A stretch of 63,700 nt of DNA, the filler included, from Basidiobolus ranarum (lineage: Eukaryota), in assembly GCA_040143965.1 (NCBI GenBank). It is 16 parts of 16 records of this genome, joined end to end, with 100 filler letters (N's around TTAATTAATTAA, not from the genome) between each part and the next. Parts side by side here need not be neighbours in the genome. Positions count along the whole stretch, not along the records: positions 4,004 to 7,906 come from JASJQH010009101.1; 15 more parts are not named here. One strand, 5' to 3'. Below the pieces are notes generated by a model. It was not told the origin of the DNA and did not search any database. It saw only the letters and a program-made list of their open reading frames with translations. Every line of letters starts with the position of its first letter. Positions within the stretch are counted from its first letter, which is position 1. The translations under genes were made by a program, and so were the position numbers. This document shows positions 1 through 63,700 of this stretch, piece after piece.

Positions 1-140
1 CTGAGAACTTTTAAGTTGGTGTCAATAGTATTGATAAATTCCAATTGAGAATAAAGGGTAATATCTGAGTGAATTATAAGACAACTATGTACTAAGCTAT
101 ATATGACTATATTGGTGTTTAGGCAAGGCTAATTTCAACA
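1..140 (-). mobile_element. Copia LTR fragment (family A, 5' part)
   Basis: Ends in GCTAATTTCAACA (reverse complement TGTTGAAATTAGC) and resembles the LTR copies at 9748-10095, 11156-11505 and 38433-38776. Confidence 0.65.
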
Positions 141-1394
141 TCTGCTTCTCATTCTACTAGGTTCTCAAGGATCCAATGTATGATTGAAACTAAATTTTTG
201 GTGGTACTTGACTCAGACACAAAATAGCAATCCCTATTGGTACTTACTTTGATTTGCTTCCCAAAATTTTGCTCATTTTGATCCAGCAGATGTTCAGAAC
301 ATAACAGTACTAGTTTTCTCTAATTCTGCCAAAGAGTATAAATGCTTTATTTCTGGTCCAAAAATAAATATAACATGTTGATAACATCTCCACTTTCTAA
401 AGTCCCTCCAATCACCCATATTTTCACAATAGAAGTTACTTCTAACAGCTACCACAATGCTTAAAGCAATTCAACTCTTTGAAAACATGTGTAGAAGGAT
501 CTCCCTACTGGCACACTGTTTTTCTTGCTAGCAACAGATTTTTAATTACATTAAGGCTGATTTAGCATTAAGATACTAGTTGTCTATAATCATTTCACAA
601 AAGTCTTGTTGAATAAATATGTAAGAGATTTAAAAATATGTCATTAAGGTATAAAATAATAACTGACCAGTTTCCTAACATTCTCAATCTCATCTTTGCG
701 ATTGCATTCAACTGCCAAAAAAACTGACATTACTGCAAGAGGTGATACATATATCTGGTTCTTAACAAATAACTCCCTGCTTGACTATTTTATAGATGGT
801 AGGAAAGGTACACTTAGTGAAACTAGTATCATGTGTTGCAACACCTATCATGACTTGCTTCATAATCAACTTTTTTGTTACAGCTTCATCATTTTCTTTC
901 CTAATTTTTAAAGTTTGATGGGACATGGATTTGTAATCTCGAACCACAATTGATTTGTAATTATAACCTTGACTCATATATTCCGGAGTGGTAGAACTAC
1001 TAACCGTACTTTCAGTAGTGTAGCTTCAAACTGTTAGCTATAAATTAGTATTCGATGATAGATAGCACTCGTCAACTGTGAAAAATCAAGTCCAGTTCTA
1101 ATCTATTATGAAGAAACACCATATCTTAAAAGAAAAGATCATCAACAATAAAGATACTATTTTAGATGATGGCAAAGCTTGGGAAGAGGCAATACAGGTA
1201 TTTCAACTCCATGATGTTGATATCGAAAAAATATTTAAGATATATGGTTCTAAAATATGGTTTCTGAAAGCATTATATCATGTGAAACCTTAGTATGATC
1301 TGATTGAAAGCAAGCCAAATATTTAAAATCTCGATATCTCCATATAACCAAAAATATCAATACCTAAGAACAAACTTATCTGGAACCTTTATTA

Positions 1395-2270
1395 ATAATT
1401 ATAAATGCCGTCGCATTCGCCAGAAATAGTGACGTATTCGTTTTTTTCCTGGGATATAGCGCCACTTTAAACTGTATCAATATATTGCAAGCTACACCTT
1501 GAAATTTTGCTTCGGACATCCTAGTACACAAATGATTAGTTTAACCACTGTTCTTACTAAGACATAGACAACACTTACAAGAACGCTGAAATAGGTGTGA
1601 AGAAGGACATGAACTTCAAAAGTGTCTTTATCTTCATTCTTCAAGCTAAAAAGCATTTTTAGGGACTTTTCTAAACAGCTGACAATGTAAGTTTACCGGA
1701 AAGAGTGACGTCATTGTGATCTAGTTCTGGAGGAATTGAGTATCCTTCAAACCACAAGCTCGTCGTTATTTTCGGAGTTAATAGGTCCAAGATATTCCCA
1801 GTAGTTGCGGGTAAAACCTAAGCATGCGATAAGGACATTGAATTAGTATAACATATAATACAACCCTTATGTGATAGTATAGTAGTAGCTTTTTACCATG
1901 CTGAGGAAGGTTGATCTTTTTTTTCGTTCCAAATATAGGGAAACAAATTGGAATACCACCATGGATAGCCTTGCTACCATCACCCTTAGCCTCCTTACGT
2001 GTGGAGCATAATACTAGCACGGCTGTACGCCCTTCTCTTATTCTCCCCAACTCTCATATATTACCTGACAAATATTTTCTTTGCACCGTCAACAATCCAA
2101 CTAGTGAGAGTAGCGACCAAGTGTTAATTTGAAGGTGAATTGAACGCGCTTTTATTTTTCATTTCTGCTCTCTAGAAAATAGAGTTGCAATTTACCAAAA
2201 AGAGCAACTTTGGCCTTGCCACCAGAAGGATGTTAAAGTATGATGTTTTGTCGGATTCGTGAATAGGCAT
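1395..2270 (-). pseudogene. Glucose-6-phosphate 1-epimerase / D-hexose-6-phosphate mutarotase (aldose 1-epimerase family) pseudogene
   Basis: Spliced remnants read MPIHESDK..IIL*HPSGGKAKVALFG / ATLTSWIVDG / DGSKAIHGGIPICFPIFG..LPQHG / GF.RNYWEYLG / HVLLHTYFSV / QYIDTV*..EYVTISGECDGIY. There are in-frame stops, frameshifts, degraded acceptors and no recognisable C-terminus. Confidence 0.8.
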
Positions 2271-2392
2271 TATGAAAAAGAGAAAAAATGATTTTTTGGG
2301 TGGTATTTTTTAAAGGTTTTTCAAAATAAAAAACAAACCCAGCACAAGTCTCACGTTTTTTGCAAGATAATTTTTTATTTGTCTGCAACACA

Positions 2393-3903
2393 TTATTGAT
2401 CACTATCCTTCTTCTTTTGTTCCTCTTGGTCTTCAAGCACAACCTCTTCATCTCCCACAGGAGCCATGTGCTTCTCTACTAAATTTTGCTCTTCCGTAGC
2501 AGTGGTACCTGGTTCATGGTTACGTACAACGACCAATTCGGTTTCACCGTTTGGTAATGTTTCAACAGTCACCTTTGCAGTTTCACCTGTACGTACACCA
2601 CCATCAATTAAAAGACGAGCTAAAGGATTCAACAGCTTCTTTTGAATAAGACGGTTCAAAGGACGTGCTCCATAAGCAGGGTCATAGCCGTGTTCACCTA
2701 ACCAATCTCTTGCTTCCATAGATACGTCTATCTTGATACGACGGTCAGCCGTTCTTTCCTCTACTTCTTTAACGCGAACATCCACAATATCACGTAAAGC
2801 CTTCTTCGAGAGACGGTTAAAGATGACCATCTCATCAATACGGTTGACAAACTCAGGAGCAAAAGCATGGCGAACAGCTTCCATGACATTTTGTTTGGCA
2901 CGAACGCTCACTTCGCCCTCCTTACTTACATCAGAAACAAGAGCTTCCGCACCCAAGTTGGAGGTCATAATAATAATTGTGTTTCTAAAGTCAATTTTTC
3001 TGCCCTTTGTATCGGTGAGAACACCATCGTCAAGGACTTGCAACAGGATGTTTGAGACGTCACGGTGAGCCTTTTCCATTTCATCCAAGAGGACAACAGC
3101 ATAAGGTCTGCGACGGACAGCTTCTGTAAGTTCGCCGCCTTCTTCATGGCCTACATAACCTGGAGGAGAGCCAATGAGCCGGCTTACACTGAACTTCTCC
3201 ATGTATTCGGACATATCCACACGCACAATAGCATTCTCGGTATCAAACAGGAATTTAGCAATTGTTTTACAAAGCTCTGTTTTACCAACACCTGTGGGAC
3301 CCAAGAACAGGAATGAAGCAATAGGTTTAGAAGGATTTTGGAGACCCGCACGGGAAAGACGAACAGCCTCTGCAACAGAACTGATGGCTTCATCTTGACC
3401 TACTACACGTTCAGACATTGCATCTTCCATATGCAGTAGTTTTTCTCTCTCTCCTTTAAGAAGATTACGAACAGGAATACCAGTCATGTGAGAAATGACT
3501 CTTGCGATATCATTACTTGTTACGCGCTCGTGGATCAATGAGGGCTGGTCAGGGTTCTCTTCTTCGGCAGATTTGTCCGTTGGTAAACTCTTTTCAAGGT
3601 TAGGAATTACACCATATCTAAGTTCAGAAGCTTTTTGGAAATTTCCAGAGCGTTGTGCCATGTCCAATTCTACGCGAGCCTTTTCCAAATCCTCTTTTAT
3701 CTTTTTGATTTCATTCAACTTTCCTCTTTCCATGTTCCAGATATTGCCAAGTTTCTCACTTTCCTTTTGCTTGTCTTCCAGCTCTTGTTGAAGCTTGTCT
3801 CGTCTTTCTATAGACATGACATCAGTTTCTTTACGTAACGACTCTAGCTCAATTTGAATTGTCATTATTTGACTGTCGAGTTTTTCAAGCGCTTCGGGTT
3901 TGG
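2393..3903 (-). CDS. HSP78: Hsp78/ClpB-type AAA+ disaggregase, C-terminal half (5'-truncated by contig end)
   Basis: Middle domain QIELESLRKETD, NBD2 Walker A GPTGVGKT, DMSEYMEKFSVSRLIGSPPGYVG, Walker B VVLLDEMEKAH and GARPLNR. The Hsp78 versus Hsp104 assignment is by resemblance only. Confidence 0.88.
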
Positions 3904-4003
3904 NNNNNNNNNNNNNNNNNNNNNNNNNNNNNNNNNNNNNNNNNNNNTTAATTAATTAANNNNNNNNNNNNNNNNNNNNNNNNNNNNNNNNNNNNNNNNN
4001 NNN
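3904..4003. other. Artificial contig-joining spacer (N44-TTAATTAATTAA-N44), first of 15
   Basis: Identical 100-nt spacers with six-frame stops at 3904, 7907, 11906, 15904, 19900, 23892, 27880, 31866, 35851, 39835, 43818, 47799, 51776, 55752 and 59727. Intervening contigs fall in length from about 3903 to about 3874 nt. Confidence 0.98.
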
Positions 4004-4695
4004 ACAGAGAGGCAAAAGCTTTATAATGACATTTTTTCCCATTTTAGAGCAAGAGTAGAACATAGCTTTGGTTTCCTAAAGAGATATAGCATTGTAGCAG
4101 GAAAGTATAGAGGAAAATCATTTTGTGGGCCTCAATCAAAGTTAGGCAAAGTAGTCAAAATCTTGATTAATTCTCAATACATCCATACTCAAAGATATCC
4201 ATAGAGAGCTCTAGACTTAAGACACTACAAATAAAGTTTCCATCATCTTTTGAATGTGCAAGAATGTCTAAAAGTACTTTTCTTAAATATACCATATAAG
4301 TAAAATAAACTGTTTCCAAAACAGTAAATAACATTGTGCCAGATAGCGCCCAATCATGCCAATTTGTGCTAGCACACTTTTTAGCTGGACTGATCTGGAT
4401 CAATAAAATGGAACAAGTCTATTAATTCAAATTCCTAGAGCAGTAAACCTAGTGAGTTGCTATTTGAAAATTATATTTTTGCAAAATTGCCGGATATTGA
4501 ATAACGCATGCCAAATTTGAGGATCAATATGTTAACATGTATGAATACCATCAAAATACTGTCAAGAAACTGCCATCACACCATCAAAATCCCTGGCAGA
4601 ATGCAAGCCACCAATATTGTGATGGTTCTCTGATAGTTTTGCTCTTTTGGAGAGTGGATCCAATCCAGATCAAATCAATTTTATTTTTGTTAGGG
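4004..4695 (-). mobile_element. End A and interior of a CCCTAAC-terminated repeat (putative DNA transposon) inserted in copia pol
   Basis: Minus strand reads copia GGG TAC ACA TTT C|CCCTAACAAAAATAA. The first ~112 nt align with 6106-6217. Repeated CCATCA/CTGTCA subterminal motifs. Confidence 0.65.
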
Positions 4696-4985
4696 GAAAT
4701 GTGTACCCAATTGTAGAACTCCAATCCTCATGGTCTCTTCCCTAGATGGCAACACTGTAGCCTTCAAGCTTTTGTGCATCAGAAGTATGAAAGTATTCAT
4801 GAACTATAACCATCATTCCTCTCAAATACCCAAATATTTGTTTTGCTGTAGTTTTGTGCCAAACTCTTGGATTTTTGGAAGGTTACCTAACAGTTCCCAT
4901 CTCCACAGCAATGTCTGGATGTGCACCATCCATTATATATGTTAAACTACCCACCATGGATTGATAAGGGAGCTCCTGCTTTGAC
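4696..4985 (-). pseudogene. Ty1/copia reverse transcriptase C-terminal / RNase H junction remnant
   Basis: Translates QELPYQSMVGSLTYIMDGAHPDIAVEMGTVR...KLEGYSVAI*GRDHEDWSSTIGYTF, matching copia PYxSxVGSLxY..RPDI and GYSDADWAGD..DRRSTxGYxF. Confidence 0.85.
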
Positions 4986-5039
4986 TTGTGCCATTTTGGG
5001 CCTAATTTGATGTAAATTTGATTAATTTTACATTGGGAT

Positions 5040-5470
5040 CTCAAGAGCTGGAGAAGACCAAGATTTTGACAAGGTAGATTTTCACCAACTGGTCAAGATA
5101 CTCTCTCTAATAAATATGCTCAAATGGTTGTTGTTTTCCTTCTTGTAGATCTATTGGGCAATCATATGGGTGGTGAGCTGGGAGTACATTGGATTTCTTC
5201 TTGTCAAAGACATTAGCAAAGGCTAAGTATTAGGGTTGGAGCTTGTGAACTATAGGTTTTGTTGGTTTCTGCTCATCAGCAATAATATCAGCAGATATTG
5301 GCTTCATAGATGTTTTTAGGAGTTGGGCTTTTGATGAGTTAGATACTTTGCAGGTTGGCAAATATGGATTAGGAGGTGGAGTTTGCTTGAATGTGCTAAT
5401 CTTTTTCTTCCAATTGATTACTGGATTGTGCTGCATGAGCTACAAGATACCAAGGATGACTGGGTGGTGA
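5040..5470 (-). pseudogene. Ty3/gypsy (Tf2/chromovirus-like) pol remnant, protease-RT linker
   Basis: LMQHNPVINWK (compare LGxPWLxxHNPxIDW) and FANVFDKKKSNVLPAHHPYDCPIDLQEGKQQPFEHIY (compare LPxHRPYDCxIDL). Confidence 0.75.
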
Positions 5471-5569
5471 GGTGAATGAGCTAGCTTTGGGGCAATTGGG
5501 ATAAGTTTGAAAGTTTCCATATGGAATTGCTAATTCTCACATTATTCACATATAAATACAATGTATGTT

Positions 5570-6105
5570 CCAAGTTGCAGTTAAGTGATATTTGACAAAG
5601 TAATGTTAACTGACTTATATGCAATTTATGAAATAGTTAGGTGTATAAAGATAGAGATAACAAATATGATAAATACAATAAACTTCAACACTCCCACTCA
5701 ACTAAATATTCATATATCTTAATCCAAACTTGAATCTTAATTCTTCAAATTTTGGCTTGGGTATGGTTTGGTAAGGATGTCAGCAATCATGTACTCACTT
5801 GGACAGTACTCTAGTTGGATATGCTTACTCTCAATAGCTTCCCTACCAAAGTGATGTTCAATGTCAATGTGCTTATGCTGGCACAAAATTTGGGATTTTT
5901 AGCTAAAGAAATACAACTTTAAGTGTCCTTGAAAATTTTGGTGAGTGAACTTTGAGAAATGCTCAAGTCTTAGAACAGTTTCCTTAACAACATAGCCTCC
6001 TTTATTGTATGTGATGCTGCCATGTACTCTGCTTGAGTTGTTGAAAGTGCTATGGTGGGTTGTTTCTTGCTATTCTGATATATGGCTGCTTCACTATGGA
6101 GAAAG
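5570..6105 (-). mobile_element. Copia RNase H remnant, polypurine tract and start of 3' LTR
   Basis: FLHSEAAIYQNSKKQPTIALSTTQAEYMAA...KHIDIEHHFGREAIESKHIQLEYCPSEYMIADILTK, then GAGTGGGAG|TGTTGAAG (PPT then LTR start) near 5690. LTR extent is approximate. Confidence 0.85.
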
Positions 6106-6217
6106 CCCTAACAAAAATAAATCAATTTGATCTTGATCAGATCCACCCTCCAAAATGGCAAAACTGTCAGAGAACCATCACAATATTGGTGGCTTGCATT
6201 GTGCCAGAGATTTTAAT
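6106..6217 (+). mobile_element. End B of CCCTAAC repeat (homologous to end A, opposite orientation relative to copia)
   Basis: CCCTAACAAAAATAAATCAATTTGATC... aligns with the reverse complement of 4583-4695. It abuts the copia Phe codon and is cut off by an LTR fragment. Confidence 0.7.
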
Positions 6218-6235
6218 CTATCACTATATATATAA

Positions 6236-7168
6236 TGACAGAATTGAGTGCTAAATAATAAGAATATGAATAAACTAACTACCAAATAATGAGTAGCTAT
6301 TTACCTAATTTCAACAATATTAATACTGAATATCTCAATCTATCTCAATAAGATATCTATCTCATTGCTTTCATATATACATATTGAGACTATTGCATGA
6401 GCAAATAGTCCAGTTTATAGAGGTACTCACTTTATGGCTATGGATTAAGTTTTGAATTAATAAGCATAAGAGACTTGTTCCATCAGACCAGGTCACTCAA
6501 TCCATCCCACTAACACACTATCTGGTTCAATCTATTAGTCCATGATCAGGTCCTAAAACATATGGTTTGACACTATAAGGAACATTACAGCACCATCCCA
6601 CCACAATTGGATATGCTAATTTTTTGGGAAATATTGTGACAGCTCACACCAAGTAACCCAATTTAGTATTGCCAAATCAAGATTTTGAGTACCTGGCAAT
6701 GTTGGTTCATTCCTAGTTTTGTTCAAATTAAGTAAATAGCAACTACTTATTTAGTAGCTATCCTATTCATATTTGTTTTATTTAGCACTCAATTTTAACA
6801 CTTGAAACATGTATTTATAGATAAAAGTGCTTATGGGACTTTTAAGTTTTTTGAACAAGATTTGGATTTGTGAATTAGAGACTTATGTTTTATTAAATAG
6901 AATAGGCCTATTTGTAGTTTACTATGAAATAGGACTATTGGACATGCTAAGATCATAACAAGCATGCCTGTAAAGCATGGGTAAATATTTCAAGTGAATT
7001 GGAGAAGTTTTAAGAAAAAAGTGATAATTGGTGAAAGTGATACATTTATTATTCAATCAATTAGAGCAATAAATTCATATTTTTGAATGGGAGAATTGGG
7101 TGCTAAGAAATCAGAATACAAATAAAGTAACTACTGAATAATCAGTTGCTAATAACCTAATTTCAAAA
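6236..7168. mobile_element. Cluster of copia LTR family B fragments (6236-6314 minus, ~6720-6800 plus, ~6965-7168 minus)
   Basis: Shared TGTTGAAATTAGG-type start and GAATTGAGTGCTAA/AATAAAGTAACTACTGAATA motifs, also seen at 57199-57550 and 58043-58248. Confidence 0.65.
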
Positions 7169-7199
7169 TTCCTGCTCAATTAAATATTTTGCATTTCTT

Positions 7200-7583
7200 G
7201 TAAACATTACTTAAACCTTAATAATTTGAATTTAGCTTTAACTAGAGGTTTGGTTAATATGTCAGCAATCTTTTCTTCAGCAGGGCAATACTCAAGCTAG
7301 TATCATTTCCTATTGCTTCTCTAACAATATGATGTTTAACATCAACAATCATTGTTCTTGCATGAAAAGCTGGGTTTATCAGCTAATGAAAAACATCTTT
7401 GATTATCTTCAAATACAGTAATATCACATTTTTGAATGTATCCTAAGTCTGAAAATAACTTCTTTAACAATCAAGCTTCTGGTGTAGTAGCAGAGGCAGC
7501 CATATACTCTGCATCCATAGTGGAAAGTGCTGTGGCTGGTTGCTTCTTACTATTGGAAGTTATGGCTCCTTTACCTTAAAGAA
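7200..7583 (-). pseudogene. Second, divergent copia RNase H remnant
   Basis: (F)L*GKGAITSNSKKQPATALSTMDAEYMAA...FHARTMIVDVKHHIVREAI...LEYCPAEEKIADILTKPL. Confidence 0.85.
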
Positions 7584-7906
7584 CCCTAACTGAAATTTGA
7601 GGATTGTTATCATAGGATAACCATCACAATTTTGATCCATTTAGGATTGACTGTTTACTTACTGTCATAAAATTGACTAGTTAGATTTGATTTTAATCAA
7701 TTTTTTCATTTTCAGGAGTGAAATTTGAAGATCTTGCAAATTAGTTGCACATGATTGGCTACAATCTCAGTGAACTATGGATCAACACTTGTGCAAAAAA
7801 CATAACTCAAATTTTATACAATTACCACTTGAATGCTAATTTGTCACCTTTGAAATCCCTAGTCTGTTTGATATATTCTCCTGAATATTTTTATAGAGTT
7901 CTTCAT
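7584..7906 (+). mobile_element. End C of CCCTAAC repeat (probably the opposite terminus, or a sister subfamily)
   Basis: CCCTAACTGAAATTTGAGGATT...AACCATCACAAT. Shares AAATTTGAGGAT (also at 4513) and AACCATCACAAT with end A, and abuts the same copia Phe codon. Confidence 0.55.
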
Positions 7907-9747
7907 NNNNNNNNNNNNNNNNNNNNNNNNNNNNNNNNNNNNNNNNNNNNTTAATTAATTAANNNNNNNNNNNNNNNNNNNNNNNNNNNNNNNNNNNNNN
8001 NNNNNNTAAAGAGTTGTCGTCGGGAAATGTGAGAACTGGTGAACCTCCAATGTGAGAGTAAACAAAGCTTCCATCAGTAAAGGTGGGTAACAGTAGACAC
8101 CAGACTAACGACCACAAAGCATAGTGAATGAACAAATTCCGCCAAGATTTAGAAGCAAGATGGTATAGTGGTATCTTGAGTAGGCGAGCTGCTTGATGAA
8201 TGATTTGGTGGGATTATCTGAAATCATTTTATATGATTCTACGTGTAATCACTGTCAACTGTGAGCTGGATGTCATGACAAACTCAATATGTGACATCTT
8301 CTGTGGAAGGTTCACAAGTAGTGCATTGAAAGTCATTCAGGTGATGGAAGATGCAGCGGCCTTTGTTATATTCCTATGTGAAGTATTTCTAGAATATCTT
8401 TGTGATACAGAAACAATATACACTAAGCGCGATTTTGTCCGGAATGGTCTAGCCAATTCAGTTGTATACTTACGGCTTAAATGAGATACAGGAAAGGTAA
8501 CCTTGCTAATAAATGCCGATTTTTACTGTTCTTCTACAACCGATTCATTTGTTCAAACTCAGTCTGTCAAGAGTCTGGGTTCTTCAATAAGTAATAGCCA
8601 TGGTGTAGCACGAACAATATAGGCTGATATTTGACAAGAACACTCCAAATCCTGTTGTAATGCTATGAAGATATCTGTATCTATACTTCAAACCTGTCTT
8701 CATAGATTAGCTATAGACATTGAAATTTGCGATCAGAACAGATCTGTACATCTAGATATTCCAGAAAGAGCTCTTTTGGACTCAACTATTATACTTACTA
8801 TCATAGCAACACAAAGAGCCGTCTTAGCCAGCCCAGAGTCAAGTAGTTGTCGTATTATTATTTTATTTACCTTCACGTGATCAAGAAGGAGACTATCCTC
8901 AAACCACTACCCATTATTGCAATCTAGCTCATGATGCGTAGATTCATGTTACCTTTATATTTTTAACTCACTTCAAGCACCAACTTGATGATGGTTATAT
9001 GGTGATAGTCCATTGATTCATGGATAGGAAATATTGTTGTATTACAATTTGGAATATGCAGCTGAGTTATTTAATTCTTCTTCGAAATCATGGAAAATGA
9101 TCCTCCAGAGCTGCAAAATGGATAAGAAGTAACTCGTTCTAATAATCTTATCAAGAAGCACCTCACGAGGTTCAGGATTCATTTGTTAAATTCTTTGTTT
9201 TGAATCGAGATAAATATGTTGGTTTAAGCTTGATTGAACTATTTTGAATGGGATTCTTGATGACAAAATGGAAAATAGAACTCGATTGAAAATACTTATA
9301 TCAATAGGAAAGTAAGACATTTGATGAAAAGTTAGAGTAGCTATGCTGCACAGTCAGGCTAAGCTACTGAACATATCAGATTGGCATAAATTGCTACTTC
9401 AACAAAAAAGTTGTATCAAATCCCGCCCTCTGGCCTGATTCCACCATTTGGTTAGCGGTTTACTGGTGGAGGTGGGGGTGGTGGTTGAGGTGGCAGCAGG
9501 GGGTCACCATCCCAATATTTTTGGTTGCCTTAGTCAATACTGAATCAGGGATTGACTTTCAATGATGGGTGTGGCAGATGCAAGTATATCAGATGAGGGT
9601 AGTGATAATGGTTTTGTGTATGAGTCTTTATTATCAGCACGCATAAAACCAAATATAATGCAACATTTGCAGAGAATTGGCAACCACTGAATTGGGTAAA
9701 TATGGCATATATATCATTGATGCCATGTCTCAAAATGTTGATGAAAC

Positions 9748-11505
9748 TTTTAAAGTATTTTGGCAGCCTATGGAAGTGGTTTGGAGAATTAGAAAAATTG
9801 GTGATTTTCACTATTTTAATTATTGGGCTGAAAGTTGATGTTTATAGTGTTGTCAAGATGTAGGCACACTAGCATGTAAAATAGGTTAAGAGATGTCCCA
9901 GGAACAAATGTGCAAAGTTTGGGGCTTCTAGCCCAAGCTTGAAAAATCTATATATCTGATAGTTTCTAAGTTAGTGAAAATATTCAAAGTAAACTCCAAC
10001 TGAAAAAAATAGGCAATATCTTAATGAGATATAGGATAAATAAATATTGAGCTATATACAACTATAAAAGTGTTGGGGCAATGCTAATTTCAATAGATCC
10101 ATCCAGACTTATCAAACTTGAATTTTAGTACTTCTGAGATGGCCTTGCATACAGATGCTAAATTCTTGGCAATATCTGGAACATGTAATACATCCTTGAA
10201 GATATACACTTTCTCTTCAGAAGCCCCAGTTAAATGAACTCCCATGAAAACCGTTCCAACTTCAACTTCTTCATAATCCCTAAGCCAATGCTTATCATTT
10301 GTCAAATGTTGGGAAGCTCCAGTATTATATACCATGTCCAAGGATCCTTGTTGCAAGTCATCAATATAGCAGATATGAACAAGTGGTCCTCTATAGTAAC
10401 TACATTACCAGATTTGGCATGGTTTTCCTCTTTTGCAATTCTTTTAAAGACTTTTTGCTTAAATGGCCAGTCTTATATAGTAATCACAGATTGTGGTACT
10501 TTTCTTCTTAAAGTGCTTTTGACCTTTATAGGAAGGTCTCCCATAGCCTATTACAATATTTTGCTTGTTATTCTGTTGTTTAGATCCTGATTGATATAAA
10601 TCTTCATCCACAAGTCTGCCAAATACACAAGCTAATGTCAAAACTTCAGTTATTAAATTTGTAGCTATTTCTAGGCCCTAAAACCTATATATTGGGCTAT
10701 TTAGGACAGTAACTATCATATCCTGATCAGTAGTAGGTATTCCAATGCATTCTATTTCATTCACTAAAATAGTGAATCCATTAACTAGTACTTTAGGTCT
10801 CCTCCTGGCTTCATCTTTGAGTTAAAGAATTGATTTCCTAGAAATATCCTTCTGATAGCGCAACATGTTTGGTGGGTGTCTTCCAAGGCTTCTTATACAT
10901 TGTTGGCAGTTTGTCTCTTGAACATTGAATTAGCAATGTGTTGTTGTTTGACTAGGAGTGAAATTCTATTTTCAGATTAATTTGTATTGCATTCCTGTCC
11001 TGAAATAGTTTCAAAGTCTTTTTTCTTGCAGCTGGGATTTCATTTTAATCTTCCAAACCTGATAATTGGATCTATCCAATTTTACAGAAAAGGGAAAAGA
11101 TCCAGAAATTTGCAAGATAGATATTATGGAGAGAGTGAGCTTGGGGCTCATAACTTGTTTAAGTATTTTGATAGCTTATTGGAAATGGTATGGAGAGTAT
11201 TGAAGATATTGGTGGTTCTCCCTTATTGATGCATTGAGTTGAATATCAATGTTTTTGGTTTTGTCAAGATGTAAGCAAACTAACAAGCAGAATCTGTTGA
11301 GTAAGGTCCCAGAAGAATATGTGCAAAGTTTGGGGCTTATGGTACAAGTATGAAAAATTTGTAAATTTAAGAACTTCAAAGTCAGTAAAATATTTAAACC
11401 AGATTCTAATTGAAATCAATAGGTAATATCTCAGTGAAATATAGGATAATAAAATACCCAGCTATATGGGAATAAACCGGTGTTTGAGCAATGCTAATTT
11501 CAACA
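9748..11505 (-). mobile_element. Truncated Ty1/copia element: LTR (11156-11505), PBS, degenerate gag-protease, then LTR (9748-10095)
   Basis: Two similar ~350-nt LTRs; PBS AGTTATGAGCCC at 11144-11155; protease motif YNTGASQHLTNDKHWL and KDVLHVPDIAKNLASV; many stops. Confidence 0.8.
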
Positions 11506-13829
11506 AATTGCTAGTTGTGTATGCTTTTTGTTCCTCTCTATGAATGGCATGTTGCTAATTCTAAGTGCTTTCAACCTGAGTGTATAAAAATTGACTAGGC
11601 AAAATAAAGTCCAGTGGCAGCTTACCACTTTACCAGTCACATATAGCTACTAGATTAAAGTGCCATTTAAATTAGATACGTATGAATGACTGTATTTACT
11701 TGTGAAATGAATGCCTCTGATGAAAGATAAAGATAATAATCAAATAATATAAAAATAGGTTGCAGTATTCTAGCTCAGCCATATGATATCTTCAGATTTA
11801 GGGGGATGATAAACACCAGAAGGTGTAATATTTATTTATCAATTTAAACAAAGTCAATAAATAAATAAGCCAAGTTAGAATATAATATTCAAAGATAAAG
11901 TCAAGNNNNNNNNNNNNNNNNNNNNNNNNNNNNNNNNNNNNNNNNNNNNTTAATTAATTAANNNNNNNNNNNNNNNNNNNNNNNNNNNNNNNNNNNNNNN
12001 NNNNNTTTACCGCGATAATAGTATGTGATTATACCAATAGTGACTAATATCCCAACGTGTTACCACTCACACTGAACACAGCTCGCTCTAATGTTCTCCC
12101 CGAACAAACATCTGGGCTATTGAAGATCAACCTTAAATTGTTCAATCCACCAATAAGTGGAAGTCTTTGCAATCTTTATAGTCAACTTTTAAAGTGGGCT
12201 ATTGATATGCCCAGATTTCCATCATGAACTAGAATAGGCCATTTGCATTGTTTAGTCAACTCCAAACCGAATGGTCTTTCTGTACACTGAATAACTTTGC
12301 ATTCCTGTGCTCAAAGATGAAAACTGACTTGTCATACACACTGTTATAGCAATAATTTCCAATTAAAGACATGCTAATACGTCAAATCCTTACCAGTATC
12401 ACTCATGTATTACTCGGCGTAGAAGCTCGCTTGTGAGAAGAATCTAGTGGGCCCCAACCTCAGGAAAGGCAATAAAACATCCGCACTCCTCGTGCAGATC
12501 GACACGAAGATCAATATCATAATTCATTTTCCAGTTGTGCATAATTGTAACGATAATGGAATTTTCAATCTAGAATAGAACAGAACACTATGCTACGACT
12601 TATTAAGGATCTCGTGGCGAGGTGTGCAGAGCCCAGTATGCCCATAGATAGTCGTAATTAGTATGCTAACCTTTCGGTCCGGGTTGCTAAACCCTATTTT
12701 AAACTGAATTAGTGTCTTCGCTGGGGTTTTTTCAGAATAACTAACTTTATCAGGCTCATACAATCTGGTATCCACTCCCATTGGCCAGCTACCTCACTAC
12801 TTAGCCTATTAACTCACTTGACATTTTTTTTCGCACCTGATTCAGTTTGTTTGTCCCGAAATTATCGGATATGTCATTTGTCGGTTTACTTTGTGGTTTA
12901 CATTCCTTCCAATCGCTCTCTGGCAAATCTTAAATGGAATGCTACCAAATATGGTAAGTTTCAGTATCTTAGTCAAACTCTATAATAACTCTGAGGATAT
13001 AATCACTGTTACACATGTCCATTCGTGCTGGCAGCTAAAATGCTCCTCTTTCCCATCAAATTCGATGGTTTCATTCAATATTGGGAATCAGTAAAGGCAC
13101 TATATAGTGTGATGCTCATGTTGTTAATGATAAACATTGGGCGTATTCCGATTTTGTAACAGCCTCCTACATTGCTTCTTATGCAACTGATTAGGATGAC
13201 TCATTCGACTAGTCGTTTGCAATACATAGATCAGCCAAACAATACATGCACTGGAATCTTAGTGTGCATTTCTCTGCAACGAAACAAACGCTAATATGTC
13301 TTTGAAGCAGGTACATGCCATTAGCACCCAGGCTTGTTAAAGAGTGACAAGTGTTCATTTAAATCCAGTATCCAGTAATTTTCTCTCGAAACTTGGGGCG
13401 AGGCCATGTTGTTGATTAGCAAACGAAGTGATAACTGTTCCAAACACAATAAAGTATACTCCAAATTCGAGATGATTCAAACTCCATATTTAGCAAAAGG
13501 ACTGAGCAGCGAGCAATTGTATTTACCGAAAAGATTAATGTAGACCAGGTATTGGCTGCAGAAGAGCTACGAGCCTGGAATCTAGAAATATAGCTACCGG
13601 TGATGGCCAATTATGTTGCAGGTTATTTCCCTCAGTATTTTGGTTGCTATTCGTCACACTTCATTACCACGACCATGGAAAGTATAAAATACTAGACAAC
13701 ACATGGAAATCACCAACAGTCTATTCACTGGTTTCGATTTAGAAAAATCCCTCGTTGTGAATCTCATCAGAGATATTTTAGCTTCCTCAAAAGAAGATAC
13801 CCTCATTTCCTATCAATTCGTCAGTTAAG

Positions 13830-15122
13830 ATGTCCGAAAACAACTCTACCACTCCCGACGAAAAGGAAATCTCCCACTTGGAATACAGCGTCACCACCAC
13901 AAATGAGAGAACTGGCTCATCTCTTGGCGCCTACTACAATATTGTGTCTATTATTGCTGGTACCGGTACACTTCAATTGCCTTACGCTCTAAAACAAGCT
14001 GGATGGACCGGCGCCATTGTGATTCTGATCGCTACCTTGATGGCCATTTATACCGGGCAACTTCTCATCAAATGCTTATACTATGATGGTGTCAATCGAC
14101 TTCCCGATTTCCCTGCTGTAGGTCAAGCTGCCTTTGGAAAGCCTGGAAAGTATTTCATTCGGGTCTTTCATTATTCTATTCTCCTTGGATGTACCTGCGT
14201 TTATGTCATGTTGATCGGGTACAATATCGACTTGCTCCTTAACCTAGTCGAAGTCAGTGTTGGCTTGAAAGCATGGATTGCCATTGGAGGTTGCATTGTC
14301 TTGATCCCGTATCTGTTTCTGAAAACTGTTAAGGAAGTTGCTTGGTTAAGTGCTATGGGTGTCTTAACTACTTGTTTGGTAATCATAATCAGTGTCATAG
14401 TCGGGTTGATCCAGTTGAAGTCTCAGGATCTCCACTACGATCACGACGTGGTTAACTGGTCCCAGCTACCAATTGCCCTCGGCTCAATCTGTTTCTCTTT
14501 CGGTGGGAATGTTATATACCCTCACGTAGAGGCAGGAATGCGCAATCCAAAGGCATGGAACAAAGTACTAACATGTGCCATTTTAACTGTTTGCTTCATG
14601 TATCTGTTGATCAGTATTCCTTGCTACTACGTATTTGGCGTTATCACCGAAAGTCCCATCTACAATAACCTAGAAACCGGAGGAGCTAAGATCGCAGCCA
14701 TCCTTCTGATCACCATTCATATTATCATGGCATCCCCACTGTACCTCACAAGCTTTGCTAACGAGATGGAAGAGATGCTAAAGATTGATAGACAACACCA
14801 TAGCAAAGCTCGGGAATTCATACTTCGCGCTATTCTGCGCACATTTATTCTCACGTGCATCACGCTAGTGGCTATGTTTGTTCCTATCGTGAGTGACTTT
14901 ATGTCGCTGATTGGTTCCTTGTCCTATTCCATCATTTTGTTTATGGCTCCAGTGGTGTTGTACATCAAGCTTTATGGATTCAAAAAGCTCGCCAAGTGGG
15001 AGGTGATTGTTTGTGCACTCATCATGATCATTGCCTTATGCGCTTGTATTCTTGGTACCAAAGATGCCATCATTCAATTCCAAAAGAGCATGAAGAACTT
15101 GAATGACAAGCCGAAACATTAG
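13830..15122 (+). CDS. Amino acid transporter (Aa_trans/AAAP family), intronless
   Basis: 430 aa with about 11 hydrophobic segments; GAYYNIVSIIAGTGTLQLPYA and FSFGGNVIYPHVEAGMRNP motifs. Confidence 0.92.
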   Translation: MSENNSTTPDEKEISHLEYSVTTTNERTGSSLGAYYNIVSIIAGTGTLQLPYALKQAGWTGAIVILIATLMAIYTGQLLIKCLYYDGVNRLPDFPAVGQAAFGKPGKYFIRVFHYSILLGCTCVYVMLIGYNIDLLLNLVEVSVGLKAWIAIGGCIVLIPYLFLKTVKEVAWLSAMGVLTTCLVIIISVIVGLIQLKSQDLHYDHDVVNWSQLPIALGSICFSFGGNVIYPHVEAGMRNPKAWNKVLTCAILTVCFMYLLISIPCYYVFGVITESPIYNNLETGGAKIAAILLITIHIIMASPLYLTSFANEMEEMLKIDRQHHSKAREFILRAILRTFILTCITLVAMFVPIVSDFMSLIGSLSYSIILFMAPVVLYIKLYGFKKLAKWEVIVCALIMIIALCACILGTKDAIIQFQKSMKNLNDKPKH

Positions 15123-18100
15123 GGATTGGCACGACTGGACCAAAGATGAGTCTTAGCTATGACGCGTAATTACCGTAACACCCACTGACCTGCAGTAAAA
15201 ACTCCAATCGAGAACCACTTGACTGTAATACCGTATTCCCCAGAAATTCTTCCTTTGAGTTAATTTGTAAATACCAGATGTTTAATATGCCTATGATTCC
15301 TCCCCCATATGACTTAATATTTATAAGGCTTTATGGCCTAGTACCCCACCCGATGATCGTTATCATTTGAAGTTTTGGAATAAATAAAAACCCGTTGTAA
15401 CTCCCCATTCCATTTAGTTGCTTACATACTCAATAATACCAGACGATTCCATTGTTTTTATATTATCGATGTTCTGGTCGACATTAGTTAACACTAGCTA
15501 TCACCCGCTATAACTATAATATTCATCTAGTTGTTCGGTTCTCAGTAAGCTTCAATATAATATCTTATTCTAGCCAGATCAATGTGTACATACCACTTGG
15601 CATTCTAAATGCTGTTGAGGTTAAAGTGTTAAAGTAAGATAAAACGCAAAAAGCACTGATATTGCATAATGTAAAGCTTGAAAACTGCAATGGAAATGTG
15701 ACCTAGAGTCGTGGTCACTAGATGACTAAGCAGTAGTTTAGGAATAATAAACACTTTGAGTATAAATATGCTTTATAATAGCATCATTGAAGCCTGATGA
15801 CCAATGTAATCAAGCTCAGAGGATGTAAATATAGTGTTAAGGGGCAAAGGTGGTAAGCAGAAAGGAAGGTACTCAGTACAAACCAGATGGACAATAGGAC
15901 AAANNNNNNNNNNNNNNNNNNNNNNNNNNNNNNNNNNNNNNNNNNNNTTAATTAATTAANNNNNNNNNNNNNNNNNNNNNNNNNNNNNNNNNNNNNNNNN
16001 NNNAGCAGTCTTTCACTAAGCAATAGGCGACAGCGTGGACTTGCTTTAATTTATGTTGAATGTCTTGTTGCCTTTGCTACGTTGATTGGGCCCAAGTACG
16101 TGTGGATTCAATCTCCAAGAACTCGCCCAAGAAACATGCATTCAGAACTAGACCTAGCCACTTTGCCGAAACGTGGCTGCATATATGTGTCATTTGAGTG
16201 CTACGATTAGTGCTCCATGAGGTAGTTTCCAAAGTTAACCTTGGTGAGATGGCCTTCTGACAGCATTCCGTCGCCCCATTTATGAAGTGGATATTGGAAT
16301 GCTGTCATTGGTACCACAGCAGATGAATCGACCCTATGTTAGCTGGAGAGAAGTGCCTATTGACCAGATGACGAGGAAGTGGAGCTCGGTAGTTTGAGAG
16401 ACTGCATCTTAGATATGCACAAATTACGTGACTGAGGTGGTACGCAACTCAGTCACTGATGAATTCGAACCCATCGCTCGCCACTGGATCTCGATTTAAT
16501 ATATTGCATTTACTCGCATGACTGCAGGATCATTTCGCCTCAACCCATGTAGACTGTCTTGCCCAGATTTAGCAGACGAATCTTGAACAACAAACCCTAA
16601 GATCCCGTGACTCAACATACAAGCACCAGTTTGCAATCATCACACTGTCTTTATTAGCAAAGGTACACATCCTAGCTACCAACTACCAGCTCCATTAGCA
16701 GATCTGTGAGCAAGGAACAATTAGTGCTTGATGACATGGCTGGGAAGCGAGGCCGCCACTGGTAAGTATGGCATGAATAAGTTAGGATTCTGGTTATAGC
16801 TGTACATGGATATATAGAAGTTTGCAGGAATCGGACACTACGGCAAAATTAGCGTCCGAATATTCCTAACATAGTGGCTAACTTAGCTAATACAGTTCAA
16901 TAGCGCAGAATTCACGCATTCTGTGTACTGAACAACCTAGGGTTAGGTTTACAAAGTGATTTTGGTTCCAAGCCATGGCCATCCTAACACAAGCGTCGCA
17001 GTCATTTAAAAGGCCCAGTAAATCTTGATGTTATCGACAGTCACGCACATGTGCTTGATCTTTTCGCACATATCAATATATCGTCTCACTTACGTTTAAG
17101 GTCATTCCTGGTCAACTTGTGGCTTGTATATATTTGTATATGCGATCAACAGAATGATATGGATTGTTCGCTGCAGAAATGGCATTCGGTTCAATACGGA
17201 GGACATCTTCCGTCAAAGCCCTATTTGTGGAGACATCCTACTTCTAGTCTCACCACAAAGCATTCCAAATGCTTCATCCAATGGGCTGTATTACCATCCA
17301 ATTAATGATTCAAACGCTCACCAGAATGGTGTTAGAACGAGCAAGCAGTATTTTCGGTCGATGTCTCGACTAATAGAATCTGACATTTCCATTAGATACC
17401 GTACAGCTGCGAATCATCTCCATGAAAGCGAGGTCCAAAGGAGATACCTGTTTATTGCTGCATTGAGCCTTTCCATTGGGGAAATGCTGAGCATAAAGTA
17501 CTGCCTATCTTTAGCCAATAGACTGACGCACGCTTAACTGGTACTCACCAACTCCGATTGGCATTTGACTTTTAAGTTAAATTGATCCGTGGGCGAAACA
17601 GGTACTATGAGTATCCAATGGAGTTAGTGGTTTGCTAGCAATTACGTTACACGATAATGCATTCCATTCAGAGCATATGCCTGGACTGATGTTTTAGTAG
17701 ACAGGTATCTAGTATATGGTGAAGAGCTCATGCATGCTATCGACTTTGAAAATCCTAATAATCATACCTTGGCCTATCTTTTTAATGTTTCTCAATAGAT
17801 TTGCTATTTGCCCATTTGGACAAATCCGCTACCAATTGCTACCATTCCAATTTATAATTTTGACTTTCTACCACTGTTACTTTTATCGATTCCAACCGCA
17901 GTTGTGACAAGATATTCATTAAGATCAACTTTTTTACCTTCGAATATGAGTGTTAATCAGGTGTAGAATACTATTACCTATCTATGTTAGGTATGACTTT
18001 TAGTTAAATATCACCCATGCATCGCAGCAAGAGCTAGGACCAAGTCAAAGCTATGAATTTGCAGTAGTTCAGAGAAAAACTAATCCGCACAGCTGTATCA

Positions 18101-19117
18101 AAACCATTCATGTTGAGAAAACATATAATAGCATGGTTATTATCTACCATAAGTTGAATAGTTGGTGCTGCTATCCAAAATTTATTATGCTATTTTCAAT
18201 ACATAAATCACATTTCTCAGTACCATTTTCTATGGCACTGATATTGCATTGGGTAATCTTTAGTCATTAACCAATCATCCTCAAAATTGTTCAATAATGC
18301 TAACAGTAAATACCAAGGCTTGGACTAGGGGCTAGTGGGGTATTTGAGCCTAACCTAACCTTAAGTGTTACTTTTATTAAATCCATTTTCTCTATGCCAG
18401 CTTAATAGTAATTGCATATATAGCACTGAAATTGGGTAGCAGTATTTAGACAAAAAGAACCTAGTTCAAAATCAGACGTTATGTGCATGCAATTGCAAAT
18501 TATGAACAGTTGCAACATTAGACTTGAAATTTCTGATCTAGCTTGTCAGCTGAAAGAAATCCTATGATGTAGACCCAGATTCATAATCTATAACCAATGC
18601 AAGCACTACTCTGGTAGCATAACTGTATAATATTCTAAACTCTCAGTCTAATACTTCATATGACCAAATCATGTAATATCCTGCTTTAATATTGGTAGTG
18701 ACTATTACAATCAGCTTTGGATATCAGTATATAAAATTAAAATTGATTACATAGATTGGTAATCCAATAACTGACTATTCTCCTGCAGCCATTTATAGTT
18801 AATTTTTGATTCTTCTACTTTGATCTTATCCAGTTATATGATTGTCTTGCTAGCAATGTCAACTAGTGATCAGTTTGTTATTAGTCATCTGTATCCAATC
18901 ACCACATTAATCTCAACAAGTCACCTCTTATTTATACTTCATATGCTTTAATTCATTGACCAAATGTTGTCAGCAACATTATTGCCTTATCTGGTATTAA
19001 ACAGCTTCTGCACAACCAACATACCTTAGCAGTGATAAATTGAGAATATATTGGAAAAATACAAGCTATTTGGAGGAACTTAAGAAGAAATCAGTTGTTA
19101 TGAACTTCAAAGATAAT

Positions 19118-19448
19118 TGTCACAATAAGGAACTGGACAAGGACTGGAAACAATGACAAGAGCCTAGAAGGCAAGGAGAGTACTTGGGTGTAGACTACAA
19201 GACAAGACAAGACTGGGCAGGGAAGTTACTTTGGCAAGAATCTTAATTCATATCTGGAATTGATCAGACTGAGGCCTGCTCAAGGAAAACAGGGAGCTTA
19301 TATTAGTATTTCAGGGTGAAACATAATATGCTGAATAGTAAATATTTTGTGGCCAGTTCAAGTACTGGGGTGTTGGGTACTACAAGGATCAATACAAAGA
19401 GGGATGATGTAAGGTTGATCAGGTGACCATCCATAGAAGGTCTTGACA
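19118..19448. mobile_element. Putative solo or partial LTR (TGTCA...TGACA, 331 nt)
   Basis: 5-bp terminal inverted repeat TGTCA/TGACA in CpG-poor DNA. No second copy or target-site duplication seen. Confidence 0.35.
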
Positions 19449-19522
19449 GAAATATACAGGACTTGTTCTCTGTGAGGGTATAGATGTTCTGGTAAGGGTA
19501 AGGGAGGGTAAGGATGAAAAGA

Positions 19523-19634
19523 GGGGGTCTGGGGGACGCAGTCCTCCCAGTATAAAAAGAAAGCAGGGGGTATGGGGGATGCAATCCCCCATGTAAAAAA
19601 GAAAGCAGGGGGTTTGGGGGATGCAATCCCCCAT
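19523..19634 (+). repeat. Three tandem ~42-nt G-rich hairpin units
   Basis: GGGGG-TNT-GGGGGA(C/T)GCA(G/A)TCCCCCA followed by AAAAAGAAAGCA; units start at 19523, 19566 and 19608 (unit 1 slightly imperfect). Confidence 0.9.
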
Positions 19635-20199
19635 GTACACCCTTCTCATAATATACTCAAGTCACTAGTATATGGGAAGAATTGGGCTTGCCCAAATTTT
19701 CCAAAGGTCAGATCTCTGACCTTTGACATCCCTGAAGAAGAGACACTGTTTCCAACATTATAACACAGCCTATTCCAGCTTTCATAATTTTTATGAATTT
19801 AGAGAAATTTCTCAGATATTGAATATTTTTTAACTTTTGTAAATTTGCAAGTCTCTGGGAAATCAAAGTGCAGATGTTTTCCTTCAGACTCTGAAAGCTN
19901 NNNNNNNNNNNNNNNNNNNNNNNNNNNNNNNNNNNNNNNNNNNTTAATTAATTAANNNNNNNNNNNNNNNNNNNNNNNNNNNNNNNNNNNNNNNNNNNNA
20001 ATCATAGGTGGATATCAGAATACGTTTGAACTGTGTTAGATTTACATTTCGCCAACTTTATTTAAACTGCCGGTCCATAAATCTTCGTCACGAAAGAATA
20101 TAGATTCTGAGGTAAAACGCCAGCCTAAAAGTACTCATCACGACATCAAATAAAGCAGTCCATTTTTTTCACGTTACCCATTTGTATTTTTCATCAACA

Positions 20200-21280
20200 A
20201 TGACCATACTAGGTCATTATCCCCAAGGCTACACATTTCCACGACACAGACTTAGACCAACGCTCAAAGGTAAAATGCTTACAAACCAGCGATCTATATT
20301 CATACACAAGGGTATTTATTTGTGGATTTTTTATAGACGAAACCAAGTTACCGTTGGTCTTGGTTGCATGCGGCTCATATTCCCCAATAACTTATCTTCA
20401 TTTGCGTATGTTTGGTATGTATTTAACAGGACTCTATTTCCTTCTCTTCTCTCTGAACGTCTTGTTTTCATTTAGAAATGGCTAAAGATGAGATAGAAAG
20501 AGCTGGAAAGTATGAATTGTTGGGCGGCTATTTCTCACCCGTCAATGACAAGTATAAAAAAAAAGGGCTGGCTTTGGCCACTCATAGGGTGAGGATGTGT
20601 GAACTAGCAACAGATAGCACTTCAAATTGGTTGATGGTAGACCCCTGGGAAGCCTTGAACCCTAGTTACCAAAGAACTGCGGTTGTCCTTGATCACTTTA
20701 ATAATGTTCTGAATGATTCCGAAGGTGGCGGTGTTCTACTGTCAGATGGTAAGTTGGCAAATACATTACCCTAAGAGGATCGAGACCCTAAATAAGCATC
20801 ACACCAGGTATAATTAAGCCTATTCACATCATGCTTTTGGCTGGAGGTGATCTTGTCGAATCGTTCGGTATTCCTGGGTGCTGGGCTGTTAAAGATGTAT
20901 GCAGACAAATCCATCTTATTCGGATACCTTTGTATATCTAACGTGCCATTGTTCAATACTAGATGGAGCATATTTTAGCAAGCTATGGCTGCATAATCGT
21001 TGAGCGCACTGGCTCCGATGTTCGCCACTTTCTCCTCAACCACGACACTCTTTTCCGTCACCGGGTAAGGCAATCCAACTTACTTCTGATTGGACGGATC
21101 ATGCTTAACTCATTTGTTATCATTCAATAGAAAAACGTGATTGTAGTCAAACAATTAATTCACAATGACATCAGTTCAACCAAAATTAGGCTATTTGTAA
21201 AACGTTGTATGTCGATCAAATATCTTCTACCAAACCCAGTAATTGATTATATTGTTCAACATGGACTATACCTCGAGTAG
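20200..21280 (+). CDS. NMA1: Nicotinamide/nicotinate mononucleotide adenylyltransferase, 6 exons
   Basis: Spliced: YTFPRHRL / LVLVACGSYSPITYLHLRMF / GGYFSPVNDKYKK..HRVRMCELA..WLMVDPWE / MLLAGGDLVESF / YGCIIVERTG / NDISSTKIRLF..LYLE*. All introns are GT-AG. Confidence 0.93.
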
Positions 21281-21991
21281 CTCTTGTTCAAGCCCATATG
21301 TCTCTCAAATAGTTTCACTTTTGTAAAATTAAAAGATGCTACAGCGGGTTTGACTGCCGTCGTAACTGGATGACTCCAATTTCGTGTCCAATTAGATGGT
21401 GTAGCCATTCTCGTGACACAATGCGATAAATAGTAATTGAATCTAAAATTTACTAACAGGATGGGCGCTCAATGCCATATTTCTGTTAGATATGTCGGAA
21501 ATCATCTCTGAACTTGGGCTCGAGGCTTCCAAAGCCCAATTGATCAATATGTACTTGACATATAAGTAGCTGTCAGTATCTTTTGTGTTGTCCTTCTAAC
21601 TCAATACCTCATTCGTACGTCTAGAAGCAATTTGAAGATCCTCGGAACGTGGTGTTGTCATCCAGATTAGGTAAAGCCACAGCATATTTACTACACTTGC
21701 CCTCGCTCCATACCTGATAATTGCCTCTTGCCTAATATACTGTAGTATGAGGTTTTTTCCACTCAACAGATTGGTGTTGTATATCCAGGCATTTCCATTT
21801 TAAGTATAGAAAAAAATCCTTCTGTTAAGCAATTTCCTTAAATTAAACTTAACCTAATAGCAATGTCCAGTCCATATATATCGGAAGATCTTAAAAGTCA
21901 AATCTATACGATATTTCGAATTCAGCCTTAATGACATTTTAAAATATAAATGCGGGTAGGGACGCTAGGTGAACAGGTAATATTGCACATC

Positions 21992-22833
21992 ATGGAGTTT
22001 TGGAATACCTACTTTAATAAGTTACTAAAGTACCCGAGGACGCCTTTCCCTCCCATGTCGCCCCTTAGTCATATACTTGGTTCATTTCTGGCCACCTTCA
22101 CTGGCATTTCTATCGTGGGCTTGCTGACTTGGGAGGCAAATATTTTCAGTTCTTATAATAATGCGCCAGTAATCTTGGGAGCTTTTGGTGCTAGTTCAGT
22201 GTTGATTTATGTTGCACTTGAAAGTCCCCTTGCACAGCCATACAATGCATGTAAGTTACTTTTACTGGTCTGCTTATTGCTCTCCTTTAACTCAAATTAT
22301 GTTTAGTTGTTGGTGGAACCATATCGGGTTTTATTGGTATTTCTGTTGGAAAGGTCTTTGATGCTCTATGTGAGCATAATACGGATTACTTATGGCTACA
22401 ATGTGCACTCGCCGTATCACTAGCTATAGTTGGAATGATGCTGACACGAAGCGTTCATCCGCCTGGAGCTGCCACTGCCTTGATTTCAGTCACCAGTGGT
22501 CAGCACATTAGAGATATTGGCTATTTCTTCATCGTTTCACCTATACTTTTGGGCACCACTATAATGATTATAGTGGCCGTTCTGTTTAACAATGTGCTGA
22601 GGAAATACCCAATGTACTGGATATTCCACAAACCCAAACCAATGGAATTCGATGGAATTAAAGTATCAAACTCCTTAACATCTGCTACCAAACCTAGCCA
22701 AGATATCAATATTCCAATGACTGAAACTACTCCATCTTTTGCTTCGGAAATAAAGTTGGAGGCAGCCGAGAGAAGAATAAGAGAACTAGAGGAGAAAATA
22801 GCGATGCTAGAAAGTTGTTCAGTGACACAATAG
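21992..22833 (+). CDS. HPP-family integral membrane protein, 2 exons (intron 22251-22306)
   Basis: GAFGASSVLIY..ESPLAQP(Y)N and SVHPPGAATAL signature; splicing joins the two ORFs in frame. Confidence 0.88.
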
Positions 22834-23701
22834 CCGCTCCCGCATAGACTTTAGTTAATCAGTTTAATTCCTGTCGCTCGGCAGTTTAACATGCTGTTTT
22901 ATTTCCTAAACAACCTATATATACTTAGAATGAAGAGGGGAAAATCCAACAATAATAGATGCAGACTTGTTTAATAAATACCATCATTTTACTAGCGAGC
23001 TTACATACTCATTGATTTAACATCCCTTGATTGTTTATGTGTAGTTTCGAGATCGCCAAGCACTGGAGCACCATGTTCTGAAGTTTTTGTGAGTCTCCAC
23101 TTGACCCGAGTTCCAAGTTAATAACATCAAGTCTCGGTTAAACTCTTTGGCACCCAGAGTGGATCGAACATCCCAAAGACAGTATATCTCATTCACCCGT
23201 GATCCAAATCAGCTATGGGCATTTTGGGAGGTAGAAATCCATGACGTGTAAGTTTATGGACATGGATGTCGATGAGTAATTACGCAGCATTTTACTACCT
23301 CAAAAATGTAGGAATAGGATGGCTTGCAACAGGCTATACTAAGCCAATCGCCACGTCGAGAATGCTACAAGACATTTGTAGAATTCTTCTGGAAGCACAT
23401 TCAGCGTAACATATACAGCTACATATGGTTGTCTTGTTTGTTATCTCCTTATTTGCAACACAGTTTGAAATTCCGGGGATTGAAAAGATATCTTGTCCTA
23501 AATAAAGTATATACTGACACTGATCACGTCAAAAGTTCTCAGATCACTATGTATCATCTTAATTGGCCATGTCACCATTGAAGGGTCCAATGATTCTCGT
23601 GGCTGTAAAGGCAAGCATCGTTTAGCTGTATTTAAGCATGAACATCGACAACATGTATACGCATACCTTTCTCATCAACAAACTAACCTTTATCTACTTG
23701 A

Positions 23702-23866
23702 ATGGAGCGTAAATTTAAGCTGAAGTTGCTTCTCTCACTGACAACAATTTTCTTCTTGGCCGAGCTGATTGTAGGCTATGTGGCTGGTTCTATAGCATTG
23801 GTTGCTGACTCTTTTCACATGCTTAGTGATATGCTGAGTGTTATCGTCGCTTTGTATGCAATTAAT
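23702..23866 (+). CDS. CDF zinc transporter (Zrc1/Cot1/ZnT1-like), first exon; truncated by contig end
   Basis: FFLAELIVGYVAGSIALVADSFHMLSD motif followed by a GTACGA donor. Confidence 0.88.
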
Positions 23867-26800
23867 GTACGAGTACTTTCTCACCATAGTTNNNNNNNNN
23901 NNNNNNNNNNNNNNNNNNNNNNNNNNNNNNNNNNNTTAATTAATTAANNNNNNNNNNNNNNNNNNNNNNNNNNNNNNNNNNNNNNNNNNNNCTGATATTG
24001 AATTCCTCATTCTCCCCAAAGTAGGGACACAGTTAGCGTAGAGTGGCTGAGGATTTACACACCTCCAATTTACAATTACTCCAGCACTTCATCTATTATA
24101 GTGACACGTTTCAGCCTCTGTTGGGGTGGCGGTTTTGTAGTAACATAGGTTAAGACCTCTTCGATCTGGTAGATCGATTTAAAATACACTTCAATTCTTC
24201 ATGAACATTTATTACTCGTATGCACGTCAAACACCGAAATTCACACTAGGTGTGAATTTCTCACGGCCTAACCTCTCATTGGATGTTTCCGGTAATTTTC
24301 CCGAACATATTGCAAGCAAAAAATGGGAATGCAGCAACTAGTCCCAAGCATACGATGGAAATAGCTCTTAATCTTACAGCTGTGGCACGCACCCTGGATG
24401 TTGGGTTGGAGATGCACTCAAAATGTTTTCTGTCTAGATCACAAATGGTGGGCAATATCCGTAGCGACAGCCCATTGGGATACACGAAAGGATCAGCCCT
24501 TTTAGTGGCGATAAACCTATTTGGAACAGGAAATTTGCCTAATGCTCATTTTGGGGATGAAATCAACTGTGGTTCACTGATTGGTCTCATGCTCCAAATA
24601 TGTCGACCTCCTTGGCCTGATGAAGCCATGGTAAGCATATCGGACATATACATCCACAAACCGTTTGCATCGGAAATGGGCGAGGGATCTATTGCTCACA
24701 AGGTTCAGCTATATCTGGATCACATGCCCGCTAACTTGTACATTGGTTTCAAATAAAAACGCACATTTGCTCTAAATACCCTTTTATGTACATTGGATAT
24801 TCCGAGTCAGGCAAACAGTTTTAAGCATTGTTAATTTGGCTGGTGATTCATGAAGATTTCCCTATTGATCACGCTCCACTGTCAAGAAAGGGCACGCGAA
24901 GTAATCATGAACTAGTGGACCCTTCCAATCCAGAATAATTAGGCACCATACCGGAAGAAAGGCCCATCAGCTACGTCAGGAATAGCATTAGTAAGGCTTC
25001 CTAATAAATACTCGGCAACGTGTCAATTGCTTAGTAAATGGTAATAAAGAAATACACAACACTTTGATTGTACTAGTTTGCGAACGATAGAATTTGAAGA
25101 TGACTTGGCGTTTGAGGGGAGTACAGTGCAAAGGTCGTAACAAACCCACTACTATGATCTTTAGCCATTGTCAGAAAACTAGAGTCGCAGCGTGTACAAT
25201 GAATCCATAGAAGATATTCTTTAGCCCATATCGCTCTACTTACCTACAGTATCCAAGTGTAACTCAATAGTATCTGATCGAGCGCGTGGGTGTAATTTTC
25301 CCAGGATAAAAACCTCTTTTCCTAGGGTTATAATGAATTCGTCATGTGACACTAGGTCATCGTTTCAGCGATGCTTGGAATCTAGCCAAACTTCAAACCA
25401 AGAGAAAGAGTGTGACTAAATCACATGAGGTGCATCCCATTGAGATCCAGAAAACTGACGAGTTAACCAACTAAGAAGTCATTGTCCTCTTGTTCCCAAT
25501 ATACCCAGAGTCGTGGCCACAAAAGGCTTTGGTTAGAAACGCATATTGAAGGGCGGAACAGGTTTCCACCCAAGGTCTTTCTCAGGTGCAACTTTGGCCG
25601 GTAAGACAACAAATCATATCGTTTGTAGGGCGCGTATGAATATCTGCCAGCTATAGAGAAAGCCTGGCGACATAAGTTCTAATAAGGCAAATTATCTGTT
25701 GTCGAACAATTAATCCCTACATGTAGAGAAATTTCTTTAGAAACAGCAGAATGTCTCTTGTACATAGATTTGACTAAGCATAAAATCCACATTCTTCCCA
25801 ATAGAATAGTTGTACTCCGAGTGAGAGTGGCGCGACTGCGCCAGATAATCTAGATTTATGTTGTGCGTTGTCATGCTAGCATTATCAAAAGACTCGATGG
25901 AATCTCACGAAACTGAAAGATTTGCCTCTAGCGTGGAAAATTAAGATTAATCGAACTTAATAATACTGACCAGACTTGGGTGAAGAGAGCCACGTTGGTT
26001 ACAATAATTCTGAAAAATATGGATTGACCTATAGTGTGATCATCAGTAACCACGCTAAAGAGAAAATTAACTCTGCTGATATTAACAAAAAACCGGTCTT
26101 TAGCTCCTTTTTTATTGCTCCTTATGCTAGTAATATATCGCAATGAAGCATCGGCTACCTTTAAGGTGCCCAGGTCTGGCATCAAATATTTATCCATTAC
26201 AAAGGCTATCCCACGTATTTACAGTAGTGACATGAACAGGCAGAAGAGCCCAGCAAGAGTTAGTAGAATCCTTAGGGATCATACTTACACGAACAAGTAG
26301 CTAGAGTAGATGTATGACTTGGATTCAATGTATATTTATGAACGTCTATCTTTTACTATCTCCAGGTTACTTCGTCTTGCAGCTTATTAAATGTAATTAT
26401 TAAATATTCACGTGATTGAATTGCTGATGGTAAGCTGCTTTGGAACTATAGAAGATTAACCAGATAACTACAACTCGTTGACACTCAACAGATTAATTAC
26501 CTAATCAGTAAAAATTAAGACAAATTAATCTCTTCAACTGCAATCTAGAGCTACAGTTTACAGAAACCTCCTTTGTTCTCGAGTATTAAGAGTGCTCACT
26601 ATGAACACATAAGAAAAAGTGAATATCCCACATGCTGCTTGCGTTGCCAAGTCTCGATAATTAAGCATGACAAGGTAATAGTCCCCATGTGTCCACACAA
26701 ATTATTTATAGGTTTTTATGTGTTAACAGTGTAACTAAATTCAATTCTGTTGAAATTTATTGATGTACTTAAAAGCACACTGCAATTACTCCAAACTCCC

Positions 26801-27149
26801 GGCTATAAAACTTCTTAACATCAGTCTTTAAAGCTATAGATACCCAAGAGAGATGGTAAAAGGTGAATATAGTAAATAAACACATCATGTATTCTTGACT
26901 TGGTAATATTCCATCCATGAAGGTCAAAGGGTTTCTGATGTACCCAATTAATCGCCAAATATGGCTAGTTCTTTTCTTAGAGATAAGAGTAATTTCTTAA
27001 GAACGCAGTGTCTACTCTTTATTTGAAATCATAAGATCCTTCTGCCAGAGAGGAACCAAAATTTGTTGCTAAAGTGGTTTTACCTATGATTACTAAATAT
27101 ACTTTGCTTTTCTAACTGACAATGTGATGGCTAAGCAAATAAGGAATAC

Positions 27150-27879
27150 TAGTCTTGAAAATGCCATGGCTTAAGTATCTATATAGTCATATAGCTAGCT
27201 GCCTAAATTCCACTATGTAGTTTTCAAACTCTTCAAGCGGAATTTACGCTCAATGTATTTGCCAACTCTGAAGTTCGAAGATTATACAATTCACTCAAAT
27301 TTTGTACTCTATATGTTAGCCCCAAACTTTCCACACATGTTTCTGGAGCAGTCCTTAACACATTGTACACGTTGGTCTGTCTACATCGTGACAAAAATAT
27401 AAATGTCAACTTTCTACTCCATAAATGAATAAGTGTAAACCACCAATTTCTGTAATTCTTGCAACCACTTCCAGCAGGCCCCCAAATACTTTAACATCCA
27501 CTACTTGACAAAAGTATAAATGTCAACTTGCACTCAAAAAATCAGTGAGTAAAAAGCATCAATCTTTTAGGTCTCCTTATCACTTCCAACATCTCACAAA
27601 ATTCTTCAATAATTACTAGTATACTCACTGGCCTGTAATTAGCATTGCTTAAACACCTATATAGTCGTATATAGCTTAGTATTTAGTTATTCGTATTGAG
27701 CTAAGGTATCACCTCAAGTGGAATGCTCTTAGAAGTTGGAAGATAAGTAGATTTCTCAAAGAAGGCCCAAACTTTGTACACATGTTCCTGGGACCTTCCT
27801 TAACACATTCAACATGTTTGTTTGTTTACTTCTTTACAAAACTTAAAATGTCAACTTTCTACTCAATCAAGCAATAAGT
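27150..27879 (+). mobile_element. Tandem copia LTR family A fragments (~27150-27496 and ~27634-27879)
   Basis: CCCAAACTTT..ACACATGTT..TGG..CCTTAACACATT..AATGTCAACTTTCTACTC motifs match the reverse complement of 9748-10095 and 11156-11505. Confidence 0.75.
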
Positions 27880-28949
27880 NNNNNNNNNNNNNNNNNNNNN
27901 NNNNNNNNNNNNNNNNNNNNNNNTTAATTAATTAANNNNNNNNNNNNNNNNNNNNNNNNNNNNNNNNNNNNNNNNNNNNATATATAAGCAGAGCAGATCT
28001 AACTAATATATGTCTTGGGAATAGCAGTGGGTTGCTATGTTATGGTAGAGAGTAGGTTTGCTAGGCAGCTAGGCTTGGTGTTCTGTAGATTTAGCATAAC
28101 CAAGTTGTAGGTAGAGCCACTCTATAACTACCAAAGGCCATATCCTTGCAGTATAGTAGGTGTCATATAACCATACTATCAAAAGTTGTGGTAAGTAGAA
28201 AATTAAAGCTGAATTTGCTTTCATGCCTTGTATATGAGCATCACATAGTGTGTCAATTGTTAAAAATATAGTTTTCTTTTTGGCTCTCTAACAAGGTTTT
28301 TCCCTACTTGATAAGAAGTCACTCTTGAATATGACACTTGCTGTTTCATCACAAATTTTCTAAATACAAAAAAGTATATTGCTTTCACATTTTGTATGAT
28401 TTTGTGGATTGATCTGTTCTAGGGAAATTGCAAAAAATATACTTATGTGGTTGCAAGAATGGTAGAATACTCATATTTATATGCCCAAACTACACTGGAG
28501 ATATATTTTTACAGATAGGCTATGCAAAATAATGTTGATTAAATATATGAGAATAACCTTCTAAAGTATTGAATCTATTAGGGATATGTAGCAAGTGAAA
28601 CCTATTTTCAACAAGCCTAACTATTCTATGGAAGGAGCTAAGTATGGCTTAAAGGATGGATGAAATTAGAAAGACATATTATGATTTTTGGAAAAAATGT
28701 AATGAATTAAGAAAACTAAGTCATTCAGTTCTAATTCATTATTTAATTATTATACAATAGGTACTTTACTTTTGATTTTGTTACATTCAATAAATCATGA
28801 ACTGTATGTGTGGATTCAGCAAACCTTCAAGAATAAAAACAGTATTTTTGAATGTTTTTATTTGGGATTCTTGCTTAACTTACCATAATTAATCACATTT
28901 CATTTCACAAAAATTAAAGTGCTAAAAACTAGTTCCAAACTTGCCGTTA

Positions 28950-30720
28950 ATGCACGCAACTCTATTTCCAACTAATATTTGACCAAAACGGAAGTCTTTA
29001 GACTTTCAAGAAAGAAATTTGACTTCTCTGCTCCAGGAATTTGACTTGAAGGTGTTGTTATTGGTTCCCTTACTGGTGCCAATGGGAAGGACATGTGGTA
29101 GATTAGATTTGACAACCTTCCTGATCACAGTATTACTTTTTCAGAGACTACTATTAGGTATGATGGTTCAAAAAGTTCCACAAGACAAACGCCCGTTCCA
29201 ACATTGGATTATTCTAACAAAGAAGCTCACAGCAGCAGCAAAGAAGAAGACGTTGTTGATAAAGCAACCCCTGCGGTCAGTAATGACTGGAAAATGGAGG
29301 CTATCACCATTGATGCTTGTGATATTGGCTTGTCTTACAAGCCATTGATTTCAGAGTACAACCTCTCAAACAAGGCAACCACCAACTATTTCTTGTTCTT
29401 TTTATGGATTATATCGGCAATGTTATTATTGCTAACATCAGTGCCCATGCATCTACTGTGGTTGCTAATTGGACTATATCAGAGTACATGACATGGATGG
29501 CTCTTCTGCTGACTATGACCGTAATGGTTTATGTCAATAAGAAGGCCTACTGGTACATTGGATTAAGCCTCTTCTTCACCAATATTGACTTTTCCGATTA
29601 TATGGAATGTAAAAGATTCTTTTTGATTCTTCAATACCATGTTTTTGAATTGTTTGATGCTGTAAAGAAACCCTGATCCCTTGTACCAGATTTGTGGTTT
29701 CTTAGCTGCATTCAACAAAACCTTTTCAAAAGCCCTTGAATCTGGCCAATATCTCTATGTAGATGAGAGTACAAACCAGTGGCTTGGCAGTGATATGGCT
29801 AATATTAAGAAGGTGCCTAGAAAGCCTCATCCCATTGGTCAGGAATTTGAAACTCTTGCCGATAATCATACTTACTGCATTTTGTAACTTGACACAGTAA
29901 GTGATAAGGTACAGAAAGAGTTTGATAATGTGGACAGAAATCTGATTGCAACTTTTAAGGATTTATGCAAACCTTGGTTCGCTAGCGGTAGAACAATTCT
30001 CGCTGATTCTTGGTTTGGTTCCCCTATGATGATAAGTAGATTGCAAGATCATGGATTTTATTCTATCATGCAGGTAGCCAAAAGATTATACTGACCAAAA
30101 GGAATGTCTTCTATGGACATTATTCAATGTCTCCAACCTCTAGTGTGGAAGTTCTGTTTTCATGCCAAAGCTAGATGAGTTTGGTTGTACCATTTTTGTC
30201 TTCTGGTACCGAGTTAAAAAGACAAAAGCCTTTGTGTCTTCTTGCAGTACCACTCCCCCCACTACACAGTCCTATCAAGGTGGTAATGGCCAAGTTCTGC
30301 ATTGTCCTCAGGTTTTTGAAGATTATGAAAGCCAAAAGAGTAGGTTATTGTAGATTTGTACATATACTTTGTGACATTACAGTTACTAACAACTGATATT
30401 TATTTGTTTCCCTTTCATAGGTAGCATAGATGTCAACAATAACCATAGTGATAACATGATATTGTTTCATGATGTCATGAGTACTTATCATTGGGAAGCT
30501 CGCTTTTTGTTGTTTGTGTTTGGTATTGCAGAAGCTAATGCTTTTAGTTGCTATAAGATCTGGGGGAATAATGCGGAAGGGATTCTCCATTCCGATCTCA
30601 AATGCAGGCTGGCTCACTCTTTACTGTTAAAAGTAAAGTATTTTGAGTGTCACTATGAAGTTTGCAAGATATTTCACCCACAATATGGTGAGTTGAGAAG
30701 ATAAATCCATTCAATCAACA
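28950..30720 (+). mobile_element. Degenerate piggyBac-type (DDE_Tnp_1_7) transposase with one intron (30340-30420)
   Basis: YLYVDESTNQWLG..KKVPRKPHPIGQEFETLAD, GRTILADSWFGS, PQVFEDYESQK/SSIDVNN, WEARFLLFVFGIAEANAF; several stops and frameshifts. Terminal repeats not identified. Confidence 0.85.
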
Positions 30721-31173
30721 GTATAGAACCCTTTATTGTGCAGAAATGAGGAAACACTCTTAGAGTTTGTTACCAGGAAGTTCAAGCAGTTTTGTGCTAT
30801 CTGTACATAGTAGTTTTTACATTGGGATTATAGGGCTCAAGTTTAAATTGGATCATGTTCTGGCCCTAGCCCCTGAGATGGCTTGTGAGATCAGTAAATG
30901 ATACAAATATTTGTTTGAACATTTTCATTAAAGCATACTCCAGTATTGTGGGCACTAACACTGCACTCTTAACTTCTTACTAAAATTGCTATCAGCTTCT
31001 TTTGAATTGATAGCTTGCTGATTTAGTTAACATATCAATATCAATATTAAAGCCCTTTGTAAATTTTTCATGGGATTTTTATTCAAAAGAATCATTGACC
31101 TGGAGGTTGGCTCTGAGTGCTCGGTGTAAAGTTAAGCTGTTATGATGATATAGATTCCACTCCAATCGGAGTT

Positions 31174-31248
31174 CTGTGCATAGCTCAGTTGGCAGAGTGG
31201 GAGACTGTAGTGTTATAGCAATCTCTAGGTCACTTGTTCAAATTCGGA
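31174..31248 (+). tRNA. tRNA-Tyr(GTA) pseudogene with ~10-nt intron
   Basis: TAGCTCAGTTGGCAGAG..GAGACT-GTA-G, intron TGTTATAGCA, ATCTCTAGGTC..GTTCAAAT. CpG transitions and part of the 3' T/acceptor stem is missing. Confidence 0.75.
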
Positions 31249-31470
31249 CATTTTTTGTGAAAATCAATCAGTAACTAGGCTGAGAATAAAGTATATTTTG
31301 CACTTAGGCTAAGTGGTGCAAACAATCAAGCCAATATACCAATACCGTAAGGTATCATTACCTCGTTTTGTTAGAAGATGCTCATCAATTCCATGCTTGA
31401 GACAAGACAAGATGAGGCTTCAAACAAAAAGGAATTACAGTAAACGATTAACATGATAAATAAAAAGACT

Positions 31471-31544
31471 CATTCCTGGGTGGGCTTAAACCACCAACCT
31501 CCTGATTAACAGTCAGATGCGCTAGCCAATTGCACCACAAGAGC
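31471..31544 (-). tRNA. tRNA-Asn(GTT), probably a pseudogene
   Basis: GCTCTTGTGGTGCAATTGGCTAGCGCATCTGACT-GTT-AATCAGGAGGTTGGTGGTTTAAGCCCACCCAGGAATG; T-loop TTCGA has become TTTAA. Confidence 0.8.
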
Positions 31545-31821
31545 TACTTGTTTCTGAGTACTGATCACAAAAAACATGTTCCTTAAAATTTACTAGAGAA
31601 TCTCCCCTTGTTATAATGAGTGATTTAAATCAAATCATCTGGTGCTTACTGAGTATACGGCTAAATCTTACAGAAAAATTATCTATACTAGTCAACTCAT
31701 ATACTGATATTCCCTTGTTATGTGGGATCTTTTGGATGCTATTCTTTTGGTAATATGCACAATTTGGATATGATAAGGATTAAGCCAAAAATAAAGTAAA
31801 AAAAGCATCTTGCTTGTACTA

Positions 31822-31865
31822 GCCATCTTAGCTCAGTTGGGAGAGTGTCAGTCTGAAGATCTGAA
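31822..31865 (+). tRNA. tRNA-Phe(GAA) 5' half, mutated and truncated by contig end
   Basis: GCCATCTTAGCTCAGTTGGGAGAGTGTCAGTCT-GAA-GATCTGAA. Confidence 0.75.
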
Positions 31866-31965
31866 NNNNNNNNNNNNNNNNNNNNNNNNNNNNNNNNNNN
31901 NNNNNNNNNTTAATTAATTAANNNNNNNNNNNNNNNNNNNNNNNNNNNNNNNNNNNNNNNNNNNN

Positions 31966-32385
31966 ATGATGGCGTTGTTCTGCGGTGTCACCATTCCATA
32001 TCCATCAATGCCAGCATTCTGGAAACATTGGATGTACTGGCTGAGTCCTTACCATTATTTTGCTGAGGCAGTGATCACAAATGATTTAAAAGGGGTGCTT
32101 GTTCAGTGCACGGACTCTGAGTTCTTTAAGTTCACTCCTCCACCAGGACAAACGTGTGGGGAATACGCAAGTGCTTTTCTTCAAGTAGCTCCAGGGTATT
32201 TGAAGGATACGAGTGCCACGGATATATGTAACTATTGCCAGTATAGATATGGAGAGGATTTCTATCATAACTTAGCGTGGAGTTTTGAACATAGGTGGAG
32301 AAATTTTGGTATATTATGTTTATTTTCGGTATTCAATCTATGTGCAGTAGTATTTTTCATTCATAAATACCGTGGTAATCGCTAA
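31966..32385 (+). CDS. PDR/ABCG transporter C-terminus (5'-truncated)
   Basis: LFCGVTIPY..MPAFWKHWMYWLSPYHY, PPPGQTCGEY, CNYCQY and WRNFGIL motifs. Confidence 0.93.
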   Translation: MMALFCGVTIPYPSMPAFWKHWMYWLSPYHYFAEAVITNDLKGVLVQCTDSEFFKFTPPPGQTCGEYASAFLQVAPGYLKDTSATDICNYCQYRYGEDFYHNLAWSFEHRWRNFGILCLFSVFNLCAVVFFIHKYRGNR

Positions 32386-33238
32386 TCATTTAGTGCCATT
32401 TGTTGCATCCTTCTTTCACATTTTAAAGAGTATCTAATCGTAGAATTCAAATAAACATGTCGTGTTTTGCAGTAATATCACAGGGTGACCTATAATTCCT
32501 TTATTAAATACACCATCGTGGTGGACCCATTACTATTGTTCCTGTGATATTAAAACTTATAGGTTGATTCCCACTTTACGAAAAAGCACTTGATGTTTTA
32601 GCCATATGGTTTTCTATATTTAACTTTATAACCATCCAAGAATGTCTTCCAACTTGACATTAGGTGAATTGAGAATTTTACTAGATTACCGAGTTTCGAT
32701 CAGTTTCAAATTATGCAATCTTTTAATTGGTAATATAATCTTCGTTTAGTGTTTTGGTGACACGTACATTCAAAGTGACGTATATGAAATCTCAATGGGT
32801 TCAGTTGTGAACACATTTGTAAGAACATGTGGGATACCAATAAATAGTACATCCAATAATGATTACTTACCTATTGGAGAATTATCATCAACATAAATGT
32901 TCCCTACGTAAGCCATAATAATATAATTCAAAACAAATGAGCAGTTGAAAAGTAAACAAATTGATCGAAAAGCATGAGTTCATATTAGGATTGAATTATT
33001 AAGTTACAGGTGTCAAACAAGAAGGTATTTGGAAGCCAATGATTTATTCTGATTACATACAATACATAGGACGAAAATAATGATATCTACAAGTGAGTTA
33101 ACAAGCTTGTAACCTACGAGTTGGGACGTCAATTAATGAATCCCCTGCGTGCTTGCTCTAGTCGAATTCTTGGATAATTCACCCGAGACAAACTAAACTC
33201 AAGCACCAGCCCTAACAAAGATCTCCACATGTGTAAAT

Positions 33239-34537
33239 CTAATGCTCCTCCAAAGCCCCAGGAATGTCCTTGAGATCGACATCAGTGAGGTCTTGAAGAG
33301 CTCCTCCAATGATCTGGATTCCTTCTCTGAGTTGTTCCTCGCTAATCACGAGTGGTGGTGCCAAACGAATGATATTCTCGTGTGTAGGTTTGGCCAAGAG
33401 TCCTCTCTCCTTCAAGAGGAGACATAAATGCCAGGCAGTCTTGGGGGCTGACTTCTCTTGATCAATCACGATGGCGTTTAACAAACCACGACCACGAACA
33501 CATGAGACAATGGGGGAGTTCAAGGCACGAAGTTCCTTACGGAAAATTTTACCAAGACGATCGGCACGCTCGACAAGTCCCTCCTCCTTGACAACCTCCA
33601 ATGCTGCCATGGCAACCGCACAACCAAGAGGGTTTCCACCATAGGTAGAACCATGCTCACCAGGCTTGATGCACAACATCACCTCCTTGTCAGCCAACAC
33701 TGCGGATACCGGGTAGACACCACCAGAGAGTGCCTTACCGAGTAATACCATGTCCGGGCGGACATTCTCATGATCAATAGCAAGCATAGCTCCAGTACGA
33801 GCAATACCAGTTTGGATCTCATCAGCGATGAAGAGGATATTGTGCTTCTTGCAAAGGTCGTAACATTTACGGAGATATCCCTCATCGGGAACCATGATAC
33901 CTGCTTCACCCTGGATTGGTTCGACAAGGAATGCGGCGATGTTCTCGGGTTGAGCCTCGATGGCTGCCTCCAAGTCTTCGTAGTTGTTGTAGCGGATCTC
34001 TCGACCAGTCTTCTGACAGAATGGTCCAACATTAGGAAGGTATGGCCCAAAGTCATTACGAGCATCAGGGTCGGTGGACATGGAGATGATTCCACAAGTA
34101 CGACCGTGGAAGTTGTTGCTGCATGAGAGAACGATGGCTTGATTGGTAGGGATCCCCTTCTTCATGTATCCCCATTTACGAGCAAGCTTGATTGCGGTCT
34201 CAACTGCTTCAGCTCCGGTGTTCATAGGGAGAACCATGTCGTATCCAAAGTACTCAGTGACATACTTGGCATATTCGCCAAACACATCGTTGTAGAAGGC
34301 GCGTGAACTGAGGCACACCTTTTGGGCTTGATCCACCAAGGCCTTGATGATCTTAGGGTGGCTGTGACCTTGATTGACTGCAGAGTAGGCTGAAAGGAAA
34401 TCGTAGTAACGCTTACCCTCGGGATCCCAAACGTACACTCCCTCAGCCTTGGAGAAGACCACAGGGAGTGGGTGATAGTTATGAGCACTGTGTTGGTGCT
34501 CAAGGTCGATAATTTGTTGGGAAGTGGAGATGGTCAT
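33239..34537 (-). CDS. CAR2: Ornithine aminotransferase, intronless, copy 1
   Basis: [51 protein letters not shown] and the PLP lysine in LGKALSGG. Confidence 0.96.
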
Positions 34538-34906
34538 AACAGATCAGTGATTTTTAAAGATGGTTATGAATTTACATGGTATTTATAATTTTGAATTGGT
34601 AATTTTTGATATTCGTACTATTTTAGTGGTCGACCAATAATAACATGGGCTCTACAGCTCTCTTACATATCGAACTGGTCCCTATCGGTAAAGTTTTTAT
34701 TCCAGAACATCTACAATTTAATATGGTAATAAAAATGAAATTCCAATGTATTCCATTTTTTAACACCTCCATTGAATCATCGAAATCATGTTTACGGTAT
34801 TTATGTCACAGCATTTCAGAAGCGCATCGGACCTCTTTCGGACCTGGATTTCAGAGAGTCCGAATAGGATTACGATCTCTCGGGCCCAGCACTGTTGCCT
34901 CATACT

Positions 34907-34990
34907 CCCTGTTCTAGTATAGTACAGAAATATATTTAATCCCTGTTCTAGTATAGCATATCAATATATATAATTCCTGTTCTGGTATAG
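34907..34990 (+). repeat. Three direct repeats of CCTGTTCT(A/G)GTATAG with a 34-nt period
   Basis: Units begin at about 34907, 34941 and 34975, in the spacer between the two OAT starts. Confidence 0.85.
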
Positions 34991-35729
34991 TGTAGCCAAA
35001 CCATGGAGGGTTTTCAATTCCAAAAAAATTATCATTCGTAATTGCTGCCAAAACCACCGCTTGAAGTCAGTTTTATTCTTTGGAAACCGAACTAGATTGT
35101 TTGGGAATAAGTTAATTCATCATGTTGGTGTTACACCATCTAATTATTAAGCTTTTCCTATGATGCAACTTGAATATTGTTGCGGATTGAAGCTCCGTTT
35201 CTTACTTGCTCTCAGCCTAGAAACCTTCCTTCGATTCCTGAGGCTAATAAAGGAAAACCATGCTTCATTGCCACTGCCTAAAGACCTGTTTAAAGAGGGT
35301 ATTCTTCACTTTGGTTTTCTGTATCTGAAAGTTAGCACGAAATCTACCACGAAGCCCGCTACGGGTATCGTCATCCTGGGAATTTCGAAACTAGGGGCAC
35401 CTGTGGGAAGATTTGAATTTTACTTTAGAAATAGATACAAATATACAAATTGAATCTATCTAGAATCCAAGAAAATTGGCGCCGATATATTCTCAGTGAA
35501 TTCCATTTGAAACCTTACACATATATCTGTAAATGTAAGTTCCGAGTCCAGTGGTTCAAAAAAACCTGCGTACAATATCATATGATTAGGGTAGAATTTG
35601 CACCATTTTCGATTGACCAATAGGATAAAAATACCAAGATTGAGCACTGACTTGATATGGATGTTGCAAGTGTCAAAACACATATATATATCGACTGTAT
35701 CGAGTAGAATAGTTAATTGATCAACTAAT

Positions 35730-35850
35730 ATGACCATCTCTACTTCCCAACAAATCATCGACCTTGAGCACCAACACAGTGCTCATAACTATCACCCACT
35801 CCCTGTGGTCTTCTCCAAGGCTGAGGGAGTGTACGTTTGGGATCCCGAGG
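35730..35850 (+). CDS. CAR2: Ornithine aminotransferase copy 2, 5' end (divergent from copy 1; cut by contig end)
   Basis: ATG ACC ATC TCT ACT TCC CAA CAA ATC... encodes [40 protein letters not shown], identical in protein to copy 1. Missed by the ORF track. Confidence 0.9.
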
Positions 35851-35950
35851 NNNNNNNNNNNNNNNNNNNNNNNNNNNNNNNNNNNNNNNNNNNNTTAATT
35901 AATTAANNNNNNNNNNNNNNNNNNNNNNNNNNNNNNNNNNNNNNNNNNNN

Positions 35951-37186
35951 AATACCTTTCTTGTCTTACGCTGTCGTCTAGGTGGCGCATTCTCATCTCC
36001 CTCGTTGGTGGTGTGCTTTTGTCGTCGTTTTGGTAACAGAGTGGTGAAGTCTTTGATGACCGTCGCTTTCTTTCGGTTGCTCCTTAATGCCTGCTTCAAT
36101 GGCGTCAGTGGTCGTTTCGAAGGCGGACGATCGATAACAATATATGGTTCCAAGTTCTCCTTCTCTGAGTCTTCCGATAGATCCGATACCTTGGGTGTGT
36201 GAAGTCTAAACGCGGGTGACGCTTCTCTGATATTCCGTAAGTTACTGTTATTGAGGGTAGTCTGATGAACCGGGGTCAACGGTTTACGAACTGGAGGGGT
36301 TCGTTGTTGCCGCGTTCTAACTAGGAGTTTTTCCACCTTTGCGAAACCAAATGGATCTTCTTCGGTGCCAATCTCTGGTGATTCTACGGATGGCTGTTTA
36401 TTTACTACTTCTTGGACCATAACCTCTTCAGGGTACTCCTCCAATCTTTCACTCGAACCACCTTGCGCTGCCTCAAGTACAGGTGATTGAGACAAGGCTC
36501 CGGGTCGTAGGCGTAACACTTCGGTGGTCACAATTTCTCTTTTTTTACCTTTTTCTTTGCTACTAGGAGTGATTTGAGTATGTTTCCGCATACGAAAAGT
36601 AGGTGAATACTTTGTAGAATTTGAACCCTCAATAATATCGAAATCATTTTTTCGTTTAAAAGAGGATTTTTCATAACCTACTGGAGTTTCTATACTATCA
36701 CTTAATTCTAAGGTTATAAATAGTTAGAAATAGAAGAATACGTTCCATAAATAGTAGGTTATATCTTTGTTATAATTCACTACTTTCGTAGTAAACTATT
36801 CACTTACCCTGAAGGAAGGGTGATATAGGACTAGTGTGCGGTAGATTTCCCTCTAGTGTAGTTTTAGGAGTAGAGGTAACCACTTCCCGATAGTCACCCA
36901 TCTTGTCGAGAAATTCCAAGGGATTCTCTTTTTCACTGATATCCTCAAATGGGTCACTACTAATAGTGGAAATTCGAGGGTTATAAGTATGTGAACGACT
37001 GGTAGAGGGAGTACTATGCTGAACTGCAGAAGTGATAGGTAACGGTCGGGAAGAAGAAGACTCGGTATGCTTGGTGTTAGAAATATTTTTTAGAGAACTT
37101 GAGAAGTTTGTGGTGTCAGTGGGTGGTGGTGTTTCTGGTACTACTTCAGATACTTTACGTTGTGAACGAAGTACTCTTCTTGACAT
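35951..37186 (-). CDS. Disordered S/T/P-rich protein with two KEN boxes and an FGF motif (Sororin-like candidate); exons 37186-36808 and 36707-~35956, 3'-truncated
   Basis: GTAAGT donor at 36807 and AG acceptor at 36708 join the two ORFs in frame; SEKENPL, DPFGF, SEKENLE and many TP/SP sites. Confidence 0.6.
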
Positions 37187-38432
37187 TGAATATATTTTTT
37201 TTTTACCAAGAGTAACCAGTAGGTGGGTAGCGTTCTTTGGTAAAGAAATAATTCAATCCAATAAAAAAAACTGATATAGTTAAAGTGAGGAAAATTTCTT
37301 TAGAGTATATGCAGGTTAAAAGGGAAGTAAAACCAAGAAATTGATTTAGTATTGAGGATAAGGGTAAGGGTAAGGGTAAAGTTAAAGGGAAATTTCCAAT
37401 TGAAATGGGAGGATTCAACTTTTACTTGAACCAATTCATTTCATTTCATTTAAATTGATGAGTGAGTTAGAATTTAAAGTGGGGTAGACAACGAATGAAG
37501 TTTATTTAAATTCACTTGAATCTAATCGAATCCAATCTACTTTACTCTACTTTCATTTCAATTCATTTCTTTTTAATGATTGGTTATTGAGGACTGCGAC
37601 TCTATAGCAAATCAATTTCTTTCTTTTTCGCTGAATTGGTCCCTCCGATGCTGAACCATATGATCTACCCTGCTCCTTCATACTCTTTGCTTCGATTCAA
37701 CTCCGCAGTAAATTGTGACTATAGTAATTATTATACTGGAATACTCAAAACCATACTTTAGTCCAATATGTTAACTCATTTCCACTGGAATACCCTATGT
37801 TGAATATTTGATCATGTGATTTATGATCAATATCCTACATTTAAATGGATAGATCCAATACTTCAATCAAGTAGATATCCATCATATTACTATAGTATTG
37901 AAATACTCCAATATCCCTATAGTATGGTGGATATTTTTGAATCATAATTTCATCTAACCAAGTAAAAAATTTTGGCCAGTGATAATATTCCAATGATTTT
38001 TTTGAAGTGAAATCTAGATATGAATTTTGAATTTCATTGTGGAGTACCATACTGAAGCACTAATTATATGACTTAGAGAATAATGAAAAATTCTACTGAT
38101 TTAATACTTTTCTAAAATCTTGATACAAAATTGTTTGGTTAGAAATTGAATTTAATCCTCTCTATATTTCAAGTGACATAAAAGAGAAAGATGGATTTTA
38201 TATATTAACAATAATGCCCAAAGAAAGTGTGAAGTACTTGCTGCTTTAGCTTGGAAAGTGGCTGAGACTTCCCCAAATCTAGTAAGAAACTCTAGATACA
38301 AGTACTTTTACTGCACAAACAATCCAGTTTATTCTTGACCTATGTCTGCATATAGCAATACTCAACATGTATACATATAATATCCAGTTATAGTATACCA
38401 GCTTGGCATACAAACATAAATATGCTAAACAA

Positions 38433-39150
38433 TGTTCAAGTATTCTGAGAGTCTGTTGGAAATGGTTTGGAAAAATGATGAAATAGATTAATTGGTGGTT
38501 TTCACTTAGTAATTTATATGATATTTATAGTTTTGTTAAGATGTAAACAGACCAACATGTTGAATGCACTAAGAAAGGTCCCAGGAACTTGTGTGCCATG
38601 TTTGGGGCATCTGGCACAAGCTTGAAATATCTATATATGTGCAAGCATCACAGCTGGTGGAATAGCTCTATTAATTCTACTTGCAAATAGTGAATAATAA
38701 TGTAGTGAAATACAGGATAGCTAAATTCTAAGCTATATAAGACAAAATAGCTGTTTAGGTAAAGCCAATTTCAACACACTCCTACCAATAATAGCCATAT
38801 AAATTGTTAAATTAGCATTGTCTAAACTCCTATATAGTCCTAAATTGCTTGGTACTAAGTTATCTCAAATTTCACTAAGAAAATACCTATTCTTCTCAAT
38901 CAGATTTACCTTGAATATTTTTACCAACTTACAGGTTCTCAGATATATAGATTTTTCAAACTTGTGCTAGAAGCCTGAAACATTGCACATATGTTGCTGG
39001 GACCTTCCTTAGCACATCTTATGCATTACTTTGCTTAAATCTTGCCAAAACTATGAATGTCAACTCTTTACTTATTTATTCAAGAAGTGAAAACCACCAA
39101 TTTCTTTGATTCTCTGAATCACATCCAACAGGCTCCTAAGTACTTTAATA
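38433..39150. mobile_element. Two copia family A LTRs back to back (38433-38776 minus, preceded by a PPT-like tract; 38805-39150 plus)
   Basis: The first has TG...CA ends and both share the family A internal motifs; they are 28 nt apart. Confidence 0.75.
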
Positions 39151-39934
39151 TGAGCTAATTATAAGTAAGGCTTAAGTTTCTGAAGTTTTTTTTAGCTAAT
39201 GGTGTAATAATTATATTTACAATCATGTTTTCTGTTGAAGAGTAGGTTAAATAAACATGATTATACTGTGATATCTCTAATATAACAATGTTGAATATCT
39301 TTAAACTTGCTTCTAGCATGAAACTTGGAATATCAAGATAATTCAAATCAATTTTTTTATCTGGAAAGATTATGCTTGGTGAAATTTGGGAGTAGCCCAA
39401 GTCTGTTAAGAGTGTTCTTCACCATTTTACTTCTTTTATAACTTCAAAAGCAGCTATATGTTTAGCTACTGCTGTACAAAGTGCAATAGTAGCTTTTTTT
39501 TTGAATTCCAAGAAATAGCTTCATTACAGCATGCAACCATATATCCTATTATGGATCACTTTTACTGTATGTGACTTCCCCAGTTTGCATGTGAGTATAG
39601 TATTAGATCAAAGTCTGATCAAGAATATCTGCATTTTAAGCACAAATCCATACTTTCTTTCAAATATCTGCATATCTACTTACAATGATGATTGGATTGG
39701 ATCTAGAATTTTGAAGATGCTGACTTACAGCTCCCATGGCACATACAAAATTTGGCCACATTCCAGGCATGTTATATATACAACTACCAAATCAAGATTA
39801 ATTAGGCAATTTCTGGCTTTCATTTGAATTTGAGNNNNNNNNNNNNNNNNNNNNNNNNNNNNNNNNNNNNNNNNNNNNTTAATTAATTAANNNNNNNNNN
39901 NNNNNNNNNNNNNNNNNNNNNNNNNNNNNNNNNN

Positions 39935-41154
39935 ACCTGATCCTTTGCCAATCAACGGTACGAGTATCTCCTTCAACGCCCCTTTGAGGCTCAAAAACTC
40001 TTCCTTTACATCCGTATGTGAGACACCCAGTTGGGTGAACATATTTTCCATCAGGAAAACGTAATGTCTGAATTTGTGAGCATACAGTACAGTTAAAAGA
40101 CATTTGTGTGACGATTGGCTTGACTGATGATGTTCGAACAACTATGAAATGTAAGCATATCCACATGTTGAGTTAGGATATATCTAGAGGTATTAGGGAG
40201 AGTATCGAATCTCACAAACCTGTTCCTCTAATACATATTAATCGCCCTATGTTTGCAATTATGTATTAAAAGTCGAGTGGTGAATGATATCTATAATGAA
40301 GTATAGTTACCGATCAGGTTCGCCTTTAAATCTTTGAGGTGAGAGAGAGGTTCAAATTGTGATATTCTGACGGTGATTTTAGTTCGAGATGCATAGTCCT
40401 CAAGATCTTTTATCAGCCCATCATGAATGGTTTGCTTTGATCTTTCAATAATGGCCTTGTGGTAGCTTAGTAAAGGATGACTATTCTAGAATTATTAATA
40501 TGCATACTTCGCTTATTGCAATCCCTAGACATCCCAAAACTATGTTGGGTTCAACTTTAAAAATCTCTTGAAGCTCTTCAAACGGACAGTTTTGAATGAT
40601 ATCGGGATAATAAATTGTGACACTATTTTTTGTCGCTAGCTCAGTCTAGTAATACGATACTGGCGTTAACGAAGATGTGTCTGAGAAAATCAACGTAAGA
40701 ACATTAAAAACCTGATAAACTTCTATGTTTTGGTGCACATAAGTTACAAAAGCCTTTATCATCGGCATATAGGCATGATTATCGTTGTAATCTATCGAAA
40801 GGTAAGAATACAGTTGTTATTTGATACTTTTTTTCATCTCGTCAAAACGTCAAATTATGTACCTTCGTTAGGAAAATACAGATACCAGTCACGTATAGGA
40901 CAATCTATATCACTAGTTGAAGTACGGGCTCTTTTCTTTGAGCGTGGTATCTTAGGAGCTTGCTGGGGTTTGGGGATTGCGCTCATTGCATTACCTCTAC
41001 TTTCTTTTTCAATCGTTACTCCCAAGGAAGTCCGACTAGAACGATTTACTTCTCGACCCTTTCCCTTATTAGAAGTGGTCGCTGTAACATTTTCACGTAG
41101 CGATTGATATCTACCAGTAAAGTTGGTAACCCCGATACTATTAGCAGGAGGCAT
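39935..41154 (-). CDS. MCM8: MCM8 helicase, N-terminal exons (3'-truncated)
   Basis: CPIRDWYLYFPNE (compare MCM8 PYxGWxLYF), ITVRISQFEPLSHLKDLKANLI, VRTSSVKP..FNCTVC..FPDGKY..PTGC..GC..TVDWQRIR. Confidence 0.82.
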
Positions 41155-41698
41155 TACTCAAAAGTTGCCACTTTACAAGTCTGAAGATAATATTTGATTT
41201 CTAACTGAATGAAGTTTGTTTGTTTTTGGTAGAAGATTCACAGTCCAATTGTCAGTTTCTGAATATTGTAGAGTTCAATTCAATATTGCTACAATTAATA
41301 TAATCTTCGTATATGCATTGAATGATTAATGCTGCCGCAATCTTGAATAAATATTTTCAACGCTAACCCATTATTTTCGATCAAAACACATTAACCAAAA
41401 AGTGTACATGTTAAAAAATTTAGTTGACTTCTAGATAAAACAGGGAAAATCTCGGTCACATTTTAATTAATCACCAGGTAGGTTTGATCTCTATATATAC
41501 TAGTATTTTAACTAAATTCATTGTAGAATAGTGTATTTTTTTTTGCTTGAAAAAAAGTTGACGGATCAAAGGTAAGAAAAAAAAAATAACAAGTGGCAAA
41601 GGAATAATTTTAGGAATAGAAGGAAATATACATAACTACAAGTGGAGTAAATACTAGTTGGTTCACCATTCCTCTACCCATAAAACTTATACATAGAA

Positions 41699-42485
41699 AT
41701 GCGTCCTCTTACTGAAGAAGAAACCAAGACATTTTTCGAAAAGCTCGCCAAATAGTGTGTATAATCCCTATTATATAGCTCTGAAGTACTTCCACTAACC
41801 TAAACGGAATTTCTTATAGCATTGGACGCAACATCACACATCTTATTGATCGTTCCGACGAAGCTTACTGTTTCCGTCTTCACAACGACCGTGTATACTA
41901 TGTTAGGTAAGGTGAATTTCTCTTCACTTTTATTTGAAACATTTATTCACGTTCATTTTGTATTTAGTGAAGCTATTATGAGAAAGGCAATGAGCGTTGG
42001 TAGAGATCAACTCATCTCTACCGGAGTTTGCTTTGGTAAATTCACCAAAGGTCATCAATTCCGTCTTCATGTCACCGCTGTCGATGTTTTAGCTCAATAC
42101 GCCAAAGTAATATTTTAAAATGATGGCTTTTAATTATTAGAGCAAATATTGATATTTATTCCTTAGTTCAAAATCTGGATCAAACCCAACGGTGAAATGC
42201 CTTACTTGTACGGAAACCATGTTGTCAAGGCCCATCTTGGTAGAATTACTGAAGACACACCCGAAAATCAAGGTGTCATCATCTACTCCATGAACGATAT
42301 TCCTTTGGTACTTTCTCATTCTAGTTGAATAATTAATTGAATCTTATGCTAACAATACTGTGCAGGGTTTCGGTGTTACAGCACGTTCTACCGTTGCTAC
42401 CAGAAAGCTTGAGCCAACAGCCATCGTCGCTTTTCATCAGACTGATATTGGTGAGTATCTTCGTGATGAAGATACTTTATTGTAA
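41699..42485 (+). CDS. NIP7: 60S ribosome biogenesis protein Nip7, 5 exons
   Basis: [19 protein letters not shown] / [12 protein letters not shown] / [16 protein letters not shown] / [31 protein letters not shown] / [17 protein letters not shown]. Confidence 0.95.
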
Positions 42486-42777
42486 TTCATTTGTTATAGT
42501 TTCGAATTTTTTCACTAGATTTTACATATACAAAACCATCTTGAATCAAATAATAAAAAGGGTAAAAACTGGATCTTCATGATACAACCATATTCAAGAA
42601 TTGCGAACTAGATCAGCTTAACTTTAATAAATAAGGAAATACTAAATACGCAAGCTATAACAGGTAAAAGAAATCAGTAAAGACGCATCAAAGAAATTGT
42701 CCATGGTATAGAAAATGTAAGTGTCCATCATCATGAAGTAAAAGTATTCAAAATAGAGAAGTAACACAAAATGGAAG

Positions 42778-43771
42778 TTAAGCCGTAATATGATCTAAAG
42801 CGTCCTTGAAGACTTGAAGTAAATACTCAGGGCTCTCTAACCCAACACTCACACGGACCAAATAACGGGTTATTCCGAATTGCGAAGCCCAATCAAGCTC
42901 AGTGTAATGAGCCAAGATTGTATAAGGGCAAACAAGTGTAAAGTTAGTACCAAGTGAAGGCCCTTTGGCACACTCAAGGTTGTCAAAGAACTGAGTGGCT
43001 GCTTCTTCTGATTCTAGAATAATAGAAAAAAGTCCACCATACCCACCTTCAAGACTTTTGTAGCTATCATACGACTCACGCATATTGTACTTAGGATAGT
43101 AGATTTTGGTCACTATATAATGTAAAAAGAAAGTCAATATATTGTCCAGCTACATTCATTGTTTACGATGGTCTGTCACCTTTGGGATGAGAGACAAGGA
43201 AGTCACACAGTGCCTCAGTGTTGTGGTTGACTTTGTGGATTCTCTCCTTGAATGTTCTGGAGTTGCGTTCTAAGAATATAGCATCCTCACTCCACACAAG
43301 ATCTTCATACTCCTGCTTAAGAGTTTCCTGAAGTTGTTCGTAGTAGCGGCCATGAGGGTTCAGCACTAGACTAAACAAAACCAAAGTCGTATTATAACCT
43401 GGGTTGATTTCATTTTCAATTCTGTACGGGCTTACCTGCCACCCATAACATTACTGTCCCCACTAAAAATCTTCGTTAAGCTAGACACCACAATATCTGC
43501 CCACTCTAAGGCTCGAACATTGACGAAGTTTCCGACTGTCTCATCGATAACAACCGCAAATCCATACTTATCAGCCAGGGATCTGATACGTTTTAGATTG
43601 GGTGTCTTTAAGAGAGGGTTTCCAGGAAACTCACAATATAAAGCAAGGACTTTCTCGCCAGACTCTAATAACTGTTCGAGTTCATCGAGATCCTTCTCTT
43701 CACCATTACCGTAGAAGTGACATCCGGGTCCGAATTTTTGTAAGATTTTCAGAGTATCAACATATGGGAAT
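42778..43771 (-). CDS. STR2: Cystathionine gamma-synthase (Str2-like), C-terminal exons (5'-truncated)
   Basis: [80 protein letters not shown] and VRVSVGLE. Confidence 0.9.
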
Positions 43772-43917
43772 CTAAAGAGATTTTTAGAGATTTGAAAATA
43801 TCTGATTTAGCTACTTANNNNNNNNNNNNNNNNNNNNNNNNNNNNNNNNNNNNNNNNNNNNTTAATTAATTAANNNNNNNNNNNNNNNNNNNNNNNNNNN
43901 NNNNNNNNNNNNNNNNN

Positions 43918-46900
43918 TGTTACGTTCTCCAATGGACCCCATTTGATGATGAATTCTTGATTGTAAATAGACACATTCCAAGGATTCTTCTATGCATTCC
44001 AGCCTTTCGAAACCTACATTGGCGTTTTGAAGAAACTTGATGATAGCCTTCAATTGATGCTTATCTTCTTTGCCCTCTTTTAACATGCTGGGTTAGTTTC
44101 AGGTTAGGTGATCAATCAAGACAGAATCAAGTACCTTTTTCTAGGGTCAAGAACTGAGCGTATAGCCCTTTGGCATAAGCCAGATGTGTGATAGATTGCA
44201 AATGTAGAGAGCCAGTGCTCAAAACCTAGTGAGATATATAAGCATCATTTCCCATAAAAGCAAGTCAGAAAGGGCGCGTTACCTGTGACATGATATCATC
44301 TATAATCTCCACTGCATTATTTGCCAATCCCAAGCACAAGAACACCTCTGCTAGACGTATTTTAGTCATGTAGAAGTCTTCCATAACATGGAATTTCTCA
44401 CTCAATGTCAAACATGTGAGAATCAACGGAAGTGCCGGTATTGGATTTCCCGATTTCTGAAGAAAGATAAGATTGATGTGATTAGAATTGGGCTACCCTA
44501 CAAGGCGATTTACATCAAAGAAGGAATACTATAGTACCAAGTGGAACTCTGCGAATTTAAGCAGATACTGGGTTTGATTTTGGTGAGTGATAGTACCATT
44601 GCCATCTTCCTTACACTTGTCTATCATCCCGTATAGTTTGTCTACAGCATTGACAACGTCTCCACACTGTAAGCCATTTAGTACTTCTCTATATTCGGCA
44701 TCCGAGCCCATAGGGTTATTTTCATCCATTACGGTTCTCAACCATCTTGTGATACCGCTTGCCACCACTCGCTCTTCTCTATTCAATTGATCCAAGCGTT
44801 AGATGGAAGAGTGACGCACTCTTCAGAAAAACACAACTACCTGAAATATGCACGCTGGTGTAGGATTTGTCCTAGACATTGGGCCCATGGATAAAGTGCT
44901 CCATGCTCGTGGCCAAATTGCTCTTTTACCAAATCCAAGATATCTATAGCTCGATCATACTGCCCCTGCAATGCATGCTAATGTAGAAGATGATGAATGT
45001 TACGTTCCACTAATTGATTTGATGCTTCCCAAGCTCCTACCTGATAAGCAAGCTTACAGTGGCCTATAGCAGCATCATCAGCCACAACATCCCTCTCATG
45101 GTATACGATCTGCAATTGAGTGTAAAGGGAGGACAATGCTGTGCTGCCTGTGATATACAAAGGTCAATTTCATTTGTTGTGGGAAAGGTAGGCTAAAGAA
45201 CCTCTCTACCATAGACATTCCAAGCGCTAGCATACATTAAATTAGTGGTTCCAGCAATGCCCTGCAATCCATTATTTATATTCAAAGAGGAACTTTTAAT
45301 CAAAGATTCGAAGCATTCCACTGGGTCGTGTTTCTAAAAATGAATCGATCATTAGAACCAAGTGAGTAGATGAAACTGGGTTAAACACGCACCACTTCCA
45401 GAGCATGTCGTGCTTTAGATAATTCACACATGGTTTGTATTTGGAATAGATTCAATTGTTTACTTTTCTCAATTAATGAATCGATCTTGGTCATTTCGGA
45501 ATTCTTATCTCCTGATGTACGAGTACGTCTAAGCCGATATAGCCAGCTTATCAAAGGAATCAGCATAAACACTTGGGATATTACGTGAAATGGTGAGAGG
45601 TACCTGAGAGCATAACTGAGACATTCCTCGTCTTTATTTTCATGAGCAATCTCGATGGTTTCCGTGATAGCCTACACAATAAGGTTAACCAATTGAAAAC
45701 AGGGAATTTTCTCCATAGAAAACTCACCTTCTCCGCCTCTTCCGTGTGATTGAATCTCAAATGTAAAACGGCAAGATTCAAGAGGGCCCGTTGATATAAT
45801 GCACTAGCAAGATGTCCAATGTTAGTATGTTGGTTCGTATTTCAGAGAATTGCATACTGTTCTCGTTAGACTTACGTATCTTGGTTCGTTAAGCAATAGT
45901 CGAAGAATTTATGAAGGCATTCTAAAGCTTCGGCGTATTCTCCAGCGCGTGTGGAATTAAGAAAACTACTTCAAGATTAGTGTCCAGCAAGACTAATGAC
46001 TACCAGTGGACAGAACCAACCGAACATAATAAGCTTTAGACAAGTCTGGATATAGATGATGAATCTGGTCGAGATGAGCCTCAAGTTCATGAGGTGACAA
46101 TGTGACTTTGGAATCTGATGATTTTACGGAAAAGTTAATGGTGCAGTTGGCAGATAAGGGATTTTAAGTTTTCTCAACTCTACCTTCAAGTTGTTCTAAT
46201 TGATGTTCCACAAAACGCTCTGCGTCAAATCTAGATACGTTCTCAGAGGATGTATGATGGGCTAAAGGATCATAAAGAAATAAAATTGTTAACAAAAAAT
46301 AATGAAAGTTCTTAAAGATCTTTATATTACCTTGCATTGAGTAATGCTCATTTTCCATATGTACATCGTCCATACCATTACACATATCGTCCACTCGCCG
46401 ACAGTAATCACAAAACTTACTATATAAATTCGATACCTCGTCGAATGGTAGTTTGCAAAATGCAAGCTGTGCTCGTCGGACAAATACACCAAATACACTA
46501 TCTCTCTCCTTGGAATGTATATAGGTTAGAATGATCGAAGGGAGAGGTACAAATGTCAAGTTCCATGAATCATACCAAGAGAAGTTCTTCAAACTATAAC
46601 AATGATAACTTTTCATTAATACATTAGAAGTAACTATATATAACCCATGGAATGCTAGCATTACTAACCTCTTCTGCAACCTCGGGATCCTCGGACCTGA
46701 TTAATTTTTGAAGGTCTAATAAAATCGGGGTAAATTTCAGTTTCTTTCTTTTATATTTGTGAGATATACATGGAAGCTTTTTACCTTTGAAAAAGTCATA
46801 CAGATCATTTGGAGTTTCAAGTTCTTCCAGCTTCATGAAGTAGTACTTAGAAATGAAAGAAGGTCGGAATCATTGATTTTCTCTACAAAACTTACACGTG

Positions 46901-47222
46901 CTACCAAGATGTTTCGTATACTATCTCCACTTTGAGATACCATGTTTTCCAATTGAGTATAAAAGTTAACCAACATTGTCTTTTTATCCTTATCGTGACC
47001 AGCGTTCTAATATTATTGTATTAATATAAAAAATCGGCCTGTTTAACCAATACTCTTTTCTAATATCACTCAAAAGGAAAGCTAATTTCTTACCTGGATT
47101 TCTGACATTAAGAAGAATACTAAAGATTGATTAACCTCGGTATCCCACGACAAATTTCTGGTGTATTCATCTATTAGAATAAGTATAGCGATTTTATGAG
47201 AAGTTAAAAAGGTGTTGGTCAT
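43918..47222 (-). CDS. APC5: Anaphase-promoting complex subunit 5, multi-exon (3'-truncated)
   Basis: MTNTFLTSHKIAILILI, DSVFGVFVRRAQLAFCKLPFDEV, ALECLHKFFDY, RALLNLAVLHLRF and IAHENKDEECLSYAL TPR-like Apc5 repeats. Confidence 0.85.
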
Positions 47223-47949
47223 TATGTGTAGAGGTAACTAGGGAATGAACCAAAAGAATTGGTCTCTATGTAAAGCGTTCTATCTAGTGGGTTACCTTGA
47301 TAAAATCTGTTTATTTACAAATAACAAATTTCTTGTGTTATCATTTATTCATATTTATGGTGAATGAATTTTTTTGGTTATCCATGAACTATATTATGCA
47401 ATCTGTAGAGTGGGATGTTCATATTTGTTAATTATTATTACAATTACTGGGATTGCTGATGGTCAATATGATAAATCGATTTAGATTTAGATTACAAGAT
47501 GTTGCCGGTGACCTAAGTAAAGCTCCACTACATCAAGATGAACATATGCTGAGAATAGTATGCAAACACTAAGTACACTCTAACTAAATATATGGATAGG
47601 TTATGGATAAATGAATGAAGAGGCTTTAGAAGGAAATATATACTTGGCGCGAGATTTGCAAAGATAAGCTGATGAAATTATTAAAGGTGTAATAGACTCC
47701 CCCTACTGTTTACCGTCTGACGAGAACGACATCCCACCCAAACCATGAGGAAAACAATACTATCGCATCTCTTCCATCCAGAGTCCCACCAAAATTAGNN
47801 NNNNNNNNNNNNNNNNNNNNNNNNNNNNNNNNNNNNNNNNNNTTAATTAATTAANNNNNNNNNNNNNNNNNNNNNNNNNNNNNNNNNNNNNNNNNNNNAT
47901 GGGAATATTTTTATCTGGGAAAAGAAGTCACGAAAGATTGTCCAAATAC

Positions 47950-49954
47950 TCAAAGGTGACGAAGATGTGGTGAATTGTATCCAGGTAATCTTGCATGATC
48001 CCCCCTAAATGGTGTTCGCGGGACACTTTCGTTAAAACTCGACGGAGTTTCAGGCGTGGGGGGAGGCTCCATCCAAAAGGAATCGTCATCTTTAATCTCA
48101 ATCACTCGATTGGTAATATTTCCTTCGCTGGAAATCAAAATATTAATATACATTACTTGACTACGAATGAATAAACAGACTTACTATACAATGACCCCAG
48201 AATCCTCGTCACCTGAACTACTCTCGTAGGTCTCGGTTGGTTCTAAGATGTTGAAGTCTCAGCACAATCCTACAAATGATGTTTCCTTTTCAATAAACAG
48301 TTACCTTCATTTTCTGAGCTCACGTCTGATAATAGATCTTCTTTTTCGTTGGTCTCATCATCGTCATCGTCACTGTCTATAATTAACCTTCGACGAAGTT
48401 GAGATTTAGGTTTGATAACTTCTGGAGAGTCAATAATACGGCTAGGGGTGTCACGATATGGAGTAGTATTAGGGGTAGTATCTAAGGCAGCATTGGGAGT
48501 AGCATCTAGGGCAGCATTAGGAGTAGCATCTAAGGTAGCATTAGGAGTAGTGTGGAATTCATCCGACTTGGATTCCGTATTAAACTCGGAATCATTCAGA
48601 TCCACCTCGATTGCTTGAAACGGTGAAGCAGTACTTTGTAAAGCTCCTGAATCGAGTTCATCGTCACTATCAACCACCAGAAGTCGGTTAACTCTGTGCC
48701 TCCTTTTAACTGTGAATAGCTCTTCAGGACTATCGAAAGTATTCTCTTTAAATTTCTCTGGAGTGCAATTTAAACTAGAGTTGGTTTCAATCACGGTCGC
48801 TTCAGAATCCACATTGAATTCCAAAGTCTCATGCTCCAACTCGAAGTCGGACTCGTCAGATTCTACCACATCAAAATCTTCCTTTTGTGGGGACTGGACG
48901 ATGGGTCGATTCTCAGTGATACTTTCTTCGTCACATTCAGATTCTTCGTCACTGATAATTACCATTCTTCGACGGCCCCTAGGTGCCGGAGTATAAATCT
49001 CTGGTGTGGAGGGGGATTGTCCTACAGGTGAGTTTACTTCATCATCATTACTTAAAGCTGGGGAATCTCTAAGTCTACTGTCAGAAAAGGCTTCGGGATC
49101 CTCATTGTTTTCTTCATCTTCACTGTCTAACTGGACGGCCGAGAATCGCTCAGTAACATTAGTAAGATTGGATCTATTATTGACTCTGTGATTATTCGGA
49201 TTAAGAGGTGAGCCTGGGGTAGTATTATTCAGTTTCAAGCGTCGGTCTTGGCGTCCAGTTCTTCGTACTGTAACAAATGCTAAGGAGGGTAAGTTTCCAC
49301 TATCAGGTGATTCACAATTTGCTCTCCCCATGTTAGGAGATGGTGTTGACACCGCCAATTTCGGCATATCTCCCTCTTCTGGAGTGAAAACCTGAAAAGC
49401 ATTTGTTGACTGTGGTTGTAAGGGACCCTTCATGCTAGAAGGAGGCGTCTTAAACTCTTCAGCCCATTCCCTCCAAAAGCTTTCCTGACTTGAATCACTG
49501 GGACTTTCATTTATATCACTTTGATATTGATTGGGTGTGTTGTTTTCCGAAAGGTTGGAGTAAACAAAATTCTCGGGTGTAACTGGGTATGTTGGTGAGT
49601 CTTCTTCATATTCATATGGATGATATGGCGGTGTTTCAGTGAACATTTTGTTGAATGGAAATGGACGTTCACCAAGCTGAATTCGACGCTTCTCTATTCC
49701 AGCTTCATTTTCTATGTTTGTCTTCAAAACTGAGTTCCCCAATTGAACGTCTTGTCCCCATTCCTCCCAAAATTCTTCGTCACTCAAATTAAAGGGACTT
49801 GGTTCATTAGGTGTATGTTGTTTGGAAGCGGAGAATTCCTCTGTTAAATGCCTACAGTATATTCAGTTGAGTATACTACTGATGAATTGTTATCAAAAGG
49901 GAAGTCTACTTACTTTGGTGTTATTTGAGAAGACAACACCATGTTTTCATTCAT
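47950..49954 (-). CDS. Uncharacterised acidic, intrinsically disordered protein (about 4 exons) with SIM-like motifs and TPNAALDA repeats
   Basis: The 505-aa ORF plus flanking exons are joined by GT-AG introns (donors near 49913, 48304, 48185). RRR..(I/V)(I/V)(I/D)SD(E/D) occurs three times; 24-nt tandem repeat at about 48465-48552. Confidence 0.7.
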
Positions 49955-50098
49955 AATTATATCACACTCGGACAAGCCTAACAGTCAAGAAAATCCTACC
50001 TTAATTGTTTGGTTGATTTTGAGTTGATATTTTTGAAAGATAAACAAATCAATCAATATCCAATTATCTTGAAAAAATGGGCCTGATTTATTTGGACT

Positions 50099-50734
50099 TT
50101 AGTGACATCCTCGTCCATATTTTTTCAACTTATAATAATTATATGGCAATGGGGCTAAAAACCCAGCTAGCATAGATACACTAAGTATACTGCCAATAGT
50201 GGTAACTCCACTGTCAGCTAAAGTCATTTCAGCTAAAGAACAACCAGTGGATTTAACTAACTGGTTCGATGCATACAAGTTCACCAAATTTTCTGAAGCT
50301 TCCATAACCAACATGGAAATCATGCTCATTCCAGCTGCTGTCCTAAATGCTTGTTTGAGTGAACCAAAGCGTTCCTTGTAAAACAAAAAAACCGTCTCAA
50401 GAGAGATGGAAGTACAAAGCCCTGCCGCCATAGATAAAGGCATACTATAGAGAATAGGTACTTCCGGGTGGTAATTTGTTAAATACATAAACATGGTGAG
50501 ATCTCCTAAAGAACAACCGATTAAGCAACGGGTAGTGTTTACTCCAGCTCGTTTCCATACCCCAGTATCAGACCAAAAAGATAACTTTCTTATGGAGAGT
50601 TGAGAGCTTTCTTTCGAGGGTTCTTCTGTCTTGTGGTGACAACAAGTACTGTAAGTTCTAGGTAAAGTCGTGAGTTTACTGAGTCGTAAACCATTGAAAC
50701 GGAGACTTGGTGTAATGGAAATGGCTCTTATCAT
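50099..50734 (-). CDS. DUF4396-like membrane protein with probable mitochondrial presequence
   Basis: NTTRCLIGCSLGD, SISLET, GMSMISMLVME..N, GFLAPLPYNYYKLKKYGRGCH. N-terminus MIRAISITPSLRFNGLRLSKL is R/S/L-rich with no acidic residues; start choice is inference. Confidence 0.75.
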   Translation of the reverse strand: MIRAISITPSLRFNGLRLSKLTTLPRTYSTCCHHKTEEPSKESSQLSIRKLSFWSDTGVWKRAGVNTTRCLIGCSLGDLTMFMYLTNYHPEVPILYSMPLSMAAGLCTSISLETVFLFYKERFGSLKQAFRTAAGMSMISMLVMEASENLVNLYASNQLVKSTGCSLAEMTLADSGVTTIGSILSVSMLAGFLAPLPYNYYKLKKYGRGCH

Positions 50735-51578
50735 GTTGATATGGGCATGATTGATCCGATATATCTCATATATATATCCACCGATATTTGAGGCATTTAT
50801 GCGAGTATTTGAGCCATTTGTGCCATTGCAGTATGCTGTCAATATGGCTACGGCGTTGAAAGAATATATTATCGTTACACACGTTTTAACTGGTAGATTT
50901 CTTAGATCTGTGAAGCGGATATCAATATTTATGATCTTAAAGAAGTGAACATCGACTATTGAGTCATTACTGGCAAAAATAGCTCAGCATTTATGTTCTT
51001 TTCAAGATATATGAATGCTATGTTACTTCCAATTTCGCTGATACTTACCCACTTTCTATGTCTCATTATATTAAGCTCATTTGATAAGCAGTAAGAATTC
51101 TAAGGGTGTTCATTGAGGATGGAAAATTCTTTGTCTTACCACGTTTTGAATGCAAATTAGGAACCATTTGTACTTACATTTACATAGCATTAACATTTTA
51201 CATGGCAACTACAATGGTCAGTAGAATATATTTTGGTAACAATATTGAAATATTTATCTGATCAATCGCCATATAGAGGGTTGCTATACTGTCAAGGGAT
51301 TGATGGTTTTATTAGTAAGCATTTGTATCAATATCCCATCACTTCTAATATGCTATTAACATATCATCATTGTTAACTGGATATCTAGAATGTGATGAAT
51401 TTTTCAGATACCACGTAACGGCAGTGATAGCCATAATGTCAAGATATCCACTACAACTATATCGGGGTAATATTGATACTTGTAAATGAAATAGAAATCG
51501 ATGCTGAATTAGAATTCAAAAAATTCCATGATTTTATTGTTTAGAGAACTCGGTATATATACATGCAATATATACTAC

Positions 51579-51775
51579 TTAACGACTGTTAGCGGCAACA
51601 GCGGGACGGGCTCCCTTAGCCTGTTGCTTTGAGATCTTAGGTTGAGAAGCACGAGTCTCCTTCTTCTTAATTTGGTCAGCCTTCTTCTGATCCTTAGCAT
51701 CACGAATAGCAGCTTGACGAGCGGCAGCACGTACTTCAGGCTTTTGGTGACGCTTGGCACGGATAGCTTCCCAGG
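51579..51775 (-). CDS. RPL24: 60S ribosomal protein L24 (eL24), C-terminal part
   Basis: WEAIRAKRHQKPEVRAAARQAAIRDAKDQKKA...PKISKQQAKGARPAVAANSR*; this frame is not in the ORF track. Confidence 0.92.
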
Positions 51776-51886
51776 NNNNNNNNNNNNNNNNNNNNNNNNN
51801 NNNNNNNNNNNNNNNNNNNTTAATTAATTAANNNNNNNNNNNNNNNNNNNNNNNNNNNNNNNNNNNNNNNNNNNNATAGCATACAA

Positions 51887-51959
51887 GGACTGGTAGCTCA
51901 GTGGTTAGAGCACCTTGCTAGAGTGAAGGAGGTCCCAGGTTCAATTCCTGGCCAGACCA
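51887..51959 (+). tRNA. tRNA-like gene or pseudogene, short variable loop, anticodon position AGA
   Basis: GGACTGG TA GCTC AGTGGTTA GAGC A CCTTG CT-AGA-GT GAAGG AGGTC CCAGG TTCAATT CCTGG CCAGACC A. A and B boxes intact; one acceptor mismatch and one anticodon-stem mismatch. Confidence 0.7.
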
Positions 51960-54900
51960 ATATTTCTCCCTAAATAATTTCAACATTGACATGACTATAG
52001 CTTTTATATTTCCTTCTTTAATGCCTACAAACCTGGCTTTTGTTCCATTATCCATTAAGTTTCTCCTTCATTCCTTTCCTTTTATTGATAATTGCCCCTA
52101 CAAGCATCATATCTACATTATGAAAACTGGAATTCATTGACAGGTAAGTCAATAAAGGATATGATCCCTATCTTGACTCTGTGTTGAGAGTTTATTGCCC
52201 TAATTCTCACCAAATTTAGATTACTATATAATTCACCTTTAAACACTATATCTACATCCATAAAACTTAAATATACCAGTAGCTGAGTCCATCAAAGATA
52301 TGATCCTATACTTTCATAGTGTCTCAGGAGATTGCTATACTAATTCTCACTCTATTTTGATGAGGTTATGAGCCAAAATATTTTCATATTACCTGGTGTA
52401 TTTATCCCCCTCCAAAAGATTTAAACATCTCATATACTTAACTGAAAGCTATGATTTTTGAAATGTAAGCTACTTGGGCAGAAATTACCTAGGTTATACA
52501 AACTTAAATGCTGGGGCAGAATTTGAAACTAATTTAGCCAGTATTGCTAGGGAATAATGAATATCAATGATACTACTGTGAGATTGATTTTTTAACAGAG
52601 GAGGCTAAATATTACTGAGTGTCTTTCCAATGCCTAAGTGAACTCAGAGTGGTGATGATCACTTACTGACTAACTGCTTTTATATTATTATATATAAGCC
52701 TACCACAAAGTATTTAATACAACATATGATTCATCTAATTCATTTGGCATATGTTGAGCTATAATTAGTTGCTATATGCATCATTGGGTAGGGCACATTA
52801 TATAGGTTAGGCCGAGTGACACTGTAGATCTCAGCAACTTCCATTCTTACTTAGGGCCTACTATATTGGATTTGCTCAGGTTAGTCCCCACTAAATAGGA
52901 TGGTGCTATAACACCAACTATTTGATTATGAGATTGAACTAAGATGTATCTCATTTCAACTTGATGCAATAATCAGGCAGAAATATGAAATCCATGTTGT
53001 AGGTGCAACTTACATTTGGGATAGACTAACCATGGCCCAGATGTACCTGAGCCAACAGCCAACACTAATATAGGGTTGGGGTCATACTTTCTCTTTATGT
53101 CTACATCTCATAGCATACAGACTGAAGAATAAATGATAAATCATGAAACTAAACATATCAAAAATAGGCAGACTTTGTTAACATAAATCAAGCACTGACT
53201 AGAAATGTAAAATTGGGATGTATCCTGCTCAATCCTAGCTCTCTTAGATCAACATCATTGCTATAAGTGATGAATGAAAGTTTACCTTATTGTTAATACT
53301 CATCTCAATGCAGCCTATGATCATGAGAATGTCATCAAGTTCTTATTGAAGAAGTCTATAAAAGGCATTCTGTATCCCTTCTCATCACATCATGATTTTT
53401 CTTACACACTAAATATATTTACCTTCTGAGATCTTGAAATATCTTTAAAATAGTGGTTGAAAAAGGCAATACCATCTATGTTCCAGCTTAATACCTTGGA
53501 CAAAAGGAAAAAAATGCTTACCTGGAGCCCAAATCTTTGCACTTGAGAAGAGAAATACTACATTTGTAAGTTCATCAACCAAGTAATGGGTATGACTCTC
53601 CTTCTTCTGACATTTTTCCCAGTATTTACGTGTACCAACAGTGATTATGACTAAAGGTGATGAGGACTTAATCTACATATAAGCCAGCAAGTTTCAGGAG
53701 TTCAAGAACAAGAAACAAGAAGGTGGAGAGTTCACTCCAAACTATTTGCAGGCTCTGTTACCTTGACTAGAGTAATAAGCACTACCAAGTGAGATATTTG
53801 CTCTGTATGAATATATGTTGAAAAGTCATGACCAATATGTACTAATTTTGATTTACCTTGAGTCCTGCTTTGTTGAGGGCGCTATAAAAATGCATGGAAA
53901 CATGGCCACAGACTTGATTAGCAAGGCCAGTTACACTCAAACTAGTAAGGCTACCAAGATTGCACAGAACTTCATTGGTTATTATTTTTACAACTTCTAG
54001 GCTGCCTTCCTTTGCTATCTCCTGTTGAGTGCATAACCCCTTTTAATGATGGTTTTGAATTGGTATTTCTCAATAAAATGGGCATGAGGATTAATAAGTA
54101 GGCTGTTTTACAAGGTTGTGAACTTTGTGTTAAGTGAGTTTTGATGATTGGAAAAATCTAATAAAACCACATGCCAGCAATGGTAGCACTCAGCAAAGTA
54201 GACATAGTAACCCACAGCATGGCTCCCAAGGCACTAATTTGAATACCAAAAGATGCCAAGTTAGCAAATCTATAAAGATAATAAATATTCAAAGATGAGG
54301 TTCTTCTTCAAATCATATCTGCAGTGATTAATCTACAAATGTTGTGAGTTCATTGACAAATATGTTAGTGAATCAGAACTAAGAATAACCTCATGAAAGG
54401 ATAGAATTAATATCCAACTATAAGTGCAAGAGTAAGAAAGTCCATATTTAAGAAGTTTCCCACCTTAATTAGGAAGGAAGCAACCAAGGCTGGAAGAGAA
54501 ACAAATGAAATATTGGTAGCATAAATCAACAACCTTTGTCTTCACTCTAGGGAATTTGTGTAGCAAATCCTGAAGTAATGACAGAATGAGGCTTAGTGCA
54601 AGTCACAGTAGCCAAAAATGATGTATTTGAAAAATGGGTTGATATTGATGAATCTCTACTCAAACTATGAATGTAGAGCAAGTATCAGTATTTTACTCCA
54701 TACCTCTAGCTGGAGAGATGGAAGCTTGGTTATATGTTCAGCTTAAAGGCTGGGATGGGTTCTCTCAAAGAGTTCTCTAGAAGGGAAAACAATTACATCT
54801 TAGTACCTGGTGCCCATGACACACTCTTGAGCCATCACTACATATCTTCATTCCAGCAGTATCTGTGCACAGAACTAAGTTGAGCAATCTTTATATATAC

Positions 54901-55851
54901 ATCTCATGTCACCTAACCATTGATTCTTAGTGCATCATTGCTTTCACTATTGAGCTCTGAAGCAATGGCAATGATCTTGATTCTAACTTACAATGTTTAT
55001 TATACTTTGCATGTGTTTTGTTACTTCTGTCCTTCCTCACTTTTATAGGTCACTTTGTGTTGATATTTACTCAAGGTTCTATAATGCAAGTGTAAATATT
55101 TTATCTATTTATGTATTATGTACAATTCAATGGTACCTAATATGTCAGTTCACACTGGAAACTATAAGTAAAAGCAATATGACATTCTGTATAAATCCTG
55201 GATCATACACTTGTAGCAAGAGGTCATCAGTTAGCCAAATGTTGTTGTATCATAATTGTAAGTTTAATGATTGTACAAAGTTGGTGTAATGGTTAACACA
55301 AATAAACCAAAATGAAGGTTGGTTAGTATGTTGATTAATACGCACTAGTCGGTGTGGCCCTTTATTTACCAAGATGTTACTGAAAATATTGTTCAATATG
55401 GAGATGCTTTTATTAGTAGAATCTCTTATTGGTTTGTGACTCCTTTGACTGCTATTGTCATTTAACTCGCACTGTCAAATATGTTGGAGAATCACTCAGC
55501 CATAACTGGAACAAATAAATGAGAACAAATAATCTATTCCAGGCAATCAGCAGCTTGAAGTAGGGAAGAAGTTTGTGCCCACGGTACTGTTGTTTCTGTA
55601 GAGCATCACTTGGACCAAGTATCACAGAATATCAATAACTAGTGAGAAGAAACTGCAATCAGAAAATATCTCGGCTAACCCCGCCAGAATTCCAATTTTG
55701 GGCAGCATCAATTACAACACCAATTAATCCCTGAGGCGCCTTCTACTCGACNNNNNNNNNNNNNNNNNNNNNNNNNNNNNNNNNNNNNNNNNNNNTTAAT
55801 TAATTAANNNNNNNNNNNNNNNNNNNNNNNNNNNNNNNNNNNNNNNNNNNN

Positions 55852-56690
55852 TATTAAGGCTAATATCATTGTATGTATTGGTAACACTCCTGACATCAGT
55901 AAACTTGGAGGTTTTTGCAGGCACAATGCACTATCTTGCTGTAGATTTTGTCAAATCAATGGTGTTTACTCTATCAGGCATATGCATTATTACTATCAAA
56001 ATACAACACTCAAGTCTATGATTTTACCATCAAGAGCCCGGTCAGATTTCAACATGCTCACTGATATTAATTTATCAAATAGTCAGTCTAACATCAAACT
56101 TGGTAGTAGCCATAAGCTTAAGATTATATTGCTAAAGAGGATCAGCTGGAGCCACAGCTTCCCATTAGGTGCTATGCACTTACTATTCTACAACATTCCA
56201 ATACTACTTACTCAACAATATAGTGCAAAATTCAATATGAATGAGCCACTTGAGATAGGATCAAAGTTTGAATCAATTGGGAAAATGCTTGAAAACATCA
56301 AGAAACCATCATATTTTACCAAGACTCCCATCAATTTCCACTTATCTAGGCTTTAATTCAAATGCAAAGACTGAAAGAATTGGATTTGTATATATTTGAG
56401 TGGAATTTTGAAAAGATTTCTGCCTGATACATATTGGCAACATTGGGAGTTGTTTGTCTATATTGTTAATATATTCTTCCAACATCAACTCACATTGGCA
56501 GATCTCAGGCAGATACAGCAACCATGCAAAGATTTTGTAATTGGATATGACAAACTTTATTGCAGGTTTAAAGAAGATAGACTGAATCTATGCTGGTATT
56601 CAATACATTGTCTGCTACATCTTTCACAATGCTTAGAGATTTTAGGCCTTTGCTATACATTCTGGGAGTTCCCAATGGAGTGGACCTGAA
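55852..56690 (+). mobile_element. Degenerate CACTA/EnSpm (CMC) Tnp2-type transposase, copy 1
   Basis: CIGNTPDISKLGGFCRHNALSCCRFC (compare GDxPAxxK..GHN..CRxC), SFPLGAMHLLFYNI, FVIGYDKLY..RLNLC..IHCLLHL..LG..FWEFPME. Confidence 0.8.
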
Positions 56691-57198
56691 TGCTATGACT
56701 TACGACCAGCATGCCAAAACTACTGGTGTTGCAAAATACAGCAACTGTGAGATCCAATGGAAGATTGAAATATTGTATGAGTGAGATATAGATGATTGGC
56801 CTACATACACATGAATATCTTTGTTATGCAATTGATCAGGTAATTTACAATATGAGTTGTTTATGGTTATATGTTCAACAGTTGCTAAGTAACAAACCAG
56901 GGGATTAATTTGTATTGTCAGTTACCCAAAATCTTGATTCAGCAATACCAAATAGGGTAACTTGGTACAAGCTGGCAAAATATTTACAAAAAAATGATCA
57001 TATCCATTTGTGGTGAGATGGTGCCCTACTATTTATTACAGTGTCCAATCAGGTGTTATGGGAGCTCTCTATATTAAATCACCAATCATGGCAGATAGTA
57101 TGCTAGTGGGCTGCATCCAGCAACCCAATCCAACCAGGTGCAATGGAACAAGTCAATGCATGCTGTTGGTAGTTCCTTTAGTTTTGCAAAGATACTTC

Positions 57199-58248
57199 TG
57201 TTGAAATTAGGTAAATATAAACTCATTATTTAGTAGTTAGTTTATTGATACTCTGATAATTTAGTACTCAATTCTGTCTATCAAAAATGAGTGTTTATTG
57301 CTCTCACTGATAGAAATATCAATTAATTCACTTTTAACAATTTACATTAATTTCTCAAATGTTATCCAAGTCACCTCAAATTTTTACCCATCCTTAACAG
57401 GCATGTTTGTTATAATCTAAACATGTCCAAAAGTTCTATTTCATTGTTAACTATAAATAGGACATATTCAATTCAATAAAACTTAAGTGTCTAATTCACA
57501 AATCCAAATCTTGTCCAAAACACTTCTAAATCCCCTGGACACTTTTATCAGGTTATGAGCCCTGATATAGCTGTTAAAGGAATGCCTACCAGTACTATTA
57601 CCAATGTTTTTGCATACACAGAGCAGTTTGATGGTGAAGACTTTCACCTTTGGAAGTTCAAGATGCAAATGGTGCCAGAAGACAAGGACCTTTGGGGATT
57701 TGTTACAGCAGTAGATATTGAGTAAAAGGGACCACCAGAAGCTATCATTGCCTTTCACAAGAAGCAGATGAAAGCACTCTCTTTACTTTGTCTACATCTC
57801 CGAGACCCTCTATTGAGACAAATACAATAAGCCAAAAACATCCAAAATGCTTGGGAAAAACTTGAGGGACTATACAAAACTAAAGATCATGCATACAGGC
57901 TATGTATTAGGCTAAAGTTACTCTTAATTCAGATTCATTCTGATGAATCTATGCTTACTCATATATTTCAGATAAAAACTATGGCAGATCAGCTCTCATC
58001 TATTGGAGCACCTCTAAATGAAGATGACTTAGTCATAAATAAAATGCCTGTTAAGCATGGGTGAAAATATGAGGTGATTTGGATGAGTTTTGAGAAAATA
58101 GTGAATATTGGTAAAGTGTTCTAACTGATATTTCTATCAATTAGGGCAATAAACACACATTCTTGAATGGCAGAACTGAGTGCTAAATAATCACAATATG
58201 AATAAAGTAACTACTGAATAAAGAGTTGCCATTAACCTAACTTCAACA
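57199..58248 (+). mobile_element. Copia family B 5' LTR (57199-57550), PBS, degenerate gag, interrupted by an inverted LTR fragment (58043-58248)
   Basis: TGTTGAAATTAGG...TATCA|GGTTATGAGCCCTG; gag EQFDGEDFHLWKFKMQM..DKDLW, AWEKLEGLY and QLSSIGAPLNEDDLV. Confidence 0.85.
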
Positions 58249-58554
58249 AAACCAAAGACCATGCAATATGCAGAAGGTTCTTGACTTGTTCAATGTGGAA
58301 TAATCTGGATTTTTACAAGCCAAAGGCAATTGGGCTAGTATAGGCCTATTCCATTGAATGTCAACAAAATGTTTGTAATTATCCACTTGGAGAGGAAAGA
58401 AAAACAGCTAAAGCTGTACCAAGAAACAAGAAGTGAATAAACCTAAGTCCCACCTGTCAATTGCTTCTCACCATTTCTGAGGCCAGCATTTTTTGAGTCA
58501 GACATATCAGCAGATACAATGTGAAAAAAGCTTGATCTTACAAGGTAACCACTA

Positions 58555-59726
58555 ATATCAGTCAAGCCTAAGATTATATTGCTAAGGGGGATCAGCTGGG
58601 CCAGAGCTTCCCATTGGGCACTATGCACTTACTGTTCAACAACATTCTAATACTACTTACACAGCTATATAGTGGAAAATTCAATATGAATGAGCCATTA
58701 GAAATAGGATCAAAGTTTGAATTAATTGAGTAAATGCTTCAAAACATTGAGATACCATGATATTTCTGCCTGATAAGTATTGGCAACATTGGGTGTTGTT
58801 TGTGGGTGTTGTTAATAAGTTCTTATTGCATCAACTCACATTGGCAGATCCCAGGCAGATACAGCAACTATGCTAAGATTTTGTAATTCGATATGAAAAA
58901 CTTTATTGCAGGTTTAAAGAAGACAGACTGAATCTATTCCAGTATTCAATACATTCCCTGCTGCATATCTCAAAATGCTTAGAGATTATAAGCCCTTGCC
59001 ATACATTCTGAGAGTTCCCAATGGAGTACACATATGGTGAAATGATGCGCCATGTGAAATTAACAGTATTACTGTATGCTAATCTGATTAACAATGTATC
59101 AGCAAAATCTGCAATGGATGTAATGCAATGGGTTAAGGAGAGTCCAGGGTATATTAACCTTCCAACAAAGGGCCGTTTTCAAAGTTCTCACTGAAGTTTT
59201 GGTAGTGAAAGATCATTGGTTATGAATCTTGTGAATCATATTGATTTGAGTCTAGGCTAATGACTCAGAGGTTAATACTGATTGAATAATGATCATGTGA
59301 ATGGTCATATGATCTGATAGAAGGGATAAGAAAATAGATAAATAGTCATGTGATAAGTCACATGATAGGGTCACTGTATAAGGTCAGGTGACTAGTATGT
59401 GTTGCTGATAAACTAAACAGATATTCAAGCAAGTTTAATAGATATGGCATAAGTTAGACAACTTTGTATGTTGATGCACAACAATTACTACTATCCAAAT
59501 ATAACACTAAACTTCATGATTTTATCATCAAGAGCCTGGTCAGATTTCAACATAATCACTGATATCAATTCACCAAATAGTCAGTCTTGTATCAAACTTG
59601 GTATTAGCCATAAGCCTAAGATTATATTGCTAAAGGGGATCAGCTGGAGCCAGAGCTTCCCATTGGGCACTATGCACTTACTATTGAACAATATTCCAAT
59701 ACTACTTACTCAGCTATATAGTGGAA
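58555..59726 (+). mobile_element. CACTA/EnSpm transposase fragments, copies 2 (~58555-59200) and 3 (~59480-59726)
   Basis: Direct repeats of the 55980-56690 sequence (AAGATTATATTGCTAAAG..GATCAGCTGG.CCAGAGCTTCCCATT). Confidence 0.8.
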
Positions 59727-59826
59727 NNNNNNNNNNNNNNNNNNNNNNNNNNNNNNNNNNNNNNNNNNNNTTAATTAATTAANNNNNNNNNNNNNNNNNN
59801 NNNNNNNNNNNNNNNNNNNNNNNNNN

Positions 59827-61002
59827 GGCGAACATTCGTTCTCTTTTATGCCGCATCTGCGCGGAGTTAATGTCAATGCAATCAGAAAGAAGACTGGTGT
59901 TTCCGAAAAGGAATTAATTGAGCATTGGAGTCTTCTAGTTGAGGAGATTGAAACATCAAGAGCAACGCTCGATGAGGAATGTTATAACCTGTACTTAAGT
60001 GGATATGGCTGCATGAATTTGCTGGATTCTAAAAAATATCCTATTGACCATGTCAAAGAACTGTTAGTATCTGCCCCTAAGAAAAACCTTTCCCCAGGCC
60101 TAGAAACATATCAAGCCGCGATGGCTAGTTATGCCAGAACAGGGGAATTCGCAGATAGTCCCAAGCTCAGACTGCAAAGAGTCCTTGAAATTAATCAAGT
60201 TATGGTGGGCAAGGGATTGGAGTGTGACTCGACTACTTTCCATCATATGTTCGAAGCATGCCTCCCTCACCAAATTTTTGCATACGGACCTGAAGCCAAC
60301 ATCAATTCCTTCAAATATGCCAACTTGAACTATGCCTTCGATTGGTCTGTTTACGACATTGAGCGTATGATGATGAAGCAAGGAGTCTCACACGACCGTA
60401 AAACGCTGTTAGCTATGTTTTATGCTTTTGCATTTGGTGGCCAATATGAGTCTATCAAGCGCCGTTGGCGTGAATTAAGTCTTTCGCGAGTTCATCGTGA
60501 TAGAGGCTTGTATACCTCTCTAATCTCTATACTCAAGGAAGACCACAAAGAGGCTATCTACGCTTTAACAGTGGTTCGTCATCAAATGTCGAGGGAAAGT
60601 CCGCCCGTTGAACCTGACGCCAATCTTTACAAGTTGCTGTTTGATTGCTGTTCCTTGACAAAAGACACCTCGGCCACTCTTGATGTATTGGATGCTCTAA
60701 ATACAAGTAATGTGCAGCCTACTGAGGCTATGCATGAGGCTCTGGTGAAGGCTTGTTTAAGTGCGCCCAGATTGATAGACCGAGCCATGGAGGTGATCAA
60801 TCGAGCCAAAATTCAAGAGATATCTCTCACTAATGCAACATGGGAGATGATGATTACACACCTGTTAACTAAAGAAAAAAATGTTAAAGAAGCGAAATTC
60901 ACATTCAATGCATACACATCAATCCGATTACTTAATAGAGTTCCTCCATCCGATTGGATTCGCGTCATGCAAGCGGAGCTTGAAAGCAAGAAGCGAAAGT
61001 GA
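59827..61002 (+). CDS. Pentatricopeptide-repeat protein, C-terminal part (probably mitochondrial)
   Basis: Degenerate ~35-aa helical repeats: YNLYLSGYG, PGLETYQAAMASYAR, DSTTFHHMFEAC, PDANLYKLLFDCC, PTEAMHEALVKAC, TWEMMITHL. Confidence 0.8.
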   Translation, partial: GEHSFSFMPHLRGVNVNAIRKKTGVSEKELIEHWSLLVEEIETSRATLDEECYNLYLSGYGCMNLLDSKKYPIDHVKELLVSAPKKNLSPGLETYQAAMASYARTGEFADSPKLRLQRVLEINQVMVGKGLECDSTTFHHMFEACLPHQIFAYGPEANINSFKYANLNYAFDWSVYDIERMMMKQGVSHDRKTLLAMFYAFAFGGQYESIKRRWRELSLSRVHRDRGLYTSLISILKEDHKEAIYALTVVRHQMSRESPPVEPDANLYKLLFDCCSLTKDTSATLDVLDALNTSNVQPTEAMHEALVKACLSAPRLIDRAMEVINRAKIQEISLTNATWEMMITHLLTKEKNVKEAKFTFNAYTSIRLLNRVPPSDWIRVMQAELESKKRK

Positions 61003-61481
61003 AGATTCGGTTAAAGGCACCCTATACTATATTCTCTACACTCCACATTCAATGGACACACATCAGATTTCATTTTCATCTTTGCATGTTTGATTATTTC
61101 CTCATCCACCCTCATTCCGGTTGTTCACTATATGGTATAGACCTCATTTTCACGATGTACATTGATCAACCACATTTTTTTATGAATAAATCGCATTCGT
61201 TTTTTTACTGTTGGTTTCTACCACTAATGTCACAGATCAATTGCAGCCTTGCTTTCTGTACTCCATCGGAATTGAATATTTTTAGAAACAATATCTTGAT
61301 GAGCTTGGATTTTGGATAACTGCTGATGAAAATTTGGAATATTCACTCTCCATGAGAAAATGATCCATGAATTTGCAGGACACGGGACCGATCACTTCTA
61401 AATTCGACGATTCAATAAAAGATATTCCGAGAAGTAACGCATGTCCTTCTCTCCAGTTTATCGTACGTCCGTTCAATCGTA

Positions 61482-62233
61482 ATGGTCAGTATTTCAATGT
61501 TTTATTAATAATCTCCACTTTAACATGCTGGCGGTATCACCTCATCGTAAGTTTTAGTGGCTGGAGTGTGGTCGAACCTATACCACAGGAAGCATACCTT
61601 ACGATGGATGAATCGACTATATGAATACGATTAATGGTGGAATTTCCTACTAAACTGAACTTGATGTTCCTATTTTAGGGTATCGACATTAAGAAACATC
61701 ATGTCAAGAAGGGCACCAGAACTGAGCCTGGTAGCCAGGATGTCTACCTTCGTTTGTTGGTGAAGTTGTATCGTTTCCTTGCCCGTCGTACTGACGCCAG
61801 CTTCAATAAGGTTATCTTGAAGCGTCTCTTTATGTCCCGCGTCAACCGTCCCCCTCTTTCCATCTCTCGTTTGGCTCGTTATGTCCGTGGCAAGGAAGGC
61901 AAGATTGCTGTTGTTGTTGGTACTGTTACTGATGATGAACGTCTATTGGAGGTTCCTAAACTCTCTATTTGTGCCCTCCGTGTCACCAAGACCGCTCGTG
62001 CCAGAATTCTCAAGGCCGGTGGTGAAATCATCACTTTCGATCAATTGGCTCTTCGTGCTCCTACTGGTGCTAACACCATTCTCTTGAGAGGTCCTAAGAA
62101 CTCTCGTGAGGCTGTTAAGCACTTTGGTGCCGCTGGTGTTCCCAATGGTCATGCCAAACCTTATGTTCGTTCCAAGGGACGTAAGTTTGAACGTGCTAGA
62201 GGTCGTCGTGCTAGTCGTGGTTACAAGAACTAG
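61482..62233 (+). CDS. RPL18: 60S ribosomal protein L18 (eL18); ATG-only exon 1, intron 61485-61678
   Basis: ATG|GTCAGT...TTTTAG|GGT ATC GAC gives [30 protein letters not shown] and [14 protein letters not shown]; pyrimidine tract upstream. Confidence 0.96.
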
Positions 62234-63096
62234 AGGGCTTATCGATTGGTCCGCTATCACTTTCCGTGATGTTACCCAGAGCCTTTGGTTGTTTGTTGGA
62301 TCCATTGACATACCGACATTAATCTATAATAAAGTATCCCAGATATTACATGTTCAACCACATGGTATTAGATGATTCAGAGTAGTCTATTGGTAGTAGA
62401 GATGCTTGATGTCCTCGCATTTCTAGATATCTCAGTGCTATAAAAATTGTCGACACAGATGAAGACATAGATGAAACCTGAGTCTCATAGTTTTCTATAT
62501 AATATTGTGTGCCATGATCATGATGATCTGACTAGAAATATGGGTGTTGGCAAACAATTTGATTCACCTCACACATCATCTATAGATTGGGGTATTTGCT
62601 TTTACTGACTGAAGGGGATTCTAGAGAGATATGTAACGTTGTAGTGAATTTCATGTAGTGAATAAAATTGATATAGATTCGACATATCAATTTAGTATAT
62701 GAGTTGGTTGTGTTCGAAGACCTTACAGTTCGCCAGTTCTCTACCACAAAATGGAATGCTTGAACGGTTTCTTATATTAGTCGAGTTAATCAGCTTCGGT
62801 TTCATATTTTATAGGTTTATGCAACCAAATTTGTTGGACCGGCTCTTAAATATGTTTAAGCATGGCTCTACAGCCATACGGTGATTGGAGGTGAGTACCG
62901 CAGAAGCCTCTTGGCCCAAACATTCTAAACGTAATATTATGCATACGAATAAATGTCAAATCATACCCCATGTTTACAGTTTGCAAAGAGAAATGAGTCA
63001 ATCCACACGTTCCATCAACCATATATTAATGCTCAACGAGTACACTTTAAAATCATATTCTTCTCATCGCATTATTCCCTCAAACGACATATTATT

Positions 63097-63700
63097 ATGA
63101 ATACTTCTGATCTCGAGAACATCCTCAATGAAGTTGAATTCGATTTAAAGAATCAAACTTTAACCTCTAACGATGAGTGGTCCCCTTCTTCTTGGAGGGC
63201 CAAGAAAGTCACTCAGGACGTAGTGTATGAGGATAAGGAAGAGTTGGCTAAAGTGTTGGCAAAACTTCAGCATTTACCACCTATGATAAGCCCACGTGAG
63301 ATCAAGAATTTGAGAGAACAGTTGTCGGATGTTGCTCTCGGGAAGTCCTTCTATTACAAGGTGGCGACTGCGCTGAACTGTTTGAGTATTGTTCCCAAGA
63401 GCCAATTGAAAACAAGATCAAGATTATACTTCAAATGAGCCTGATTTTAACATGGGGTGCAAGAATGCCAGTAGTCAGAATTGCTAGAATGGCCGGGCAG
63501 GTAAATAATTCACACTGACTTCCTCAGTATATATCTTCTAGCTAACCATAATGCTAGTATGCCAAGCCACGCTCAAAACCCACCGAGATTGTCAATGGCG
63601 AGGAAGTCCTCTCATTTCGGGGAGATAATGTCAACGGTATCGATCCAACAGATCGTAAACCTGATCCACAACGACTCTTAGGGTAAATATTACTCTAGAT
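63097..63700 (+). CDS. Class II DAHP synthase, 5' part, with a single-base frameshift near 63350
   Basis: WSPSSWRAK..Q, LPPMISPREI, GKSF then (shifted frame) LLQGGDCAELF, ILQMSL..RIARMAGQ / YAKPRS..SFRGDNVNG..PDPQRLL. Confidence 0.88.

Follow-up and report, generated by a model that had tools for sequence, protein, structure and literature searches.

The window, by which we mean the whole stretch of 63,700 nucleotides of the Basidiobolus ranarum assembly GCA_040143965.1 that was analysed, is composed of 16 contigs, each of ~3.9 kb, linked via N44-TTAATTAATTAA-N44 spacers. One of them, a 3.9-kb contig at positions 4004-7906, contains three fragments of copia pol (hereafter copia A, B and C), all read from the minus strand, each of which adjoins sequence ending in CCCTAAC (X_A, X_B and X_C, considered here as ends of an element X); all three junctions fall within this single contig (Table 1). 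The contig is a scrambled mosaic, or nest, of transposon fragments, and the assembly is very fragmented. The stretch that separates copia B from copia A, which to judge by its motifs resembles the end of a Ty3/gypsy protease and the start of its reverse transcriptase, gave no match in a Pfam scan. X_B breaks off after ~112-120 nt at the start of repeat Y, a repeat that also occurs in the contig at 55852-59726. Element sequence in the contig amounts to ~690 nt next to copia A and 323 nt next to copia C. It contains no tRNA, and Rfam returned no match at E<=1; an RNA-derived origin of X was rejected on these grounds.

Table 1. Coordinates of the features of the contig at 4004-7906, counted along the window
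Feature	Position	Strand	Remarks
DDE_Tnp_4 (PIF/Harbinger/IS5-type) C-terminal transposase remnant	4004..4201	+	Pfam PF13359 match; truncated by contig start, terminates at stop codon
Presumed 3' subterminal transposon region	4202..4582	+	CCATCA at 4548, 4573, 4581; presumably continuous with X_A
X_A, terminal 113 nt of element	4583..4695	-	Outward-in from CCCTAAC; adjoins copia A
Copia fragment A, pol stretch past RVT_2 up to mid RNase H	4696..5008	-	Two stops; ..GYTF + one base
Ty3/gypsy-like stretch	5032..5640	-	Between copia B and copia A; assigned by motifs
Copia fragment B, RNase H from F of GY.F to pol end	5681..6105	-	tblastn, alignment; one frameshift and several stops
X_B, same end as X_A, opposite orientation	6106..6217	+	Repeat search, blastn
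Repeat Y	6212..7166		Units 6212-6330, 6706-6826, 7086-7166; repeat search, blastn
Copia fragment C, RNase H, starting 2 nt inside F codon, to pol end	7159..7583	-	tblastn, alignment
X_C, CCCTAAC-ended, reaches contig end	7584..7906	+	17/19-nt motif at 7608-7626

The CCCTAAC heptamer is located at 4689-4695 (minus strand), 6106-6112 (plus) and 7584-7590 (plus). The heptamer shows no enrichment across the window (4 found, 4.72 expected); its significance lies in its placement. The fourth occurrence, at 33210, has 10 nt in common with X and nothing beyond. X_A and X_B had been predicted to be homologous over ~112 nt in opposite orientation, and they are indeed inverted copies, 88.5% identical across 113 nt by blastn (87% across 105 nt in the repeat search), with identical terminal 16 nt and a further exact stretch of 34 nt in common. 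By blastn within the window, X is present only as these two copies. A 21-nt core of X had zero exact matches in metagenome contigs, and a 71-aa open frame crossing X_A into copia had no match among proteins of 39-125 aa. The contig contains nine copies of the hexamer CCATCA, eight in plus and one in minus orientation; six of the nine are inside or beside the X ends. The heptamer was rejected as native copia sequence because X_A bears the same 16 terminal bases beside the other half of copia; read as native GY. codons, it would also create a stop at the tyrosine codon in B and C.

It is improbable that the contig is an assembly artefact, that is, a chimeric path through repeats in which the order or some of the junctions are unreal. 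The contig is short, the assembly is very fragmented, and the 34-nt exact inverted repeat of X_A and X_B could let a k-mer assembler swap the sequence beyond it; nevertheless, X_A and X_B differ on either side of this 34-mer, the junctions lie ~60 nt away from it, and an identity of 7 nt cannot make a false join. Furthermore, the contig contains no other exact repeat of at least 20 nt, and copia B and C have no 14-mer in common.

The likeness of X_C to the other two ends is of a different kind. As a whole X_C is not alignable with X_A or X_B (53-54% identity overall, random 121-mers of the window giving 50% +/- 2.4%), yet it has the CCCTAAC heptamer, 11 of the 13 terminal nt and a subterminal motif matching that of X_A/B at 17 of 19 nt. 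Its local scores of 28-29 compare with 16.3 +/- 2.5 in controls, and control segments scoring that high numbered 1 in 2000 for X_B and 4 in 2000 for X_A. X_C is therefore a candidate relative of X_A and X_B, which may represent either the other end of the same short-TIR family or a second subfamily; the shared terminus of ~13 nt counts as an inverted repeat only in the former case. The terminal and subterminal motifs are what the other end of a short-TIR element would share, and so fit the original prediction that A and C carry opposite termini.

The affiliation of the interrupted fragments was assessed by protein comparisons. A read-through translation of copia A, with the letter X at its two stops, was compared by phmmer with 1.84 billion representatives, which identified 619 proteins at E<=1e-3, many of the alignments extending to query residue 104. 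Among the 150 matches listed, five were scanned against Pfam: four have Retrotran_gag_2, gag_pre-integrs, rve and RVT_2, and the fifth has gag_pre-integrs, rve and RVT_2. In tblastn searches the C-terminus of the copia pol fragment P0001 matched copia B (E=6.5e-29) and copia C (E=8.3e-22), the match on B beginning at P0001 residue F77, which corresponds to position 6104. A BLASTP comparison of copia A with P0001 did not reach significance (E=0.20), although its last aligned residue was the same F; it was the phmmer search that settled the affiliation of A. The copia pieces themselves had no match in Pfam because they lie past RVT_2. By sequence similarity, the interrupted fragments belong to Ty1/copia.

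Copia A terminates in ..STIGYTF plus one base (4696), whereas copia B begins one base ahead of the F codon (6105) and copia C within it (7583). When the fragments were aligned by MAFFT to the C-termini of five copia pols, the end of A and the start of B occupy the same F column and the start of C falls on the next, 2 nt later, so that all three junctions lie at most 2 nt from one copia codon (n=3, in a single contig). The original prediction that the three fragments are cut at the GYxF motif, each next to CCCTAAC, accordingly holds; its placement of the cut near the RT/RNase H boundary does not, since the break falls within RNase H itself, past the DADWAGD motif of the reference proteins and ahead of their STTEAEY motif. 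In another contig, a fourth and divergent RNase H region of copia is intact at the GY.F codon. A visual look at the available flanks revealed no evident palindrome around the site.

A shared break column might also arise if copia itself had a fixed break point, such as a strong stop or a fragile site, the fragments being end-joined to cleaved transposon ends. Every junction uses the exact end of X, the 2-nt wobble resembles end-joining, and both an upstream half (A) and downstream halves (B, C) are present, all of which fit. We nonetheless regard this as highly improbable, as three rare captures at the ends of a single family would be required. A central polypurine tract at the site was rejected by reading the sequence: a central primer site needs a purine-rich tract just upstream, and none is there. 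To our knowledge, no copia intermediate terminates at the GY.F site.

Whether the junctions represent separate insertions depends largely on the comparison of B with C. These two copia fragments are 66.5% identical, and their mismatches per codon position are 27/96, 18/97 and 45/95 (0.28/0.19/0.47; chi-square p=0.0014). The excess at third positions implies that much of the divergence arose while both still encoded protein, and the fact that second positions differ by just 19% limits the decay since either copy died. X_B and X_C are only 54% alike, against 50% +/- 2.4% for random sequence, despite flanks identical at 81% of second positions. Consistent with the independence that had been proposed for them, B and C are independent insertions, each into its own copia lineage, the two lineages having diverged under purifying selection; the possibility that X_B and X_C are copies of a single insertion was rejected by the codon-position pattern together with their near-random likeness. 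Nor are A and C one insertion, which agrees with the original prediction, because X_A exits at the left contig end and X_C at the right. As X_A and X_B are the same end facing opposite copia halves, they denote opposite insertion orientations, unless the inverted repeats of the element exceed 113 nt. The A and B flanks have no copia sequence in common, so that A may share ancestry with B or C. Taking copia as ~5 kb long (our own figure), we estimate that the odds of a random second hit inside the same 5-nt window are ~1 in 1000.

The main rival to repeated insertion is shared ancestry, in which one or two old copia-plus-X composites were copied by segmental duplication, by trans-mobilised retrotransposition, or by gene conversion or recombination between copia copies. 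The junctions are all less than 3 kb apart, B and C are arranged alike (X end, RNase H, pol end) in one orientation, their alignment continues 13 nt into X, X_A and X_B are 88% alike, and A has no copia sequence in common with either B or C. We consider this scenario unlikely, because divergence under selection is impossible for a pol gene already broken by X, and because the contrast between near-random X ends and conserved flanks, the opposite copia halves faced by X_A and X_B, and the 2-nt distance between junctions all argue against it.

Under repeated insertion, the flanks provide some indication of the target duplication. As originally predicted, the flanks of A and C overlap by TTC (copia sense strand), where both cover identical positions of copia, and the junction of B is shifted by 2 nt; overlaps among the junctions are 3-5 nt. 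Because no insertion in the contig shows both of its ends, we infer the duplicated bases, which would form a 3-bp duplication of TTC (copia sense strand) for A and C and of CTT for B. Duplications made by PIF/Harbinger transposons are usually TWA. TTA is the target duplication in the mPing assay of PMC2836001, and relative to TTA/TAA the length deduced for X fits whereas its sequence, TTC/CTT, is unusual. In Spy, bases common to the junctions can be host target and not element ends (PMC4122938), and the same caveat holds for the CCCTAA of X: as an alternative, CCC plus TAA could be host target plus duplication, the element beginning one base later. The related transposases of the PHIS groups Spy and ISL2EU have strict short target motifs, Spy inserting between AAA and TTT with no duplication and ISL2EU giving 2-bp duplications (PMC4122938); the flanks of X fit neither.

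As had been proposed, X probably represents one end of a DNA transposon, given the DDE_Tnp_4 tail located 494 nt inside X_A (continuity being assumed) and the CCATCA-type motifs near the ends. The 66-aa remnant matches PF13359 with E=2.8e-4 and 21 bits, under the 24.8-bit cut-off, its residues 1-54 aligning with profile positions 103-153 of 158; the runner-up profile was DDE_Tnp_1 (E=0.048), and a word-based search of a large protein collection returned no relative. We infer that X is most likely of the PIF/Harbinger (PHIS) kind. There is a very slight chance that X belongs instead to another superfamily with short duplications, for instance a CACTA-like one, and that the remnant derives from an unrelated neighbour. 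CACTA elements produce a 3-bp duplication without fixed sequence and carry subterminal repeats in both orientations. A 3-bp duplication and two-orientation subterminal repeats would fit that anatomy, the CCCTA.CAAAAA end resembles CACTA-type ends, and the contig is a mosaic of fragments. However, the terminus reads CCCTAAC and not the CACTA of CACTA/EnSpm elements, the Pfam scan of 9 of the 58 listed contig ORFs gave no Tnp2-type match, and DDE_Tnp_4 is the sole transposase trace.

PIF/Harbinger elements are known for an extended target preference, which spans 9 bp in those of plants and 15 bp in those of vertebrates (PMC2836001), and Harbinger3_DR is described as 'highly specialized' for a single 15-nt consensus (PMC3016246). 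Like the members of this superfamily (maize PIF, rice mPing/Ping/Pong, zebrafish Harbinger3_DR), X lies near a DDE_Tnp_4-type trace and would have short inverted ends, a probable 3-bp duplication and repeated insertion at one sequence in both orientations. Its favoured site, unlike theirs, would sit in the coding sequence of another transposable element, and neither the second gene of the superfamily, the Myb-like ORF1, nor a complete transposase was seen in its ~690 + 323 nt. Pokey belongs to the piggyBac elements and uses TTAA. The targets of Dada are small RNA genes; Pokey favours 28S rDNA but also inserts elsewhere (PMC3706591). X resembles both in being a probable DNA transposon that occupies one defined position in a conserved multicopy sequence; it differs in that its target is a retrotransposon gene and not a host RNA gene, and it is without sign of the transposase or the 6-7 bp duplications of Dada. 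Mobile elements specialised on a site within another repeated element are exemplified by Tx1L in Tx1D of Xenopus. In contrast to Tx1L and its like, non-LTR retrotransposons that encode an endonuclease of their own, X would be a terminal-inverted-repeat DNA element. Plant LTR retrotransposons insert non-randomly into defined regions of other elements (PMC6911290), although there LTR elements enter broad regions of LTR elements, whereas X would be a DNA transposon at one codon.

Three junctions in one 3.9-kb contig suggest that X favours one copia codon. The explanation towards which we lean is that X is a PIF/Harbinger-like transposon whose long target preference coincides with the conserved RNase H motif of copia. 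Such an element would have a short TIR of ~13 nt starting from CCCTAAC and subterminal AACCATCACAAT-type motifs as possible binding sites, and its transposition machinery would favour a target longer than the duplicated bases, namely the stretch of DNA that encodes GY.F/.L..G, a conserved motif within the RNase H domain of Ty1/copia pol. The target would be recognised by its sequence, and the preference for the copia site may hold genome-wide. As copia copies are abundant and retain the motif, X would insert there repeatedly, in either orientation and in different lineages. That a PIF/Harbinger-like lineage has become specialised on a fixed site of 2-5 nt where Ty1/copia pol encodes RNase H, in divergent lineages and both orientations, is a more tentative proposition. 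Since long target preference is known in PIF/Harbinger, the mechanism, if X is one of them, would be less exotic than first proposed.

Strictly site-specific DNA transposons are rare, and the open-access literature on target-specific or nested insertion, supplements apart, yielded no report of one with a fixed site in copia pol. If the interpretation is true, a cut-and-paste transposon would habitually land in another class of mobile element as a safe haven, incidentally inactivating copia copies, and would show clearly how one mobile element can serve another as a landing pad; a role of X as an anti-retrotransposon agent is speculation. It would also offer a natural instance of a two-protein PIF/Harbinger system that chooses a long target sequence, open to dissection in existing yeast or plant assays, and would imply that, in the reading of transposon nests, recurrent identical junctions are not necessarily the result of duplication.

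On the minus strand, the sequence beside each of three CCCTAAC heptamers in contig 4004-7906 reads as copia pol, and the three Ty1/copia fragments, A, B and C, break at the conserved GY.F motif, each against a CCCTAAC-ended sequence (X_A, X_B and X_C) of X, the proposed DNA transposon. The junctions read ...LEGYSVAI*GRDHEDWSSTIGYTF at A, FLHSEAAIYQNSKKQPTIALSTTQAEYMAAS... at B and L*GKGAITSNSKKQPATALSTMDAEYMAAS... at C. When A, translated with the letter X at two stops, was searched against 1.84 billion representative proteins, 619 matched at E<=1e-3, many of them 1000-1600 residues long and aligning to A's last residue. Four of five matches scanned for domains contained Retrotran_gag_2, gag_pre-integrs, rve and RVT_2 in order and the fifth only the last three, which identifies the scanned proteins as Ty1/copia polyproteins. 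When A, B and C were aligned in MAFFT with the C-termini of five copia polyproteins, A ended and B started at the F of GY.F and C started at the next column, in agreement with tblastn using a copia pol fragment, P0001. This fragment, the one named relative obtained, is annotated by its source as a hypothetical protein from Ceratodon purpureus, a moss. At base level, copia reaches 1 base beyond the F codon in A, begins 1 base ahead of it in B and begins 1 base inside it in C. The junctions are thus as described in the original prediction, but the site, formerly placed near the RT/RNase H boundary, lies within RNase H; in the MAFFT alignment the reference proteins have DADWAGD on one side of it and STTEAEY on the other. 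The recurrent-junction pattern is real and not a product of chance. One further copia RNase H region, the fourth, is degenerate and lies in a different contig (~39170-39675, minus strand); it reads ..IIGYMVACCNEAISWNSKKK.. and its homologous codon is uninterrupted.

The evidence base comprised this contig, the 15 other contigs, protein collections and papers. The 16 contigs of the window, of ~3.9 kb each, are ordered from longest to shortest and joined via N44-TTAATTAATTAA-N44 spacers (3904-4003, 7907-8006 and so on), so that adjoining contigs are not genomic neighbours. The window is AT-rich (G+C 33-40%) and includes eukaryotic genes, e.g. for ribosomal protein L18 and a PPR protein; contig 4004-7906 is a scrambled nest of fragments. 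The four long ORFs tabulated below run without interruption, an unexpected lack of introns if the source were a land plant, as P0001 hints. Between the X ends lie a repeat, Y, and a gypsy-like stretch, the latter without a Pfam match and presumably resembling, in its motifs, the protease end and RT start of Ty3/gypsy. Repeat Y, a candidate LTR or MITE, starts where the X_B homology ends and ends where copia C ends, and copies 75-89% alike occur in another contig (56914-57549, 58033-58252).

Features of the window, with positions along the whole stretch
Feature	Position	Strand	Remark
ClpB-type AAA ORF	2396-3901	minus	long, uninterrupted
CCCTAAC at A	4689-4695	minus	
Gypsy-like stretch	5032-5640	minus	one frame with 8 stops
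CCCTAAC at B	6106-6112	plus	
Repeat Y unit	6212-6330	plus	
Repeat Y unit	6706-6826	minus	
Repeat Y unit	7086-7166	plus	
CCCTAAC at C	7584-7590	plus	
Aa_trans ORF	13782-15119	plus	long, uninterrupted
Class-III aminotransferase ORF	33242-34543	minus	long, uninterrupted
Ribosomal protein L18 ORF	61679-62230	plus	long, uninterrupted

CCCTAAC is not enriched in the window (4 observed vs 4.72 expected). The fourth occurrence, at 33210, lies just beyond the end of the class-III aminotransferase ORF, where CCCTAACAAA (33210-33219) equals the first 10 nt of X_A and X_B; the sequence past 33219 has no more likeness to X, and the match is therefore probably due to chance. X_A (4583-4695) and X_B (6106-6217) are inverted copies with 88.5% identity over 113 nt by blastn (87% over 105 nt by repeat search), with no mismatch across the 16 terminal nt or across an inner stretch of 34 nt. 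This 34-nt exact inverted repeat (4600-4633 and 6167-6200) could have let an assembler exchange the sequence beyond it, but the junctions lie ~60 nt away and the contig holds no other exact repeat of at least 20 nt; we consider a chimeric contig quite unlikely. Overall, X_C is 53-54% identical to X_A and X_B, against 50% +/- 2.4% for 500 random 121-mers of the window (maximum 59%). What it has in common with them is the heptamer, a match at 11 of the 13 outermost nt and, around AACCATCACAAT, a motif matching at 17/19 nt, and its local score was matched by 1/2000 (X_B) and 4/2000 (X_A) control segments. A short common end and a common subterminal motif, the rest being different, would be expected of a short-TIR element seen at both of its ends.

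Under this two-ends reading, C and A would be the two junction types of same-orientation insertions, a left flank of reverse-complement RNase H preceding a 5'-type end at C, and a 3'-type end preceding the reverse-complement RT side at A. B would be an opposite-orientation insertion 2 nt away, since its 3'-type end sits where C has a 5'-type end, an argument that fails if the inverted repeats exceed 113 nt. The flanks of A and C carry the same three bases, which read GAA on the plus strand and, in the copia sense, TTC, and the target duplication would be TTC for A and C and CTT for B, no insertion having both ends in the contig. A 5-bp duplication also fits, the A and B flanks overlapping in four of five bases and C lacking two. 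That cleaved transposon ends captured pieces of copia DNA sharing a fixed end seems very unlikely. TTC differs from the usual TTA/TAA duplication. Passages on Spy elements indicate that bases common to every junction may be host target and not element end (PMC4122938); by that analogy CCC+TAA might be target plus duplication, which is less likely because the A and B/C sites would then be ~15 nt apart and two independent copia lineages would each have to carry a stop where the tyrosine codon lies.

Blastn aligned B with C at 66.5% identity over 438 nt, with mismatches at codon positions 1, 2 and 3 of 27/96, 18/97 and 45/95 (chi-square p=0.0014). Given this skew, their divergence arose under purifying selection, which is not possible for a pol disrupted by X. 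Second positions differ by 19% (Jukes-Cantor distance 0.21), an upper bound on decay since the death of either copy, and an X in the common ancestor of B and C would predict X_B and X_C to be ~80% alike or more, whereas they are at the random level. On both grounds B and C are separate insertions in two copia lineages; shared ancestry of the junctions is unlikely. The independent events originally proposed are hence upheld for B and C, and for A, which has no copia sequence overlapping either, independence would follow from the orientation argument and contig order. The TTC overlap of A and C, the 2-nt offset of B and the inverted homology of X_A and X_B were as predicted, and A and C are indeed not one insertion, X_A leaving the contig at its left end and X_C at its right. 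At least two independent events, no more than 2 nt apart, are required. Taking copia as ~5 kb (our own figure), we estimate the odds of two such hits by random insertion at ~1 in 1000, a third event multiplying by the same factor.

The contig opens with the final 66 residues of a reading frame, which match the C-terminal third of DDE_Tnp_4, a transposase domain of the PIF/Harbinger/IS5 type (E=2.8e-4; 21 bits, below the 24.8-bit cut-off), with DDE_Tnp_1 second. This frame is oriented towards X_A, its stop lying 494 nt short of the CCCTAAC end, and we assume that the two are linked. Word-based protein searches with the transposase remnant and the frame through X_A found no relatives, Rfam gave no family match for X, and a tRNA search found none within it. 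CCATCA-type motifs are concentrated near the X ends (six of the contig's nine, counting both strands, lie within X_A, X_B and X_C or adjacent to them). Origin from another superfamily, e.g. a CACTA-like one, which we regard as very unlikely, would alter the name of X and not its targeting.

Tx1L in Tx1D is like X in targeting another mobile element. Dada and Pokey are alike to X in targeting conserved multicopy sequence (PMC3706591). X differs from these three and from PIF/Harbinger in what it targets, namely the stretch of copia pol that encodes RNase H; open-access full text on target-specific or nested insertion yielded no DNA transposon with a fixed copia pol site. In behaviour X resembles an extended-target element, its membership of PIF/Harbinger being that of a candidate. 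The literature describes target preferences of that superfamily as reaching past the 3-bp duplication, to 9 bp for plant and 15 bp for vertebrate elements, as decided by the element's own proteins (PMC2836001), and Harbinger3_DR as having a high specialisation for a single 15-nt consensus (PMC3016246). X would be one such element, with a preferred sequence that coincides with the DNA of the conserved copia motif; it would strike that motif in numerous copia copies, in either orientation, with shifts of a few nucleotides where the copia sequence varies. On balance, we lean towards such an extended-target, PIF/Harbinger-like mechanism as fitting the contig pattern. A speculative role of X as a hyperparasite in a safe haven or as an anti-retrotransposon agent would be compatible with this mechanism. 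From what is known of the superfamily, a mechanism is at hand.
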